64,000 bases of DNA from Escherichia phage vB_EcoM_EP57. This document shows positions 1 through 64,000 of this stretch, piece after piece. The stretch lies in the sequence record OR544956; one strand, 5' to 3'. The notes under the pieces are model-generated. The model saw only the letters and a program-made list of their open reading frames with translations, was not told the DNA's origin and did not search any database. A program made the translations under genes and the position numbers. Each line of letters begins with the position of its first letter. The stretch's first letter is position 1.

Positions 1-47
1 TTTGTCGGTAGATAACTTGGTAGTATTTGTAGCAGTATTCGCAAGTT

Positions 48-686
48 TTGGTATTAAAAGCACACACTTGCAGCACAATAGGCACTTACTTGTTAAGTTT
101 GGGCTGGTATGTTAATATCTTCTTCGGTGCGGTCATCCTTTTCTGTGCAGCTAAAATGGTATTTGCTGGAGATAATGACGCAGAAGTTGATTACTCTAAA
201 CACTGGGCTACCCGTATTGTTCGTAAACTGTTCCCTGTATCTAATAAAATGGATGGGGAGAAGTTCTTCACAATCGAAAATGGTGTTCGTGTAGCAACTC
301 CAGCTTTGGTTTGCGTATTCGTGATGGAAATGGTGGATGTAATCTTTGCAGTAGATTCGGTTCCAGCGGTGATCGCAGTGACACAAGAACCCCTGCTTGT
401 ATTCTCTTCGATGTTATGTGCAATCTTAGGTCTACGTGCTCTGTTCTTTGTTCTTAGTGTCGCACTGAAGTATCTGGTTCACTTGGAGAAAGCAGTTATT
501 GTGGTTCTGGTGTTTGTAGGCGTTAAACTGATGTATCACCCGTTTGCAGAAACATTGCATGAGAAAATGAGTTTCCTGCCAGCACATATTGATCCAACTA
601 TTAGTATGTATATCGTGCTTGGTACTTTGGCCCTTGGTGTTATTGCAAGCTTTATCTTCCCTGAAAAAGAAGAAGCTACTGTTTAA
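48..686 (+). CDS. terC: TerC-family integral membrane protein, C-terminal part; the N-terminal part (LSVDNL motif) reads in another frame from position 2 and the gene starts upstream of the window
   Basis: Translation contains the second TerC signature VDVIFAVDSVPAVIAVT...FSSMLCAILGLRALFF; frame 2 at positions 2-112 reads LSVDNLVVFVAVFASFGIK; the two frames overlap at 48-115. Confidence 0.6.
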   Translation: MVLKAHTCSTIGTYLLSLGWYVNIFFGAVILFCAAKMVFAGDNDAEVDYSKHWATRIVRKLFPVSNKMDGEKFFTIENGVRVATPALVCVFVMEMVDVIFAVDSVPAVIAVTQEPLLVFSSMLCAILGLRALFFVLSVALKYLVHLEKAVIVVLVFVGVKLMYHPFAETLHEKMSFLPAHIDPTISMYIVLGTLALGVIASFIFPEKEEATV

Positions 687-692
687 TAAATG

Positions 693-717
693 AGCCTCCT
701 TCGGGAGGCTATTTTAT
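693..717 (+). terminator. Intrinsic terminator after terC
   Basis: agcctcc-ttcg-ggaggct hairpin followed by attttat. Confidence 0.5.
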
Positions 718-728
718 AGGAGAGACTT

Positions 729-1079
729 ATGAGTAATTTTGATGAAATTCAAGAACTTGTTTGGGATTTATCTGGTGATGTGGATTACATTTCAGATTAT
801 CTTTCAAAAGTTTACCCTGGGGTAAGCGTTATGATTGTGACCAAAGATCCAATTAATTTGCCTCCTAATGTTGTAGCTTGTTGTGGAAGTGGTTCAGGAG
901 AAGTAGAGCCTGTATCTCGTTGGGAATTAACTAAAGCTGTTTCAAAACGAAACGGTGAAGTTTTGAATATTGATATTGAGCAAATATGGACTTCTCCAGC
1001 AGCCAAATGGAATGATCCAAATGGTTGGGATTTGTTCTTCTGGGATAATGAGACTGATGATGAGGTGTTTTTAAAATGA
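729..1079 (+). CDS. Hypothetical protein
   Basis: ORF with ATG start preceded by ggagag; no recognisable motif. Confidence 0.4.
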   Translation: MSNFDEIQELVWDLSGDVDYISDYLSKVYPGVSVMIVTKDPINLPPNVVACCGSGSGEVEPVSRWELTKAVSKRNGEVLNIDIEQIWTSPAAKWNDPNGWDLFFWDNETDDEVFLK

Positions 1080-1146
1080 AATACTTGTTGGTTGTGTTTG
1101 AAAATATCTGTTTTGCAATAGGGTTGTTTGTTGTAATTTTTGTATT

Positions 1147-1175
1147 GACAAGCGTAATCAACGGCAGTAAAGTGA
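1147..1175 (+). promoter_or_regulatory. Candidate sigma70-like promoter (TTGACA-17-TAAAGT)
   Basis: TTGACA at 1147-1152 and TAAAGT 17 nt downstream, upstream of the lipoprotein gene. Confidence 0.3.
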
Positions 1176-1262
1176 GTTTATACCGAGATGGAGAGCAACT
1201 TTATTGCTTCTCTGGAGATTTCAAACACAGATGTATTAATAGCCAAAACGAGGAAAGCAAAT

Positions 1263-1700
1263 ATGAAAAAACTAGCCCTGATTTTAATTGGTTGTATCTT
1301 TTTAACAGCTTGCGAGGATGAAACAAATCCTGCACAATACCAACAACCTCCTCAACAATACGCTCAACAAGGATCTGACGGAGATACAACTATTATCAAC
1401 AATGGTGGCGGTTCTAGTAGTAGCGGTGTTGGTGAGTTTGCTACAGGTATGTTGTTAGGGCATATGATGAGTGGCGGTAGTAATCGTAGCAGTGGGGATT
1501 ATAACGATAACAGAACGATTATTAATAAGCATTATAATACACCTAAACCGAAAACTAATTTTTATGGTAAGCCTAAACAAGAGATAAAAACTTATGAAAA
1601 GCCGAGACAAACTTTTAAAACAAATAGTAGCTATACAACTCGTAAATCTTACAATAGCCCTTTAAGTAAAAAGAGTTCATCTCGTAGCAAGCGACGTTAA
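1263..1700 (+). CDS. Putative lipoprotein (signal peptide with lipobox LTAC, Gly/Ser-rich, basic C-terminus)
   Basis: Internal ATG at 1263 preceded by gaggaaag; MKKLALILIGCIFLTAC; the track ORF 1188..1700 is the same frame with an earlier start. Confidence 0.5.
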   Translation: MKKLALILIGCIFLTACEDETNPAQYQQPPQQYAQQGSDGDTTIINNGGGSSSSGVGEFATGMLLGHMMSGGSNRSSGDYNDNRTIINKHYNTPKPKTNFYGKPKQEIKTYEKPRQTFKTNSSYTTRKSYNSPLSKKSSSRSKRR

Positions 1701-1714
1701 TAAGGAGAAAAACA

Positions 1715-2308
1715 ATGACAATTTCTATTCGTACTTCCATCGTAGGTGTTAAAAGGTTGCCTAATGCTTTGCAAATCACACGCGCTTTGAGGGATACATT
1801 CTCTGCTGTGGACGAGCATAAGATGCTTGATAATCTTTCAAATTGGCCCTATTTCCATTATTTTAAAAATGAAGATGACGAGTTTATAGACGCTGTTTCT
1901 TATGGTTATGATTTCGGTAAGGAGGTTTCTGCTGAAGAATTTGTAGCTATGGTGTTCCCAAACGGTTTGCCTACTCGCAGTAAACGTAAAAAAGGACCAA
2001 AAAACAAGAAACGTGCTACTAATAAAGCTACCATTTTCTTTACTGATGGCACACAATATACGATTAAAGATTTTGAAGAGGTATCTTATACAGCAGGTGG
2101 GAATCTTTCTTTCTACACCATCAAAAAACAAAACTCTACGTTCAGCCATGTTTCTAACATGATTGAAATGTTAGTAGAAGATATTGAAAGCGTAGCTGTG
2201 TTAGGTATGCATAAAAGCTTTTTAATTACAAATATTTCAGATTTCAGTGCAAGTTTATCTGGCCCTGATTTTGAAGCCACGACCACGCATTTCGCTTTTA
2301 AGGTGTAA
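1715..2308 (+). CDS. Hypothetical protein
   Basis: ORF with aggagaaaaacaATG ribosome-binding context. Confidence 0.45.
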   Translation: MTISIRTSIVGVKRLPNALQITRALRDTFSAVDEHKMLDNLSNWPYFHYFKNEDDEFIDAVSYGYDFGKEVSAEEFVAMVFPNGLPTRSKRKKGPKNKKRATNKATIFFTDGTQYTIKDFEEVSYTAGGNLSFYTIKKQNSTFSHVSNMIEMLVEDIESVAVLGMHKSFLITNISDFSASLSGPDFEATTTHFAFKV

Positions 2309-2311
2309 GTT

Positions 2312-2902
2312 ATGCATACCGAGAGAGACTTGCAACTCTTGTGGTGGGAAGTGATGCAGGAAATAAAAGAAGATTTTCCTGTTTACTACAACATGTTACG
2401 TGAAGCAGGATATAAAGCTTGTGTTAGAAACAAAGTGAATAACTCTTTCGGTTGGTGCAACTACCGAGATAAAATTGTTGTTGTAAATTGGCACTTGCAT
2501 AAGAACTCCACAAGAGATATGATCGTGGATACAATGAAGCACGAAATTGCTCATGCTATTGATGGTTGTATGGGTAAGTTTAGTAGGCACGGTGCTCATT
2601 GGCAAAAACTGGCAGCAGAATTAGGGGCTAATCCTAAAGCCACTTCCAAAGAGCCGTTGAACCACGAATATAAATATGTTCTTGTTCTGGTAGATAGGTT
2701 TGCGACAAGATGTGTTAGAGGTTATAATCGTAAACCTAATCGCATGTACCCAGGTAAGCAACCTAATATGTGGTTGAAATCAGATAAAGAAGGGACCGAA
2801 GGAAAATTATGGTTGTATAAATGGGACGATTGGGTTAAAGTAGCTAAAGAGTACGGTGTTTCACCATATATAAGAGATGCAGAAGAGGAGAATGAAGAAT
2901 GA
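2312..2902 (+). CDS. SprT-like zinc metallopeptidase domain protein (putative)
   Basis: HEIAH motif in a context (KHEIAHAIDGCMGKFSRHGAHW) resembling SprT-family proteins. Confidence 0.4.
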   Translation: MHTERDLQLLWWEVMQEIKEDFPVYYNMLREAGYKACVRNKVNNSFGWCNYRDKIVVVNWHLHKNSTRDMIVDTMKHEIAHAIDGCMGKFSRHGAHWQKLAAELGANPKATSKEPLNHEYKYVLVLVDRFATRCVRGYNRKPNRMYPGKQPNMWLKSDKEGTEGKLWLYKWDDWVKVAKEYGVSPYIRDAEEENEE

Positions 2903-4011
2903 CAAGTCCATTTTTAAAAGCAGCTACTGGTGGTCAGAAGAAGCCTGAAATGAGCGTATTTGCTGCAACAACAGATGCAAGTAAATCTGTATTCGCTCCA
3001 AGCGTGTTAGATGCCAGTCCTGTTTATGCACCAGCGGCACCGCAAGAAGTTCCAGTTTTGCCTTCTATGACCCGACAAGAGATCGAAGAGATTGGGGCAG
3101 AGGCAGGAACAACCTTGCGTTCCTTGAATGCCGAGGTATTAAAACATCAACGTAGTAATCAAGGCGATCAGATGAGTGAACGACTCACAGCTTTGATTAA
3201 ACAGGCAAAACAACTTGATCCAAACTCTATTAAACAAAGCAAGGGTATTACTAAACTCATTAAAAAAGTTATGGGTATGAAAGAAGACCTGTTTGGGGAG
3301 TTTGATAATGTTAATAACCGTATTGAAGAGTTGGTAAAGAACCTTCAAATGGATATTCGCAAAGAAGAAGATTCCTTGGTATATCTTGAAAAGCTACATC
3401 AAGCTATTGGACAATATGCTGCAAGTTTGAACCGAGATATGCAGCTTCTAACAGCAACCTATGAAAAAGAAGAACAAGCTTTGGCTGCTCTTCCAGAAGA
3501 TGCAGTAGAACAGCGACAAGTGATCCGAGATACTTTGGATCTTCTGGAGATTCGTATTGCAGATTTAAAAGCATTGCGCCTACTGTGTGTCCAAATGGGA
3601 CCGCGTGTACAAGGTATGCAAAAAGTTTCTGCAAGCTTAATGCGATCTGCGCGTAACATAGTAAATAATGTTATTCCTGCTTACTCTGCTAACTTCTCAA
3701 TGTATATAGAGAGCTTACGTCAAATGAAAGCAGCAGAGACGCAGAATAACGTTCTTGATGAATTTAACCTGGCAATTAAACTGGGTAGCGATCTTGCCAC
3801 ACAGAATCAGATCGAAGCAGCAGCACTGGCTAACCGTCAAGTGTTGGATATTGAAACTCTGCGTCACGATCAGGAAAACTTGGTTAAGATGTTGGAAGAA
3901 ACTAACCGCATCAATACGGAAGCCCGTGCTGCTCGTGTTGATTATATTAATGAAGTTCAATCTCTGGAAGACGGGATGGTAGCTGCTGTGAAACGAGGGC
4001 TTGGTAAATGA
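2899..4011 (+). CDS. TelA-like coiled-coil protein (putative toxic-anion-resistance family)
   Basis: 370 aa, coiled-coil rich; pattern LKALRLLCVQMGPRVQGMQKV ... LDIETLRHDQENLVKMLEE resembles TelA/KlaA family; sits inside a Ter-like gene cluster. Confidence 0.4.
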   Translation: MTSPFLKAATGGQKKPEMSVFAATTDASKSVFAPSVLDASPVYAPAAPQEVPVLPSMTRQEIEEIGAEAGTTLRSLNAEVLKHQRSNQGDQMSERLTALIKQAKQLDPNSIKQSKGITKLIKKVMGMKEDLFGEFDNVNNRIEELVKNLQMDIRKEEDSLVYLEKLHQAIGQYAASLNRDMQLLTATYEKEEQALAALPEDAVEQRQVIRDTLDLLEIRIADLKALRLLCVQMGPRVQGMQKVSASLMRSARNIVNNVIPAYSANFSMYIESLRQMKAAETQNNVLDEFNLAIKLGSDLATQNQIEAAALANRQVLDIETLRHDQENLVKMLEETNRINTEARAARVDYINEVQSLEDGMVAAVKRGLGK

Positions 4012-4545
4012 GAATCCGTATCTATATAATTGATGAAGACATTGGTGTCCGTTATGATGACGAAAAACGATTCGCACCGATGGGAGGTATATATCCCCCA
4101 AGTGTTCTAGCAGTTTGTCGTGATTGTTATATTTATGAAGGTTGTCGTAACTTCCGTAAATTCGAACTCCTTGCAGATATTGACTTCAATGAGGAGGAGG
4201 AGTAATGAAAATATTACGAGTGAATATTGAAACTGCTTGGTGTGGATGCAATGAGGTTGTGGATATCGAAATTGAAGATGATATGTCTCAAGAGGATATA
4301 GAAGATCTTGCGCACGAAACCTTTCAGGATTATTGTAATTACGGGTTCCATATTTTAGAGGAGGAAGAAGATGTTTAATTGACTCGACAGGAACTGATCA
4401 CAATCATTGAAGATGCTTTTATTGATGGCTGGAATACACAAGATAATGACTGGGGTGGACCCGAAGCTTTTCTGGAACATCATAAAACTTATGGAGACTC
4501 TTGTGAAACCACTGTAGCTCTTGATAATCTGAAGGAGGGTTTGTA

Positions 4546-5109
4546 ATGGGTTGTTTTAGCTTTTTGTGCAAAGAATCGGGCAAAGCTGCCCTTTCTACTT
4601 CTTTCGACGGATCACCTTGCTACCTCTTTCTTTTGAAGGACGGTGTTGTTATTGAAGAGATGTATGGCAACTATGATAGTTATGGTTGTGTTTTCTCTGG
4701 AAAGGAGGATGAAAACGGCGTTCGTGAACGATTTGAATGGGCTATGGATTGGGGTAAGGTTTGTGATTTGATGCATTCCTCAAATCCAAGGGACGGTATC
4801 GCTATGGTGCTGGAAGAGTACTTTACAGGTGAAATCCCTACAGAACAATCTGACGGAGATCCTAACCAAGGTTGGGGTGATGGTGAAGAAGATCCAGATT
4901 GTTTTTTCAGCACAGAAAAGAATAAGTTTAAACGTGTTGACAACCCTTATCACAAAGTGCATAATACTCTCATTGAAACAGAAGATGACAAGATGGAAAT
5001 TGAAGAAGATGATCCTCTTGTAACACTTCCTGTAAGTGAGTTACAAAAGATCACTAAGGAAGCTTACGATTTGGGCTTCAAAATTGGTAGAGGAGGTATG
5101 CGTGTTTAG
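4546..5109 (+). CDS. Hypothetical acidic protein
   Basis: ORF track; ggagggtttgtaATG context. Confidence 0.35.
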   Translation: MGCFSFLCKESGKAALSTSFDGSPCYLFLLKDGVVIEEMYGNYDSYGCVFSGKEDENGVRERFEWAMDWGKVCDLMHSSNPRDGIAMVLEEYFTGEIPTEQSDGDPNQGWGDGEEDPDCFFSTEKNKFKRVDNPYHKVHNTLIETEDDKMEIEEDDPLVTLPVSELQKITKEAYDLGFKIGRGGMRV

Positions 5110-5380
5110 ATTCAATATTCAAGAAGAAAAAAGTCAGGATTTACCTATTGCTTTCGAAGATCTTGACGTAGGGGCCACATTCATGTATTATGATGCCTAT
5201 GAAGACGCAGGGTTGGATACCTACCGTAACTTGGTGTTCATTAAAAATTCCACAAACAGTGCGATCTGTATTAATGGATCACTAGCACAACGAGGCTATA
5301 CTCATTGCATCCCACCAGATACAAATATGGTGGAAGTAGATTTAGAAGTTACCAATATTACACTTAAGAAGGAGAAATAA
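5102..5380 (+). CDS. Small conserved protein, paralog A (shares DLDVGxTF ... EVxLxVTxITLK with 6402..6671)
   Basis: GTG start at 5102 after ggtagaggaggt; paralogous to 6402..6671. Confidence 0.4.
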   Translation: MFRFNIQEEKSQDLPIAFEDLDVGATFMYYDAYEDAGLDTYRNLVFIKNSTNSAICINGSLAQRGYTHCIPPDTNMVEVDLEVTNITLKKEK

Positions 5381-5381
5381 T

Positions 5382-6176
5382 ATGTCCGAGAAAATCAGCC
5401 TGAAAAAACGTCAAGAAAACCTTGCTTTCTCTCTGAAAAAGAATAAGAACCTGAATGAAGGTAAGATTGTTCTTCGTGTAGCATGTGCTCTAGATATTTC
5501 TGGTAGTATGCATGGTCTATATTCTAGTGGGGTAGTGAGTGATTTTGTAGGTAAACTGCTTCCTTTTGGTATGCTGTTCGACGATAATCAACAAATTGAT
5601 ATGTGGGCCTTCAATACGAGTTCCCAAGAGCTTACTCCAGCAACAGCAGATGTTTACGATGACTATGTTGGTAAATGTATGCGTAATGTTCGTATCGGAG
5701 GTGGAACAAATTACGCCCCTGTAATGGCGGATATCTACGATGAGTATTTTGGCACTGTTACTAAATATATTACCACTAAACAAGTGGTACAAGAGGAGGC
5801 TCCAAAGAAAGGTTTCTTTAATCGTCTACTTGGTAAAACTGAAACAGTATCTGTAGAGCGTGAAAAGGTCGTAGCTGTATCTGAACCAGGTGCTGACGTT
5901 ACCCCTGGTGTTGTATTCTTCCAGACAGACGGTGAGAATGGTGATCCTAGTGCTGTTCGTCGTCTTATCGAAGAGAATAAGAATAAACCTATTTATTGGT
6001 TCATGGTTGGCGTTGGTAATGAGAAGTTTGGCTTCCTGAAAGAACTGGCAAATGCTTATGATAATGTTGGTTTTATTGGCATTAAAGATTTAGACTTGAC
6101 AGATTCAGAGCTTTATGACAAACTCTTATCTGAAGAGTTCGGAGAGTGGGTTGTTAAAGTAGGTGCTAAAAAATGA
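5382..6176 (+). CDS. von Willebrand factor A domain protein (TerY-like)
   Basis: MIDAS-like motif VACALDISGSM near the N-terminus; located next to TerD. Confidence 0.5.
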   Translation: MSEKISLKKRQENLAFSLKKNKNLNEGKIVLRVACALDISGSMHGLYSSGVVSDFVGKLLPFGMLFDDNQQIDMWAFNTSSQELTPATADVYDDYVGKCMRNVRIGGGTNYAPVMADIYDEYFGTVTKYITTKQVVQEEAPKKGFFNRLLGKTETVSVEREKVVAVSEPGADVTPGVVFFQTDGENGDPSAVRRLIEENKNKPIYWFMVGVGNEKFGFLKELANAYDNVGFIGIKDLDLTDSELYDKLLSEEFGEWVVKVGAKK

Positions 6177-6421
6177 TCGACGAGCTTGCCTCTCAAGTCA
6201 TAGAAAATTATTGGCGCGAGAGAGAAGCTTTCATTATGCGCAGTCTCAAAGAGTATTTCATTGGGACTGTGCGAATGGAAGATATTGTAAGTAGAGTAGA
6301 GATTCATGTATGGCCCGATTATGAAGAATGGGTTGACAAAGAAAATGAAAATGCTATAATTCTTCGTATATACAAACCGGAGATAACATTAGGAGGAAGA
6401 AGTGTTAAACTTCGAAATTGA
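6173..6421 (+). CDS. Hypothetical protein
   Basis: ORF overlapping the upstream stop (ATGA). Confidence 0.35.
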   Translation: MIDELASQVIENYWREREAFIMRSLKEYFIGTVRMEDIVSRVEIHVWPDYEEWVDKENENAIILRIYKPEITLGGRSVKLRN

Positions 6422-6671
6422 TGAGCAAAAAGTAAATAAACGATGCCTTACCATTAAAGATTTGGATGTAGGAGATACTTTCGTCTATGAAAATGCATTT
6501 GACGAAAATGGTTTAGACCTTAGTGAAATCATTGTTTATTTAAAAGTAGATGATGGGGAAAATGATTATTCTGCTGTAGAACTAAACCATCATGCACAAT
6601 TAGTATCAATCCAAAACACATCTAAGCTTTTGGAAGTAGAATTGACTGTAACTGGTATTACACTTAAATAA
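6402..6671 (+). CDS. Small conserved protein, paralog B
   Basis: Paralog of 5102..5380; ggaggaagaaGTG context. Confidence 0.4.
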   Translation: MLNFEIDEQKVNKRCLTIKDLDVGDTFVYENAFDENGLDLSEIIVYLKVDDGENDYSAVELNHHAQLVSIQNTSKLLEVELTVTGITLK

Positions 6672-6686
6672 TAGAGGAGACAAAAG

Positions 6687-7289
6687 ATGACTGATAAAAT
6701 TTCCCTGAAAAAAGGCTCTAGCGAAAAAATTTCCCTGAAGAAAGTTGCTCCGGCTCTGAAAGAACTACGCCTGGAATTCTCTTGGAAATCTGATTCTAAA
6801 CTAGATCTGGATGTAAGTGCACTGGTTTGTCGTCACAATGCCGCTGGCAATCCTGAAATGCTGTCTGCACGTCATCTGGTTTGCTATGCTAACAAGTTTG
6901 ATCCTGAACGTTCTACCTTCGCTGGTGACGATGTTCGTGATGGAACTGGCAGCATGGAGCAGATTGATATTACTCTGGCTAAAATCTCTCCTGATGCACA
7001 AGAGATTGCCTTTGTTCTGACCATTGATGATGATACAGGTCTGAAACGTTTTGGTCATGCTTCTGAAGGTATGCTTAAAATCTTCGACTCCGAGCGCAAT
7101 GTGGAAATTCTGGATTTTGACTTCCTGGCTCCTGAAGTAGCTGGCAACACAATCTGCCACGTGGCTTCCTTGGTTCGTGAAGATGGGGAATGGAAGCTGA
7201 AAGCATATGGTGTAGGTAAAGCTGGTCTGGATATTTGTGATGTGGTGATGGCCTTCGGTGGTAAAAAAGAATGGTATGAATGTCCGTAA
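6687..7289 (+). CDS. terD: TerD-family protein (tellurium-resistance TerD/TerZ/TerE-like)
   Basis: ISLKKGSSEKISLKK, DLDVSAL, IAFVLTIDD and EDGEWKLKAYGVGKAGL align with my recollection of E. coli TerD (SLSKGGNVSLSK, DLDASAF, IIFVVTIHD, NGEWKFRAVGQGYAGGL). Confidence 0.8.
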   Translation: MTDKISLKKGSSEKISLKKVAPALKELRLEFSWKSDSKLDLDVSALVCRHNAAGNPEMLSARHLVCYANKFDPERSTFAGDDVRDGTGSMEQIDITLAKISPDAQEIAFVLTIDDDTGLKRFGHASEGMLKIFDSERNVEILDFDFLAPEVAGNTICHVASLVREDGEWKLKAYGVGKAGLDICDVVMAFGGKKEWYECP

Positions 7290-7307
7290 TAATTAACAAA
7301 TGATTTT

Positions 7308-7327
7308 GAGGGGGAGAAATCCCCCTC
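7308..7327 (+). terminator. GC-rich hairpin gaggggg-agaaat-ccccctc after terD (terminator or conserved stem-loop)
   Basis: 7-bp G/C stem; a similar element occurs at 23447-23464. Confidence 0.4.
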
Positions 7328-7388
7328 TTGCAATAAAGCCTCTATCGTGTTATACTAGAAATTCGTTAACTTAAAAAGGAGGCAAAAT

Positions 7389-7910
7389 TTGCTGATAAAA
7401 AACTTTGTAACAGTTGCGTTACTATCCTTAACTGCTTTTACATTTACACCTGTTGTGGCGAAAGCCGAAGCTGCAAACGTAAAAACCGCTAAAGTAGTTC
7501 ACAAATGTACAAAGCAATATAATGATAAAATTCTATTAGCTTGTGCAATTTACGCAGAAGGTCGCGGTCTGGGTAAAAAAGGAATGAATGCCGTTGGGAA
7601 TGTGGTAATCAACAGAAGAAATGATACCTACTTCCCTAACACAGTCAGAGGAGTCTTGTTCCAGAAAGGGCAATTCTCATATGCGAAAACTTTTAACGTA
7701 ACAGAGAAAGATAAGTGGCAGGAAGCAAAAGCAATAGCGGAGCGTTTACTTTATTTAGAGAAACATTTTCCTGAATTGCGGTCTGTTTTAGATGTTACTA
7801 AAGGTGCTCTATACTTCAAGAAACGGAATATAAGAACACACTGGGAACGTGATATGCGTCTTGTTTATCGAGATAAAGTGCATGGTTTCTATCTACCAAA
7901 GGGGAGTTAA
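7389..7910 (+). CDS. Cell-wall hydrolase, SleB/CwlJ-like, with N-terminal signal peptide (candidate endolysin)
   Basis: Signal peptide MLIKNFVTVALLSLTAF; motif LACAIYAEGRGLG...NVVINR typical of Hydrolase_2 family. Confidence 0.5.
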   Translation: MLIKNFVTVALLSLTAFTFTPVVAKAEAANVKTAKVVHKCTKQYNDKILLACAIYAEGRGLGKKGMNAVGNVVINRRNDTYFPNTVRGVLFQKGQFSYAKTFNVTEKDKWQEAKAIAERLLYLEKHFPELRSVLDVTKGALYFKKRNIRTHWERDMRLVYRDKVHGFYLPKGS

Positions 7911-7911
7911 A

Positions 7912-8196
7912 ATGCAAGAAGATAATACTGTTGTTGTAGCAAGTTACCTGGTTGTCGGTCTTACTGAAGAGGATGTATACTACACCCGTAAGCATTTAGA
8001 AGCATACGCTACTTTGTTTATGGAAGATGAAAAGGATGTAGATAAATATAGCATTGACATGATCAACGACAGTATTTATCCTTGTATGGTTCTTAAAGTA
8101 GATGCTGTGTTGTGGGAGCGTTTTGCAAGGACTCATGATGCTGTAGAATGCTCCGCAGTAATGTCTCAAAACAACATTTTAGGGGAGATTCACTGA
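7912..8196 (+). CDS. Hypothetical protein
   Basis: ATG at 7912 after aaggggag; track ORF 7849..8196 is the same frame. Confidence 0.35.
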   Translation: MQEDNTVVVASYLVVGLTEEDVYYTRKHLEAYATLFMEDEKDVDKYSIDMINDSIYPCMVLKVDAVLWERFARTHDAVECSAVMSQNNILGEIH

Positions 8197-8420
8197 TGGG
8201 AGAAGTCATTGAAGTCAATTTTCGCACTAAACAGAAAGTGCAAAAATATGTCGTTATTAAAAACATTTGCGTTGTCTGCTTCAATACAGTAATATACGAC
8301 TCACGACGCGGAGAAAACGAACCTTACATTGAAATTTCTAAGAACAAAGGTCAATGTATTTGTAAGAACTGTGCAGTAGCTATTAAGGAGGTTGTAAATG
8401 AAAACGCTTGGGACCAATGA
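8196..8420 (+). CDS. Small Cys-rich (zinc-ribbon-like) protein
   Basis: CVVCF...CICKNC; ATG overlapping the upstream TGA. Confidence 0.3.
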   Translation: MGEVIEVNFRTKQKVQKYVVIKNICVVCFNTVIYDSRRGENEPYIEISKNKGQCICKNCAVAIKEVVNENAWDQ

Positions 8421-8589
8421 AACTGGCGAGATCTCTCTTCAAGAAGTGACAAACGACAAACTGATTAAACTACGGGACGTAGCCCGTGACCATCTCCAAG
8501 AATCTTTTAAAGAATATATGGAAGCACGAGATCGTGTGATCCAAATCCAACAAGAAATGATTAAACGTGGGATTGTAGCCGACAGTTAA
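8398..8589 (+). CDS. Hypothetical small protein
   Basis: ORF track. Confidence 0.3.
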   Translation: MKTLGTNETGEISLQEVTNDKLIKLRDVARDHLQESFKEYMEARDRVIQIQQEMIKRGIVADS

Positions 8590-8605
8590 TATAACGGAGG
8601 GGAGA

Positions 8606-9169
8606 ATGATTTATTATATTACTCCCTATCTGACAGGAAATATCGGCAAGGCTATCAATGAAGCCATTGCCGTTCTTCCAGATGATAGTTGGGTGTGTTT
8701 AAGAGATACCGATACAATGTTCCTCCTACCTGATCAACCATCTATGCTTGAAGAGCTTGTTATGTCAAACCCGCCTTTTGATGTAATAGGTGCAACTTGT
8801 AACAGGTTAGGCAGTGGTTATCAGCTTTTCTCTAACCAAATTAACGATGATCCAGATATTCTAAACCATATAGAATATGCTAAGATTGCAAGAGAATATC
8901 ATAAAGTAAATGTTGAAGAAGTTCCTTTCGGAACACCTCTGGCAGGTTTCTTTTTGCTTTTTAGAAAATCATTGTGGAATGAAATTCCTTTTGAAGAAAA
9001 ATCTATCCAATTCGACTTAATTTTCTCTCGCACTTTACATGAAAAAGGAAAGAGGTTAGGATTGATGCGGGGAATGTATCTGTTTCACATTTACAGATTA
9101 GGTCAAACAAATCCTCAACGGTCTATACATCATTTATTACACTGTCATGATCACAGTAAAACTATTTAG
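8606..9169 (+). CDS. Putative glycosyltransferase-like protein
   Basis: N-terminal pattern NIGKAINEAIAVLPDDSWVCLRDTDTMF resembles GT-A nucleotide-sugar transferases; first gene of a glycosyltransferase block. Confidence 0.3.
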   Translation: MIYYITPYLTGNIGKAINEAIAVLPDDSWVCLRDTDTMFLLPDQPSMLEELVMSNPPFDVIGATCNRLGSGYQLFSNQINDDPDILNHIEYAKIAREYHKVNVEEVPFGTPLAGFFLLFRKSLWNEIPFEEKSIQFDLIFSRTLHEKGKRLGLMRGMYLFHIYRLGQTNPQRSIHHLLHCHDHSKTI

Positions 9170-9177
9170 GAGAGAAA

Positions 9178-9861
9178 ATGGAAAATATTAAAATCGGAGT
9201 GGGTGTTATCACTGTAGGTGTCCGTCCGCTTAAAGACTACCTTGTAACAGATCCACGTGCAGATTTTCGAGTATTCAACGATCCAGATCGTAAAGGTGTA
9301 GCTTATGCCAGGAATGAACTTATGCACCAGTTTTATGAAGAAGGTTATGATTATTGGTTTATTTTTGACGACGATTGCTACCCAGTCATGGAGGGATGGG
9401 AAACATATTTTGTAGATCAAGCTGTCTCTGGAGGATGGGATTTCTTTGGTATGCCGGAGTACTTCAAAGATAAAGTTGTTGGAAGCAAAGGAGAAGTTAT
9501 TCTCTGGGAACTTGCAATGTGTCAATTTGCAATGTATTCTCGTGCCGTTGTTGAGAAGATGGGTTATTTCCGTCCTTACACTCACGGTTATGGTTTTGAA
9601 GATGCTGAATGGGGACACCGTTTGCAAGCTGCTGGTTTGAATCATGGTATTCAGGCAACACCTTGTCCACTTCGTATCATGGCTTATATCCACCCAGACG
9701 ATGTTTTTGGAAACAATCCTATGCCTTTTGCTAATCTGACAAAAGAAGAGAAAGAAGCTGCTATTGGGATTAACTGGGAAGAATATAAAGCATCTTTAGA
9801 GGATATTAAAAATGGGAAAATCCGAATTTCCTATGAGGAGGCACTAGCACATGTCAAATAA
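9178..9861 (+). CDS. Glycosyltransferase, GT-A fold (family 2-like)
   Basis: GVRPLKDYL...AYARNELM...DYWFIFDDDCYP (DxD-type motif). Confidence 0.5.
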   Translation: MENIKIGVGVITVGVRPLKDYLVTDPRADFRVFNDPDRKGVAYARNELMHQFYEEGYDYWFIFDDDCYPVMEGWETYFVDQAVSGGWDFFGMPEYFKDKVVGSKGEVILWELAMCQFAMYSRAVVEKMGYFRPYTHGYGFEDAEWGHRLQAAGLNHGIQATPCPLRIMAYIHPDDVFGNNPMPFANLTKEEKEAAIGINWEEYKASLEDIKNGKIRISYEEALAHVK

Positions 9862-10798
9862 AAAATGGTCTAAACTAAAAATTGATGCAAAACCTCACAG
9901 CGGTTGTGACTATCATCGTATTGTTATGCCATTTAACAACAATAATATTCAACCTAAGAAAGATGCTGTTGTGTTTAACCGTATCCACTCTAAAGGTGCA
10001 GAATACGTTTTATCTTTGAAACGTCAAGGTGTTAAGATTGTTGTAGATTTAGATGATTTCTACCAACTTAATCCAGAACATTATTTAGCAAGTCTATACG
10101 AGTCAAACACTCATGCTATTGTAGCTATGGTTAAGCTTGCGGATGTGGTTATTGTGACTACGGAATATTTGGCATATAAGATCCGTCACTTAAATAGGAA
10201 TGTTGTTGTGATCCGAAATGCACTTCCTTTTGATAGTGGACAATTCACTTTGTCAAATGATCGTTCATCCGGTACCCCTGTTGTATGGGCTGGCGGTGCT
10301 AGTCACGAACCAGACTTACGACTAGTCTCTAATACTTTCGATGATGAACTTCTTACTATTGCGGGATATGAAACATCACAAAGCATCACGGGACAAGAGT
10401 GGATTAAGATTCGCAGAAATTTACCAAATGCTAAATATAAAGCCGCTGTAAAAGATTTAGATAATTACATGAGTGTTTACGAAAGTCATGCTATTGCTAT
10501 AGCTCCTTTGGTAGATAACGATTTTAATAATTGTAAAAGTAATCTCAAAATCCTGGAAGCTGGAGCAAAAGGTATTCCAATTGTTTGTTCTAAGGTATTA
10601 CCTTATTTTAACCCTGTAGATGCTCGCGCTGTTGCTTACGCAGAGAATAAAGCAGAATGGCATTACGAAATTGTTAAGCTTCTTCGCAATCCAAACTATC
10701 GGGAAGATCGTGGCTTGTTCTTGGCTGAACATGTTCGAACACATTATAATCTGGCAGATGCAAACGAGTTGCGACGCCAGGTTATTGAAAGTTTGTAG
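9851..10798 (+). CDS. Glycosyltransferase, GT-B-like, tandem paralog 1
   Basis: Paralogous to 10806..11750 over the full length; C-terminal NNCKSNLKILEAGAKGIPIVCS resembles the GT-B nucleotide-sugar binding motif. Confidence 0.5.
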   Translation: MSNKKWSKLKIDAKPHSGCDYHRIVMPFNNNNIQPKKDAVVFNRIHSKGAEYVLSLKRQGVKIVVDLDDFYQLNPEHYLASLYESNTHAIVAMVKLADVVIVTTEYLAYKIRHLNRNVVVIRNALPFDSGQFTLSNDRSSGTPVVWAGGASHEPDLRLVSNTFDDELLTIAGYETSQSITGQEWIKIRRNLPNAKYKAAVKDLDNYMSVYESHAIAIAPLVDNDFNNCKSNLKILEAGAKGIPIVCSKVLPYFNPVDARAVAYAENKAEWHYEIVKLLRNPNYREDRGLFLAEHVRTHYNLADANELRRQVIESL

Positions 10799-10805
10799 GT
10801 GAAGT

Positions 10806-11750
10806 ATGGGACAAATAATTCTTGACAATCGTAACGGAATCAATTATAGTGTCTGCGATTTCCATAGGGTAGTGCTGCCTTACTCAAGGCAGTTCTCTTC
10901 ACAACCTAAACACAACGTTTTCGTTTTTAACGGGGTGCCAACAAAAGGTAAAGAGGGCTTTTTAGCCCTTAAAAACCTAGGCTTTAAAATGGTTATGGAT
11001 TTGGATGACTCTTTAGTTATTCCAAAAGGACACATGTTAGAAGGTATTTTTGAATCAGGTATTCGTGAACATTTAAAATGGTTTTTAGAGCACAGCGATC
11101 TTGTTACAACTACGACACCTGCTTTGCAAGTTGAACTTTCACAATACAATGATAATGTGCACATAATCCCTAATGGACTTCCTTACGATGAAGGTCAATT
11201 TGTGTTGACCCGTGATCGCTACTCCAAAACTCCATTAGTCTGGGCTGGAAGTGAAACACATAAACAAGATTTGGCTATCTTGCCCGATTTTGGTAAAGAT
11301 CTTACAATATGTGGTTTTCGTAGGGATTCTGAAGTTTTAAGTAGTCGTGAATGGTCTGTGATCAGAGAAAATGTAGCACCAACTTGTGTTTATGAAGGTG
11401 TAAGACCATATGCCAACTACATGGAATCTTACGATGGTCATCAAATCAGTCTTGCGCCATTGATTGATAACGTGTTTAATAATGCAAAAAGCAATCTTAA
11501 AATTCTTGAGGCAGGTGCTAAGGGTTTACCTTTGATTTGTTCTCCTCGTGAGAATTATCATACACAAGAGTTTAAAGATTTGTTATTCTTTGCTGAAACA
11601 CCTTCCGAGTGGAAAGATATTACGGAATACTTATTAAGTGCTCCCGATGTTTGCATGGAGAAAGGATTAGCATTAGCTAAGTATGTCAGGACTCATTATC
11701 ACATTGATGTGTTGAATGAGCGTCGTAGACTTTTATTTGAGGAGCTATAA
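10806..11750 (+). CDS. Glycosyltransferase, GT-B-like, tandem paralog 2
   Basis: NNAKSNLKILEAGAKGLPLICS; about 35-40 percent identity to paralog 1 by eye. Confidence 0.5.
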   Translation: MGQIILDNRNGINYSVCDFHRVVLPYSRQFSSQPKHNVFVFNGVPTKGKEGFLALKNLGFKMVMDLDDSLVIPKGHMLEGIFESGIREHLKWFLEHSDLVTTTTPALQVELSQYNDNVHIIPNGLPYDEGQFVLTRDRYSKTPLVWAGSETHKQDLAILPDFGKDLTICGFRRDSEVLSSREWSVIRENVAPTCVYEGVRPYANYMESYDGHQISLAPLIDNVFNNAKSNLKILEAGAKGLPLICSPRENYHTQEFKDLLFFAETPSEWKDITEYLLSAPDVCMEKGLALAKYVRTHYHIDVLNERRRLLFEEL

Positions 11751-12028
11751 TGATTAACACTTTTGATTTTGAATACACCACTCGTAACGGGAAAGCTTTA
11801 GTCGTGGAGGTGGATTACTATTATGAAGAGCCTAACCCGCTTTCTCGTGAAAGTGATTGGGATTACCACGGAGGGCTTTTAATCGACGGTATTCGTTTTT
11901 ATGAAGGCTCTACAGAAGTTTTTGAAAAAGATTTAAATGTAACTGTAGCAGAAATTGCTTTCCAATTTAGAAAGCACATGGAAGAACTAGAAGCAGAATA
12001 TATGATGGAGACTAACGAACCATTTTAA
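11750..12028 (+). CDS. Hypothetical protein
   Basis: ATG overlapping the upstream stop. Confidence 0.35.
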   Translation: MINTFDFEYTTRNGKALVVEVDYYYEEPNPLSRESDWDYHGGLLIDGIRFYEGSTEVFEKDLNVTVAEIAFQFRKHMEELEAEYMMETNEPF

Positions 12029-12040
12029 CAGGAGAACAAA

Positions 12041-13561
12041 GTGTCGCACATTATAACTAAATATGGATTTGATGTTGATCTTAGCAAGGAAGGGCATACA
12101 GGTTGTCCGCGCTGCATGAAAAATGGCAAGGATCGCTCTCGTAATAACCTGATGGTTTATGGATTAGATTCTAATGGAGAGCATAAAGGTGCTAAGTGCT
12201 TTGCGTGTGAATACACTATTCCTAGCGTAGAATGGTTACGAGAAAATGGTGAAGTTTTAGAAGAAGAGGAGGAGATTGTGGGTTCGGAATTTAATAAACA
12301 GATTCATCGTAAAATTGTTCAAGAAACATCAACCAACCCACGTGGTTATCGAGGCATTAAAGAAAAAGTTTCATCTTTCTATGGCGTTCGTTATGAATAC
12401 CGTCAGGAAGGGGATCAGATGGTAGTAGAAAGTTGTTTATATCCGACTACCATCGGTAAAGAGTTGGTTGGTTTTAAGCGTCGTATTCATCCTAAAGATT
12501 TCAGTAAACCTATTGGTCAAGTAGGTAAAGATGTAGATCTTTTTGGACAAATTCGTTTTGCAGACCGTTCTCATACTGTGGTAATTACAGGTGGTGAACA
12601 CGATGCTCTGGCAGCTTATCAAATGCTGTCTGAAAACTTGGACAACAAATATGAACTTCCAGCAGTAGTTAGTGGCACAACTGGTGAAACCAGTATGTAT
12701 AAACAAGTTCAGGCACAATATCCTTTCTTTGAAAAATTTAAGAAGATTATTGTTTGCATGGATAATGACAAAGCAGGTAATGAGGCATTTGAAAATATTG
12801 TTAAGGTGCTGCCTCGTAACAAAGTCTACCGTATGCAGATGGATCTAAAGGATGCCAATCAGTATCTGGAAGAAGGCCGTGCAAAAGATTTCGTAAAAGC
12901 TTTTTGGAGTGCTCGTCTATACACCCCAGCAGGTGTTTATGCTTCTAATGTCTTGTATGAAGCTGCATTAGAATGCTTGGAATCCAAGATGATTACCTTG
13001 CCTCCTTTTATGCGTGTTGCTGCAAACATGCTGGGTGGTGGTTTAGTAGAGGAAGAGATTACCGTCATCCTGGCAAAGACCAGTATCGGTAAAACTTTGA
13101 TGGTGAACGAGATCACCAAACATATTATTGTTGCGCACCCAGAACATACCCTAGGTATTCTGTCCTTGGAAGCAACTTATAAGAAATATTCTCGTAACCT
13201 GTTGTCCTCGTTCCTGCATATTCCTCTACACAGGAAAACACCGGAAGAGAAATTTCAAATCTTGGAAGAGAATAAAGAAAAAATCCTAGATTTTTACGAA
13301 AGAGAAGATGGATCACCACGTTTTTATGTGTGTGATGATCGTGGAGCAGATGTGGAGTCTATCAAAGAAAAAGTTTTGGAGATGATCATCTATTTTGGAG
13401 TAACAATTCTTGTTATCGACCCTTATTCTGATTTGCTTTCTGGTATGGATGTTCAAGCCCAGGAAGAGTTAGCAACATGGTTGAAGCGCATCATGAAAGA
13501 GTATGCTATAACCATTATCCACACGTTAAGAAGTCGGCTAATGGTGGCAATGAACACTTAA
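12041..13561 (+). CDS. DNA primase/helicase (T7 gp4-like), N-terminal and central part; reading frame changes near 13520
   Basis: N-terminal Cys4 zinc ribbon (CPRCMKNG...CFACEY), Walker A LAKTSIGKT, beta-strand ITIIH; the C-terminal helicase motifs continue in the -1 frame. Confidence 0.7.
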   Translation: MSHIITKYGFDVDLSKEGHTGCPRCMKNGKDRSRNNLMVYGLDSNGEHKGAKCFACEYTIPSVEWLRENGEVLEEEEEIVGSEFNKQIHRKIVQETSTNPRGYRGIKEKVSSFYGVRYEYRQEGDQMVVESCLYPTTIGKELVGFKRRIHPKDFSKPIGQVGKDVDLFGQIRFADRSHTVVITGGEHDALAAYQMLSENLDNKYELPAVVSGTTGETSMYKQVQAQYPFFEKFKKIIVCMDNDKAGNEAFENIVKVLPRNKVYRMQMDLKDANQYLEEGRAKDFVKAFWSARLYTPAGVYASNVLYEAALECLESKMITLPPFMRVAANMLGGGLVEEEITVILAKTSIGKTLMVNEITKHIIVAHPEHTLGILSLEATYKKYSRNLLSSFLHIPLHRKTPEEKFQILEENKEKILDFYEREDGSPRFYVCDDRGADVESIKEKVLEMIIYFGVTILVIDPYSDLLSGMDVQAQEELATWLKRIMKEYAITIIHTLRSRLMVAMNT

Positions 13562-13812
13562 CAGAGGACGATGCAATGGGTAGTAGTTTCTTGGCTAAAG
13601 GTGCTGGTATTACCTTGGCTTTGGAACGAGATAAAGCCGCTGAAGACCCTGTAGAACGCAATACGACTCATTGCTTTATCCTAAAAAACCGTGAGTTCTC
13701 GGAAACTGGTCCGGCAGGGCAGTTTTACTATGACATTAGAACTGCAACTCTGCATGACAAAGAGCAGTATTTCAACAATCCTGCTAATTTGCCTACGGAT
13801 AGCAACTATTAA
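13477..13812 (+). CDS. C-terminal segment of the primase/helicase in the -1 frame
   Basis: HVKKSANGGNEHLTEDDAMGSSFLAKGAGITLALERDKAAED resembles the T7 gp4 helicase C-terminal motifs (LICHLKNPDKG...[23 protein letters not shown]). Confidence 0.55.
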   Translation: MVEAHHERVCYNHYPHVKKSANGGNEHLTEDDAMGSSFLAKGAGITLALERDKAAEDPVERNTTHCFILKNREFSETGPAGQFYYDIRTATLHDKEQYFNNPANLPTDSNY

Positions 13813-13831
13813 GGGCTTCGGCCCTTTTATT
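13811..13831 (+). terminator. Intrinsic terminator (GGGC-UUCG-GCCC then UUUU)
   Basis: aagggcttcggcccttttatt immediately after the helicase stop. Confidence 0.5.
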
Positions 13832-13842
13832 AAAAATACCTG

Positions 13843-13871
13843 TTGACAACTTTACGGAAGAGATTTATACT
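13843..13871 (+). promoter_or_regulatory. Strong sigma70-type promoter (TTGACA-17-TATACT)
   Basis: Consensus -35 at 13843-13848, 17-nt spacer, TATACT at 13866-13871; gaggagaag then ATG at 13905. Confidence 0.6.
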
Positions 13872-13904
13872 TGTCTCATCAACCAAACAAGAGGAGAAGT
13901 AAAA

Positions 13905-14336
13905 ATGCGTATGACAATCGATCTGAATGCAAAAGTTAAAGCTGCTGGTGCTCTGGGTGCTGGTGTTATTAAACACAAACAAGCGTTGGCATTTGCCATC
14001 CCACATATGATTGTTGAGGATCATCCTGAAGAGTTTGCTGTAAAAGTTGTTGAGAACAATGTCTCTGTTATTGAACATCTTCCAACTGGACGTTCTTACC
14101 GTGTTGTTTCTTCTAAAGGTTTTCGTTTCGATGTAAGCCCTTCTTTCACAAAAGGTGCTGGTCGTAGTAAAGTGGGTATTCTTTCTTACAAATATTATAT
14201 CGATAAAGTTGCAGATGGTGTCGCATTCTGTCGTGTAAGTGAAGGTAAAGTAGATATCATCTTTAAAAATACCAAAAACATGGTTATTTCTGACGATGGT
14301 AAAGTTGACCTCACTATTGAGTTCGCTAACAACTAA
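13905..14336 (+). CDS. Hypothetical protein, first gene behind a strong promoter
   Basis: ORF with strong ribosome-binding site. Confidence 0.45.
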   Translation: MRMTIDLNAKVKAAGALGAGVIKHKQALAFAIPHMIVEDHPEEFAVKVVENNVSVIEHLPTGRSYRVVSSKGFRFDVSPSFTKGAGRSKVGILSYKYYIDKVADGVAFCRVSEGKVDIIFKNTKNMVISDDGKVDLTIEFANN

Positions 14337-14345
14337 GGAGGACTA

Positions 14346-15140
14346 TTGAGCAAGTTGAATACACTTGATCAATATTACACTAACCCCGCTTATGCGGGGT
14401 TCTTATGTGATAAGATCAAAGAAATTTTTGGAGAGGAAGCTAACTACGTAGAACCATCTGCGGGAGAAGGAGCTTTCTCTTTTTGTTTTAAAAACATAAC
14501 TTCTTTTGATATTGATCCTAAGTTTGAAGATTGTATTGAGGCAGATTTTTTAGCTCAATCTGTTGAGTCTGTTGGTAGTGTAACTGCTTTTGTCGGTAAT
14601 CCTCCGTTTGGAAAAAATGCCAGTCTTGCCATTAAGTTCTTTAACCATTGTGCTGAAATGTTGGATAACGAAGGTGGTATTTGTTTTATCTTGCCTCGCA
14701 CATTTCAAAAAATCTTTTTTGCACACAAACTAAATCCCCACATGCATCTTCTTTACGAAGAAGAATGTCCAAAAGGATCTTTTATTCTTCATGGAGAACC
14801 TTGGGATGTTCCTTGTGTATTCCAGATATGGATTAAACGCAACGAGAAGCGTTCTCCCGTTGTTTTAGGAGAAAATCGACTGTTCGTATTAGGTAACAGT
14901 AAAGACTACGACATAGCCGTTAGGAGAGCGGGAGCAAGTGCAGGTAAAGTGTTATCAGAAGAAGATTCTTTATCTGAAGCATCTACCTACTTTTTAAAAG
15001 CCTTGACTTCTGATCTTAAAACACGTATCATTGAGGCTTACCCGTTACTTAAAGCTGAAGCTAGTAAAACTGCGGGAGTAAGAAGTTTAAGTTTAAAAGA
15101 ACTTCAGTGGGTTCTGGAGAACATTAGAAAGGAGGAATAG
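14346..15140 (+). CDS. DNA N6-adenine (amino) methyltransferase
   Basis: Motif I-like EPSAGEGAF and catalytic motif IV GNPPFG (NPPF/Y); TTG start after aaggagga. Confidence 0.6.
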   Translation: MSKLNTLDQYYTNPAYAGFLCDKIKEIFGEEANYVEPSAGEGAFSFCFKNITSFDIDPKFEDCIEADFLAQSVESVGSVTAFVGNPPFGKNASLAIKFFNHCAEMLDNEGGICFILPRTFQKIFFAHKLNPHMHLLYEEECPKGSFILHGEPWDVPCVFQIWIKRNEKRSPVVLGENRLFVLGNSKDYDIAVRRAGASAGKVLSEEDSLSEASTYFLKALTSDLKTRIIEAYPLLKAEASKTAGVRSLSLKELQWVLENIRKEE

Positions 15141-17737
15141 TGAGTAAGTTTACATGGGATATTGAAGCAAACGGATTGTTGAATAATGACACTATTGATT
15201 ATTTAGCTAGTCCTTATCGTCTCAAAGACACATTTCAAATGCACTGTATTGTCTTAGAGAACCATGAAACAGGAGAAATAGTAGCTTTCCACGATGGCCC
15301 TAAATACATCTTTGATGGGCGTCCTTATGAAGAGTCAGATGGTAAATACACATATGTTCTTAAAGAGTATGTGGCGCAAGATTACACACATTTTCAACTA
15401 AAAGATTTCCCAGATTTTATTAATCATGAAGGTTATTTTAAAGATAAGCCTGAATATCTGGTTGAAATGGCTGTGGCTCACAACGGTATCAACTACGACT
15501 GGTTGGCTACAAAACTGTTTTATGGATTAGATTACAGTGTTAAATATAATACGTGGGGCAAAAATAAGGTAAAACTTATTGACTCCTTGATTTTGAGTAA
15601 AGTGTTAAACCCAGATCGAAAGATTGAGGGCAAATCAGGACATAGCTTGGCAGCACTTTCTCGAAAAGCAGGTGGTGATGTAAAAATAGATTTCCGTAAA
15701 GAGATTCCAGAAGAAGATCGATTTAAGACTTTTGCTGCGGATATGCTTTATTACTGTATCTATGACAACAAAGCCAATACGAGCGTATATAATTACCTTA
15801 TGGAAGAATGGGGTGATTATGATAAATGGGAAGGTCCATTTGAACTTGAACAACGTGTAGCAGACATTATTACACGTCAGGAACACCGTGGATTTGCTTT
15901 TAACATGAAACAAGCAGAAGAGAACCTTGCTTTTTTGGATGCAGAAATGGAGCGTCTTCGTTTACTCGTTGAGCCTATTTTGCCACCTAAACCAGCAACA
16001 AAAGGTTATCTTAAGGCTTTTATTCCACCTAAGTTGCAAATTAAAAAGAACTTAGAGCCAACTAACCATATGATCAATTTTGCTAAGAAACATGATGGTC
16101 ATTTGGAAGAGAGGGATGGCGATTGGTGGTTAGTTATGTTGGGGAAAGAGTGGAAACTGCCAGTTGCAGCAGATGAGCCTCTATGTGATCCTAACATCCC
16201 TGCAACATTGAACGATACAACCCATATTAAAAACTGGCTTGTAGGATTAGGTTGGGTACCGTCTGAATATAAAGATAAAGACTTGACGCTTAAATCTGGC
16301 ACCAAAATTAAAAAGAGCGAGGAAGAACTTCAGAAAGGTATTCGAGCTTACGTTGAGCAAACTCTATCTTCTAATTTTTGTCAGGATCGTTGTGATCATC
16401 TGGAGTGCACACCGGAAACCTTGGAAAGGAAGATTCAAGAGCGTATAGCAAAAGGTAAAGGTCGCGGTCTTAAAGTATTGACTAACCCGTGTTTTACCAA
16501 AGGTCAGGAAAAAGAAATTTGTCCTAACCTGCAAGCTTTGGGTGAGAAGTTTCCTTATGCTACACAGATTGTAGAATACTTAACGTATAAGCATCGTAGG
16601 AACTCTATTTTAGGTGGCGGTGCTGATTGGGAAGAAGATGAAGAAGATCAAGAATACGATAAAGGTTTCTTAGCCGCAGTAAGGGCGGATGGTCGTATTC
16701 CTACCCCAGCAGCTACATGTGATGCTGCAACCTCTCGTATGAAGCATAGGTCTGTAGCTAATATTCCTCGTGTCACATCTTTGTTTGGATGGGAGATGCG
16801 TAACTTGTTTGGTGTAGAGGTTCCTAAATACTTCCAGATTGGCTACGACTTCGACTCTTTGGAAGCAAAAATTGAATCACACTACTGTTGGCGGTACGAG
16901 CCGGAGCCACACGAATATTGTAACGCTCTGTTATTAGAGAAACCTAATGATGTTCACACAATGATGGCAAAACGTATCACTGAAACTATCGGACGTAAAT
17001 TTGAACGTAGTCCTGCTAAATCTGTTAAGTATGGTATTACCTATGGTGCACAAGCCGACAAGGTTGCTAAAACAATTGGTAGCGATAAGTTTACAGGTCA
17101 ATTGGTGTTCGATGCTTTCTGGGAAGCTGCATTCCCATTGGCGCGTCTTAAAGAACGTTTAAACGATTTCTGGGTTAAGACTGGTAAACAATATGTTTTG
17201 GGTATTGACGGTCGTAAGGTTCCTACTCGTTCTGCTCACGCGATTCTTAACTCTCTGTTCCAAAGCGGCGGGGTTATCTGTGCTAAACGTGCAATGGTTA
17301 TTTATGACGACATGATCGAAGAAGAAGGGCTAAGTGTTGACTTCTTTAAAGATGACTGGAAGAATAAAGATTTCGTGCAACAAATGATTGCATATCACGA
17401 TGAAGCCCAGCTTGAAGTTTCTCGTAACCTTGTAGAATTTAAATGGTTTTCACCTGAATCATTAGGTTGGAAGAAAGTAGACGATCCTGAAGAACAAAAG
17501 AAAATTGATAAAGAATGCCTTGCTAAAGTTGAAGAATGGAAGCATAATAAGGAAAAAGAGACGGGACAAATTTGGGCTAACATTCATGAATCTCCCAAAG
17601 GTGGATGGTTTACAGCCTATAGTCGGGCAGGTGAACTTGCTGCTTTAGCTGTTACTAAGGCTGGAGAATTTTACAATCTTAACGTTCAGCTTACTGCCGG
17701 ATATGATGTGGGTAACTCTTGGGCGTCCTGTCACTAG
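15140..17737 (+). CDS. DNA polymerase, family A (T7 gp5-like) with N-terminal 3'-5' exonuclease
   Basis: WDIEANGL exonuclease motif; C-terminus RSAHAILNSLFQSGG ... GNSWASCH resembles T7 gp5 (RSPHAALNTLLQSAG ... GPNWAICH); GTG start after aggagg. Confidence 0.85.
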   Translation: MSKFTWDIEANGLLNNDTIDYLASPYRLKDTFQMHCIVLENHETGEIVAFHDGPKYIFDGRPYEESDGKYTYVLKEYVAQDYTHFQLKDFPDFINHEGYFKDKPEYLVEMAVAHNGINYDWLATKLFYGLDYSVKYNTWGKNKVKLIDSLILSKVLNPDRKIEGKSGHSLAALSRKAGGDVKIDFRKEIPEEDRFKTFAADMLYYCIYDNKANTSVYNYLMEEWGDYDKWEGPFELEQRVADIITRQEHRGFAFNMKQAEENLAFLDAEMERLRLLVEPILPPKPATKGYLKAFIPPKLQIKKNLEPTNHMINFAKKHDGHLEERDGDWWLVMLGKEWKLPVAADEPLCDPNIPATLNDTTHIKNWLVGLGWVPSEYKDKDLTLKSGTKIKKSEEELQKGIRAYVEQTLSSNFCQDRCDHLECTPETLERKIQERIAKGKGRGLKVLTNPCFTKGQEKEICPNLQALGEKFPYATQIVEYLTYKHRRNSILGGGADWEEDEEDQEYDKGFLAAVRADGRIPTPAATCDAATSRMKHRSVANIPRVTSLFGWEMRNLFGVEVPKYFQIGYDFDSLEAKIESHYCWRYEPEPHEYCNALLLEKPNDVHTMMAKRITETIGRKFERSPAKSVKYGITYGAQADKVAKTIGSDKFTGQLVFDAFWEAAFPLARLKERLNDFWVKTGKQYVLGIDGRKVPTRSAHAILNSLFQSGGVICAKRAMVIYDDMIEEEGLSVDFFKDDWKNKDFVQQMIAYHDEAQLEVSRNLVEFKWFSPESLGWKKVDDPEEQKKIDKECLAKVEEWKHNKEKETGQIWANIHESPKGGWFTAYSRAGELAALAVTKAGEFYNLNVQLTAGYDVGNSWASCH

Positions 17738-17754
17738 TTAACATATTGTTTTAT

Positions 17755-17776
17755 AAGGGGCTTCTGCCCCTTTATA
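17755..17776 (+). terminator. Intrinsic terminator after the DNA polymerase gene
   Basis: ggggc-ttct-gcccc then tttata. Confidence 0.45.
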
Positions 17777-17785
17777 GGAGGAAAT

Positions 17786-17977
17786 ATGCATTACGATTTA
17801 GATTGTCTTGGTATGCCTTACCTACCAGATGAATTTGAAGGCGAAGAAGAACGTGAATGGGACGATGGGGATATCCGTTGTTGGTCTTGTGGTAAAGATA
17901 TGTCTTATGAACAACATATGCACAATGATGGTTTCTGTATACATTGTTATAATGAAATTGATCTGGAGGAAGATTAA
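17786..17977 (+). CDS. Small Cys-rich protein
   Basis: CWSCG ... CIHC. Confidence 0.35.
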   Translation: MHYDLDCLGMPYLPDEFEGEEEREWDDGDIRCWSCGKDMSYEQHMHNDGFCIHCYNEIDLEED

Positions 17978-18154
17978 TGGGAAATGGTATCATGATTTGC
18001 TATAAAATTGTGCGTATTGTCGGAGACGAAGTTACCACTCGGTATTTTATGATAGAGTCTCAAGCCGATGAGGTTTACAATGACTGGCTTGAAAAAGGTG
18101 GATACGATTTTGTATCTAAAGAAACTTTCCGTTTAGAAGTATAAGGAGAAAACA

Positions 18155-18373
18155 ATGCGTAAACTAGTGAGCTTTAATGTTTCAATTCTTATTGATGAAC
18201 AAAATGAAGATGTTATTAAAGGTCTTGCAAATAAGATTGCAGGTGGAATGACGGAAGCTGAAGTGTGGGAAGAATGTGCTCGACTTTATGAGGAAGGTGT
18301 TATTGAGGTCTTGGGAGATGAGATTAATATGGACGATATTGTTAAAGTAACTGTGGAGCGTATCAATGACTAA
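18155..18373 (+). CDS. Hypothetical small acidic protein
   Basis: ORF track; aaggagaaaacaATG. Confidence 0.3.
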   Translation: MRKLVSFNVSILIDEQNEDVIKGLANKIAGGMTEAEVWEECARLYEEGVIEVLGDEINMDDIVKVTVERIND

Positions 18374-18593
18374 ATCAAAACAAATCAATATTGCCAAAGA
18401 AATTCTTACCGTATTAAAGATCGCTGATCCTAATTCTGTCTTGGCTGGCGGTGCTGTTCGTGATTGGCGTATTCTTGATATTGCTGGACGTGATCTGGAT
18501 TTTTACACATCTCTTCCTGCACATCGGAAGGTGTTACTGGTCTTAAACACGTTTTTGAGTTTGAACGTGATGGTCAGCTTTGCAACCTTATGA
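18366..18593 (+). CDS. Pol-beta-superfamily nucleotidyltransferase (CCA-adding-like head), N-terminal segment; continues in the -1 frame
   Basis: VLAGGAVRDWRILDIAGRDLDFYT (GGxVRD plus DxD). Confidence 0.45.
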   Translation: MTKSKQINIAKEILTVLKIADPNSVLAGGAVRDWRILDIAGRDLDFYTSLPAHRKVLLVLNTFLSLNVMVSFATL

Positions 18594-18868
18594 TTATGGA
18601 ACCAAGCGTAATGACAACCTTTCTAAATGAGTTTGATCTGTCCATCTGTCAAGCTGCATTTGATGGGAAGGATTGTTATTATTCTAAAGATTTTGAAACA
18701 ACCTTGGAAACAGGGATCTGCTTCTTGCACAAAGATGTTAGAGAAGATGCCAAACACGTTATTAAAATTGCTACACGTTTCCCATATCTTCGTTTTGTGA
18801 AAGAGGTTAAGGTTCCACGTCCACCTCAAGTAGATACCAGATTGGAAGAAGATGATATTCCTTGGTAA
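18590..18868 (+). CDS. C-terminal segment of the nucleotidyltransferase (frame -1 relative to 18366..18593)
   Basis: This frame is open upstream of its first Met and reads ...EGVTGLKHVFEFERDGQLCNLMIMEPSV... Confidence 0.4.
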   Translation: MIMEPSVMTTFLNEFDLSICQAAFDGKDCYYSKDFETTLETGICFLHKDVREDAKHVIKIATRFPYLRFVKEVKVPRPPQVDTRLEEDDIPW

Positions 18869-18875
18869 TTAAAGC

Positions 18876-18905
18876 TTGACAATATTAAACATTTTATGAT
18901 AGGAT
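18876..18905 (+). promoter_or_regulatory. Candidate promoter (TTGACA-18-TAGGAT)
   Basis: -35 consensus at 18876-18881; -10 is degenerate. Confidence 0.35.
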
Positions 18906-18913
18906 AGCATTCA

Positions 18914-19306
18914 ATGACTGAACGTTCTAAGATAGCTGTTGAAACTGTTTATGGAAACTATACCAGTTTGACACTAGTTGAGAAAAATGTTGTAGGTCTT
19001 GACAACTCTTTTTATTTTCAAATTTTGGTTATTCAAGGTGGAAACAAGAAGCTAACTGCTCGTGTTGAAACATCTGAAATAATTGAAACCACTGTTACAA
19101 ACAAAGAATTCATTTCACTGCAAGATACAATCCGAAACGTTATAGACGAAGAAGGCAAAGCTGCCACAATTAAACTCGGAGGTTTCCCAGTGCAAATAGT
19201 TCATTTTCCTAATGGTGAAATTGGAGTTGGAATAGGTAAAGGTAAATACCTGTTAGAGCAAGATGATATGGAAAGACTCCGCTCTTTCTGTGCAAAATTA
19301 ATGTAA
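18914..19306 (+). CDS. Hypothetical protein
   Basis: ORF track. Confidence 0.4.
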   Translation: MTERSKIAVETVYGNYTSLTLVEKNVVGLDNSFYFQILVIQGGNKKLTARVETSEIIETTVTNKEFISLQDTIRNVIDEEGKAATIKLGGFPVQIVHFPNGEIGVGIGKGKYLLEQDDMERLRSFCAKLM

Positions 19307-19322
19307 TGTAGAGGAGATAATA

Positions 19323-20210
19323 ATGTCCGTAATTAATACTGAAACTGATCGTAAAGGCAAAACCGTAACTTATGCAACTGGTATCGTAGACTACGTTAAA
19401 CTGGATAAATTCGCTGAACCTAAAACTTTCCATTGGGAAGGAAAAACGATTGTTTCAACTCACCGAGCTTCTCTTGTTCTGAAAGAGAAAGGTGCTAAAC
19501 CAGATGAGAAAGGTGTTTGGATTTCTCTTGGTGACATTGAACTGAAAGAAGGTTATGAAAACCTGCAAGTCAAAGAAGGTGATAACTGGATCACTATTGA
19601 AAAAGGTGTAGAAGTAAGTATTGATATTGATCGCGTTGATAATAAAGGCGGTAAAACTTACTACAATACTAAAAAATCTCGTATTACAGTATTGTCTACC
19701 GAGGGTGTTCAGAAGTCTAACAAATCTTCTGGCAATAAGGGGTCCAACGATGCGGCTCCTAAACAATCCTATAAAAAACGTGATACTGTAGGTCTGGAAA
19801 CTGGTCACGCAGTAAATGGTGCACTGGAACTGATTCGTAATGGTGTTAAAGGCGATGCTTTCGATATTGCTGGGGTTGTTCAATCTGCAACTGTCACGCT
19901 GAAATCTGAAATTGCTGAATCTCGTGGCGTTGATATTAATGATTATGATCTTGGGGCATCTGTTGGTCACGCTATTCTCAATGCTTGTAAAGACCATACT
20001 ATTAAGACTGTCTCTGTAGAAGATCTGATTGATTCTGCTCGTAAAGTTCTGGCTCTGTCTGATAAAGTTGCTGCTGCCATTCGTGGTTCAGCAGAACAGC
20101 CTAAGAAAGAAGAGAAGAAAGAAGTTAAGAAACCTGAACCACAACCAGAACCAACTCCAAGTAATCAAGAAGAACCTCCAATGGACTTCGACGATGATAT
20201 TCCATTCTGA
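19323..20210 (+). CDS. Single-stranded-DNA-binding-like protein with an E. coli SSB-type C-terminal tip
   Basis: C-terminus EEPPMDFDDDIPF is essentially the E. coli SSB interaction tail (MDFDDDIPF), preceded by a Pro/Glu-rich linker. Confidence 0.5.
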   Translation: MSVINTETDRKGKTVTYATGIVDYVKLDKFAEPKTFHWEGKTIVSTHRASLVLKEKGAKPDEKGVWISLGDIELKEGYENLQVKEGDNWITIEKGVEVSIDIDRVDNKGGKTYYNTKKSRITVLSTEGVQKSNKSSGNKGSNDAAPKQSYKKRDTVGLETGHAVNGALELIRNGVKGDAFDIAGVVQSATVTLKSEIAESRGVDINDYDLGASVGHAILNACKDHTIKTVSVEDLIDSARKVLALSDKVAAAIRGSAEQPKKEEKKEVKKPEPQPEPTPSNQEEPPMDFDDDIPF

Positions 20211-20220
20211 TCTTATTGAT

Positions 20221-21849
20221 TTATAAAGAGTTTTTATAAAAGAAAAGATACTCAACAACCATACCAGGTAAGCTTGCTGCCCCTGTTGGCGTTATTTCTG
20301 CTACCATTGTTTGTGTTGTTCCTACATCCATCGCAGATAAGCTAGGAGTGTAAACGCTCAATGTTGAAGCATATCCTCCAGAGGTATCTGATAAAGTTGT
20401 TCCTTCAGCGTTTAAGGCTGTCATACCTGCATCAAAACCACCTTCTGCATGGAAAGTCATTAAACCAGTAGATGATATTGTCATGTTTGCAGGGGCAGAA
20501 GAAGTGTATTTAATATTGAAAAGTTTACCTCCTTCTGGGCTAACAGAATGTGTCAACTGTTTAGTTCCACCTACAATACAAATTCCTAAAGAATCTGTAG
20601 TTAAGCCAGTTGCCAGAATATCACCCGTAATCACGGAGCTTGCTATTGGTGTGAATTTATTATAGTTTAGACCGCTATTGAACAGATACGAGGCTTTCCC
20701 ATCTTTCCAAATACCGGAATAATACATATCTCCATTATAAACGAAAAAGGTTCCTTGATAACCTAATTGGTTAGTAACATCCATATTCAGCGTATGAACG
20801 CTTGTGAGCTTGTTTATATCCCAAGAACCCACTCCTTCAGGTTTAACTGGTTTTCCCACTTGGAGTGGATCTCCGCTCGCAGAATCATACCCCAAACCTA
20901 AGTTTGCAGTGTAGTTCTTACCAATAGCCCACAAGGAATTATTGATCCCAACGAAAAAAGAGTGGCGGCTTGGTGGAAACTTCCATGTTGAGAAACCTGC
21001 TGCAAAGGTATCCAGTTTAGTGTAGGTTGTTTCTGTATTAGACCTAACATATAAGTAGTTTACTGTACCCGAGCCACCGGAGGTATCTCCTACAACTATT
21101 GTCTGGGAAACTGTATTGATGTAATCTTTGACATACACTGTTTCAGTAGCGGATATCTTAGCATTGACAAAAGCTGTTGTTGTGTTATTATTACCTGCTA
21201 AACCTTTACTAGCTCCACAAACACGCAAGGTTCCCACATTGTTGACATAAGAGCATTGGTTGTAACCTGCATCAAAAGCAACTGCTGCACTTGTTATCTG
21301 ACGAGGAGTAGAAACTTCGTTAGTAGTACTTGCACCTAAACTACCTACTGTGTTTTGACCTGATCCATAAAGAACACCACTATTCATTAACCAGAGAGTG
21401 TTGTTATATCCTCCCTTAACCTCTTTAAGATTGGCTAAAGAGATAGTCCCTGTTATTACAGATGGAAAGCTGGTCCAAGTAGTTACACATGCGTCCGTAC
21501 CACCTGCCGCTATAGATCCTACCAATCCTGCTGTCAATCCTGAATATTGCCATCCCCCACTGTTAGTTTTAATAACAAAACAACGATCTGCGGTAAACAC
21601 ATCCGCTACTACAGTAGAAGCTAAGTGGAAATTATTGAATCGTGCACTACGAGTTCCATCTGCAATCTCACCAAAAAGGTTTGCGCCTTGAGTAAACAAT
21701 CTACCATCATTAAGCAAAATTGCTAAACTGCTATTAGAATTACCAGCATTATCTGGGTAATCTAAAGTGATTACTTTTTTAACAATACCTGCTGGCAGAG
21801 GAACGACACCAGTGCTGGTCATAATAGTAAATATTGGAATTGGAAACAT
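20221..21849 (-). CDS. Tail fiber or receptor-binding protein (Gly/Thr/Ser-rich, repetitive)
   Basis: 542 aa, last gene of the late module; repeated G-x-hydrophobic segments. Confidence 0.4.
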   Translation of the reverse strand: MFPIPIFTIMTSTGVVPLPAGIVKKVITLDYPDNAGNSNSSLAILLNDGRLFTQGANLFGEIADGTRSARFNNFHLASTVVADVFTADRCFVIKTNSGGWQYSGLTAGLVGSIAAGGTDACVTTWTSFPSVITGTISLANLKEVKGGYNNTLWLMNSGVLYGSGQNTVGSLGASTTNEVSTPRQITSAAVAFDAGYNQCSYVNNVGTLRVCGASKGLAGNNNTTTAFVNAKISATETVYVKDYINTVSQTIVVGDTSGGSGTVNYLYVRSNTETTYTKLDTFAAGFSTWKFPPSRHSFFVGINNSLWAIGKNYTANLGLGYDSASGDPLQVGKPVKPEGVGSWDINKLTSVHTLNMDVTNQLGYQGTFFVYNGDMYYSGIWKDGKASYLFNSGLNYNKFTPIASSVITGDILATGLTTDSLGICIVGGTKQLTHSVSPEGGKLFNIKYTSSAPANMTISSTGLMTFHAEGGFDAGMTALNAEGTTLSDTSGGYASTLSVYTPSLSAMDVGTTQTMVAEITPTGAASLPGMVVEYLFFYKNSL

Positions 21850-21860
21850 TTAAACCCTCC

Positions 21861-21886
21861 ATAAAAAGAAAGCCCCTTTCGGGGCT
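21861..21886 (-). terminator. Intrinsic terminator (AGCCCC-GAAA-GGGGCU then U-run)
   Basis: Hairpin plus T-run immediately downstream of the 21891..23429 stop on the minus strand. Confidence 0.45.
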
Positions 21887-21890
21887 TCTG

Positions 21891-23429
21891 TTATCGTGTT
21901 ACAACAACCATGTCCACGATATCACCCACACCAGGATACGTTAATTGCAAAATTGTTACTGCGTTAGCAGTAGTTGCTATTTCTGTATCATTTAGTGCTC
22001 CATAAGACGCATCTAGTGTAACCGTGTGTCCCGTTGTATCTTGAATCAAATAAATCATTGCTGAAAACGCTTTAGGTTTTGTAGAGCCAGTGACACCAGG
22101 CCATGCTCCAACTGTCAGAGCGTCAGTTACTGTAACAACATACATATTGGAAGTTCCAGAAGGAGTCCAAGATGCTCCAGAGTTGGCAGTAGTTGTTTCA
22201 AGTTCCATGAAACCTGCTGTAACTCTAGTTGGTGTTATAGCTTCCGTAGGATCTGATCCTGATATTTCGATCCAGTTTCCATCAGAACGACCATACGTCA
22301 AGCCGTCTTGAGGGGCTTCTGGTATACTAGGAAGAGTTCCTATAAGTGTCCACGTAGAAGAATCTGTTTTCTTAAACACTGCTCCAGTGGTAGTATTGAA
22401 GGCGTAATCATTGATAACACCGTCTCCTGCGACTGGATTAGTTGTTGCTACAAACCATTGTGCGCCGTCCTTACCGACAAAATCTACTTCTGTCCCTTCA
22501 TTACCAGCATCCAGCCAACTTTGATATGCAGATTTCCCTTCGTCTCCATCTGTTCCATCTAGACCGTCTTTACCTGCCTCACCTTGTGGACCTTGAGGAC
22601 CAACAATATTACCCATGTTGACCCAAGCTGTCCCATTAGAGACATAAAGATTACCACTGATAGAATAAGCTTGGCTTACGTTTTCAGAGTTAGGTTGTGG
22701 TAAGTTACTTGTAGAAGGCAAATCTCCACGATAATCAAAACCGTTGGCGTTAACACCAGGTGCTCCCTGTGGCCCTGTAGGACCAACATCGCCTTTATCA
22801 CCTTTTATAGAGGTAAGAAAATCATAAACAGACCCTGTATTACCATCTGCCAACCATACCTCGTAAGCTGATTTACCTTCTGGCCCAAGAGAAGAAATAA
22901 GTTTCCAAACAGAACCATCCCAAGCGTAAATCACATCACCTACAATATAACCGTCCCCTGCAACGTTACCTGTGGATGGTAGTTCACTAGTGCTTGCTAA
23001 TGATCCTTTAATATTAAGTTGAGCACCAGTATCCCCTTTCAAAGAGGCAAGCCATTGTGCTTCTGTTCCAACAAAACCATTATCAAGTGCGATCTGATAA
23101 GCCGATTTACCAGCTTCAGGTATTGTTTCCGACAGATCATCAATTTGTTGCTGCACTGCCGTAAACTTGGCATTGATAATTGCTATATCATCAGCGGTCC
23201 CAACACTTTGCCATGCAAGGGAAGAAATACCACCTGTGGTGGCTGGCGTAGAGTTTGCTGGAACTACTTTAGGAAAAGTTCCTTTCCATTGGTAATAATT
23301 CCCTTCTGCTGCTAACAGCAAAACTTCACGGGAATTACGTAATGTAAAACCTGCCTCAAAGCTGCGACGTTTTCGATAAGTAGCTTCTACCAGATCGGCT
23401 ATCGCACTATTAGGTCTTGTTAAATTCAT
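21891..23429 (-). CDS. Tail fiber protein with collagen-like G-X-Y repeats
   Basis: GDKGDVGPTGPQGAPG and GPQGPQGEAGKDGLDGTDGDEGKSAY; repeated KSAYQ/EVWL modules. Confidence 0.6.
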   Translation of the reverse strand: MNLTRPNSAIADLVEATYRKRRSFEAGFTLRNSREVLLLAAEGNYYQWKGTFPKVVPANSTPATTGGISSLAWQSVGTADDIAIINAKFTAVQQQIDDLSETIPEAGKSAYQIALDNGFVGTEAQWLASLKGDTGAQLNIKGSLASTSELPSTGNVAGDGYIVGDVIYAWDGSVWKLISSLGPEGKSAYEVWLADGNTGSVYDFLTSIKGDKGDVGPTGPQGAPGVNANGFDYRGDLPSTSNLPQPNSENVSQAYSISGNLYVSNGTAWVNMGNIVGPQGPQGEAGKDGLDGTDGDEGKSAYQSWLDAGNEGTEVDFVGKDGAQWFVATTNPVAGDGVINDYAFNTTTGAVFKKTDSSTWTLIGTLPSIPEAPQDGLTYGRSDGNWIEISGSDPTEAITPTRVTAGFMELETTTANSGASWTPSGTSNMYVVTVTDALTVGAWPGVTGSTKPKAFSAMIYLIQDTTGHTVTLDASYGALNDTEIATTANAVTILQLTYPGVGDIVDMVVVTR

Positions 23430-23446
23430 TTATCTCTCCTATCATT

Positions 23447-23464
23447 AGACCATTCTATTGGAAG
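23447..23464 (-). other. GC-rich hairpin (GAGGGGGG-AAU-CCCCCUC family), intergenic
   Basis: Similar to the hairpin at 7308-7327. Confidence 0.35.
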
Positions 23465-23491
23465 AAGAGGGGGGAATCCCCCTCTATTCCA

Positions 23492-24940
23492 TTAGGTTGT
23501 TGGCACATCTACTACTGGCGTTGGGCGAATAACCGCAGTATTACCTACAGAAACATTACTGGAATCATTAGGTATGGTTTTAATTCTAACTCCAGCACTT
23601 GTAGGCGTTACAATTGGATCTGCAATGTCTATTTTAACTGGGTTAGTCCACGTATCATTATCTTGATAAGGTGCACGAGTAATAACTGTGTCCAAATCTG
23701 CTCCACCTACGCCAGCACCAGGAATACGGATACGTGTCCCTGCTGACAGAGGGTAATGATACAACCAAGAAGCATTTGTTGCTGTCCCGTTAGGAGTCAA
23801 GTTCTGTGTCAGGAAGGTATCTCCTGCCTGTGTAGCTCGAATACCGAAAGCTGGGATATCTGGAATATATGCCCCACTTGTTGTTACAAGGAAGAACGTA
23901 TTATCCGCCTTGACTATCATATCACCTTTGTCAAACTCTTTCCCTGTTGGGAAATGCATTCCATCAATGTTTCGACTAGGATTAGGCTCTAAGTAATAAA
24001 CTTTGCCCGTTGTCCCTACAATAGCTCCAATACCACCTGCGATATTGGTATACATATTAGCTTCAACATTACAGTTGACACGATGAATATCCGAGTAACG
24101 GCAACGGCTCCACTGTGGACGACCAGTAACCATCGTCTTGCCATCTGGGTAACAGTTTACGTTAACCATTTCAAGAACAGATTTTTCTCTACGGAAGAAT
24201 CCATCATAAAATGTTCCTGGACCAGATTCAGGTTGACCAACACAATCGAAGATATTACAGGTGATGTTAGACATTGAAAGCCAAGAAGCTATACCGAACA
24301 ACTGCAATGCAGCGCAACGAATATTTTCAAAGCTAACTCTGTTTTCATAACCTGGCCCAGCGGAAACTCCCGCAAAAACACGCCCAGTTTTGGTGTGAAT
24401 GTTACGAACAGAATAGTTAAAGCATGGGTTTGAAGGTCTACCCTGTGCCGGAACTACCGGATTACCCTCTTCGTCCAGAACTGCGTTAGTTCCCCACTCC
24501 AAATAAATCATACGGATATTACTTGCAAGTGTGCTACCGTCTGTTTTAGGCTCCCCATAAACACCGTCAATCGTAAAATCTTTACTTCCATACATTACAA
24601 CTGCGCCAGTTGCCAAACCTGTCCCAACAGATACGGTTTGATCTGGATCGCCATGAATGTTTTCGATAGAAATATTACGACCAACTTCTACGTGGACAAT
24701 CTGACGGCAACGTTTTGCAAAAACGTTACGAATTGTAATATTCTTGCAATATTGATCATCAGGGATTCCGTAACCATATGGTCCTTTACCAGCTACACCG
24801 ATACCGATACCCCAGTTGGACAGAGGAATAGGAGCGTTAGTCCCATCGATATTAGACAGGTAAATATTCTCAATCACACAACCATCATCATAATGTTTAT
24901 TGATGACGTTCAGTTCTATCGCATCACCTTGCATGTCCAT
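23492..24940 (-). CDS. Tailspike or tail fiber C-terminal segment with a parallel beta-helix (pectate-lyase-like) region
   Basis: NITIRNV...ISIENIHG...NIRMIYLEWG repeats; its frame is open upstream of the first Met and overlaps the end of 24970..25704 in the -1 frame. Confidence 0.5.
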   Translation of the reverse strand: MDMQGDAIELNVINKHYDDGCVIENIYLSNIDGTNAPIPLSNWGIGIGVAGKGPYGYGIPDDQYCKNITIRNVFAKRCRQIVHVEVGRNISIENIHGDPDQTVSVGTGLATGAVVMYGSKDFTIDGVYGEPKTDGSTLASNIRMIYLEWGTNAVLDEEGNPVVPAQGRPSNPCFNYSVRNIHTKTGRVFAGVSAGPGYENRVSFENIRCAALQLFGIASWLSMSNITCNIFDCVGQPESGPGTFYDGFFRREKSVLEMVNVNCYPDGKTMVTGRPQWSRCRYSDIHRVNCNVEANMYTNIAGGIGAIVGTTGKVYYLEPNPSRNIDGMHFPTGKEFDKGDMIVKADNTFFLVTTSGAYIPDIPAFGIRATQAGDTFLTQNLTPNGTATNASWLYHYPLSAGTRIRIPGAGVGGADLDTVITRAPYQDNDTWTNPVKIDIADPIVTPTSAGVRIKTIPNDSSNVSVGNTAVIRPTPVVDVPTT

Positions 24941-24969
24941 GAAGGTAAGGTTACGGAAGACACCACGTG

Positions 24970-25704
24970 TTACTGGTTCCCCTGTCCCTTGTTGAAGCCA
25001 TATAACCCGTTTTTAAAAGTACAGTTATCAATTTCAAAAGTACCTGATATTGGGTTGCCTTGGAATACCAAGCTACCAACTTGACCTGCGCGAGGAGCAC
25101 CGTCCCACAAACAATCGAACATGCGCACAGCACCACCCCAATACATAACACGAGAGTTACGGAAAGTTGTGCCTTCTACTGTAGCATTTTGCACACGATA
25201 GTCGCGTTGACCACGGAACACACCCCCACGCAAAGTGATATCTTGAATATCAAAAGAGCTTGTCGTGAAAGTCATATCGCAACCGTAAGCATCGAGAATC
25301 TTGCTTTTCGAAGCTTTTGCTGCTAACAGTGCCGCCTGGAAAGCTGCTTCTGGTGTGGTATAGGTAGTTGTATTGTTAGCAAATTCTGACAAGTAGACAA
25401 CATCGAATAAATCGTTGTATGTTCCACCACGAGGGGTTAACAGTCCTTCCGTATTAGTTAGAACCCATGCGTTTGGACCTAATCCACCGCTTGTCTCTAA
25501 TGTGTCAGAGGCCAAAATACTTTTTGGTAAACTTCCAGCCCAACGATAACGACCAGCACCACGTCCAATCGTCTGATTTTTAGCTGTCAGGGTTACGTTA
25601 TTACCAAAGCTTGTAGGCAAATGGACAAATTGTCCACGTTCAACAGCCAGTGCAGAAAGATCTACAGATCCCCCAGAATAAGTCATTACTCCAGAAACAG
25701 ACAA
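24970..25704 (-). CDS. Tailspike middle segment, probably the same gene as 23492..24940
   Basis: This frame is open upstream of its TTG start; junction to the downstream ORF lies at a TTTTAAAAA run near 25010. Confidence 0.4.
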   Translation of the reverse strand: MSVSGVMTYSGGSVDLSALAVERGQFVHLPTSFGNNVTLTAKNQTIGRGAGRYRWAGSLPKSILASDTLETSGGLGPNAWVLTNTEGLLTPRGGTYNDLFDVVYLSEFANNTTTYTTPEAAFQAALLAAKASKSKILDAYGCDMTFTTSSFDIQDITLRGGVFRGQRDYRVQNATVEGTTFRNSRVMYWGGAVRMFDCLWDGAPRAGQVGSLVFQGNPISGTFEIDNCTFKNGLYGFNKGQGNQ

Positions 25705-25709
25705 AGATG

Positions 25710-26261
25710 TTAAAGTTCCTGTAATGTTAGGAGGTAGTGTGTAGGAAGACTGTGACTATCTTCTATGCGGAAAGCTTCCCCCAGAACCTGAATAACACCA
25801 TTGATCGTAACAATAGCACTATCAAAGATGTAAGGAGGACTAATTACTGTTTCATAACCAGTTGCACCAGAATATACCCAAGGGGTGACTTCTGTTGCCA
25901 ATTGTTCTGTCTTCAGTCCCCACAATACCCAGTTGTTATCTCCTACTGGAGTCCCTTGCATAGGGATAGGGTTAACCAATGTAGCGTTAGGAGCATAGTA
26001 ATAACCGCTCAATACTCCATTCTGGAAATAACGAAGTTGGTTAAAAACTGTTTCGTTTGTGCCTTGCGCCCAATCCAATGGGCTTTTAAAGAAAAAGTTG
26101 TCAACAAGGGCTTTTCTCAGGGTTGGTATCAACCCTGATTCTGTTTCAATACTCTCTGTAGCACTTCCATTAATAACATCATGGAGTTGGTTAGATGAGA
26201 AAATAACCAGGTCTACGCCCTGTTCGAGAGACGTTGCTGGATATGTTGGGAATGTTGCCAT
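25710..26261 (-). CDS. Tailspike N-terminal segment or separate tail-associated protein
   Basis: Ends 5 nt upstream of the next ORF; both frames are open across the junction. Confidence 0.35.
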   Translation of the reverse strand: MATFPTYPATSLEQGVDLVIFSSNQLHDVINGSATESIETESGLIPTLRKALVDNFFFKSPLDWAQGTNETVFNQLRYFQNGVLSGYYYAPNATLVNPIPMQGTPVGDNNWVLWGLKTEQLATEVTPWVYSGATGYETVISPPYIFDSAIVTINGVIQVLGEAFRIEDSHSLPTHYLLTLQEL

Positions 26262-26264
26262 TAA

Positions 26265-26516
26265 TTACCCCTTATTCTGTGTACGTTTAACTATGTCATC
26301 TAGCATCATTTGGATAGTCGCATTCTTGAGGTCCATAATCTTTTCAATTTTTTGCTCAAGGGTGTTGTTATTTGCCATTAATGTAGAGTTAATTTGATTT
26401 AGCATCTGGGTAAGTTCGGCTTTAGTTGCGTAAGTTGATTCAACAAAGACCAACTTCTTCTCTAGCTCTCGACTTTTCTCCTCCATTTCCTCAAGATCAG
26501 AGCCGAATTTATCCAT
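26265..26516 (-). CDS. Hypothetical coiled-coil protein
   Basis: ORF track. Confidence 0.3.
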   Translation of the reverse strand: MDKFGSDLEEMEEKSRELEKKLVFVESTYATKAELTQMLNQINSTLMANNNTLEQKIEKIMDLKNATIQMMLDDIVKRTQNKG

Positions 26517-26557
26517 TTTTTGTTTGAAAAAGAACCAGATGACTCCGATTAAAGGGA

Positions 26558-26950
26558 TTATTGCATCCTTTGCAAGTCCCCATGCGTAGCATCTGTAATA
26601 TTTGCCGACAAGTGATTATGACTGTTATCTAGAACTTGAATAGATAAAGTAACTTCTTTATTACCATTCCAAGTAGCCTCACCAGTAGCATCACCTGCCA
26701 TTGTAATCTTAGTTCCAACTAAAGGCAAGTAAGTATCAGGTAAAGTTGGAAGAAAGTCATCCACCAAATAGCGAATCCATAAACCGATATTATTAAGAAT
26801 CCAGTTCATTTCTTCGCAAGTCATGATTTGACCATAATCCATACCAACTGTGCGGATGGTTTCTTTAGGTCTAATTTTGTTTGTGTTTAAAGTTCCTGGG
26901 AGCGTTACAGTTTGTGTAGCCCAGTCAGGATAATATATTGGCTTCGCCAT
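26558..26950 (-). CDS. Hypothetical tail or baseplate protein
   Basis: ORF track; position in the tail module. Confidence 0.35.
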   Translation of the reverse strand: MAKPIYYPDWATQTVTLPGTLNTNKIRPKETIRTVGMDYGQIMTCEEMNWILNNIGLWIRYLVDDFLPTLPDTYLPLVGTKITMAGDATGEATWNGNKEVTLSIQVLDNSHNHLSANITDATHGDLQRMQ

Positions 26951-26959
26951 TTAAACTCC

Positions 26960-27589
26960 TTAATCTATTTGCTTGAGAAGCGTACACATGCGTCCTGTTT
27001 CATCCCCAGTAGATTCCATGTACAGGGAACCTAAACCACCAATACCATGAGGCGGTTTGGTAGCATAATAAGAACTAAAACCAAAAGCTGATCCTGCTTT
27101 TGCTCCAAGACGGTAGCTACTAATGATAGGGAAAACACTTAGCAACTGTTCTAAAGCTTGATCAGATTGAAGACACAGGTTGTAGAAAAACACATCAAAG
27201 GTTTTATTCAAACCTACGTAAGTATTAAGCGTTTCACGCTCTGTTCCTGTGAAACGGGCGAAGATATCAATTATGTCACCACGAGTCCCCGATGAGGCTA
27301 CGCGGTAAGCCCTGATTTTTAATATTGTTCTATACTCTTCATCATCAGAGCCATTACGTTCGATCCCCATTTCTTCTCCTAAGATATCTAGGTATTTGCC
27401 TGTGGCTGTGGAGATCAAGCGGTGTTTAGCAAGATAGATCATTGCCTGATCTATCTTTTGCTTTTCACTGGATACGATGTAGAGGAGCTTGACAATGTTA
27501 GGAGAAGATTTAAAATCTTCAATCAGAAGGTTTTTAACGTCTTCATTGATACTGGCCCAAGTTGTTACATGGTCAACACTCACTGCCAT
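26960..27589 (-). CDS. Hypothetical baseplate-associated protein
   Basis: ORF track; position. Confidence 0.35.
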   Translation of the reverse strand: MAVSVDHVTTWASINEDVKNLLIEDFKSSPNIVKLLYIVSSEKQKIDQAMIYLAKHRLISTATGKYLDILGEEMGIERNGSDDEEYRTILKIRAYRVASSGTRGDIIDIFARFTGTERETLNTYVGLNKTFDVFFYNLCLQSDQALEQLLSVFPIISSYRLGAKAGSAFGFSSYYATKPPHGIGGLGSLYMESTGDETGRMCTLLKQID

Positions 27590-27591
27590 TT

Positions 27592-27933
27592 TTACACTCC
27601 ATACTCGTAAGAAATGTTATCAAGGTCAAAAGAAGGGACAACATTATAAGCAGGAACTATATTATTCTCTGTATATTTACTGTCATCCTCAGTATTAAGT
27701 TTAACATAAACACGAAGAGAAGTCAAGCGTCCAAAAGCAAGTGCTGCATAAATAACCCCTTTGATTTGATCGTTCGTTACTGAAGAACCTAATTCAAAGT
27801 AAGCTTGCAGGTTTTGTAAAGCTTCTACGATGTTTTGTTTTTCTGTTCCACTTAAAGTTGTTCCGTTGACAGTTTGATAAACAAGTTTTACAGAATACAT
27901 AGCAGAAGCACCTTTCTTCAGCACTCCCTCCAT
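27592..27933 (-). CDS. C-terminal segment of the baseplate J-like protein (different frame from 27794..28969)
   Basis: Overlaps 27794..27933 with the upstream ORF, whose last ~40 residues look out-of-frame. Confidence 0.35.
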   Translation of the reverse strand: MEGVLKKGASAMYSVKLVYQTVNGTTLSGTEKQNIVEALQNLQAYFELGSSVTNDQIKGVIYAALAFGRLTSLRVYVKLNTEDDSKYTENNIVPAYNVVPSFDLDNISYEYGV

Positions 27934-28969
27934 AAACTATAGTCTGGAAAGTCATAGCTGGAGCATGTTCTTGATCATGTAACGTAGGGTTATCATAAAT
28001 CTTCACCTTAGTAACACCATCTGTAAGTAACAGAGCTTTCACAATAGCTGCTCGTGTCCCTGCGTTAGCTTCGTCAACGTTGTCATTGAAACGAGAGCGG
28101 AATTCTGCGTCTGTCTCAACATCTCGACCAGGGGAAAATGAATAGAAGTTACCACTATCAAGATAACCTGTAAAGGTAGAAGATATCCCTGTAATAGACT
28201 CCACACCAACAGGATTGTATCCTTTCTCTGCTGCAACTACCGGAATCTCACTCCACTTGGTTCCAACCGGAACACTAGCATAAAATTTAATAGGAGTTAC
28301 CAGTCCCACTGGAGTATCACTGGTTAAAGAAGTAAAACCAATTGATAAGTTACCTGAATCAGAAAATACAAGACTACGATCAGCTTCTGTTAAATTTGCC
28401 TTGATAAAAGTTTCAAGATCGGTTATAAATGTAGAAGAACCAGGTGCAAGTGTTTTACTGTTTAGTCCTCCATCGACCGCACTTTGTGCATAAAAAGTAA
28501 TATTTGGAACACCTGTAGCAGTTGCATTAGCACGAGAGATTTGATAAGCTGCAATCTTAGCATTCAACATGGTTGGTGTGCTAACATAATAGTTCATATC
28601 ACTATCAGAGTTGAAGTAAATATCCGTGCCTAACTCATAAGTCCAAGCTGCTTTGTTATTACTCTTAACATATGCATAACCTGTACTTGCTGCTGCCCCT
28701 GCTCGATAGAAACCGCGTTTAGAAAAAATTTCGTCAAGATAAATACCTTCTGCGCCATCTAGTGTTTGAGTATTATAAACACCTTGCATACCTTCCCACA
28801 ATGTGTAATCTGTGTATGCAATTATTCTAAACAGTTGTCCGATCACAGTATCTTCAGAAGTGGCTGCATCTGCACCAAATGTGTTTTTTACTGCTGTCAT
28901 ATAATTGTTTAGAACATCGTCAAAAGTCGGGATTACAAATCCCGCATCTGTTAAACCATATTCGTCCAT
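27794..28969 (-). CDS. Baseplate J-like (gp6/gpJ-like) wedge protein, frame-disrupted near its C-terminus
   Basis: N-terminus MDEYGLTDAGFVIPTFDDVLNNYMTAVKN... resembles Baseplate_J family; C-terminus ERCFCYVFCKTCLSNCQRNN looks like frame noise. Confidence 0.45.
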   Translation of the reverse strand: MDEYGLTDAGFVIPTFDDVLNNYMTAVKNTFGADAATSEDTVIGQLFRIIAYTDYTLWEGMQGVYNTQTLDGAEGIYLDEIFSKRGFYRAGAAASTGYAYVKSNNKAAWTYELGTDIYFNSDSDMNYYVSTPTMLNAKIAAYQISRANATATGVPNITFYAQSAVDGGLNSKTLAPGSSTFITDLETFIKANLTEADRSLVFSDSGNLSIGFTSLTSDTPVGLVTPIKFYASVPVGTKWSEIPVVAAEKGYNPVGVESITGISSTFTGYLDSGNFYSFSPGRDVETDAEFRSRFNDNVDEANAGTRAAIVKALLLTDGVTKVKIYDNPTLHDQEHAPAMTFQTIVYGGSAEERCFCYVFCKTCLSNCQRNNFKWNRKTKHRRSFTKPASLL

Positions 28970-29151
28970 TAGTCATCCTCTTTGGTAGATTGTGATCTGC
29001 CCCAACGTAAATCAATAAGATTTTTCATGAGGCGAGAAGGGGTTATCATGAAAACAAAAGCCCAACCCATCCATTCAGGAATTTCTTTTTCTATTCCTAA
29101 AAAGATAAACATGCCTGTCATAACAGACATGCCTACAGCGTTCCAGACCAT
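28969..29151 (-). CDS. Small two-TM membrane protein
   Basis: Two hydrophobic segments in 60 aa. Confidence 0.3.
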   Translation of the reverse strand: MVWNAVGMSVMTGMFIFLGIEKEIPEWMGWAFVFMITPSRLMKNLIDLRWGRSQSTKEDD

Positions 29152-29202
29152 TAACTTTTGATGTTTCGGGTAAATTAGTAATTGTAGTTGACATTTTTAC
29201 TC

Positions 29203-29517
29203 CTATATATAAAATTTTTGTGTTGTTACTAAATCTTCTCCAGATTTAGTGGCTAATGTAATTCCACTTATGGTGGCAATCTCAACATTTACCTGTTTAA
29301 GAGTGATATCCTGTAAATAAACGTTCAAAGGCACGTTACCCATATAGAAAACTTGGGATTGAGAATTAACTACCGTGATAGAATCGTGCATTATTTGAGG
29401 ATAGGCCCATATATATTGTGTAAGTCCGTCAAACTTATTGGCGTTCAACACTATGTTACCTATAATCATCTTCCAAAGATACGTGCGGTAGTTTGATTTA
29501 GGATCAAAGCCATACAA
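29203..29517 (-). CDS. C-terminal segment of the Calx-beta tail protein (-1 frame)
   Basis: Overlaps 29466..29517 with 29466..31283. Confidence 0.35.
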   Translation of the reverse strand: MYGFDPKSNYRTYLWKMIIGNIVLNANKFDGLTQYIWAYPQIMHDSITVVNSQSQVFYMGNVPLNVYLQDITLKQVNVEIATISGITLATKSGEDLVTTQKFYI

Positions 29518-31283
29518 AGGTGCAAGAGTAGCATCTGGAACAAAACCTGCATCTTACCTTCCAACAACCAGTCATAACACTCTGAACAGTAAAAATCAAA
29601 AGCTTCAGGAATGTAGTAATCAGACGGGAAGTTAACTTTCTCCATCAAACCGTTGCCGATAATTGATGGCAAGAACGGAAGCAATGTTACCTTGGCTCCT
29701 GGGTAAGTTGCTCTAGTATCTGTTGCAAACTTTGTAACTCTTAATCCTAGTTTACGAGACAAAAATGCATAGTATTCGTCAAACGGCGTTCCTGTTTTAT
29801 AATTATCTATTGTTCCTGCATCTTGTGCAAATAAACCTGTTTCTGTGTTGAATGCCAGTTTGGTAGTGTAATCATATATGCAAGGCATTTTACTTGCTGT
29901 ATTATACCACCACCAAGGCTCACCAATTTGAATGACAACTGGAATATTATTAGCTTGCGAAATAGATGCTATTTTATTAATAACATTTTGCAAATATTCC
30001 ATACCTTCGTCAATAGTTGGAGACAACACATAACTAGGAGGTTTATACCCTGTTGCTGCAAGAGCATCGTTCCAATCATGCTGGACCCATTCTACAGGAC
30101 AAACTGTGCTCATCAATTCAAAACTTAAAGAGTTCATTATTGTGTAGCCCTTCTCGTTTGCTATAGAATGGAAGCTGTTAAGCCAAGCTTCTGTAGCCGG
30201 ATTCAGGAAAACAGATTTATTTAAAGCCCAAGATGTTCCATTCCATGAGAACTCATAATAGTGAGACATTCCGTTATAATGGTTAATCATCCCACGATAA
30301 CCTAGTGCATATGTATTATAAATAACTCTCTCTGGAGTCAGGTTATACATATCATCATAAGATGTGCACATGCGAATATCATGTTCAGGCTGGACAAGGT
30401 TGCTGACTTTCATCATACTGTAACCAGAAGTAGGTTCAAGAAGAGTGAAAGTAAACCAAGCCTCTTGACTGGCAATAGGTACAATCTCTTCTATTTCTTC
30501 GTACCTTGCTGTAATCAAAGAGAAGAAAATATTATCTACAGCACTCATATCCAAAGGAATATCATTATTAGGGCCAGAAAAGATATTACCAAAATCTAAC
30601 TTGATTGTAGCTGTTTTACCATCTTCTGAAATATCTAAAGCGTAGAATCCTAAACTGACATAATGAACACTTTTATCCAGGAGAGTTACAGTCAAAGTCG
30701 GCACCAAAGGTTCTTCTTTAAAACCTGGCATGTTTTGACTAATTTCCATTTTAAACCAAAGTTTCTCTGAACTTAAATCTGTGTGGGGTAAATACCCAAC
30801 ACCTTTATGGTCATATTTGTCAACTGTGCTCCAGATAACCCCTGCCAAACCTGCTGTTGTTCTGTTTACAAATCTTGCAGTAAAAGAGTCTCCATGAGAT
30901 ACAATAGAACAACTTTCCGTTGCTTGAGAATCTATTGTCCAATACATAGGAGAGAACATTTTAACGTCTTTTGTAGTCCAAGTTATTGGAGTAGTATTTT
31001 CTTGGATAGTAGTTATAATACAATTGATGGTTGTTTCAACCATCATATTATTTTGACTAATCCCTGAAACTTGGAGGGAGAAGTTAAGATCTATTGAGTT
31101 CTTTGGTCGTTCAAATACTTCAACCACAATAGTAGCAGAATCAGCATCATCAGGGAACACAAGTGTTCCCGATTTTGCAATATAATCTCTACCAGCGACT
31201 GCTGTTCCGTCAACAGTCGTGTAGTTAAATGAACTCGCATTTACTCTCTTGTCTCGCGTGACAGTAAATATAGCTTGTTTCAT
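29466..31283 (-). CDS. Tail-associated protein with N-terminal Calx-beta domain and a probable glycoside-hydrolase-like domain
   Basis: TVDGTAVAGRDYIAKSGTLVFPDDADSATIVVEVFER matches the Calx-beta signature; C-terminal ~30 aa look out-of-frame. Confidence 0.5.
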   Translation of the reverse strand: MKQAIFTVTRDKRVNASSFNYTTVDGTAVAGRDYIAKSGTLVFPDDADSATIVVEVFERPKNSIDLNFSLQVSGISQNNMMVETTINCIITTIQENTTPITWTTKDVKMFSPMYWTIDSQATESCSIVSHGDSFTARFVNRTTAGLAGVIWSTVDKYDHKGVGYLPHTDLSSEKLWFKMEISQNMPGFKEEPLVPTLTVTLLDKSVHYVSLGFYALDISEDGKTATIKLDFGNIFSGPNNDIPLDMSAVDNIFFSLITARYEEIEEIVPIASQEAWFTFTLLEPTSGYSMMKVSNLVQPEHDIRMCTSYDDMYNLTPERVIYNTYALGYRGMINHYNGMSHYYEFSWNGTSWALNKSVFLNPATEAWLNSFHSIANEKGYTIMNSLSFELMSTVCPVEWVQHDWNDALAATGYKPPSYVLSPTIDEGMEYLQNVINKIASISQANNIPVVIQIGEPWWWYNTASKMPCIYDYTTKLAFNTETGLFAQDAGTIDNYKTGTPFDEYYAFLSRKLGLRVTKFATDTRATYPGAKVTLLPFLPSIIGNGLMEKVNFPSDYYIPEAFDFYCSECYDWLLEGKMQVLFQMLLLHLCMALILNQTTARIFGR

Positions 31284-31291
31284 TTTACCCC

Positions 31292-31885
31292 TTACTCAGT
31301 AACGTCCACACTAATGTTTGCCATTGTCAAAACAGTAAGTGCAGGAATATTGCTCGAATCCAAAACAGGTAATGCATTTTGGGGATTAAGTTTTTTGTAT
31401 AAGGCATACAACCCAAAACCACGTAACAACTCTCCAGCGTGGAAGCCAAAGAAAACTCCGTTATCACTGTCTGGTCTAGGGGCAGCACTCCAACAACCAT
31501 TCATAACGTGATTAGGACCAAGAACAATATAATTTTCCTGAATAAGTTCAAAACAGCGGTCTGCTACTATTTTAATGTTAGGAATTTCTGAATCATATCC
31601 AGCCATCCCCATTATAGCACATCCCGCCATAAAGAGCGCAGACATGTGACTTGTAAAGTCATCTACAGGCGCAGCCACTTCTCCGTTGGGATAAAATATT
31701 GTTGGTGTTCTTCCTTCGTTGTTATCTTGGAACCACTTCAGATAGTTGATCCAGTTTTTACAAACTGTTAAAAGTTTTTCAGGAACTTCTGCTCCTCGTC
31801 GCTTTAGTTCGTATACCGTATGACACGCACAGAAGAATGCTCGTGCTTCATAACCATCCCAAGCTTTATCGTTCCAATGATACAT
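31292..31885 (-). CDS. Tail fiber or depolymerase segment 4 of 4
   Basis: Overlaps the upstream ORF in the -1 frame. Confidence 0.35.
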   Translation of the reverse strand: MYHWNDKAWDGYEARAFFCACHTVYELKRRGAEVPEKLLTVCKNWINYLKWFQDNNEGRTPTIFYPNGEVAAPVDDFTSHMSALFMAGCAIMGMAGYDSEIPNIKIVADRCFELIQENYIVLGPNHVMNGCWSAAPRPDSDNGVFFGFHAGELLRGFGLYALYKKLNPQNALPVLDSSNIPALTVLTMANISVDVTE

Positions 31886-32340
31886 TGTGAACTCATTTTT
31901 GTTTCCATAACATAAGCTTGTGCCATTGGCCCAGGCATTACAGGGGCAAACTTATTATAAAACCACATTTGTGAATCATATAAAAAGTCTATACTGTTGT
32001 TCATACGAACCCAGTCAATATCTCTCCCTTTAAAACAATATAAGGATGGGTATTGATAACCTGGGTAAGGAATACCACGCCAACCGTCATATAATGCTGT
32101 GTTAGGATCACTAATATTGGAAAATGGAATGATTCCTGGAGTATAATTCAAACTATCAAGTTTGTAGTCCAGTATTGTACAATCTCCAAGTTTTGCTGTA
32201 TAAGGATTTTCAGATGAAACTGTAACCCTGAAATACATTGTGTAATCATCGCCAGCGGCTGAAGAATACAAAGATGGGATATCGTTAACGCAATAAAAGT
32301 CGATTGCCCCTGTCAAGCCATTTGCAGGTTCAGAATCCAA
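31804..32340 (-). CDS. Tail fiber or depolymerase segment 3 of 4
   Basis: Frame open upstream of its TTG start, reading ...TAVDQINIALDSEPANG. Confidence 0.35.
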   Translation of the reverse strand: MDSEPANGLTGAIDFYCVNDIPSLYSSAAGDDYTMYFRVTVSSENPYTAKLGDCTILDYKLDSLNYTPGIIPFSNISDPNTALYDGWRGIPYPGYQYPSLYCFKGRDIDWVRMNNSIDFLYDSQMWFYNKFAPVMPGPMAQAYVMETKMSSQCIIGTIKLGMVMKHEHSSVRVIRYTN

Positions 32341-32356
32341 TGCAATATTGATCTGA

Positions 32357-33406
32357 TCAACAGCAGTCAGGTTTATTGACGAAGGTTTTGCCTCGTTGCC
32401 AAGTACTTAATTTGAAATCGGCAGGACTTAAAGCTTTAGTAACCCATGCAGAATTTGTTTTTTCTAACATGGCCCACCATCTCCAACCTGCGGAATCCGT
32501 AATAGTGATGTTAAAATCATCTGCGTATGAACGATATGTAATAGATTTTAAATTGGCTGTTTTAGTTGGTGTTAACCAAAACCCAACAGTAAAACCACCA
32601 TCTGAATCCATATTAGCAGAAACTATCTGATCACTATTTGTCCCAGCAATACCAGTTGCATATTTATATTGTATCACAGTATTGCTTCCCCAGTCAACAA
32701 TAATTCTGGGTTCAGCAATAATATATACACCCCCTCCAGGAGGTTCAGTGCGCATAAAACTGGATAAAGGTATATCCATCTTAGTCATATTAGCTGCACC
32801 AAGAGGTAAGCCACAACGATATGTCACTGTGTCTGTTTCACTCTTAGTCTTGCTTAATTCTAACTCTGGACGGAAAAGAACACCTTCCCCTGCATCATCT
32901 ACACCTTGAAACTCAATACGCAGTTTTGAATTCTGATCCACTCTGAACCAAACTGCTTGTTGTTCTAGAGTTGTTTGTGCTGCAACATCTTGGCGAATTA
33001 CTGTGTATCCTAACTCGTCACGAGAATATTTAGGTATTGCTGTAGATGGGTATGAGTAATCATACGAGATACCATCTGTAAAAGGAATTATTGCTGTCGT
33101 AGATCTACGGAAGAATTTATCAAACATATCGATGTTTGAGTAGTCTTGACACAGCAATAAAGAAGATTGCCAGCAAAGCCAGTATTTTCTCTCTCCTGTG
33201 ATCTGATACATCAGGTAGTTTGCATCACACCACCACGTTTCAGCATCGGAAGCATTATCTTGATAACCTAACTCTACCGGAACGTTTACAGGACGGTTAT
33301 GCCACATCTCATTACGCTTAAGCAGATATCCACCGTGTTCTACAGGGTTGCATGTAGCGTAGTTGAATTTATAGTCACCGTTCACAGAAGCATTTTTAAG
33401 TTGCAC
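32357..33406 (-). CDS. Tail fiber or depolymerase segment 2 of 4
   Basis: Frame is open upstream into 33481..34107 (reads ...ADKAWFAFNGNLGWNSVNATVYAINPDG...). Confidence 0.4.
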   Translation of the reverse strand: MQLKNASVNGDYKFNYATCNPVEHGGYLLKRNEMWHNRPVNVPVELGYQDNASDAETWWCDANYLMYQITGERKYWLCWQSSLLLCQDYSNIDMFDKFFRRSTTAIIPFTDGISYDYSYPSTAIPKYSRDELGYTVIRQDVAAQTTLEQQAVWFRVDQNSKLRIEFQGVDDAGEGVLFRPELELSKTKSETDTVTYRCGLPLGAANMTKMDIPLSSFMRTEPPGGGVYIIAEPRIIVDWGSNTVIQYKYATGIAGTNSDQIVSANMDSDGGFTVGFWLTPTKTANLKSITYRSYADDFNITITDSAGWRWWAMLEKTNSAWVTKALSPADFKLSTWQRGKTFVNKPDCC

Positions 33407-33480
33407 TGTTCCATATTCTGCAAAGCTGTGACCTGTAGATAAAATGTTACCGTCCCAATCAACTTTACGTCCTAGACGAT

Positions 33481-34107
33481 CTATAATCCATTCAACGTCC
33501 CACTGATCTCCATATTCTTTCCAGTTGGTTGAACCGTCTGGGTTAATTGCATAAACTGTTGCGTTAACGGAGTTCCAACCAAGATTACCATTGAAAGCAA
33601 ACCAAGCTTTATCTGCGCACCTTTAGGAATAATAGTCCTTCCGTTAATCCAAGTCATCATGCTACCTTTGAACCCACCGTGCGTAGGATACCCATCATCT
33701 GTGAGAGGATAGTGTGCTAAACGTGGTTCTTTACCATTGATGATCCAGTTGGGACGATATTTAGCTGGAGGATCAGGAATAGGTTGGCCCCCGAAGAAGT
33801 GATCTATATAGGCTTGCCAATACTTCTCGGCAGATTCAAGATATTTTTTATCCCCTGTAGCCAAATATGCATAAGCAAAACCAGTGATAAGCACAGATTG
33901 ACCTTCGGTAGTAGCGTCACCGTTTGGTTGCCCTTCCTGCGCTGTCCAGTTAATAAAGTGTCTGTTGTTCGCCAATACGTTTTGTGGGTTGATAATGTAA
34001 TGCTGAACCGTAGGATCTATGGTAAGCCCAGTATTTCTTTCCAAAAACTGAACCAACCCTTCAATCAACTGAAACGTGTTGTCAATATTGTGCTTAACTC
34101 TTGACAT
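33481..34107 (-). CDS. Tail fiber or depolymerase segment 1 of 4 with a glycosidase-like (alpha/alpha-toroid-like) motif
   Basis: VLITGFAYAYLATGDKKYLESAEKYWQAYIDHF; C-terminal ~35 aa look out-of-frame. Confidence 0.4.
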   Translation of the reverse strand: MSRVKHNIDNTFQLIEGLVQFLERNTGLTIDPTVQHYIINPQNVLANNRHFINWTAQEGQPNGDATTEGQSVLITGFAYAYLATGDKKYLESAEKYWQAYIDHFFGGQPIPDPPAKYRPNWIINGKEPRLAHYPLTDDGYPTHGGFKGSMMTWINGRTIIPKGAQIKLGLLSMVILVGTPLTQQFMQLTQTVQPTGKNMEISGTLNGL

Positions 34108-34400
34108 TAAATAACTCCTGCTAAAACTAAGCTACCTGTCCAAGTTGCACCATTATCATAACTGATAAACTCAAAAGTGTCTGTTGCACCTTGACGATAA
34201 CTCAAAACTGGGGAACGACCAAAACTCCATTTTACAGAAGAAGGCCATACGACTTTATTTGCACCACTTCCTTGACGCAAAGCTAAAGTAAAGTTTAAAA
34301 CTGCATTTGTTGCTACTGGAATATTAGTAAAACTAATTGTGCACGTTGCAGAAGATAAAGTTGCAGAAAAATATTCTGCTGAACTAATATCTAATGCCAA
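34107..34400 (-). CDS. Small tail or baseplate protein
   Basis: ORF track. Confidence 0.3.
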   Translation of the reverse strand: MALDISSAEYFSATLSSATCTISFTNIPVATNAVLNFTLALRQGSGANKVVWPSSVKWSFGRSPVLSYRQGATDTFEFISYDNGATWTGSLVLAGVI

Positions 34401-34578
34401 GGCTGGTTACTGTTCCCCGTGCATTCAGACGGTTTCTAGTTACCCCTGCACCACTCAACAACACTTTCAAAGAAGTTTTCTTTGTTATTCCAGCCTGATC
34501 TGTTACAAAGAAATCTGTATCAGACACAGAGGTTGTTTGTGTAAGATCAGAAATTTTGATCGTAGTTAAATCTGCCAT
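34384..34578 (-). CDS. Small tail or baseplate protein
   Basis: ATG with ggag ribosome-binding site. Confidence 0.3.
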   Translation of the reverse strand: MADLTTIKISDLTQTTSVSDTDFFVTDQAGITKKTSLKVLLSGAGVTRNRLNARGTVTSLGIRY

Positions 34579-35204
34579 TACTCTTCTACTCCTGTCATAG
34601 CTGTTATACCGAAATTATTGTTTGTAGTTAATGCATCACCTTTTTCGTTAACCATGATTCTTTCCACTGCTGACTCTGTAGACCATTCATTCCACCAAGT
34701 AGAGTAGGTATCACGTGGCAAACCAACAAAGTTGATAAAGCGATAAAGTCTATTCGAATTCTCAACAATACTGTAAGCTTCACAAATGATCGCTGCATTG
34801 TCTTCACCAGCTTCAGGGTAAATAAACTCTTCAGAAGGTTGAGTATTGAATATAGATGTTACTGTATCTGCTCCTACTGTGACCATAACTGTCATTGAGT
34901 AATAACGTTGATCCATGTCATAAGCAGATTTATAACTGTTTATTGTATCTATGTAAACGTTTTTGGCAATCTCTGCTAAAAATATTCTGTCTACAATATC
35001 TTTCTTTCTAGCAACACCAATAATCTCTTGTAAGTAAGGAACACCGAAGTTAGTATTTAAAAACCACTCCCCACGATACGTGTTCAGAGTTATCCCAAGA
35101 GTTTGTGCTGCAATTTCTGTTCTGGTTGTAGTGAGGACCAAATCCCCATCATCCATGATGAGGTCGTTGTTTGGTCCAAGTTTTAAGTCAAAAGGGATTC
35201 CCAT
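34578..35204 (-). CDS. Baseplate wedge protein (gpW/gp25-like, putative)
   Basis: Position next to the spike; LKLGPNNDLIMDDGDLVLT motif. Confidence 0.35.
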   Translation of the reverse strand: MGIPFDLKLGPNNDLIMDDGDLVLTTTRTEIAAQTLGITLNTYRGEWFLNTNFGVPYLQEIIGVARKKDIVDRIFLAEIAKNVYIDTINSYKSAYDMDQRYYSMTVMVTVGADTVTSIFNTQPSEEFIYPEAGEDNAAIICEAYSIVENSNRLYRFINFVGLPRDTYSTWWNEWSTESAVERIMVNEKGDALTTNNNFGITAMTGVEE

Positions 35205-35205
35205 G

Positions 35206-35940
35206 TTAGGCTCCTGTTGGTTTTAAGGACTCGGCACTTGAGTTACCGCTCTGAATGTTACGAACCGTGTGCGTGTGAGTATGGAATCCGATGCCATTAC
35301 CATCTGTCATCAAACCGTTCTGGTCTATTTTAAGACCATTGATATCTGCCACGCCGCCTTTGAAAGTTAAATTACCACCTTTTAGATCCAAAGTCCCTGT
35401 GCCATCTGTAATAGTAATACCAGAGGTGGTAATATCTATTTTCATCCCTTGACTATTCCATATTGAAATATTACCTGTAGGGTCGAAAGAAGCGTACGTG
35501 TTTTTGTTATTAGAAATAACTACCTTTTCAGAATCTACAGCTTCTGTTGAATCTGTTCCTGTAGCTATTTTGGGAATAAAACAAATAGGGTATAATCCAC
35601 AAGGCTGCATAAAAGTGGATGATGAAGAGGTTTCTCCACTAGTTTGCAGTGCATTAGAAGGATCTCTTTCAGAAAATATAACAGTTCCTAAATCGCCAGC
35701 TTTAATAGGGAATGAGATTCTTCCTGTCCCACCACCATTAACCATAAAAGGAACATCTTCAAAAGTAGGGTAATCTATTTCATCTTCGCTAGATCGTGTG
35801 TTTTTAACAATAGATTCTAAGGTGACAGTCTTAGCACCATAATTAACGCCAGTCACACGGACTGGCAGGGCTGTATGGACTTCTGCTAATTGTTCTGTCA
35901 TTAAGCCACGCATTGCTGTGACAAAATTTAATGCATCCAT
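35206..35940 (-). CDS. Baseplate central spike protein (gpV/gp5-like)
   Basis: C-terminal tip with HTHTHT motif of the kind seen in metal-binding spike apexes. Confidence 0.5.
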   Translation of the reverse strand: MDALNFVTAMRGLMTEQLAEVHTALPVRVTGVNYGAKTVTLESIVKNTRSSEDEIDYPTFEDVPFMVNGGGTGRISFPIKAGDLGTVIFSERDPSNALQTSGETSSSSTFMQPCGLYPICFIPKIATGTDSTEAVDSEKVVISNNKNTYASFDPTGNISIWNSQGMKIDITTSGITITDGTGTLDLKGGNLTFKGGVADINGLKIDQNGLMTDGNGIGFHTHTHTVRNIQSGNSSAESLKPTGA

Positions 35941-36950
35941 TATTTCTCCTTAGTCATTATTTCAGACACAGATACACACTCCACTTCAGTAACCCACTCT
36001 TTACCCTCTTTATCACCATTGTGAGAAACAGAAACAACTTTAAACGGACCATCATAATCTCGGCTTTTTAACCAGATTGTTTTTTCTGGTAATATTGCAC
36101 CATTCATTTGGCATTTGAATTTAACACCATCTGTAGGTTTCTTTGCCTTCTTAGAGGACTTGGTAACTTTTTTAGTAGGTTTTATATCGTTGTGGAATGG
36201 TTCTGGACTTCCTATCAGACCAGTTTCAGGGCTAATGTAGGCGCTACGTGCACTAGACATTTGTGAACGAGGAGTGACATAAACAGATCCATCTTGTATT
36301 GACACATTGTGATCAATACTTTTACAAATATGTTCTAGGTAATGTGAAGTGTTTCCACACATAGCTGTTGCTGAAGATAAGGTTTGATCATTATCTACGT
36401 GTATATTACCTTCTGTAGTTCCTAAATCCTTTACCAAATCTGTCACAACACGTTTGATTTTAGTTCCTTTTGGATAACTGCGGCTTGTTCTTGCTTCTGC
36501 AATGTTAATACCGCCATCCAAACAGTGTAAAGTGGTTTTCCTGTCTACCGAGTCAAAAGTATCACTAACCCACTGGATAGTTCCTTTGAAAATCATAACC
36601 AACTCTTCACCTTCGTATCCTACCGCTAAAGCAACAGCCAAGTTATTTCGGATACCACGGTTTATATAGTTAACAGTATCATCCGAAAGGTTATAAACTA
36701 CAATCTCTGCTTGGTTAGGATCTTTGTTATTATCTTTCTTAATACTGAAGGTTATTTGATGGTCTTGCAACAAATACAAATTAGAAGAGGATTTTTCTGT
36801 TGTTCCTAACTTGGTATCCAAATCTACTGTAGATTTAAATGCCGAGTTCTTAGTTCTCTTCTGTATTGTGTTTGTGGCAGAACCAATTAATAGTTTGTAT
36901 GCCCTGTTTAAATTAGGGGCAGGAGCTTTTGTATACTCTCTTTCTGCCAT
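35940..36950 (-). CDS. Baseplate hub or tail protein (putative)
   Basis: Position between the distal tail protein and the spike. Confidence 0.35.
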   Translation of the reverse strand: MAEREYTKAPAPNLNRAYKLLIGSATNTIQKRTKNSAFKSTVDLDTKLGTTEKSSSNLYLLQDHQITFSIKKDNNKDPNQAEIVVYNLSDDTVNYINRGIRNNLAVALAVGYEGEELVMIFKGTIQWVSDTFDSVDRKTTLHCLDGGINIAEARTSRSYPKGTKIKRVVTDLVKDLGTTEGNIHVDNDQTLSSATAMCGNTSHYLEHICKSIDHNVSIQDGSVYVTPRSQMSSARSAYISPETGLIGSPEPFHNDIKPTKKVTKSSKKAKKPTDGVKFKCQMNGAILPEKTIWLKSRDYDGPFKVVSVSHNGDKEGKEWVTEVECVSVSEIMTKEK

Positions 36951-36959
36951 ATTATCTCC

Positions 36960-37373
36960 TTACGCCTGATTAGGTTTGTTATCAATATAAACCAATACAA
37001 AACGTTTATCTCGACCTGTAGTTGTATACCCAGGACGACCATTAATCTTGACTGTATCTACTATATATAATTGACCATCTGGCACACTTTCAAGATATTT
37101 ATAAGGTTTAAGAAGATCTAAACCATTTGTAACTTTGAAACTTATACTCGGATCATCCCCAGATAATCCCATCTGACATTGCCAAGATTCGTCCCTAGTG
37201 TTCCACCTTAAACGAATGTCATAATCAACCCCATCCAATGTAACTGTATATGTTTGATCAGGGTACTCTTCAGTTTTCAGATACCATGCAAAATAAGTAG
37301 AATGGTCCTCCAGATAAACTGCACTGTAGCCTGTATTACTTGTAGACCTTGTTGTTTTAGAATAAGTTGTCAC
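36960..37373 (-). CDS. Tail or baseplate protein (hypothetical)
   Basis: ORF track. Confidence 0.3.
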   Translation of the reverse strand: MTTYSKTTRSTSNTGYSAVYLEDHSTYFAWYLKTEEYPDQTYTVTLDGVDYDIRLRWNTRDESWQCQMGLSGDDPSISFKVTNGLDLLKPYKYLESVPDGQLYIVDTVKINGRPGYTTTGRDKRFVLVYIDNKPNQA

Positions 37374-37375
37374 TA

Positions 37376-38077
37376 TTAACCTCCGTTGTTTGTTGGGGTA
37401 TTAGTAGCTTTGGCAGTTCTTACTGTAATATCTGACTTAGGACCATCCGAAGAAACTTGACCTTTCACATCACCACCAGTCGATTTATTTGGTGCTGTTT
37501 TTACAGCAATAGCATTAGTAGTGGCCTTAGAAACGAGACGGATTTGTTCGAACTCTAAATCAAATTGCATAGCAAATTCAGATTTATAATCATAAGAGTA
37601 GCCTTTGAGAATAACATTTTCAAAAGTTCTGTGTTCTGTCAAAAGAACTATTGGTTGTCTTGACTCAAATATTTGATCTAGATATTCTATTGCTTGAGAA
37701 ATCCTTGCACCATTTACACCTGCACTGTATAATTGATCTCGCATAAGCCGAATTGGTGTTTCGGTAATTATACCTGAAAGTTTAAATCTGTTGTTTTTTA
37801 TTTGAACGTGGTCACTTACATCCGATCCTGATTCTACTGGAAAACTTGTAACATCTGCCTCACGAGTTACACCTATTTCAGGGACTGAATCGAAAGTAAT
37901 TGCTTTAAAGTTTTGAATGTATTGATCACTTGAACTATTATAAACACTTGCTAAAATGCAGAAACCATTATCACCCTTTACAGTAGATGCCGAGGTATTT
38001 TTATTCTCGGTAGAGTTGATTTCCTGTTCTGCCTTATAGACGGCTCTCACCGACTGTTGTGGAGTCATTGCTGCCAT
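37376..38077 (-). CDS. Distal tail or baseplate protein (hypothetical)
   Basis: First gene after the tape-measure terminator/promoter. Confidence 0.35.
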   Translation of the reverse strand: MAAMTPQQSVRAVYKAEQEINSTENKNTSASTVKGDNGFCILASVYNSSSDQYIQNFKAITFDSVPEIGVTREADVTSFPVESGSDVSDHVQIKNNRFKLSGIITETPIRLMRDQLYSAGVNGARISQAIEYLDQIFESRQPIVLLTEHRTFENVILKGYSYDYKSEFAMQFDLEFEQIRLVSKATTNAIAVKTAPNKSTGGDVKGQVSSDGPKSDITVRTAKATNTPTNNGG

Positions 38078-38136
38078 GATAACCTCGTAGTAATGATAAT
38101 GCCAAAAGGAAGATGCAAGATCTTCCCATATTGATT

Positions 38137-38166
38137 ATTGTAACACATATAGAAACTTCGTGTCAA
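38137..38166 (-). promoter_or_regulatory. Sigma70-like promoter on the minus strand (TTGACA-18-TACAAT)
   Basis: Reverse complement of 38137-38166 reads TTGACAcgaagtttctatatgtgtTACAAT. Confidence 0.45.
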
Positions 38167-38174
38167 GGGAAACG

Positions 38175-38203
38175 AAAAAACCCCGCCGAAGCGAGGTATT
38201 TTA
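38175..38203 (-). terminator. Intrinsic terminator after the tape-measure gene (CCUCGC-UUCG-GCGGGG then UUUUUU)
   Basis: Hairpin with UUCG loop and six U on the minus strand. Confidence 0.55.
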
Positions 38204-40048
38204 TTAACCACCAGTGTTAGATTGTCCACTTAGAGTTGAAAGAGATAAACGTTGGAAAATGCTATTTCCGCTATTTTGAATTCTTGCATCAAGAATATTT
38301 CCAAACTCTGAAGAAGGGCTGATCGTAACTTTGATAAGATCACTTGGTATTGCTACCGTATTCTCAACAACAGGTTGATTACGAGCCAAACTTACATTAG
38401 GTGTATATGCCGACTGACGTAAATCTTCCAGAGGATTACCAAATCCAAAAGCACGTGTCCTTGTTTGTTCTCCTCTCCACATACGACCAATATCTTGTGT
38501 ATCAATACCTGTTAAATTGTACAACCAATCTGCTACAGGATTGCTGTCTCCACTTTGCGTTGCCTCGTATGCTTTTTGTGCTAAAGATTTATTAGGATCT
38601 GTGTCTTTAACGTTATCCAACCAAGAATCATCTTTAGGTAAGGCTTTCACAAAACCCTCTAAGAAGTGGTTCTGCATACCTTGACCTACAAGCTGAACTG
38701 TTGCAGCAAAACGAGTAAACTCTTTAGAAGCATCTATTTGTTCTTGAGTTAATGTTGCACCTGTTCTTTGAAGCATTTTCAATACTTCATTATACCCTTC
38801 GCCGTTTTTACTAAACATACGTTGGTAGTGCATAAGGTCATCACCAAGGTTTTCAAGAAGTCGCCCGATTTGAGCAGAGTTCATACCTCGACGCTCACCT
38901 TCATTAACAGTAGCCTGAATAAAAGCTAAAGGATCGTTCTGTAAAGGTTTAAGCTGTTCTGGATTCCATCCAAACAAGTTCATAATGTCATTTATGCCAT
39001 TATCACCGCCTTTCCACTTCCCTTCTTTCTCATTCCATTTTGAGGCTAAAACTGTATTACCAAGACGTTCACGAACGTCTTTAATATTATCTATTGACTT
39101 AATAATATTTGCAGAGTCTACACCGTTCTGTTCACCCCAAGCTGTCATCGCTAAAATAGAGTTGGCGTTTGTCTGAACGTTTTCAGCGCCACGACTTACA
39201 AGTTTAATTCTTTCGTTAGTATTCATCAACGTGTTACCAACTACAGAACCACCTGCAAACAGCCCAGCACCTATTAAAGAGGATGCAATCATGCGTGGAT
39301 TAAGACCTGCTGCACCTTCTTTTAATTGTCCATATCGACGATCACGATCACGTTTTTGTTGAGCTAATTCACGCTTACGGTTGCGTTCTATATCTCTAAG
39401 TTCACGATTTCGCATACGTATACGCATTTTAGCTTCTGCTTCTAGCTCTCTACGAATACGGCGACGACCGCGAACCTCGTCTTCTATTTCAGCATTCTTT
39501 TCACGATGAGATCTGCGTAAGGCATCTAACTGGTGAGCAAGAGCTTGGTTCATACGTTGAAGAGTTATTTCACCCTTTTTGTATTGCTCTACAGCTTTAC
39601 CCATAACGTCCCTAGCTTCTTGCATAGCCCCAGGACTGGCTTTACTAAATGCTCTTGCTCTGTAGTTAAAGTTCTGCAAACGAAGATTACCTAAATCTTC
39701 CCTACGTGCTGCTGCTTTAGCTTCGCGTTCAGCAGCTTTACGAGCTTTTTCTTCTTCTCTTCCTTGCGGGGTTTTAGGAGTTCTAGGTCTACCAGATCCG
39801 CCTACAGGAGCACCCGCTCCAGCGGGAGTAGGTGCTCGCATAGGTTTTTGACTTTGAGTTTGAGCTTTCTTAAGTTCACGCTCAATCTCTTTCATTTGTT
39901 GTCTAAACTTGGTCATGTTCATAGTGGGTTGCATTTTATTTGCAAACTTCTGAACACTCAACACGGCATCTTTTGCTTCCTTGAGACTGTTCTTGTCCAC
40001 CTTAAACGTAACCACGTTACTAATTTTGGAGGCGTTAATTTCTAACAA
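38204..40048 (-). CDS. Tail tape measure protein
   Basis: 614 aa, highly charged coiled-coil (RRELEAEAKMRIRMRNRELRDIERNRKRELAQQKRDRDRR), located after the tube and chaperone genes. Confidence 0.7.
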   Translation of the reverse strand: MLEINASKISNVVTFKVDKNSLKEAKDAVLSVQKFANKMQPTMNMTKFRQQMKEIERELKKAQTQSQKPMRAPTPAGAGAPVGGSGRPRTPKTPQGREEEKARKAAEREAKAAARREDLGNLRLQNFNYRARAFSKASPGAMQEARDVMGKAVEQYKKGEITLQRMNQALAHQLDALRRSHREKNAEIEDEVRGRRRIRRELEAEAKMRIRMRNRELRDIERNRKRELAQQKRDRDRRYGQLKEGAAGLNPRMIASSLIGAGLFAGGSVVGNTLMNTNERIKLVSRGAENVQTNANSILAMTAWGEQNGVDSANIIKSIDNIKDVRERLGNTVLASKWNEKEGKWKGGDNGINDIMNLFGWNPEQLKPLQNDPLAFIQATVNEGERRGMNSAQIGRLLENLGDDLMHYQRMFSKNGEGYNEVLKMLQRTGATLTQEQIDASKEFTRFAATVQLVGQGMQNHFLEGFVKALPKDDSWLDNVKDTDPNKSLAQKAYEATQSGDSNPVADWLYNLTGIDTQDIGRMWRGEQTRTRAFGFGNPLEDLRQSAYTPNVSLARNQPVVENTVAIPSDLIKVTISPSSEFGNILDARIQNSGNSIFQRLSLSTLSGQSNTGG

Positions 40049-40068
40049 AGTATGTTCCTCGTGTTGGA

Positions 40069-40404
40069 TTAAACAAGTTTCTTAAACAAATCTGACATTT
40101 TATTTGTCTGGTTTTGATGTTTTCTCTTTATTGAAGTGTCTTTAACATACATGGCTTCAACATACTCTTCGTATGTTAAATACTCATATAGTTTTAAAAG
40201 ATAATCTACACCGTAGTTATCCAATGTTTTCAGTGTTTCCGAGGTATCTTTAACGACTTTGCAAAGAATAACCTCATACCACTTCAAAGTAAGGGTTTTC
40301 GTTGCTGTGTCGATAGCATGTTCAATCGCAGGTGTTAATTTGCTGCTAAACTCGTCATCGCCTGAAGCTGTGTGAACAGTTTTCCGAAACCTCGTTTGAA
40401 AAAA
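40069..40404 (-). CDS. Tail assembly chaperone frameshift extension (GT-like product made by -1 frameshifting from 40335..40817)
   Basis: The -1 frame is open from 40428 to the stop at 40069; slippery site on minus-strand codons occupies plus 40398-40404. Confidence 0.5.
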   Translation of the reverse strand, partial: FFQTRFRKTVHTASGDDEFSSKLTPAIEHAIDTATKTLTLKWYEVILCKVVKDTSETLKTLDNYGVDYLLKLYEYLTYEEYVEAMYVKDTSIKRKHQNQTNKMSDLFKKLV

Positions 40405-40817
40405 GGGCCGTAGTTTACCTCCAGAACTTTAGCAGTAAGATCTAACACTAGTTCTGGGTGAGCCATAAATAATTCATCAAAATTTTCTGCAACGTTATAA
40501 CCGTCTTGAGTATAAACCTCATCTAAAATTTTACGCAAAAATACAGTTAAATTCTTTTCTTCCAAACCTGCAAAAAGTTGGATCAGTGCCATAGCAATAC
40601 GTGACTCAAGGTCTTCGTCTGCGGACATTGTTGCTGTGCTATACATAGTCATAGGAACAACCAGAACACTACCCAATTCTGGAATCCTGTCAAACACTTT
40701 AGATGGACTCCACTTCATAATACGGAAAGTAACAGATCTGTTTCCATCTAACGGAATCTCAACTACTTCTTCTGGTCGAGCATATTTTTGAATCGTGTTA
40801 TCTTGTTCTTGTGACAT
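40335..40817 (-). CDS. Tail assembly chaperone (G-like short product)
   Basis: Sits between tube and tape measure; carries the slippery heptamer T_TTT_TTC 21 codons before its stop. Confidence 0.55.
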   Translation of the reverse strand: MSQEQDNTIQKYARPEEVVEIPLDGNRSVTFRIMKWSPSKVFDRIPELGSVLVVPMTMYSTATMSADEDLESRIAMALIQLFAGLEEKNLTVFLRKILDEVYTQDGYNVAENFDELFMAHPELVLDLTAKVLEVNYGPFFKRGFGKLFTQLQAMTSLAAN

Positions 40818-40862
40818 ATTTTCCTCTCTAATGATAAAAAGGGCATTTCTGCCCTTTATTTA

Positions 40863-41111
40863 TTATTGAATTGTCAGAGCAGAGATTGAGTTAAGGGTGC
40901 TCAAACCTACACCAACTTCATTACGCAGAAGACTTGCATCTTTAAGACCAATAACCCATTGGTTCTCTGTAATCATTTCGCCAATAGTATCTTCAGGCTG
41001 ACTTTGAATCCATCCAATCGTGCTAATGTAATAGCCACGTGGGTCTTCCAAGTAAACACTGAACGCTACTTGACGAGTAGAATACATTGTTTGTGCATAT
41101 GTTGCAAGCAA
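40863..41111 (-). CDS. Tail tube protein, C-terminal segment (frame -1 relative to 41066..41314)
   Basis: Frame is open upstream to a TAA at about 41135; together with 41066..41314 gives about 150 aa. Confidence 0.45.
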   Translation of the reverse strand: MLATYAQTMYSTRQVAFSVYLEDPRGYYISTIGWIQSQPEDTIGEMITENQWVIGLKDASLLRNEVGVGLSTLNSISALTIQ

Positions 41112-41314
41112 GACATTGTGAGTGTTCCCAAACGGTTACGACTCAAAGCTAGTGAAACGTCGCCATCAGTCCCTGAATAAGGGTTGATAATATCGTTAGA
41201 TTTAGCAATAACGATTTTAGTATCAGCCGCAAAACCCCACGGTTCCCAACCACCTAATGAAAGGATAACTTGAGATGGGTCGTAGGCCATTACGCCAGTA
41301 AGCATTTTATCCAT
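41066..41314 (-). CDS. Tail tube protein, N-terminal segment
   Basis: Immediately downstream of the sheath gene. Confidence 0.45.
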   Translation of the reverse strand: MDKMLTGVMAYDPSQVILSLGGWEPWGFAADTKIVIAKSNDIINPYSGTDGDVSLALSRNRLGTLTMSCLQHMHKQCILLVK

Positions 41315-41338
41315 TATAGATCCTCTTTATTTTGATAA

Positions 41339-41355
41339 CGGGGGCTTAACCCCCG
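41339..41355 (-). other. Sheath-tube intergenic hairpin (CGGGGG-UUAAG-CCCCCG)
   Basis: Stable stem-loop between sheath stop and tube ribosome-binding site. Confidence 0.35.
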
Positions 41356-41360
41356 CCGTA

Positions 41361-42734
41361 TTAGTTTGCAGTACGGTTAGTCAGGACGTTGACCTGAACT
41401 TTAACGTAATGGAAGAAGCCAGCGTAAACATATTCAATCTTCATCCCATCGACCAGACGAGCATTGATTTGCGCATCAGTCATATCGGCACGAGAAGGAA
41501 TATAAACAATAGGTTTCAGATCGACACGCAAACCAGTCTCTTCAGAAGTAACAACTTCATTAGCGATGGAACCGTTGAGGATACCTACTTGGATTGGGTT
41601 AGCCAGAACAGCTTGTCGAATCAAAGCCAGACCGTTTGAAGTAGCACGAACACCACCACCCAGCATAGACTGTTGTTTAAACAGTGTAAACAGTGATTCT
41701 TCTGTGCGAGCTTTAAACCACAAAGCATGAACAACATAGTCAACAAAGAAACCGCTAACCATCAATCCATCACGATAGAACAGAGTTCCATGCTCTTTAC
41801 GATAGATGTTACCGTTCTGTTGAACAATATTGTTTTCCGAAGTCTGATCCAGTTTCTCGATCTCTACACCTACCAGTGTTTTACCGTGAAGAGTAGTTAA
41901 ACCAGGTTGACGAGAACAGATTGCACCAACAACTGCTGCTTCTGGGAATACAGAATCTGCATCGGTCATCCACAAAGCAAAGCAAGTGTTATTATAACCG
42001 AGGTCATTCAGTCGTTCCAGAACGTTATCTTCTGCTTTCGTTTTAATTCCAGGTTCAGAACTAGAGAAGAAGTAAACTTTATCATTCTCTTCTACCCATG
42101 CAGCCAAAGCTAGAACATCTTCTGTTTCATGGGAATCTGAAAGGGTCCAGAACCAGCTACTATCAATATCATGCAGAGCAGCGATATCTTCCGTAATAGC
42201 ATTAGCATAGACAGTTTCTTGAGTGAAACCTGTGCTGTCAATAGAACCAAACTTACCTTCTACTGGAGTGAAAGTCATTGCAGCGCCGTTGTTAGCTACT
42301 GTAAACAGTGGGCCATAAACAAGATCTGCATTGATCATTTCAGTCAGACCAACTACAATCTCTTGTGCAGTTGCAGTGTCATCAGCAATGAATTTAAATT
42401 CTTTTTTCTTGGTACCATTTTTGATGGTAATTGTGTAAGTTGCACTATCTTCTACGATTGGAGTTAGAGTAAAGTTTGTAACTTCACGCTTACCAACCAT
42501 GACTTGATCTGGTGGGAACAAACCGTTAAACAGTTTGACTGCCATAATATACGCTGGATCATTTAATCCATAACCTGCTTCCAAAAGTGCATCGGAAGAA
42601 GAGTAATATTGAATCGCTTCGCCAGTTACGTTCTGACCTGTAAGGATCAGGGGAATATCGAACTGGGTTTCACGAATTGATGTAGCACCATACAGTAAAG
42701 TTACGGTTGCTACCTTTTCACGAAAAGTTGCCAT
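41361..42734 (-). CDS. Tail sheath protein
   Basis: 457 aa, directly upstream of tube, chaperone and tape measure. Confidence 0.65.
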   Translation of the reverse strand: MATFREKVATVTLLYGATSIRETQFDIPLILTGQNVTGEAIQYYSSSDALLEAGYGLNDPAYIMAVKLFNGLFPPDQVMVGKREVTNFTLTPIVEDSATYTITIKNGTKKKEFKFIADDTATAQEIVVGLTEMINADLVYGPLFTVANNGAAMTFTPVEGKFGSIDSTGFTQETVYANAITEDIAALHDIDSSWFWTLSDSHETEDVLALAAWVEENDKVYFFSSSEPGIKTKAEDNVLERLNDLGYNNTCFALWMTDADSVFPEAAVVGAICSRQPGLTTLHGKTLVGVEIEKLDQTSENNIVQQNGNIYRKEHGTLFYRDGLMVSGFFVDYVVHALWFKARTEESLFTLFKQQSMLGGGVRATSNGLALIRQAVLANPIQVGILNGSIANEVVTSEETGLRVDLKPIVYIPSRADMTDAQINARLVDGMKIEYVYAGFFHYVKVQVNVLTNRTAN

Positions 42735-42768
42735 TTATGCTCCTGTTAGAAACTTAATTCCAATGAGT

Positions 42769-43407
42769 TTATTCGGTAGGGTTGTTAAATAATGATCCAT
42801 TTTGATTGACTGACGAGTATTCGCCTGGAACCAAAGTAATTGCATAAACCCTGTTTAGAATTAAATCTAAAGGGATAGGATCATTGTAACTATCTCTGAA
42901 TGAACGGATGTGCATGTTGATTGCTTCTATTGGTGTAGTAGCAATATCTTCAATACTCATACGAGTGTTGAACGTCATAACCATACGCGCTCTTAATTCA
43001 GTCTTATCTCCGTCTACAATTGTATTGGCTTGAGCTATATTGGAGGCTCCTAAAAAACCAAGACCTTTAGAATAGAGATGTTTGTATTTTAATTCCTCTG
43101 CACCACGGAGAGCAGCCAGAACATAGCTCATCAAAGTGGTAGGTCTTCCACGATAGGCTACAAGTTCAATCTCGTAGGTATTATCCATCTCGTAGGAATA
43201 CATATCATTTTGAATAGAGCTTCGGTAAGACCAACCTCCAGAATCGCTGGAAGTGATAATATGTAGTGCTAGGTAAGGAGTATCCGGTTTAATGAATGGC
43301 TTATCCATAACATAGACTGGCAACCCCACTAATTCTTGAAGGAAGCCACCTATATTTAAGTAGATGGCATTTTCGTATGCTTCTATTTGTTGGTAAATAT
43401 TAGCCAC
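42769..43407 (-). CDS. Virion structural protein (tail completion or neck, hypothetical)
   Basis: Position between head and tail modules. Confidence 0.3.
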   Translation of the reverse strand: MANIYQQIEAYENAIYLNIGGFLQELVGLPVYVMDKPFIKPDTPYLALHIITSSDSGGWSYRSSIQNDMYSYEMDNTYEIELVAYRGRPTTLMSYVLAALRGAEELKYKHLYSKGLGFLGASNIAQANTIVDGDKTELRARMVMTFNTRMSIEDIATTPIEAINMHIRSFRDSYNDPIPLDLILNRVYAITLVPGEYSSVNQNGSLFNNPTE

Positions 43408-43503
43408 TGTTCTGTTCCTTGTTGTAACCCCTTCATTTCTGTTTTAGTCCAGAAACTATATTGAGCCTTAGATCTGTAACCTTCAGGTAGTGCATTCAGT
43501 GTT

Positions 43504-43695
43504 TTACCAGATATCGGTTGTAAGCTTGCCTTCAATGGTAAATGGTTCATATTCTACACTACTTTCTAAGTTAGCAATAACTGAACCAACAGCCTCTTTG
43601 TAGACTCGTCTACGACCTTGGTATTCAGTTAGATCAAGGAGAGTAAATTGATCTAGTAACACTTGTATCTCCTTTTTAGTATACATCAAAAACAA
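43504..43695 (-). CDS. Hypothetical small protein
   Basis: ORF track. Confidence 0.25.
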   Translation of the reverse strand: MFLMYTKKEIQVLLDQFTLLDLTEYQGRRRVYKEAVGSVIANLESSVEYEPFTIEGKLTTDIW

Positions 43696-43707
43696 AGTTT
43701 ATGCAAG

Positions 43708-44196
43708 TTATTTTTTAGACTTGCTTTTTGTGATTTTTGTTTCGATTGCATTTATCATGTGTGCCGTATCTATTAAGATATGATTAGAATAGTTTCCTTT
43801 ATCTTGTCGTATCTTAATTGTCACAGGAGACAAAGGACGATAACGTTGCATTGCAATCGCTTGAGCTATTCCTTCTCTAGAGGCTCTCGCTATAGGCTCA
43901 AAAACAGCTAACCCGACATTATTCATTAAGTAATTTGCAAACACCTGCTTCATCTTTTTAGCGATATCGTTCTGTGAGATAACAGCACCATCTGTTATAA
44001 AAGGGCGAGCAGGTATGTTATTTGTTTCATTACCATATTGTTGAATAGCTGCTATTGCAGGAATAGTGAGATCTGATTCAGGATGCCTTTTGTTTGTTAA
44101 AAAACCAGCTTCGATTTGAACTTGTTCAAGGTCCATCATCTTTTTGATAATGGTTTCCCAATCTGTATCGTCACCTGGTAAGATCTCACTTTCCAT
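43708..44196 (-). CDS. Head-tail joining protein (hypothetical)
   Basis: Position. Confidence 0.3.
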   Translation of the reverse strand: MESEILPGDDTDWETIIKKMMDLEQVQIEAGFLTNKRHPESDLTIPAIAAIQQYGNETNNIPARPFITDGAVISQNDIAKKMKQVFANYLMNNVGLAVFEPIARASREGIAQAIAMQRYRPLSPVTIKIRQDKGNYSNHILIDTAHMINAIETKITKSKSKK

Positions 44197-44744
44197 TATT
44201 TGTCCCTACGATAAAAAGAAACAGGTCCGTAATTTCGCAAATAATTAACGTTGCGTGTATTCCGATCAACACTTGCAACATTACCAAGACCATTTACAGA
44301 GTTAGGATCGCTGTTTACTCGATCAATCTCACGAGCATCCACACCACCAATAAGAACTTTACTGGTTGCTCCTCGTCCTGCCGTGCACCCAGGGATCACC
44401 ATAAGACCATTTAAATAGTTATGATAGATATCTTCCCACGGAGATTTATAAGTGACTTGACCGTTGTTAAATTTAACTTCAACTTCGACTTCACCCATCT
44501 TTTCTCTGCGGGACATAGCCCCTCCTGTTTGAGTACTGTTGTTAAGAACATCGTTGTTCCATAAATACTCTAAAACAGAAATCAAGCTGTTCCACAATAC
44601 TGCACACTTATCCTTATCTTCATTCCCTATAATATCAATCCAAGTTTGGATGATCTGAATCAGCATTGCGTCTGGCAATACTTCTTGAGAAGGGTTATAA
44701 ACAAGGATTCGGATCAGTGGTGCCAACTCTACCGCATTCAGCAT
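44196..44744 (-). CDS. Head-tail adaptor or head completion protein (hypothetical)
   Basis: Position. Confidence 0.3.
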   Translation of the reverse strand: MLNAVELAPLIRILVYNPSQEVLPDAMLIQIIQTWIDIIGNEDKDKCAVLWNSLISVLEYLWNNDVLNNSTQTGGAMSRREKMGEVEVEVKFNNGQVTYKSPWEDIYHNYLNGLMVIPGCTAGRGATSKVLIGGVDAREIDRVNSDPNSVNGLGNVASVDRNTRNVNYLRNYGPVSFYRRDK

Positions 44745-44753
44745 AAGCCCACC

Positions 44754-45152
44754 TTATTTTTTACGAAGGGAACGTTTTTTAGCTGGAGTGTCTACCGCTT
44801 CTACTTTTAAAACTTCTTCTTTGATTTTTACAGGCGAATAGTCTTCATAACTTACAAGATAGTAACCCATGTGTTCTTCACTTGCAAAAGGATGCACAAG
44901 AATACCTGTTTCTTCTCTCAAACGCGTGAGGAAGTGAATGAAGTTTCCACCTAATGCAATACGACCATCTTTCAGATAGAAAGACATTGGTGGCGCAGAT
45001 ACTAATGTTTTATCAGCATCAATCAGTGGTGAAAGCGATTCGAAATCACGAATCATTTCGTGATAACTAAAGTAACGTTTCAATTCTGGGTTTGACATAT
45101 CAATCTCCTCATTGTAAACTCTTATTGTAAACAGAAAAGGCTCGCCCATCAC
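44754..45152 (-). CDS. Hypothetical structural protein
   Basis: Position downstream of the capsid gene. Confidence 0.3.
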   Translation of the reverse strand: MMGEPFLFTIRVYNEEIDMSNPELKRYFSYHEMIRDFESLSPLIDADKTLVSAPPMSFYLKDGRIALGGNFIHFLTRLREETGILVHPFASEEHMGYYLVSYEDYSPVKIKEEVLKVEAVDTPAKKRSLRKK

Positions 45153-45161
45153 GGACGAGCC
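45129..45161 (-). terminator. Intrinsic terminator after the major capsid gene (GGCUCG...CGAGCC then UUUUCUGUUU)
   Basis: Hairpin plus U-rich tract on the minus strand; overlaps the start of the next gene. Confidence 0.4.
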
Positions 45162-45182
45162 TCTAATATTAACAGAGTTCTA

Positions 45183-46184
45183 TTAAGCCGTAGTCAGTTT
45201 AACTACCAGTTCTGGACGGGTGTTAACTGCGAGCAGCGAGAATTCAGACTGAAGCTGAATAGTGCGGTGCTGGCTGATCATGAAGGTATACAGTTCACGA
45301 GCCTGGGTGTTAGCCAGTTCTGGAGTATCCGCAGGAGCGTAGTGCGCCTGGAACATACCTTCGATACCCATAGGCAGAACATATGCTTCACCAGCAGGGA
45401 TGTTACCGTGGATATCTTCAATGTAAGTTACACCGTTCCATTCGAACACCTGAACATCCATGTTACCGCTAAGGCGGTCACGCAGAAGGTTAGGAGTTCC
45501 CTGGAAATACTGATATGCCTGGCGAACAAATGGAGAGTTAACCAGAGATGCGAAAAACTCACGAGAACACAGAGCTACGATACGGGTAGCGGTAGAGCCA
45601 TCTTGTTTAGTATCGATGATGTAAGCACGAGCTTCTTGTTCGATAGTGGCTGCTGGAGAAACAGTGGTAGAAGCAAAGTCTACAGCAACAGATTTCTGGG
45701 TAGCACCCCATTCGGTATACCAGTTGTATGCAGAGTTAGCTGCACCACCTACGCCGTTATAGGCACGACCCATAACTGCTTCTGCAAAGATTTTCTCTTT
45801 GGTTTTTGCTACGTCACGCAGAATCTGGGACATATAGCGGTTAACAACTTCAGCGTCTGTGCGCAGAGAGTCATTGATTCCTGCCATTGCAAAGCTACGG
45901 AAAGATTGAATATCTTGAGCTTTGATGTTTTTATCCAGAGGGAAGAACGGAATGCGGAACGCTTTCAGTTCTGGATTTTTCATGGTCAGGAAGTTACGCT
46001 CACCACCACGCTCACGAGCGGAGATCAGAGCATCTTCAGCTTTTTCTTTACCGATTTCAATAGCGGTAGTTGAATGATAGTCAACACTGAACAGATTCAG
46101 GCTGGCAATCAGTGTATCAGGGGAATCCTGAAGTTCGATCATAGGGCTGAAATCTACAACCTGATCTAAAATTACTGCTGGCAT
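45183..46184 (-). CDS. Major capsid protein (lambda gpE-like)
   Basis: 333 aa; C-terminal region LPMGIEGMFQAHYAPADTPELANTQARELYTF resembles lambda gpE (LGNTQARGLRTY); follows a decoration-like gene. Confidence 0.65.
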   Translation of the reverse strand: MPAVILDQVVDFSPMIELQDSPDTLIASLNLFSVDYHSTTAIEIGKEKAEDALISARERGGERNFLTMKNPELKAFRIPFFPLDKNIKAQDIQSFRSFAMAGINDSLRTDAEVVNRYMSQILRDVAKTKEKIFAEAVMGRAYNGVGGAANSAYNWYTEWGATQKSVAVDFASTTVSPAATIEQEARAYIIDTKQDGSTATRIVALCSREFFASLVNSPFVRQAYQYFQGTPNLLRDRLSGNMDVQVFEWNGVTYIEDIHGNIPAGEAYVLPMGIEGMFQAHYAPADTPELANTQARELYTFMISQHRTIQLQSEFSLLAVNTRPELVVKLTTA

Positions 46185-46205
46185 TATATTAATCTCCTAT
46201 TAAAA

Positions 46206-46604
46206 TTAAGAAGTGAAAACGACTTTTTCGGTCAGTTTCAGATCATGTGTTTCCAGTGCTGCTACGCCAGCGTCATCTACCAGGGAGCCATCTTTGTAGT
46301 ATACTGCAAAGCGGTTCAGAGTAAGATCACGTACGCCAACAACTGCGGTGAAAGTGTCACCTACTGCTACATCGTCAATACCGAACAGAGCATCAGTCCA
46401 AAGCAGAACTTTAGCAGCATCGGCAGCTTCAGCTTTAGCAGCTTCAGTGTTGTCAGCTTTCAGGATAGAACCAATTTTCATGGTTGCTGTTTTAACCAGG
46501 TTAACTTCACGTACACAGTGTCCAAGGTCAGAGCTAAACACTCCACCCAGAACCAGGTGTCCGAATTCCTGGCGAGAGTTAGATAAAGTAATTCCTTTAG
46601 CCAT
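46206..46604 (-). CDS. Head decoration protein (gpD-like, putative)
   Basis: 132 aa immediately upstream of the capsid gene. Confidence 0.4.
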   Translation of the reverse strand: MAKGITLSNSRQEFGHLVLGGVFSSDLGHCVREVNLVKTATMKIGSILKADNTEAAKAEAADAAKVLLWTDALFGIDDVAVGDTFTAVVGVRDLTLNRFAVYYKDGSLVDDAGVAALETHDLKLTEKVVFTS

Positions 46605-46623
46605 TTAATTTAATCTCCTAAGA

Positions 46624-47739
46624 TTATTGTTTCTGGGCTTTTTTAAGTTCAGCAGCTTTCTGACTAATCAGTTCAGAAGAAGATTTAGCTACAGGTTGAG
46701 TATTGATCACATCAACACCACGTTCTGTTCCAAATTCTTTCTTAACTGCGTCCACTTCTGCACGTGCTTTTTCGAATGCTTTGACGATAGTTTCAGCGAT
46801 ATCTTTATTGTCTACCAGATATTTAACGAGAGCTTCAACTTTGTCTTCTTCTACGAAAGAATAGGATTTAACAACAGTTGTATATTCTTCTTCGATACGA
46901 GCTTGTTCAGCTTTACGAAGTTCTTCTGCTTCCTGTTCTGCCTTAGCGATTTTTTCCTGTGCTTCAAGTTCTGCGGCTGCACGTGCATCTGCTGCTGCTT
47001 TTTCTACAGCTTCAGCGATCTGTGCTTTCATCAGTTCTTGGAATTCAGCAGATTTCAGGAATTCTTCTTTGTTGATATTTTCCAAAGGGGTTTCTCCTTT
47101 ATTGATTCCAGTTGTGTTTGCAGATTTATCACCTGCGGGGTTAGCCTCTGCATCCACAGAGTTTGTATTAGCTTTAGCGTGAGCTTTCACTAAATAATCT
47201 TTAACTTGACTTTGTTTCAAGGAACTCTTAACGAGATTACTCAAAGCATCGTCTAAAACGTCCTCAAAGAAATCAATGGAGATCATTACATCACCATCAA
47301 CAACTTGATAATCAGTAACACGAACAACAGGTTTAGCAACCTCTTCAACTTCAACATTCAGTCCGTCAACTTTAAAGCCAACAGAGAACATACCGTTATC
47401 TGAACAGAAAATTGCAACGTTCGCATCGAAGTCAGCATCAATAACGTAAACCCAATCCCAACCAGCTTCAAATTTTTCACGCACTTTTTCAGAAATGCGA
47501 TCCATCACTTGTTGAATATAGCTTTTACGTAACTCTGTAACATCTTCTCCCATTTTAGTGAGAGCTTCTAACTTTTCAAAAGTTATGTCTGGAGATCCGT
47601 CTGACTTAAATAAAAGGGGGGTATTATAACCAGATGCCGCTCCACCTTGAAAATCAAAAGTGTAAGCAATATGAGCACCTAGTGACTCTTCCGTAGCTTT
47701 TCCAGAAAAGTCTACGTTAGTTAAATATGTATTTGCCAC
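46624..47739 (-). CDS. Head scaffolding protein (possibly with protease domain)
   Basis: Ala/Glu/Lys-rich coiled-coil AAADARAAAELEAQEKIAKAEQEAEELRKAEQARIEEE; position between portal and capsid. Confidence 0.4.
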   Translation of the reverse strand: MANTYLTNVDFSGKATEESLGAHIAYTFDFQGGAASGYNTPLLFKSDGSPDITFEKLEALTKMGEDVTELRKSYIQQVMDRISEKVREKFEAGWDWVYVIDADFDANVAIFCSDNGMFSVGFKVDGLNVEVEEVAKPVVRVTDYQVVDGDVMISIDFFEDVLDDALSNLVKSSLKQSQVKDYLVKAHAKANTNSVDAEANPAGDKSANTTGINKGETPLENINKEEFLKSAEFQELMKAQIAEAVEKAAADARAAAELEAQEKIAKAEQEAEELRKAEQARIEEEYTTVVKSYSFVEEDKVEALVKYLVDNKDIAETIVKAFEKARAEVDAVKKEFGTERGVDVINTQPVAKSSSELISQKAAELKKAQKQ

Positions 47740-47741
47740 GA

Positions 47742-48221
47742 TTAGTCCTTCTTGACTTTAACGCCCATTGCGCCTATACTCAAACCTTTAAGAACGCCGT
47801 CTTTACGAGCTTGATATAATTCAGGGTCGTTGAATTGGATTTTAACGAGGGGAGTTCCTTCCACAACGAGTTCGTCACCAATGTAACAATCGACTTCATT
47901 TACCCAAGCTTTAATTGGAGAAAACTTATCGGTGTTCTTCATGTGACCAAGATTACCACTAATGTTGGTAATATTCTCATTGAAGTTGTCAACCATCTTC
48001 CTGATTTCCAAATCAGACATGCGCTCTCCGTGGAGATCGTCTTCTTCAGGTGGACAATACAAGACCTCAATAACCTGCATCTTTTCTTCATCAAATTTAT
48101 TTTGTTTGACTAGAGTTTCAGGTTTTTGAGATGGTATAGAATCTTGTTGGGATTCAGAATTCTCTTTAAAACCAGCGAAGGTTTTGAAGAGTTCCCACAG
48201 TGTATCTTTATTGAGTTCCAT
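47742..48221 (-). CDS. Head morphogenesis protein (hypothetical)
   Basis: Position after the portal. Confidence 0.3.
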   Translation of the reverse strand: MELNKDTLWELFKTFAGFKENSESQQDSIPSQKPETLVKQNKFDEEKMQVIEVLYCPPEEDDLHGERMSDLEIRKMVDNFNENITNISGNLGHMKNTDKFSPIKAWVNEVDCYIGDELVVEGTPLVKIQFNDPELYQARKDGVLKGLSIGAMGVKVKKD

Positions 48222-48257
48222 TTGAAACCTCTTAAAAACAGATATCCCATAAATCTT

Positions 48258-48286
48258 AGTCTACAGGATATTTGTTGTTTTGTCAA
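48258..48286 (-). promoter_or_regulatory. Promoter on the minus strand with CTATTGACAA -35 context (TTGACA-17-TAGACT)
   Basis: Same extended -35 motif as the three promoters in the tRNA locus. Confidence 0.4.
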
Positions 48287-48314
48287 TAGAAAAATTAAAA
48301 AATATTAAATATTT

Positions 48315-49880
48315 TTAATTCGACAGGTTTTGTGCTGAAGGATCTAAAGCAGAAACAGTATCAGACGTTCCAGTTCCCGCTGTAGCTAAACCGTCTCCTG
48401 ATCGTGAAGTTTTGTCAGGCATATAGTTATCCATGAATTCAAAGAATTTCTCTTTATTGGCAACAATATCGTCAGGGATACGATATTCAAAACCAATTTT
48501 TTCAAGGAACTCGTTAATAACTTCTGGGGTTAAAGGTATTGCACCAGAGGCTACCAACTGCTGAATAGCTTTAGCATTTACTTCAATATCAGGATCACCC
48601 ATTTCACCACTGACAAACTTAGGCATATCTTCATCAGAAAGGAAGATATTGTTTAGTCGTAGTGTTTGAGGGATCAGTTGAGAGTTTATAGCTTCTACAA
48701 CAATATCTACATCTCGCTCAATAAAATGAGACAATAGTGTTTGTTTGTTGTCAGAAAGCGCAAAACTTCCTGCATCACCATCACCCATAATCAACACACC
48801 CGCACCAAAACGGTTATAAATATCTAGCTTGCGTTGTTTGATTAGTGCTTGAGTGTCAAACTGTTTACCCGTGCCATCAACACCTTGGAATACAAGATCG
48901 TATTGACGCATCACTGTGCCTTCATAAACGTCTGAAGGCAATACCATGTAGGCTTGCTCCCCAGAGTGCAGGTTAGCGATGTTGGCTTGAAGAACTCGAA
49001 GAGATTGTGCTTCATCCCCAGCAGGATCTAAAGATGCCCTGTTTAGAATGTCACTTGGAACCTTAAGAACTGGCATACCACCTAAATCTTTAGATACCCC
49101 AATAACCTCAAATTCCTGAATAAGAGATTTTTCACGCCAGCTACGATATACAGCTAAAAGCGGACTAACTCCTAGTGGGTTATTCTCTGTAATGTTGCTA
49201 CCAACAAATAAAACTTTACTGAAAGGAATTTCTTTAATACCAGTTTCTAAAGTTGTATTACCTGGAGCTAACATCGTATTGGTGATATTCTGGTTAACAG
49301 ATAGAATAGAACGTCCGTCTGCCGAATATGTAAAAGGTTGAGCCATGTGAAGAGTGTCTTGTGGTCTAAAAGCCAGTTTGGTTAATCGCCAATACCCAAA
49401 GTAAGGACTTTTAGGATCTTCATCCAACTCATAAACTTTCTCTGCGAATGCAAAACCATATTGCTTATATGTCAAAAGTGATCTAACATATTGACGTAGA
49501 GGGGCTTGCATATTGCGTAACATGTAATCAATAAACTTAGCAGCTTTTCTTGACTTTGCCGAGTTTACATTGTATTTTATCTTGAAATCAAAGAATGCTC
49601 TATCTACAAAGATATATGTAGCGTCAAGAGCAGTAGCTACATCAGGGTCTTCACCCATCTCTTTAAAAGTGCGAATACATTCTGGGAAACGAGTCTCATA
49701 AGGTTGCATGAAATTCGTAAATGCTTTGATTGAGTTTAATCCGATCGTTCCTATTTCAGGTGACAGGAGTAACGTTTTCTCTTTCTCTGCCTCTTTTGTT
49801 GGAGAGAGAGCAGCTTTATTTGCAGCACCTTTGTCCCAGTATTCTGACTTTTTAGTGTACGTTCTTTTTCCTGTTGACAC
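48315..49880 (-). CDS. Portal protein
   Basis: 521 aa, immediately downstream of the large terminase. Confidence 0.55.
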   Translation of the reverse strand: MSTGKRTYTKKSEYWDKGAANKAALSPTKEAEKEKTLLLSPEIGTIGLNSIKAFTNFMQPYETRFPECIRTFKEMGEDPDVATALDATYIFVDRAFFDFKIKYNVNSAKSRKAAKFIDYMLRNMQAPLRQYVRSLLTYKQYGFAFAEKVYELDEDPKSPYFGYWRLTKLAFRPQDTLHMAQPFTYSADGRSILSVNQNITNTMLAPGNTTLETGIKEIPFSKVLFVGSNITENNPLGVSPLLAVYRSWREKSLIQEFEVIGVSKDLGGMPVLKVPSDILNRASLDPAGDEAQSLRVLQANIANLHSGEQAYMVLPSDVYEGTVMRQYDLVFQGVDGTGKQFDTQALIKQRKLDIYNRFGAGVLIMGDGDAGSFALSDNKQTLLSHFIERDVDIVVEAINSQLIPQTLRLNNIFLSDEDMPKFVSGEMGDPDIEVNAKAIQQLVASGAIPLTPEVINEFLEKIGFEYRIPDDIVANKEKFFEFMDNYMPDKTSRSGDGLATAGTGTSDTVSALDPSAQNLSN

Positions 49881-49981
49881 TTGTTCCTCCAGTCAGGTAT
49901 AAAATCGTTAAGGCAAGGCTGTATTATATACAACCTCACCTATCTAGTTATAATACACTTTAAAGTGACTTTTGTCAACAA

Positions 49982-52057
49982 TTATCTTTTACGGACACTA
50001 TACGGTTGGTGAAATCCGCTGTTCATTCTACTGTATCCTGTAGGAGCATTTGTTGTTGTAGGGATAGCTACTGCTTTGAAAGTATTCTCTTTTGACAGAG
50101 TATTAAAACAAGAGGCAGCAGCATCGGGAATGTCATCTTTAATAGTGGCTGTAGATCTTTCACCATTGAAAGATTCCAATTCTTTATAAAAGTGGGTTAA
50201 AGTCTCCACATTAGGGAAAGAATCTTCAACAATATAAACAAAACCGTTTTGACACGCACTACTAAAAGGCATGAAACGCTGAAGCTTTTTCTTGTTACCT
50301 GGCATAGCATCTGGTTTAACAACAAAACCCTCTAGAATAAGTTTCTTTGCAGACTCTGTGTATTCTATTGTCCCAGCACCAGATGGGTCTTTAGGAAGCA
50401 CTACTGTAACTTCTGGTCCATCAATCTTACATTGATTTAGAATCAGGTTATCCCTTTCCCCAGGTAGTCTTCGAAACCTTCCGAAAATTTTACTTTTCTC
50501 ATCCACAGCATCATAATCATAGTCGCCAAAGATGTAGATATTACCATCTTGGTCTTTACCCATTTTGACAGATGTTGTATAGTCTGGATAACGGTAAGTT
50601 TCTGTAGGAACTGAAACAGCTTTATCCCATGCTCGCATTAGTTTAAGATTGTTAGGAACATCTTTATAAGATATTTTATGTAACCATTCACGTTGAAAGA
50701 AAGATTCTTTCTGGATACGTGCAAACCAACAACCGTCCAGAAGCTGTGCTCTTTTGATCGCTGTTTGTGATTTAAGCTGTGCTAAGTAATTAGGGTTAAG
50801 CCTAATGAGTTCTGGGTTATCAAATATTGTCCCACCAATAAATACGAAAGTTTGTGGTTCAATAACAACTGTCTCCCCTGTATTAGGGTTTTCCATGAAA
50901 CAGTTTTCTGGATATTTTTCTTTCAGTTCTTCAGGTGTGTCAGCAAAAACAGGTTCATCGTTAACAATGATGAAATATTTTTGTTTACCACACATATCTT
51001 CTCTAGGATAACCACCCTCATCAAGATAAGGTAACACCCAATTCAAAACCCAACTATCTGCGTCAGGGTTACATGTGCACAACATGAAACTTGTTTCTGA
51101 CTCTGAACGCATACGTCCCAGAAGATAGAGCATTTCATATTGTGTGAAGTGGGTTAACTCGTCAAAACCTACCATTGAATACTGTGTACCCTGATGGTTT
51201 GTTTCTGCTGTTACGTTATCATTTTCCAAATGGTCAAATTTGAGGGTTCCGCCACCAGTGGCTTCAAAAATGATATCCATTGTACTTTCTTTTACGTGTG
51301 GTTGTAAAGGAAGATACAAACGTTTTGCTTCTGTAAACAGACCACCTGGTTTACGGTGAGCAGTGGTGTTCTTACGGAAAAGTATTCCACCAAACAAAGG
51401 GTCTTTGTAGGCGTATTTTAAAGCTTTCAGCAATAGCAGACGAGACTTGCCGCTATTCCCAGTAACGAAGCAGTGATCGCCACGTCTAAAGACAATATAG
51501 CTGCTTGGAGTCTCAAAACAATATTTCTTATCATCTGTTGAAATAACCTCGTGTATTTTTAAGTAAGTGCTCTTTTTACCAGGTATGTTAAAAGGAACAC
51601 GTTTACCGAATGGATTTTCTACATAACCTTGCAGGGGTTTTCCTATTTGCTGTAATGCAATAAGATCTCCTACAAGAATCTCGAAATGTTTCTTTGATTT
51701 CTTTTTCTTATAGAATACAAAACGGTGTTCCATACTAAGTTCTTGGAATAATCCTACACCATTTGTTATTCTGTATAGGTTATCTCCATTTAAATCGTAT
51801 TCTACAAAATAAGGTGTTACCAATTCTAAACGCTTATTCTTAGGATTGTATTGGTAAATATCCTCTCCCGAATATTCACTAATCTGCCTCCAACCATCTT
51901 TTGTAAGATATTCCGTTTCAGCAGAAACACATCCAGCGGCACCACCATAAATCATAACCTCTGGCATTAAATCCATTGCAAGAGTCTGTTTACCTGGTTG
52001 AGCCTTTACTTCAATATCTACTCCAGCTAAACTACCTGCTGCCTTTTTCTTTGCCAC
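49982..52057 (-). CDS. Terminase large subunit, intein-containing
   Basis: Walker A split as GGAAG / SGKS by an insertion; C-terminal nuclease region; 691 aa including a 159-aa intein. Confidence 0.8.
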   Translation of the reverse strand: MAKKKAAGSLAGVDIEVKAQPGKQTLAMDLMPEVMIYGGAAGCVSAETEYLTKDGWRQISEYSGEDIYQYNPKNKRLELVTPYFVEYDLNGDNLYRITNGVGLFQELSMEHRFVFYKKKKSKKHFEILVGDLIALQQIGKPLQGYVENPFGKRVPFNIPGKKSTYLKIHEVISTDDKKYCFETPSSYIVFRRGDHCFVTGNSGKSRLLLLKALKYAYKDPLFGGILFRKNTTAHRKPGGLFTEAKRLYLPLQPHVKESTMDIIFEATGGGTLKFDHLENDNVTAETNHQGTQYSMVGFDELTHFTQYEMLYLLGRMRSESETSFMLCTCNPDADSWVLNWVLPYLDEGGYPREDMCGKQKYFIIVNDEPVFADTPEELKEKYPENCFMENPNTGETVVIEPQTFVFIGGTIFDNPELIRLNPNYLAQLKSQTAIKRAQLLDGCWFARIQKESFFQREWLHKISYKDVPNNLKLMRAWDKAVSVPTETYRYPDYTTSVKMGKDQDGNIYIFGDYDYDAVDEKSKIFGRFRRLPGERDNLILNQCKIDGPEVTVVLPKDPSGAGTIEYTESAKKLILEGFVVKPDAMPGNKKKLQRFMPFSSACQNGFVYIVEDSFPNVETLTHFYKELESFNGERSTATIKDDIPDAAASCFNTLSKENTFKAVAIPTTTNAPTGYSRMNSGFHQPYSVRKR
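51455..51931 (-). other. Mini-intein (Hint domain without homing endonuclease) inserted in the terminase P-loop
   Basis: Begins with Cys (CVSAETEYL) right after GGAAG and ends ...DHCFVTGN followed by SGKS; removing it restores a GGAAGSGKS-type P-loop. Confidence 0.6.
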
Positions 52058-52060
52058 TCC

Positions 52061-52405
52061 TTATTCAGCAATAATACCTTTTTCTTGCAGTGTTTTAATA
52101 TATGTTTGTAAACCTAGAACCTTTCGTCTATCTTGCTCCCAAAGAGCATTGTTTTGAGTTTGGTTGTTAACAACTTCAGATCTACTAACCCCTTTTGCAA
52201 TTTGATTTTTAGTGTATGGCACAGGTGTCGATACTTTATCCATCAAGTCCGAATCTGGACCTTTAACCTTTTCTATGGCTACAGCCTTACACTCATCAAT
52301 AAGAACTGGGGAAACTTTTGTTGATGATGAACAACCCGTCATCATTAGGGGCAAAGCAAGACATACTGCCAGAATTAGTTTTTGCATAATTCGTTGTATC
52401 CTCAT
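52061..52405 (-). CDS. Outer-membrane spanin (o-spanin, Rz1-like lipoprotein)
   Basis: Lipobox LMMTGC; overlaps the 3' end of the i-spanin gene in another frame. Confidence 0.45.
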   Translation of the reverse strand: MRIQRIMQKLILAVCLALPLMMTGCSSSTKVSPVLIDECKAVAIEKVKGPDSDLMDKVSTPVPYTKNQIAKGVSRSEVVNNQTQNNALWEQDRRKVLGLQTYIKTLQEKGIIAE

Positions 52406-52688
52406 TGATCGTTTGTTTCTTCTTCTCTAAATCTGCTTTTAATTGTGCATTGTTTTTAGACAAGTTGTTTATTTGAGTATTTAATAATGCTCTTTCTTCA
52501 TCTGCTCTTTTTTGAAGAACATCAAAATCTTGTTTTGCTTTTGCTTGGGCTGCTTGATATACTTGCGTTTGATAGGCAACACCATCTTTGTAGCCAGACT
52601 CACGTATCTTGTTATAAGCAAACATTCCGGCAAGAATAAGAACAACAATTAAAACAAAACTTAATACAGTTTTAGTCTTTAGATTCAT
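52296..52688 (-). CDS. Inner-membrane spanin (i-spanin, Rz-like)
   Basis: N-terminal TM (VLSFVLIVVLILAGMFAY) followed by coiled-coil. Confidence 0.5.
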   Translation of the reverse strand: MNLKTKTVLSFVLIVVLILAGMFAYNKIRESGYKDGVAYQTQVYQAAQAKAKQDFDVLQKRADEERALLNTQINNLSKNNAQLKADLEKKKQTINEDTTNYAKTNSGSMSCFAPNDDGLFIINKSFPSSY

Positions 52689-52738
52689 TATCTTCTACTT
52701 CCTCATAAAATTTTATTTTAGGAAGAGAAGGGGCGTTG

Positions 52739-52909
52739 TTAACTATCTTCTTCACTTCCATTGGTTGAGCCTCCGCTAGGATCTCTTCCCAAGTCTTCTC
52801 TGTCATCATAAAGTTCTTCCTCCAAGTTCCAAGCCCGTGTGTAATCATTCTTTTTATCTTTATGATAAGAAGAACGGTTAAAATCATTTTTAACTACAAA
52901 ATTGCGCAT
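52739..52909 (-). CDS. Small acidic protein (56 aa) with strong ribosome-binding site; overlaps track ORF 52672..52887 in another frame
   Basis: gaggagga then ATG at 52909; reads MRNFVVKNDFNRSSYHKDKK... Confidence 0.3.
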   Translation of the reverse strand: MRNFVVKNDFNRSSYHKDKKNDYTRAWNLEEELYDDREDLGRDPSGGSTNGSEEDS

Positions 52910-52930
52910 ATTTTATCCTCCTCATATCTG

Positions 52931-52960
52931 ATCTTATCACAAAATGATATATAATTGCAA
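52931..52960 (-). promoter_or_regulatory. Sigma70-like promoter on the minus strand (TTGCAA-18-TAAGAT)
   Basis: Upstream of the small gene and spanin/terminase block. Confidence 0.4.
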
Positions 52961-52964
52961 GCAT

Positions 52965-53002
52965 TAAAAATAAAAAAGCCCCTAACCTTTCGGAGAGGGG
53001 TG
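52965..53002 (-). terminator. Intrinsic terminator (second of a tandem pair) on the minus strand
   Basis: CCCCUCUCC-GAAA-GGUUAGGGG then CUUUUUUAUUUUU; a first hairpin GGGGCUUUGCCCC lies at 53021-53034. Confidence 0.45.
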
Positions 53003-53049
53003 TTAAAAATAACAAGGAGGAGGGGCAAAGCCCCAAGAGAGGAGAGGGA

Positions 53050-53346
53050 TTAGATTACGATCTTTTTAGGAACGTCATCTGTATTCTGCACGGCAGGGGT
53101 TTCTTCTTCCATAGCTTCATAATGTTCTTCTAACCATTCTTCTACTTGCTCTTTAATAGCTTTAGCTGCTTGGAAGCGGAGAGGTTTTGCTGCATCCTTA
53201 TCATTAACAAGTTCAACAATATACCGCATAGCTTCTAAATAATGCTCTGCAAATAATTCTTTTACACTTGCTTGCGCCGCATCCATTGCGTAAATCTGTT
53301 GCATTTCGGCTGTTGGTCTTCCACGACCACGTTTTAGTTTAGGCAT
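53050..53346 (-). CDS. Small DNA-binding protein with AT-hook-like KRGRGRP motif (terminase small subunit candidate)
   Basis: 98 aa; its own promoter and tandem terminators. Confidence 0.3.
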   Translation of the reverse strand: MPKLKRGRGRPTAEMQQIYAMDAAQASVKELFAEHYLEAMRYIVELVNDKDAAKPLRFQAAKAIKEQVEEWLEEHYEAMEEETPAVQNTDDVPKKIVI

Positions 53347-53367
53347 AATAAAATCCTCCTAAACTTT

Positions 53368-53396
53368 ATCTTAACATATAAAAAATAATAAGTCAA
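53368..53396 (-). promoter_or_regulatory. Sigma70-like promoter on the minus strand (TTGACT-17-TAAGAT)
   Basis: Followed by AGGAGG and the ATG of 53050..53346. Confidence 0.45.
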
Positions 53397-53553
53397 GTTT
53401 TATTCAATAGATAGCAAAAAGCCTCCAATAAGGAGGCTAATAAATACTGTTAAGTTGAAATGCTTTATTATAATTGTGCGTTAAGGAGTCGCACCCCTCC
53501 ATCTTAGAAGGAACCAGGCAAGGTCTTCAAAGATACCGCTGGCAAGCGATATT

Positions 53554-53632
53554 TGGAGGCGGGAATTGGATTTGAACCAATGATCTCCAGCATATGAAAC
53601 TGGCGAGGACGACCAGACTCCTCTATCCCGCT
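53554..53632 (-). tRNA. tRNA with anticodon CAT (Met or Ile2)
   Basis: Manual fold: T-arm ATTGG-TTCAAAT-CCAAT, anticodon loop TTCATAT, CCA encoded; 1-72 is an A-C mismatch. Confidence 0.55.
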
Positions 53633-53638
53633 ATTATG

Positions 53639-53708
53639 TATCCCGTGCTGGATTCGAACCAGCATCACAATAAGCTGTGGAACTCTTATCCTGTAAGTCT
53701 AACGGGAA
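53639..53708 (-). tRNA. tRNA-like element, unassigned (anticodon arm cannot be folded; possibly degenerate)
   Basis: Good T-arm GCTGG-TTCGAAT-CCAGC and acceptor pairing, but only about 70 nt. Confidence 0.3.
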
Positions 53709-53710
53709 AC

Positions 53711-53784
53711 TGGTTGTTTCGACAAGAATCGAACTTGTGTCTCACGATTATCAGTCGTGGGTTCTACCATTGAACTACGAAACA
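53711..53784 (-). tRNA. tRNA-Ile (anticodon GAT)
   Basis: Perfect acceptor, T-arm and anticodon stem; loop CTGATAA; CCA encoded. Confidence 0.7.
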
Positions 53785-53790
53785 TTAAAT

Positions 53791-53867
53791 TGGTCGGAAT
53801 TGCAGGATTCGAACCTGCGACCCTACGCTCCCAAAGCGTATGCTCTACCAAACTGAGCTAAATTCCG
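53791..53867 (-). tRNA. tRNA-Pro (anticodon TGG)
   Basis: Perfect cloverleaf; anticodon loop TTTGGGA; CCA encoded. Confidence 0.7.
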
Positions 53868-53960
53868 TCATAACATTCTAAAGGTACACCGCAAAAGAAA
53901 GTGTTCGGCGGCTCCTCGTTTTTAACTTCACACTTGAGGTAGTGACTCACCTTTGTTATA

Positions 53961-54036
53961 TGGCTGGTCTGTCTGGATTTGAACCAAACCTACGACAGTC
54001 AAAGTGTCGTGTGCTACCGGACTACACTACAAACCA
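53961..54036 (-). tRNA. tRNA-Gln (anticodon TTG)
   Basis: Cloverleaf with anticodon loop CTTTGAC; CCA encoded. Confidence 0.65.
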
Positions 54037-54134
54037 ATAAATCATTTAATGAAGGGCAACCAGAAGAGGTGTGAGAGAAGGAGAAAACCATGAGTAAAAG
54101 AGAAAGTTTTCTGGCAACCCTTTATTAAATAATT

Positions 54135-54208
54135 TGGAGCGTTCTACGAGGATCGAACTCGTGCCGCCGACTTGGAAGGACGGAATGCTACCGCTACACC
54201 AAGAACGC
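54135..54208 (-). tRNA. tRNA-Gly (anticodon TCC)
   Basis: Acceptor GCGTTCT/AGAACGC, anticodon loop CTTCCAA; one mismatch in the anticodon stem. Confidence 0.55.
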
Positions 54209-54219
54209 CCTACATCTTT

Positions 54220-54249
54220 ACTATACTACATTTTACTATTGGTTGTCAA
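54220..54249 (-). promoter_or_regulatory. tRNA-operon promoter 1 (CTATTGACAA-18-TATAGT)
   Basis: Minus strand; -10 ends about 11 nt before the tRNA-Gly 5' end. Confidence 0.55.
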
Positions 54250-54524
54250 TAGTTTTATTGAGTGGGACAGTGACGAGTATCCCGTTGGGTGACTAGCCCT
54301 ACGTTCGGTAAGCTAACTTAAAATAATACAAAACCAAAGTCAAATATTATTCTTCGTTGCTGTCGATGGGAGAGCCGCTTCTCATTTTGCCCCATCCAAC
54401 CCTACTCCGGTCAAGTTTCGGGTAACTCTTTTTGTGTGATCAACACAATACTAAGAACACTGTCTTTCGAACAGACCTTGTGCACAGGATACGACGATCA
54501 ATCACAGTGCTCTTAATGTTGTGT

Positions 54525-54599
54525 TGGTGCTCCCACACTGAATCGAACAGAGATCCACGGATTACAAAACCGTTGTAATAGCCATTATACTATAGGAGC
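54525..54599 (-). tRNA. tRNA-Thr (anticodon TGT)
   Basis: Anticodon loop TTTGTAA; minor stem mismatches. Confidence 0.5.
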
Positions 54600-54605
54600 A
54601 AAGCT

Positions 54606-54682
54606 GGGACTCGGCAGGATTCGATACCTGCAATTCCAGAAGCCTCTTGGCGACTGGGGGTTTACCTTAACTCTACAAGTCC
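54606..54682 (-). tRNA. tRNA-like element, unassigned (T-arm near-identical to tRNA-Pro but with an 8-nt loop; no foldable anticodon arm)
   Basis: gcaggattcgatacctgc versus gcaggattcgaacctgc in tRNA-Pro. Confidence 0.3.
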
Positions 54683-54689
54683 ATAATTC

Positions 54690-54775
54690 TGGCGATGAGT
54701 ATAGGATTTGAACCTATATCGTTCTTTCGAACACGGATTAACAGTCCGCCGCTTAAACCATTCAGCCAACTCATC
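54690..54775 (-). tRNA. Class II (long variable arm) tRNA with anticodon GTT
   Basis: Perfect acceptor GATGAGT/ACTCATC, T-arm ATAGG-TTCAAAT-CCTAT, extra arm GTTC-GAAA-GAAC, anticodon loop CTGTTAA. Confidence 0.45.
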
Positions 54776-54781
54776 TTAATT

Positions 54782-54869
54782 TGGTGGTGAGTGATGGAGT
54801 TGAACCACCCGAATCGCAATGATAACAGATTTACAGTCTGCCCCGCTACCCCTACGGAATTAACTCACC
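54782..54869 (-). tRNA. tRNA-Tyr (anticodon GTA), class II
   Basis: Anticodon arm CAGA-CTGTAAA-TCTG as in E. coli tRNA-Tyr; 88 nt. Confidence 0.6.
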
Positions 54870-54947
54870 TAAATACTAATATTTAAATTCTTTTTAAAAT
54901 AGCCAGTGTTCACACCACTAACTATGTAAGCCATATTAAAAAGAACT

Positions 54948-55033
54948 TGGCGGTAGATGTAGGACTCGAACCTACACGCCGTTTCCGACTACAGTTTAGC
55001 AAACTGTCGTGGCTACCATTTCACCAATCTACC
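54948..55033 (-). tRNA. tRNA-Ser (anticodon GCT), class II
   Basis: Anticodon arm ACAGT-TTGCTAA-ACTGT; long variable arm. Confidence 0.65.
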
Positions 55034-55038
55034 TAATC

Positions 55039-55129
55039 TGGCGGAAGGAGGGAGAGTCGAACTCCCAAGGCTCTTTCAAGCTCGGCGGTTTTCAAGACCG
55101 TTTTCGTCGCCACGTCGATTTGCCCTTCC
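55039..55129 (-). tRNA. tRNA-Ser (anticodon TGA), class II
   Basis: Anticodon loop CTTGAAA; long variable arm; 91 nt. Confidence 0.55.
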
Positions 55130-55137
55130 ATACTTAT

Positions 55138-55167
55138 AATCTAACATAAAATAATGTTTGTTGTCAA
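55138..55167 (-). promoter_or_regulatory. tRNA-operon promoter 2 (CTATTGACAA-18-TAGATT)
   Basis: Minus strand; -10 ends about 9 nt before the tRNA-Ser(TGA) 5' end. Confidence 0.5.
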
Positions 55168-55363
55168 TAGTTTTTTAAAACATTTTACCATGAATGGTGA
55201 CTCCACCAACCCCCGTTCTCCACGAACGGTGCTCTTCGAGCATTTATGTCTTCTAATATAACCGTGGCCTTTGTTTATAATGTCTGACATACTTGCCTCA
55301 TTCTCTGCCACCATGATCAGTAGTGGGTTCAAATTACTTGAGCTAATTCATGTTAAAATGTTC

Positions 55364-55438
55364 TGGTGTCTTTACAAGGAATCGAACCTTGACTAAGAGT
55401 TTAGAAGACTCCTGTGCTATCCATTACACCATAAAGAC
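55364..55438 (-). tRNA. tRNA-Arg (anticodon TCT)
   Basis: Anticodon loop CTTCTAA; acceptor GTCTTTA/TAAAGAC. Confidence 0.6.
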
Positions 55439-55440
55439 GT

Positions 55441-55515
55441 TGGTGGCCCTGGCTGGTTTCGATCCAGCTACCTATCGGTTATGAGCCGACAGCTCTCCCA
55501 TTGAGCTACAGGGCC
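55441..55515 (-). tRNA. tRNA with anticodon CAT (Met or Ile2), second copy
   Basis: Acceptor GGCCCTG/CAGGGCC, D-stem GCTC/GAGC, anticodon loop CTCATAA. Confidence 0.6.
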
Positions 55516-55519
55516 ATAA

Positions 55520-55713
55520 ATGTGGTAACAGAGACGCTGACGATTGTAGAGAACCGCTACATTCTCTAAGACCAAGCCCAACTTTCAGCGTAAAAGTTCT
55601 TGAGCCGAGACTGTTCCTTTTCCTCTTTGGTAGCTAACCTCTGAAGAAGTAGTCTCTAACACTACCGCAGTGCAAGCCCCTCTTAACAAAAGTCAACGAC
55701 ACTGTTACCACAC
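55520..55713 (-). ncRNA. Candidate structured small RNA (about 190 nt) closed by a perfect 10-bp terminal stem, first transcript unit behind promoter 3
   Basis: Plus 55522-55531 gtggtaacag is the exact reverse complement of plus 55702-55711; lies between a promoter and the first tRNA; no ORF. Confidence 0.35.
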
Positions 55714-55724
55714 TTGATGAACGT

Positions 55725-55754
55725 ATCCTAACATATGAAGGATACGTTTGTCAA
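55725..55754 (-). promoter_or_regulatory. tRNA-locus promoter 3 (CTATTGACAA-18-TAGGAT)
   Basis: Minus strand, directly downstream of the 55762..56010 stop. Confidence 0.5.
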
Positions 55755-55761
55755 TAGTTAT

Positions 55762-56010
55762 TTAAGCATATTCTGCTACTTCTTCACTATCTTTCTTTTC
55801 CAGAAGAGCAACAACCAAAGCTTCTGCGTTAAAAGTATTAATTTCAAGATCCATCTCTCGCATCAGAGCCAAGAAATCAATAACTTTAACATCTTTAGTG
55901 ATTACAATAGAAGTTGTACCATTGTTTTCAGATGTGTATTTTTCTGGATGGAAAAGAAAAACTGCATTGCCGTTACCATCTTCAAACACGTGTTTTTCTA
56001 ATAGAGACAT
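55762..56010 (-). CDS. Hypothetical protein
   Basis: Strong ribosome-binding site tAGGAGGaacaATG. Confidence 0.45.
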   Translation of the reverse strand: MSLLEKHVFEDGNGNAVFLFHPEKYTSENNGTTSIVITKDVKVIDFLALMREMDLEINTFNAEALVVALLEKKDSEEVAEYA

Positions 56011-56018
56011 TGTTCCTC

Positions 56019-56270
56019 CTAATCTGTTAGTTGTTCGTCCTCTACCAAGTTTGACACGAGAACGTCTGTTATATATTGATGCTGATAAACCCTTTCGGGA
56101 CTATCATCAAAAGCCAAACCTGTGCAAATAGAACAGAGGTCTGATTCCTTGATGACTCCATTTTTATCACGTCTGGAGTGGTTTGTCAAATGCCTATTAC
56201 AAGCACGGCACCTAAAATAAAAGCTATTTTGCATATATCCTTCGAACCCCAAATGGGGAGTGATCGGCAT
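56019..56270 (-). CDS. Small Cys-rich protein
   Basis: CRACN ... CSIC. Confidence 0.35.
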   Translation of the reverse strand: MPITPHLGFEGYMQNSFYFRCRACNRHLTNHSRRDKNGVIKESDLCSICTGLAFDDSPERVYQHQYITDVLVSNLVEDEQLTD

Positions 56271-56307
56271 CTCCTCACTTCTAGTTTAGCACGAAGGATA
56301 TCTTAAG

Positions 56308-56505
56308 TCAACTAGGAATAATTTTATCCCTTTTGGTTTCATAACCAGTCCAATCTAAATCCTCCCAGCCTTCATCATCGTCTAACACATTGTCATCATC
56401 ATAAGATGCAATGTTATAAATAGAACGTGGATTACAAGACATACAATCTTTAATAGGCACATGATGCCATTTGCACGGATTCTCACTAATCATTGCACAC
56501 CTCAT
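56308..56505 (-). CDS. Small Cys-containing acidic protein
   Basis: ORF track. Confidence 0.3.
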   Translation of the reverse strand: MRCAMISENPCKWHHVPIKDCMSCNPRSIYNIASYDDDNVLDDDEGWEDLDWTGYETKRDKIIPS

Positions 56506-56514
56506 CTATAGATC

Positions 56515-56700
56515 AAGTATTATTTATAATAATTTATTATTTTATTTTTAATTGATAGAAGTTGATCTGTACGTACCAGTTCTGATACACTGTACCTGTT
56601 TGTTAGATCTAATAATTATTTATTATTAATATTTAATAATTATTAATCTAGTACGGAGTACAGTACTTGAGTACAGAGTACTACATCAACGACCTAAAAC
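56515..56700. repeat. AT-rich repeat region at the switch between divergent gene blocks (candidate origin or divergent promoter region)
   Basis: Direct repeat TAATAATTATT at 56601 and 56626, imperfect palindrome around 56596-56650, and clustered GTACAG/GTACGG repeats at 56650-56690. Confidence 0.35.
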
Positions 56701-56915
56701 CTTAACTCGCTGCGCTCGTTAATAGATTTCTAGGGTAACATACTTCGAACACAAAAGTCAAGAGTTTTATTAAAAATTATTTTCTGTGTGCAAAAACCTT
56801 GCTTAAACAGGTAGCAATAGTATTAAGAGGCTGTAGAGCAAGTTTACTTACTAGGTAAGGTGATTTATCATCTTATATATAAAAAGTGCGTCAGAGACGC
56901 GTTTAGGAGGCTAGA

Positions 56916-57332
56916 ATGAGATTTACAAGACAAGAGGTAGTTGTACTTGACGAAGCAATGACAATGATCGTCTTTTACTATGAGGATATCTTCTGTGCAG
57001 CATATCATTTAAATGATATTCAGATTGAATGGAAGCAGATAGCATTCCTGTTGGACAAGAGTAATCATTTGGATGGCTTTGAGTATTTGGAGTGGGATGG
57101 TGCAAAGGAAGTTAAAATTGTAGGGTTAAATCACGATCAGATTGTTGACATGCAATGTAAGTTGTGTCATTATCAGTTCTCAAACAATCCTGGCAACAAT
57201 TGTTCTGATTTTTGCCATGTGTGTGGTTCACGATGTTCTGGTAAGCTACTTTTGAAGACACAAGATGTGTCCTACAGCCGTGTTACGCTTACTGGCGACC
57301 ATACCCCAATCATGGAGTACGTAAAGAAATGA
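56916..57332 (+). CDS. Cys-rich hypothetical protein
   Basis: CKLCHY ... CHVCGSRC; taggaggctagaATG. Confidence 0.4.
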   Translation: MRFTRQEVVVLDEAMTMIVFYYEDIFCAAYHLNDIQIEWKQIAFLLDKSNHLDGFEYLEWDGAKEVKIVGLNHDQIVDMQCKLCHYQFSNNPGNNCSDFCHVCGSRCSGKLLLKTQDVSYSRVTLTGDHTPIMEYVKK

Positions 57333-58132
57333 GCAACTATCCAATTACAGGCGTAACCTATTCTTGTGTAGCAAAAGGTGGTTTATATACAGTAGTGGAA
57401 TTTCCAAAACCTGCCGGAATATCTAAAGTGTTTGATCCTGTGGTTATCTATGAAGATCTTAGAACAGGTCAACGTTACTGGAGATTTGTGAATGACTTTT
57501 TAGATCGTATGGAGGTAGTAAGTGGCGAAAACACCGAAGAAGTTATCAAAGCCAACGTTACTAAGAAACCGAAAAACGAGGTTCTCAAAGTAGCCAAATC
57601 AGTTCCTAAGAAAGATAAATTTGATACGGAGGCATTCGTCTTTGACACACCAATCGAGAAGATTGAAGAAGCGTTGCAACGTCTTGAGGAGCAGGAGGCA
57701 GATCCAATGGCTGAACCACTCGCTGAAGCAAAAAACATTGGTCGTTCCAATGAAACAACACCAGAAGAACAAGCTGAACTTGAAGCTTTTGCCAAATGGA
57801 CAAAACAGTTAAAGAATGGCTATTATAAAACAAAAGAAGAAGCTGAAAACCATGTTCCTTCCACACCAATGAAATGCCAGGATTATAAAGATTATCCTGA
57901 AAGGGTTGTGTTCCCTGGTTATGCACAATACAAACTGAACGGGTTACGTTCTATGATTAACATGAAAGGAGAGTGTTTATCAAAAGCTGGGGAAGTGTAC
58001 AACCTGCCACCTCATTGGAAAGGTATTCCAAACTTTATTAGTGAAGTTGTTGGTCATCCTCTTGATGGTGAAGTGTTTGCTGGGTTAGGTGTCCTTAGTC
58101 TGCAACAAATTAACAGTGCTTGCAGTAGTTGA
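57329..58132 (+). CDS. ATP-dependent DNA ligase-like protein, N-terminal and adenylation part; frame changes near 58090-58130
   Basis: Motif I-like YKLNGLR (KxDG-type with N in place of D) and motif III-like LDGEVFA. Confidence 0.45.
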   Translation: MSNYPITGVTYSCVAKGGLYTVVEFPKPAGISKVFDPVVIYEDLRTGQRYWRFVNDFLDRMEVVSGENTEEVIKANVTKKPKNEVLKVAKSVPKKDKFDTEAFVFDTPIEKIEEALQRLEEQEADPMAEPLAEAKNIGRSNETTPEEQAELEAFAKWTKQLKNGYYKTKEEAENHVPSTPMKCQDYKDYPERVVFPGYAQYKLNGLRSMINMKGECLSKAGEVYNLPPHWKGIPNFISEVVGHPLDGEVFAGLGVLSLQQINSACSS

Positions 58133-58592
58133 AGATTATGGTCTTGATGAGCTTATTTGTGTAGTTCATACAGAGTATATTGAAAACCAAGAACAGTTTG
58201 ATGCTTTCTATGAAAAAGCTTTACTTGAGAAAGCTGAAGGTGTAGTATATCGTAATGCTCACGGAGTTTACGAATTTGATAAACGTTCTTATGACGTTAT
58301 TAAACGTAAGCCTCGCCATACGCTTGAAGTTAAAGTAATAAATTCAAAAAGTGATAAAAATGGCGATGGAGTGTTGACAGGTGAGATGGAAAATGGTAAA
58401 GTAGTCGAATTCTTAATGCGTAAAGATGCTCATGAGACTATCAATTATCGTAAAGCAGAGAATGCTTCTACCTTGATTAATCAGTTCGTTGAAATAGAGT
58501 ATGAAGAATTTTCAGATGAAGGTATTCCAACAAAACCTGTTGGTGTTCGTATTCGAGAAATGATCCCAGGCACTTGGGAACCAGCAGAATAA
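58089..58592 (+). CDS. DNA ligase C-terminal part (motif IV/V and OB-fold region), +1 frame relative to 57329..58132
   Basis: EGVVYRN ... KPRHTLEVKV pattern typical of ligase motifs IV-VI. Confidence 0.45.
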   Translation: MSLVCNKLTVLAVVEDYGLDELICVVHTEYIENQEQFDAFYEKALLEKAEGVVYRNAHGVYEFDKRSYDVIKRKPRHTLEVKVINSKSDKNGDGVLTGEMENGKVVEFLMRKDAHETINYRKAENASTLINQFVEIEYEEFSDEGIPTKPVGVRIREMIPGTWEPAE

Positions 58593-58645
58593 GGAGGAAA
58601 AATGTTCTTAGCTTATCATTGTGCAAAATACCTGGAGGCATTTTT

Positions 58646-58828
58646 ATGATAATTTTAGCAACAATTCTTATGATGTTGATAGCAATTGCTATTATAATTC
58701 TGGCATCTTTTCCGGCGGATAAATGGTATTTCAATATTCCACGTATGCTTGTTTTCGGTTTCGCAGGGATTTACATGGGTGAGTCTGTAGTAAATATTAG
58801 CAACTTTCTAGAAAGCTATTTTAAATAA
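58646..58828 (+). CDS. Small two-TM membrane protein (holin-like candidate)
   Basis: Internal ATG at 58646 after ggaggca; MIILATILMMLIAIAIIILA and MLVFGFAGIYMG hydrophobic segments. Confidence 0.3.
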   Translation: MIILATILMMLIAIAIIILASFPADKWYFNIPRMLVFGFAGIYMGESVVNISNFLESYFK

Positions 58829-58837
58829 GGAGTTATA

Positions 58838-59551
58838 ATGATCGAGAATTTTTTTAAAGATATTAAATTCGATACTGAATTTTTCAAAAATGCAGCAAAG
58901 CACGTAATTGATTGGAATGCCAAAGCACGAGGTGGTGAACAACCTGAATTCACTCAAGAGCTATTTATGTCCCAAATCGGGTTCGTTCGTGAAGAGCTTA
59001 AAGAGTATGAAACAGCCGCGAAAGTAAACGATCATGTAGAACTCTTGGATGCAGCAGCGGATATTTTTGTAGTATCCAGTTATCTTACTTACATGTTCTT
59101 TGGTGAAGAACATACGATGAATTTCTTGGACTATGCTGTAGGCGATGTTTTTACTCCAACTGTGTATACTGATTTTGATGCTTTGGAACAAACATTTACA
59201 GAGCCAGTTCAAATGGCACTAATGGCTGCTGGTATTATGCGTATGTCTCGTGACACTCTAATCCGTTCAAAATATCCAGAAAAGAAAGTTATTAAAGAGG
59301 TATTGAAAAGTAATGATTCCAAGTATCCAACTAAACAACAGTTGCTGAAAACTTGGAAAACTTCGGATATCGATTCAGCCATTGCACAAGAATGCGCTGC
59401 AATTGAAGAACGAAATGCCAATCGTCCAGAAGGGGCATACACTGGTGTTCATGCTGTTTATAATGAAAAACAGAAAGTGTATGTGTTCTTTGATGATAAA
59501 GGTAAGATCATGAAACCATCGACCTTTGTCAAACCTAATATTAATAAGTAA
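58838..59551 (+). CDS. Hypothetical protein (possibly MazG-like nucleotide pyrophosphohydrolase)
   Basis: EELKEYETAAKVNDHVELLDAAADIFVV resembles the EExxE...D motif of all-alpha NTP pyrophosphatases. Confidence 0.3.
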   Translation: MIENFFKDIKFDTEFFKNAAKHVIDWNAKARGGEQPEFTQELFMSQIGFVREELKEYETAAKVNDHVELLDAAADIFVVSSYLTYMFFGEEHTMNFLDYAVGDVFTPTVYTDFDALEQTFTEPVQMALMAAGIMRMSRDTLIRSKYPEKKVIKEVLKSNDSKYPTKQQLLKTWKTSDIDSAIAQECAAIEERNANRPEGAYTGVHAVYNEKQKVYVFFDDKGKIMKPSTFVKPNINK

Positions 59552-59607
59552 TGTTGTAAGCCGCCCTTTATGGGCGGTAATGTGAGATGTATTAAATAGG
59601 AGGAAAC

Positions 59608-60486
59608 ATGTTTGTAAAATCTTTTAAATCCGCTCTGCCTATGGTTGTTGGTGACAATGCTTCTGTAGCATCCCTTAACAGCATTACAGATATTCCTCTG
59701 GAATTTGTAACAGCAGAAGGCTCCCAGTCACACACTATTGGTCTTGTTCGTTTTGAAGATGACTCTAAATTTGTAAAAGAGTTCTCAGATCTTGAACTGC
59801 TTAATGTAGGTCAATCTGTGAAGAAGGTAGATAAAAAGAAAGTTAAACGTATTCTGAATGAACGTCTAGAAGAAATGCGTCAGGACATGGAGAGCGAAGG
59901 TAAAGAGTTTTATGTCGATAAAGAAGTAGTCAAAGCAATGAAGGAAGATATTGAATTTGCACTATTGCCTGAAACAGAACCTGAAGATTTCTTTAACTAT
60001 GTTGTCTTGGATAAAACTACGAATCTTCTTTATGTTCTTAATGGAAGTAAAAAGGTTGCAGAAGAGATTACTTCTTTCCTCCGTTCCGTTCTGGGGACTT
60101 TCCCTTCGGTAGGTTTTAGTGTGCATGAAGAAGCTATTGTAAAAGGTTTTGGTGAATTGCTGGAGAATCACGAAGCAGATCGTATTACTCTCGGAAATTA
60201 TATCAAAATGGAGGATAGCGAGGGCGTTGTTGTTTGGAGTAAAGAATCCCTATACGAGTCTAAAGCTGTCGAACTAAAAGAAGATGGTAAAGATGTTGTT
60301 GCAATCGGTCTTGAATATGACGGTGTTGTAGATTTTGTAGTGGATAAAGAGTTTAAACTTTCTAAACTACGTTTTCCGAAATATTTTGCAGACGAAGAAG
60401 GTAGTATTGAAGCTTCAGTCCTTCTGTGCTTCAATGAGATTCGAGGTCTGATGGAAGATTTAACCAAAGCAACAATCCTTAAATAA
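59608..60486 (+). CDS. RdgC-like recombination-associated protein
   Basis: About 290 aa; pattern resembling E. coli RdgC in the C-terminal half. Confidence 0.4.
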   Translation: MFVKSFKSALPMVVGDNASVASLNSITDIPLEFVTAEGSQSHTIGLVRFEDDSKFVKEFSDLELLNVGQSVKKVDKKKVKRILNERLEEMRQDMESEGKEFYVDKEVVKAMKEDIEFALLPETEPEDFFNYVVLDKTTNLLYVLNGSKKVAEEITSFLRSVLGTFPSVGFSVHEEAIVKGFGELLENHEADRITLGNYIKMEDSEGVVVWSKESLYESKAVELKEDGKDVVAIGLEYDGVVDFVVDKEFKLSKLRFPKYFADEEGSIEASVLLCFNEIRGLMEDLTKATILK

Positions 60487-60490
60487 GTTC

Positions 60491-60519
60491 TTGACTTGCG
60501 GGATTAGTTATGATATTAT
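60491..60519 (+). promoter_or_regulatory. Sigma70-type promoter (TTGACT-17-TATTAT)
   Basis: Near-consensus boxes, then aggagg and the ATG at 60559. Confidence 0.5.
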
Positions 60520-60548
60520 GCCTACCTACTTAATGAGGTAGGCTTTTT
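60520..60548 (+). terminator. Intrinsic terminator overlapping the promoter-proximal region (GCCTACCT ... AGGTAGGC then TTTTT)
   Basis: 8-bp stem followed by a T-run. Confidence 0.45.
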
Positions 60549-60558
60549 AGGAGGCGTT

Positions 60559-60768
60559 ATGAAAAAGATTCTGACAGTCGTTCTTTTAGCTTTTAGTTTC
60601 ACAGTAGCAGCAGGTCAAATTACTTTAATCTTGTCTGATTCTGAAGTTAATGGCAATACAAAATATTGCTACTATTCTAACGCTAACCAAGATGAAGTTA
60701 TAGCAATCCCGAAAAGTCGTCAATGTCCGTATACTAAAACATTCTCAACAGAGGATGACGATGAATAA
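60559..60768 (+). CDS. Small secreted protein (signal peptide, two Cys, acidic tail)
   Basis: MKKILTVVLLAFSFTVAAGQ signal peptide. Confidence 0.45.
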   Translation: MKKILTVVLLAFSFTVAAGQITLILSDSEVNGNTKYCYYSNANQDEVIAIPKSRQCPYTKTFSTEDDDE

Positions 60769-61209
60769 TTAGGGGGAAATATTAGCGGTTATATTTTAAT
60801 TAAGCCTGAAGATCTTCATTTATATGTCAACGAAGAAACAATAGCTGCAATTGATTATGATCAGATCGCTTTCCAAGCAGCGTCTGCATTAGAGAAAAGA
60901 ACAATCATTGCAAAGCACATCCCTTCAGGTGCTCAAAAGGAATTTAAAAATAAGACAGAGTTTTGGGGTAAAAGCAAGACTAAGATTGGAGGTTGGCTAG
61001 GAGATACAAATGCAGAAAGAGCCTCCAAAAACAAACGTCCCTTCACAAAGGAAGAGTTCGAAATCATTGATAAGCAATACCCGCCAGAAGATATCGGACA
61101 CACCTTCCAAGCAGCTAAAACAAAAGTCTTAGGTATTCTAAAACATCTACGTTTAGAAAAATATTGCGGAGTTATTGGCGTAGGAAAAACTTTCAGACAC
61201 GCCTTCAAA

Positions 61210-61899
61210 ATGCCTGTAGAATATAAATCTGAACGATTAGATATCAAACCACTTCAGCTTTCAGAAACCAAAGATTATCTTGTGGAGTTCCACAATGGTG
61301 ATGTTGTTACTGTAATAGAAGCTGATGATGAGTTAGAGAAGTATGGTTTCCAAGGTTATAAAGATTATAAAAGGACGGGTAAATTTTCTTATATCGTTGT
61401 ATCTATAGATAAAGATAGTTTACATACTCCTAGTATCCTTTTTAATTTCTACAAAGAGGATGGAGTATTTAAAAATCCAGATATAATTCTTATTGACGAG
61501 TCTATTGGCGATATATGGATCGTAGATAAAGGTAAAAAGAAAGAAGTTAAAGGTTGGGGCAGTTACTGGTTAGCATATCAGATGCTAATGGGAGATAAAA
61601 CAGATAGTATCCGACCTTATCAAGATTTTGATATTAAGTTCGGAGATATTACTTGTTTTAATCTTCTTTCAGCTTGTAAAACTCAAGCAGAACTTTTCCA
61701 AACAGTTAAAGACACTTACTACTCATGGTTCCCAGAGGGTGTTAATTTTACTTCTTGGGATGGAGAAGAAGTCCATATGACAACAGATGAATGGATAGAA
61801 ACAATTTTCCAGTTGGTATACATGAAACGCTGGGATAATGACGATACAACATTTGAGAGTATGCTTCAGTCATACATCTCGCAACAGGAGGCAGAGTGA
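61210..61899 (+). CDS. Hypothetical protein; the reading frame is open from 60769 with no canonical start before 61210
   Basis: Same frame as 60559..60768, separated only by the TAA at 60766-60768. Confidence 0.35.
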   Translation: MPVEYKSERLDIKPLQLSETKDYLVEFHNGDVVTVIEADDELEKYGFQGYKDYKRTGKFSYIVVSIDKDSLHTPSILFNFYKEDGVFKNPDIILIDESIGDIWIVDKGKKKEVKGWGSYWLAYQMLMGDKTDSIRPYQDFDIKFGDITCFNLLSACKTQAELFQTVKDTYYSWFPEGVNFTSWDGEEVHMTTDEWIETIFQLVYMKRWDNDDTTFESMLQSYISQQEAE

Positions 61900-62849
61900 G
61901 CAGATTAACAGAAGAGCAGAAAGCAGATATCCTTAGTATGAGTGCAGAGGGTATGTCTTCTCGTAATATTGCAGCAATTGTTTTAGGTAGTCCAACAAGA
62001 AAAAGCACAGTGAACGATTTCCTTGCACGATTAAGTAAACAAGAGCCAGTTAAAAAGAAACAACCCGTTATTAAAATTATTGATGTTGAAACTGCACCAG
62101 AGATTGCATATACTTTCCGTCGATTCAAAGCCTTCATTTCTCCAGATCAAGTAATTCGTAGGGGTTATTTGTTATCTTACTCTTCTGCTGACCTATATAC
62201 TGGTGAAGTGGAAGGTAAGAACTTGTCTTCTTATCCTCTTTTTGATATTGATCATACAGATGATTGGGAGCTTTGCCAAGATCTTTGGAACCTTCTGAAC
62301 GAGGCAGATGTAGTTGTGGCACACAACGGGTATAAGTTTGACCGTGCATACATTAACCAACGATTTGCATATCACGATATGGCTCCTCCTTCTAATTATG
62401 TAGTTGTTGATACATTGAAGGCAGCTAAGAAACAATTTGCACTTCCTTCCAACTCCCTTAAAGAAATGGGAGCATATTTCGAAACAGAAAGTGAAAAACT
62501 GGATAACGAGGGGTTCCCTTTATGGAAAGCATGTTGTGAAGGTGATCGTGATGCTTTTGAACGTATGCAGATTTACAATGATGGTGATGTTGTTTCACTC
62601 CGTGATTTGTATATGAAAATCCTTCCGTGGATTCCACAGCATCCTAACTTATCCGCTTATTACCCAGATGAGAAAGTCCGTTGTTCTCGTTGTGGCAGTG
62701 ATCACGTTCACGTTGTTACTGGTAAGCAATACCACACTGCGGTAAGTTCTTTCGATATCATTCGTTGTGAATCTTGCGGCGGTTTGTCACGTAGTAGAGC
62801 AAACACCAGATCCAAGGATAAACGAGCAGCAACTATCATTGGAATCTAA
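61896..62849 (+). CDS. DnaQ-like 3'-5' exonuclease (DEDD family) with N-terminal HTH and C-terminal zinc-finger
   Basis: Exo I IIDVETAP, Exo II VVVAHNGYKFDRAYI, Exo III YNDGDVVSLRDLY; C-terminal CSRCG ... CESCGG. Confidence 0.55.
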   Translation: MSRLTEEQKADILSMSAEGMSSRNIAAIVLGSPTRKSTVNDFLARLSKQEPVKKKQPVIKIIDVETAPEIAYTFRRFKAFISPDQVIRRGYLLSYSSADLYTGEVEGKNLSSYPLFDIDHTDDWELCQDLWNLLNEADVVVAHNGYKFDRAYINQRFAYHDMAPPSNYVVVDTLKAAKKQFALPSNSLKEMGAYFETESEKLDNEGFPLWKACCEGDRDAFERMQIYNDGDVVSLRDLYMKILPWIPQHPNLSAYYPDEKVRCSRCGSDHVHVVTGKQYHTAVSSFDIIRCESCGGLSRSRANTRSKDKRAATIIGI

Positions 62850-62855
62850 TAATCA

Positions 62856-62878
62856 GGGAGCTTATTGCTCCCTTTTTT
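62856..62878 (+). terminator. Intrinsic terminator (GGGAGC-UUAUU-GCUCCC then UUUUUU)
   Basis: Hairpin plus T6 right after the exonuclease stop. Confidence 0.55.
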
Positions 62879-62879
62879 A

Positions 62880-62908
62880 TTGACAAAAATTTTATATTAG
62901 TGTATACT
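62880..62908 (+). promoter_or_regulatory. Strong sigma70-type promoter (TTGACA-17-TATACT)
   Basis: Same boxes as the promoter at 13843; followed by aaggagg and the ATG at 62936. Confidence 0.6.
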
Positions 62909-62935
62909 CTGCTAACCACAATAAAAGGAGGAAAT

Positions 62936-63090
62936 ATGAGCATTACATTAACAGGTAACGAAATTTTCGAACTGTTTGAAATGTTAGGTTTGAACTATAC
63001 CATCCGATGGTGATATTATCTATCAAGGTAGGGTAGCTTATTATGCAGACTACCCAGAAGAAGGCGCAGTAGGAATTCAGGAGGAAAATT
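62936..63090 (+). CDS. Small protein (about 50 aa) split by a frame change near 63005-63013
   Basis: MSITLTGNEIFELFEMLGLNYTIRW stop, continuing in another frame as GDIIYQGRVAYYADYPEEGAVGIQEENYV. Confidence 0.3.
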
Positions 63091-63492
63091 ATGTCTAATG
63101 CTTTTGATAATCAGGTTGACGGTGATCACTACACAAAGATGGCAATGCAACCTATTGAACTAGCTTATTTGGTTGGTGGCACACCTTGTTTTTGCAAATT
63201 GGCAAAATATGCAACACGTATTAAAGGTGAACGTCAGATTAACCTAGATAAAGCTATTCATTGTATTGAACTAGAAAGAACCCTTATGCAAAATAACACG
63301 TATATGGTTCGTGAAAATTATCCCTCTATGACAAATGCAGCTAAACATGATCAAGCTATGCTTCTTATTGATTTCTTCACAAAAGATCCTTTAATACGAG
63401 TAGCACTGAAACACATGTATAACTCTTCTTATGTAGATGCAATCGAAGCTATTAAACAACTTAAGGAACGTATTAGTGGCGAGCAATACTAA
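63091..63492 (+). CDS. Hypothetical protein
   Basis: caggaggaaaattATG. Confidence 0.45.
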   Translation: MSNAFDNQVDGDHYTKMAMQPIELAYLVGGTPCFCKLAKYATRIKGERQINLDKAIHCIELERTLMQNNTYMVRENYPSMTNAAKHDQAMLLIDFFTKDPLIRVALKHMYNSSYVDAIEAIKQLKERISGEQY

Positions 63493-63580
63493 ACAATATG
63501 GAGCAGGAGAAGTTTATAAAATATTCAACCGAAAAGGTGATAAACTTTTACTAACTTTGACTATTCCAGAAACAATGTGC

Positions 63581-63610
63581 AAGGCGGGGTTAGACCGCCT
63601 TTTGTTTTTT
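63581..63610 (+). terminator. Intrinsic terminator (AAGGCGG-GGUUAGA-CCGCCUU then UUUGUUUUUU)
   Basis: Strong hairpin plus T-run; it lies inside track ORF 63437..63670, which argues against that ORF being fully coding. Confidence 0.5.
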
Positions 63611-63680
63611 AAACATAATATCCCACCAGGGGAATATACAGCTAAAAAGGTGAGCAATATTGGCAGGTGAACCAAAAATA

Positions 63681-64000
63681 ATGTGGGGTGAAGGAACACC
63701 CTGGAAAACACAAGCTGAATTTTATACTTATCTTAGGGGATGTTTTAGAAAAGCATGGATGAGACACCCTAATAAAATTAAGGTTATCAATGCAAGGCGT
63801 TTTAAAGTTGATCGTGTAGATAAAGACGGCAATGTAATGATAGACAAGAAAACTGGAAAACCAAAACAAGTTTGGAATTGTGAGTGCGAAATATGTGGAC
63901 ACAGAGGAGGAATGAAAGACTTCCAAGTGGATCATATTCACGCAGCAAAACAACTTCAATGTTTTGAGGATATTCCCCTTTTTGTTTTCCGTTTAATCTA
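63681..64000 (+). CDS. HNH/endonuclease VII-like nuclease, 5' partial (runs off the window end)
   Basis: CECEICGHRGGMKDFQVDHIHAAKQ resembles the T4 endonuclease VII CxxC ... HLDHDH zinc/catalytic region; no stop before 64000. Confidence 0.4.
   Translation, partial: MWGEGTPWKTQAEFYTYLRGCFRKAWMRHPNKIKVINARRFKVDRVDKDGNVMIDKKTGKPKQVWNCECEICGHRGGMKDFQVDHIHAAKQLQCFEDIPLFVFRLI

Follow-up and report, generated by a model that had tools for sequence, protein, structure and literature searches.

Gene organisation and annotation of the locus

The window, by which we mean the whole 64,000-nucleotide stretch of Escherichia phage vB_EcoM_EP57 (OR544956) that was analysed, comes from a phAPEC8-like myovirus, a coliphage of the genus Phapecoctavirus (subfamily Stephanstirmvirinae), and is 99.6% identical to phages nieznany and tuntematon. 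On the + strand, an RdgC-like gene is followed by a promoter-like site and a hairpin, a small ORF, a long open frame matching phage exonucleases and the gene for a polymerase exonuclease subunit. The features of this region, all on the + strand, are as follows:

59608-60486, + strand: RdgC-like recombination protein (Pfam RdgC match)
60491..60519, + strand: promoter-like site TTGACT-17 nt-TATTAT, TG-extended (consensus scan, 10/12 matches; pattern only)
60520..60548, + strand: terminator-like hairpin GCCTACCT-loop-AGGTAGGC followed by TTTTT (sequence scan)
60549..60554, + strand: Shine-Dalgarno sequence AGGAGG of the small ORF (anti-SD duplex -10.2 kcal/mol)
60559..60768, + strand: small ORF encoding 69 aa before a TAA, with a signal peptide at its N-terminus and two Cys residues (phrog_4641, function unknown, E=7e-27)
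60771..60776, + strand: Shine-Dalgarno sequence AGGGGG of the exonuclease (duplex -9.3 kcal/mol; 4-nt spacer AAAT at 60777-60780)
60781..60783, + strand: ATT, probable initiation codon that would be read as fMet (at the aligned position, CR3-like phages have ATG and rV5-like phages TTG)
60781..61899, + strand: predicted full-length CDS of a flap-endonuclease-type 5'-3' exonuclease, 372 aa plus TGA (comparative evidence)
61010..61132, + strand: spurious out-of-frame ORF of 40 aa (recorded for phAPEC8, vB_Ec-G1 and WPEC1 as 'hypothetical protein')
61210..61212, + strand: internal Met144 codon without a Shine-Dalgarno sequence, misused as the start of a 229-aa product
from GTG 61896, + strand: DNA-polymerase exonuclease subunit (gene order; GTGA overlap with the exonuclease stop)

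The promoter-like site sits 5' of the group formed by the small ORF, the exonuclease and the polymerase exonuclease gene, and the terminator-like hairpin lies directly 3' of both this site and the RdgC-like gene. The counterpart of the hairpin in the record of phage Schickermooser is given as a putative terminator. At the other end of the region, the TGA of the exonuclease overlaps the GTG of the next gene (GTGA, 61896). The small ORF had been labelled a secreted protein in a first-pass annotation made from the sequence, in agreement with its homolog phi92 gp086, which is annotated with a SignalP signal peptide of probability 1.0.

The small ORF closes with a TAA at 60766-60768, and the stretch from 60769 to 61899 continues in the same frame (210 nt offset) for 376 sense codons up to a TGA at 61897-61899. 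The first in-frame ATG, GTG or TTG after this TAA is ATG 61210, the 148th codon of the open frame. The first-pass annotation had drawn attention to the shared frame, the single TAA and the late canonical codon, and the window sequence bears out each of these facts. Given the base composition of the window, the probability that 147 codons are free of stops is ~5e-5, and the probability that 147 sense codons contain no ATG, GTG or TTG is ~3e-4, so the stretch is free of both stops and starts beyond chance. No other stop-to-stop frame of 150 codons or more in the window comes near its 147-codon lead before a canonical start, and the other leads of at least 40 codons overlap neighbouring or opposite-strand frames, as read by eye from the table of frames. 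The 60 listed of 64 matching Phapecoctavirus records agree with the window by at least 98.5% identity across the junction, which is therefore a real and stable feature rather than a sequencing error.

Across this junction, 58 of the 60 listed Phapecoctavirus records (of 64 matches) annotate nothing or just the small ORF, and every inspected record among those 58 starts the exonuclease at Met144 (229 aa). An ATT start is annotated for one phage only, ESCO13 (KX552041.2 / NC_047770.1). Its putative exonuclease (YP_009786567.1) is the same gene with one residue different, has 372 aa beginning with MSGYILIK at the homologous ATT, and carries a ribosome-binding-site feature. This start is a matter of annotation alone, as the accompanying paper neither mentions nor justifies it. 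An exact-sequence look-up of the 372-aa products, M- or I-initiated, from the window and from a phi92-like phage gave no match, and a cluster look-up gave the ESCO13 entry. The phi92-like records start the exonuclease at a GTG, at codon 33-34, inside a DYDQ-V motif, and the phi92 record comments on its own truncated call with 'No RBS identified; weak Prodigal statistics'. The 40-aa ORF at 61010..61132 is spurious, since the conserved coding frame that contains it, the N-terminal region of the exonuclease, is under purifying selection. In the searchable literature, we found no discussion of the exonuclease start for phAPEC8, Phapecoctavirus or ESCO13. The ATT start is thus present in one annotation already, and within the literature searched the clade-wide near-cognate pattern presented below appears undescribed.

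Coding status and predicted fold of the exonuclease

The 143 codons between ATT 60781 and Met144 are coding. A tblastn search with the 376-codon translation matched 1,208 phage records, 900 of which cover at least 80% of it, and the 'exonuclease' family phrog_107 matches residues 14-371 of the 376-aa translation (E=7e-56). Alignments to metagenomic homologs of 357-373 aa begin within the first few residues (1-5) of the open frame. In alignments of 25 and 40 sequences, D25 and D27 (numbered from the ATT) are invariant, as are many other positions 5' of Met144. In all ten comparisons with diverged relatives, the N-terminal 143 codons had a pS of 0.65-0.90 and a pN of 0.16-0.39, and the C-terminal part showed a similar pattern. 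This substitution pattern indicates that purifying selection acts on the upstream 143 codons. None of the lineages examined has an interrupted frame.

An AlphaFold2 model built on the alignment has a mean pLDDT of 94.5 and places six strands (5-7, 21-25, 39-46, 52-55, 93-100 and 127-137) and several helices within residues 1-143. According to this model, a 229-aa product starting at Met144 would be without the Asp of the first strand and without part of the central sheet. The modelled structure has a PIN-like alpha/beta core with a helical DNA-binding region, as found in T5 exonuclease and T4 RNase H. Conserved carboxylates of the metal-binding kind cluster in it, one of them ending the first strand; the invariant or nearly invariant acidic residues in the 25-40 aligned sequences are D25 and D27 (strand 21-25), E180, D182, D183, D210, D212, D272 and D275. 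T5 FEN and T4 RNase H have a catalytic Asp at the end of their first strand. D25/D27 would be the equivalents of this Asp in the phage protein, and the conserved acidic residues as a set are putative counterparts of the T5 catalytic residues.

For the 376-aa translation, no Pfam family was found at E<=0.01, the 5_3_exonuc families included, and PHROG 107 was the sole curated match; a sequence-profile search of the PDB also gave no match for the exonuclease. Its membership in the flap endonuclease superfamily therefore rests on its fold. The model places the protein in the flap endonuclease / 5'-3' exonuclease family at the level of the fold, as a predicted nuclease of DNA repair or replication. 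Compared with T5 D15 exonuclease, T4 RNase H, E. coli ExoIX and mycobacterial FenA, identity is just 12-20%, and the phage protein exceeds them in length by ~100 residues and has insertions at approximately residues 40 to 125. The exonucleases of Vequintavirinae (rV5-like and CR3-like phages) are full-length orthologs at 40-42% identity that share the same N-terminus and the same Shine-Dalgarno spacing. They differ in having a canonical TTG or ATG start and in the genes found upstream (transposase-like, HNH endonuclease).

Probable start codons and Shine-Dalgarno spacing across the clade

ATT 60781 stands 12 nt after the TAA of the small ORF. The anti-SD duplex in front of it (-9.3 kcal/mol) is matched or exceeded by 24 of the 68 annotated tuntematon genes, and its 4-nt spacing is typical of the best sites in tuntematon while falling at the short end for E. 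coli. The best duplex in front of ATG 61210 amounts to +0.4 kcal/mol, and 67 of the 68 annotated tuntematon genes have a stronger one, which upholds the earlier remark that this codon is without a good ribosome-binding site. In the alignment of homologs, the Met144 column reads L/M/A and is not conserved. The reading frame contains no canonical start between the upstream in-frame stop and Met144; there is no canonical codon at or upstream of the conserved N-terminus, and a Shine-Dalgarno sequence lies at functional spacing from the ATT.

To place the start in relatives, we compared the junctions of 14 sampled lineages, some of which are referred to by L numbers, with those of two outgroups. 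Each line gives the Shine-Dalgarno sequence, the spacer and the start codon:

CR3-like (Certrevirus), outgroup: GAGGAG-TGAGTA-ATG GGT TAT; N-terminus M-G-Y-P
rV5-like, outgroup: AGGAGG-GTCT-TTG AGT; canonical TTG
Window (phAPEC8-like): AGGGGG-AAAT-ATT AGC GGT TAT; M-S-G-Y-I-L-I-K
phi92-like: AGGAGG-TAAT-ATT
Klebsiella 05F01-like: AGGAGG-AAAG/AAAA-ATT
phiWec179-like: AGGGGG-AATT-ATC
L005, L012: AGGAGG-5 nt-ATC
L015: TAGGAGGAG-TAA-ATC; in-frame TAA directly 5' of the ATC
L029, L030, L031, L032: GGGAGG, AGGAGG, AGGAGG and AGGGGG, respectively, then 4 nt and ATT
L016, L034: AGGAGG-4 nt-ATA
L017: AGGAGG-TTTA-CTG

The probable start codon is ATT in seven of these lineages, ATC in four, ATA in two and CTG in one, and none of the 14 has a canonical codon at this position. 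It lies 4-5 nt behind a Shine-Dalgarno sequence of the AGGAGG/AGGGGG type in all of them, down to ~48% identity. In a neighbour-joining tree, the 14 lineages form a single clade that is sister to the rV5-like and CR3-like phages, and more distant clades (Nankokuvirus, Pakpunavirus, Barbavirus, ICP1, J2-1) have ATG or GTG behind a Shine-Dalgarno sequence. As an in-frame TAA directly precedes the homologous ATC in L015, initiation in this lineage cannot lie further upstream. The relatives share no conserved alternative canonical start; the in-frame canonical codon that comes first varies in position between codons 7 and 143. By this comparison of junctions, the position of ATT 60781 coincides with the Met of the sister clades, which sets the start position. 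The first-pass annotation had proposed this ATT, following taggggga, as one of two explanations for the open frame, and both the junctions of the homologs and the ESCO13 annotation of the same start speak for it. Taken on this comparative evidence, translation of the exonuclease very probably begins at ATT 60781.

The ATA and CTG of L016 and L017 are a double change between sister lineages. We considered compensatory evolution as its cause and rejected it, since the change is unremarkable at their 79% nucleotide identity, where two or more positions differ in 34 of 365 codons. The first few residues of the protein are possibly dispensable, as L030, L031 and L034 have an ATG without a Shine-Dalgarno sequence at codon 7-10. 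In the literature searched, we found no N-terminal peptide, ribosome profiling or reporter data on initiation in this clade.

In 12 of the 14 lineages, those in which our script detected a directly preceding ORF, this ORF stops 5-15 nt ahead of the start, its stop codon often sharing bases with the Shine-Dalgarno sequence (TAGGAGG); in L017 and L031, the same TAA is seen when the printed sequence is read by eye. The frame of the upstream ORF relative to the exonuclease is distributed as follows:

Frame offset 0: window, L005, L012, L015, L016 and L029, with L017 and L031 read by eye from the printed junctions
Frame offset 2: phi92-like, phiWec179-like, 05F01-like, L030, L032 and L034

The upstream gene is the small ORF in four of the lineages with offset 2 (phi92-like, phiWec179-like, 05F01-like and L032) and a methyltransferase in L030; it was not identified in L029 and L034. 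In L015, two in-frame stops separate the small ORF from the exonuclease. A conserved arrangement of one shared frame interrupted by a single stop, as readthrough would call for, is therefore not found among the relatives, and on these sequence comparisons the shared frame of the two genes is incidental. This takes away the weight that had been given to the common reading frame, as the frame of the small ORF differs in four lineages.

Alternative readings and probable translation from a near-cognate codon

The second explanation offered at first, that a substitution had created the stop, does not hold: every lineage examined has at least one stop between the genes, four of them have the small ORF in another frame, and L015 has a second TAA. 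Nor is readthrough of the TAA, which would join the small secreted protein and the exonuclease in one polypeptide, a reading with more than a negligible chance of being right. Both ORFs do share a frame in the window, and one database protein, P0005 (444 aa), looks like such a fusion, with a Q in place of the stop. We rejected it as a natural fusion: a genuine TAG stands in its contig, where gene calling rendered it as Q, and translating the locus does not give the query. P0056 (MNNQGG...) probably arose in a similar way, from gene calling with TAG taken as Q. The small ORF lies out of the exonuclease frame in the four lineages listed above, two in-frame stops separate the ORFs in L015, and on general grounds a signal peptide on a DNA nuclease is implausible. 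Because the frame offset varies and P0005 is an artefact, readthrough, frameshifting and a recent stop-creating substitution are all rejected. The 147 codons without a canonical start could also mark a decaying pseudogene that lost its start codon, yet no lineage has a broken frame, pN lies well below pS in either half, the missing canonical start is common to a whole clade diverged to ~48% identity, and a strong Shine-Dalgarno sequence is kept at fixed spacing; we regard decay as scarcely conceivable. The database call, a 229-aa exonuclease from ATG 61210 behind a non-coding or relic stretch at 60769-61209, has in its favour that this is the first canonical codon and that almost all Phapecoctavirus records use it. 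It is nevertheless barely credible, as there is no Shine-Dalgarno sequence (+0.4 kcal/mol), the Met column is not conserved, and the upstream 143 codons are kept in hundreds of phages under purifying selection and encode D25/D27 as well as core strands of the FEN fold; the doubt that the phi92 annotators attached to their own call concerns a truncated start of this kind. A homolog alignment with proteins naturally starting at Met 61210 had been named as the result that would count against the long reading, and we looked for it; the homologs align from residue 1-5, with L/M/A in the Met column.

If the start is near-cognate, it need not be the codon at 60781, as several in-frame ATT codons lie within six codons, among them ATT 60793 and ATT 60799, and some relatives could begin 7-10 codons further in. 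Initiation at one of these neighbours is very unlikely, given their weak Shine-Dalgarno pairing or spacing (-5.5 kcal/mol at 15 nt for ATT 60793 and -2.4 kcal/mol for ATT 60799); the 60781 position alone stays 4-5 nt from the Shine-Dalgarno sequence in every lineage and matches the Met of the sister clades, and residues 5-7 form a strand in the AlphaFold2 model. A different question is how ribosomes would reach ATT 60781. They might come mainly from the small ORF by termination-reinitiation, being held by the Shine-Dalgarno sequence, so that exonuclease output would be coupled to upstream translation. The stop-to-start spacing suits this route (12 nt in the window, 5-15 nt in 12 of the 14 lineages), even where another gene lies upstream, such as the methyltransferase in L030, and E. 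coli ribosomes re-initiate with the initiator tRNA, IF2 and IF3, aided by a Shine-Dalgarno sequence (PMC2268962). However, compact phage genomes commonly pack genes this closely, as the outgroups with ATG and TTG starts do too, the Shine-Dalgarno sequence is strong enough for direct 30S binding, and folding of the RNA from 60735 to 60835 revealed no significant structure that would sequester the Shine-Dalgarno sequence or the start and block de novo initiation (z = -1.4). Reinitiation as the main route is possible, though we are inclined to doubt it.

Initiation at ATT 60781 would proceed with the initiator fMet-tRNA reading a near-cognate AUU, the ribosome being positioned by the AGGGGG 4 nt upstream, just after the TAA of the small secreted-protein gene. 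In E. coli, the codons AUA, AUC, AUU and CUG are four near-cognates that initiate at 1-2% of AUG, or at 0.1-3% according to the construct used (Hecht et al., bioRxiv 10.1101/063800), and the four codons found across the phage clade are exactly this set. The only confirmed AUU genes or non-canonical starts in E. coli are those of infC and pcnB (Hecht et al., bioRxiv 10.1101/063800; PMC2268962), and IF3 discriminates against AUU-class codons and also affects re-initiation (PMC2268962). Because such codons are this inefficient and disfavoured by IF3, exonuclease output would be expected to be low relative to its mRNA and sensitive to IF3. The exonuclease start resembles those of infC (IF3) and pcnB (poly(A) polymerase I) in placing an AUU behind a Shine-Dalgarno sequence, with low efficiency and IF3 sensitivity expected, and would be AUU-class initiation of the same kind, not a new mechanism. 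Unlike infC, the phage gene encodes a nuclease and not a translation factor, so that no autoregulatory loop is implied. A further difference from infC and pcnB is that initiation in the phages is deduced from comparative data and that the codon drifts among AUU, AUC, AUA and CUG within the clade.

We infer initiation at the ATT, a low output and, beyond these, a low output that is itself a selected property. That a weak codon was kept through a clade diverged to ~48% identity suggests selection for low nuclease expression. As the clade holds just ~5-6 independent changes at the start codon, selection against ATG is not statistically established. It is a tentative idea, and one that we hold to be rather unlikely, that the weak start, placed behind a near-perfect Shine-Dalgarno sequence, is a selected device which keeps a 5'-3' exonuclease that may be toxic at ~1% output and, in the course of infection, lets it respond to IF3 availability or to translation of the upstream ORF. 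If true, it would be a phage counterpart of the start-codon control known from infC.

For the annotation of these phages, the start codon matters in a direct way. Nearly all GenBank/RefSeq entries inspected give the Phapecoctavirus exonuclease as a fragment of 229 aa and its Justusliebigvirus (phi92-like) counterpart without the first 32 residues. The mis-called starts lose the conserved Asp pair and part of the fold core and leave a false intergenic gap of 440 nt, which some pipelines fill with spurious ORFs. As all four second-tier codons interchange in this clade while the Shine-Dalgarno geometry stays fixed, the exonuclease genes of these phages provide a natural test case for near-cognate initiation, IF3 discrimination and nuclease dosage.

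Start-site annotation of the exonuclease in phAPEC8-like phages and their relatives

Not one ATG, GTG or TTG codon is found among codons 1-143 of the exonuclease gene (window 60781-61209, counted from the inferred ATT start), as against eight in the other 229 codons and one to six in relatives. This absence is probably due to chance, and it is the reason why the mis-annotation is so severe in the genus Phapecoctavirus, where nearly all records begin the product at Met144. The false gap that is left in this way has been occupied by other gene calls, including the following:

61010-61132, an ORF of 40 aa that lies within the N-terminal coding region of the exonuclease but in a different frame, listed as 'hypothetical protein' in phAPEC8 (gp266), vB_Ec-G1 and WPEC1

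A further such ORF is annotated in WPEC1, and both it and the 61010-61132 ORF are most likely spurious.

Related phages are annotated differently. In the phi92-like Justusliebigvirus genomes (L006, L007, L023 and L024), a GTG inside the invariant DYDQ-V motif (codon 33-34) was taken as the start of the ortholog, and the invariant aspartates D25 and D27 are therefore removed. The phi92 record itself remarks on its exonuclease call 'No RBS identified; weak Prodigal statistics'. For L030, L031 and L034, three lineages at a greater distance, gene callers picked an in-frame ATG that has no Shine-Dalgarno sequence and lies 7-10 codons past a Shine-Dalgarno-linked ATT or ATA; in these lineages, both starts might be used.

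An apparent fusion of the upstream small ORF with the exonuclease, P0005 (a predicted protein of lineage L005 from Logan assemblies), proved to be false, as the intergenic TAG had been read as Q. A second database protein, P0056 (MNNQGG...), appears to have an N-terminal extension similar to that of P0005. This suggests a gene caller that applied an alternative code.

The DNA ligase region and two CAU-anticodon tRNAs

In the near-identical phage tuntematon, one 371-aa CDS encodes the ATP-dependent DNA ligase. Comparison with this phage revealed that a deletion of 107 nt, a length not divisible by three, has broken the ligase in the window (57329-58592) into a pair of overlapping ORFs at 57329-58132 and at 58089-58592, and that the initial ~400 nt of the window's ligase are unrelated to the N-terminus of the tuntematon ligase. 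A pseudogene or a mosaic module could account for this, as could an artefact of assembly.

Two phage tRNAs encoded in the window have CAU as their anticodon:

53554-53632, - strand, tRNA whose acceptor stem is topped by an A1·C72 mismatch
55441-55515, tRNA resembling tRNA-Ile2 of E. coli

An A1·C72 mismatch is a hallmark of initiator-like tRNAs. However, the 53554-53632 tRNA lacks the three consecutive G:C pairs in its anticodon stem. Any connection with near-cognate initiation is speculative.

Putative expression signals on either side of the exonuclease

At 61896-61899 (GTGA), the gene for the DNA-polymerase exonuclease subunit begins with a GTG that shares bases with the TGA stop codon of the exonuclease, an arrangement that suggests translational coupling of this next gene. 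Between the RdgC-like gene and the small ORF, a pattern match identified one further element:

60491-60548, promoter-like site (TTGACT-17-TATTAT, TG-extended), directly followed by a terminator-like hairpin and T-run

As transcripts from the promoter-like site would begin within or past the hairpin, this element may both end the transcripts of the RdgC gene and launch the next operon.
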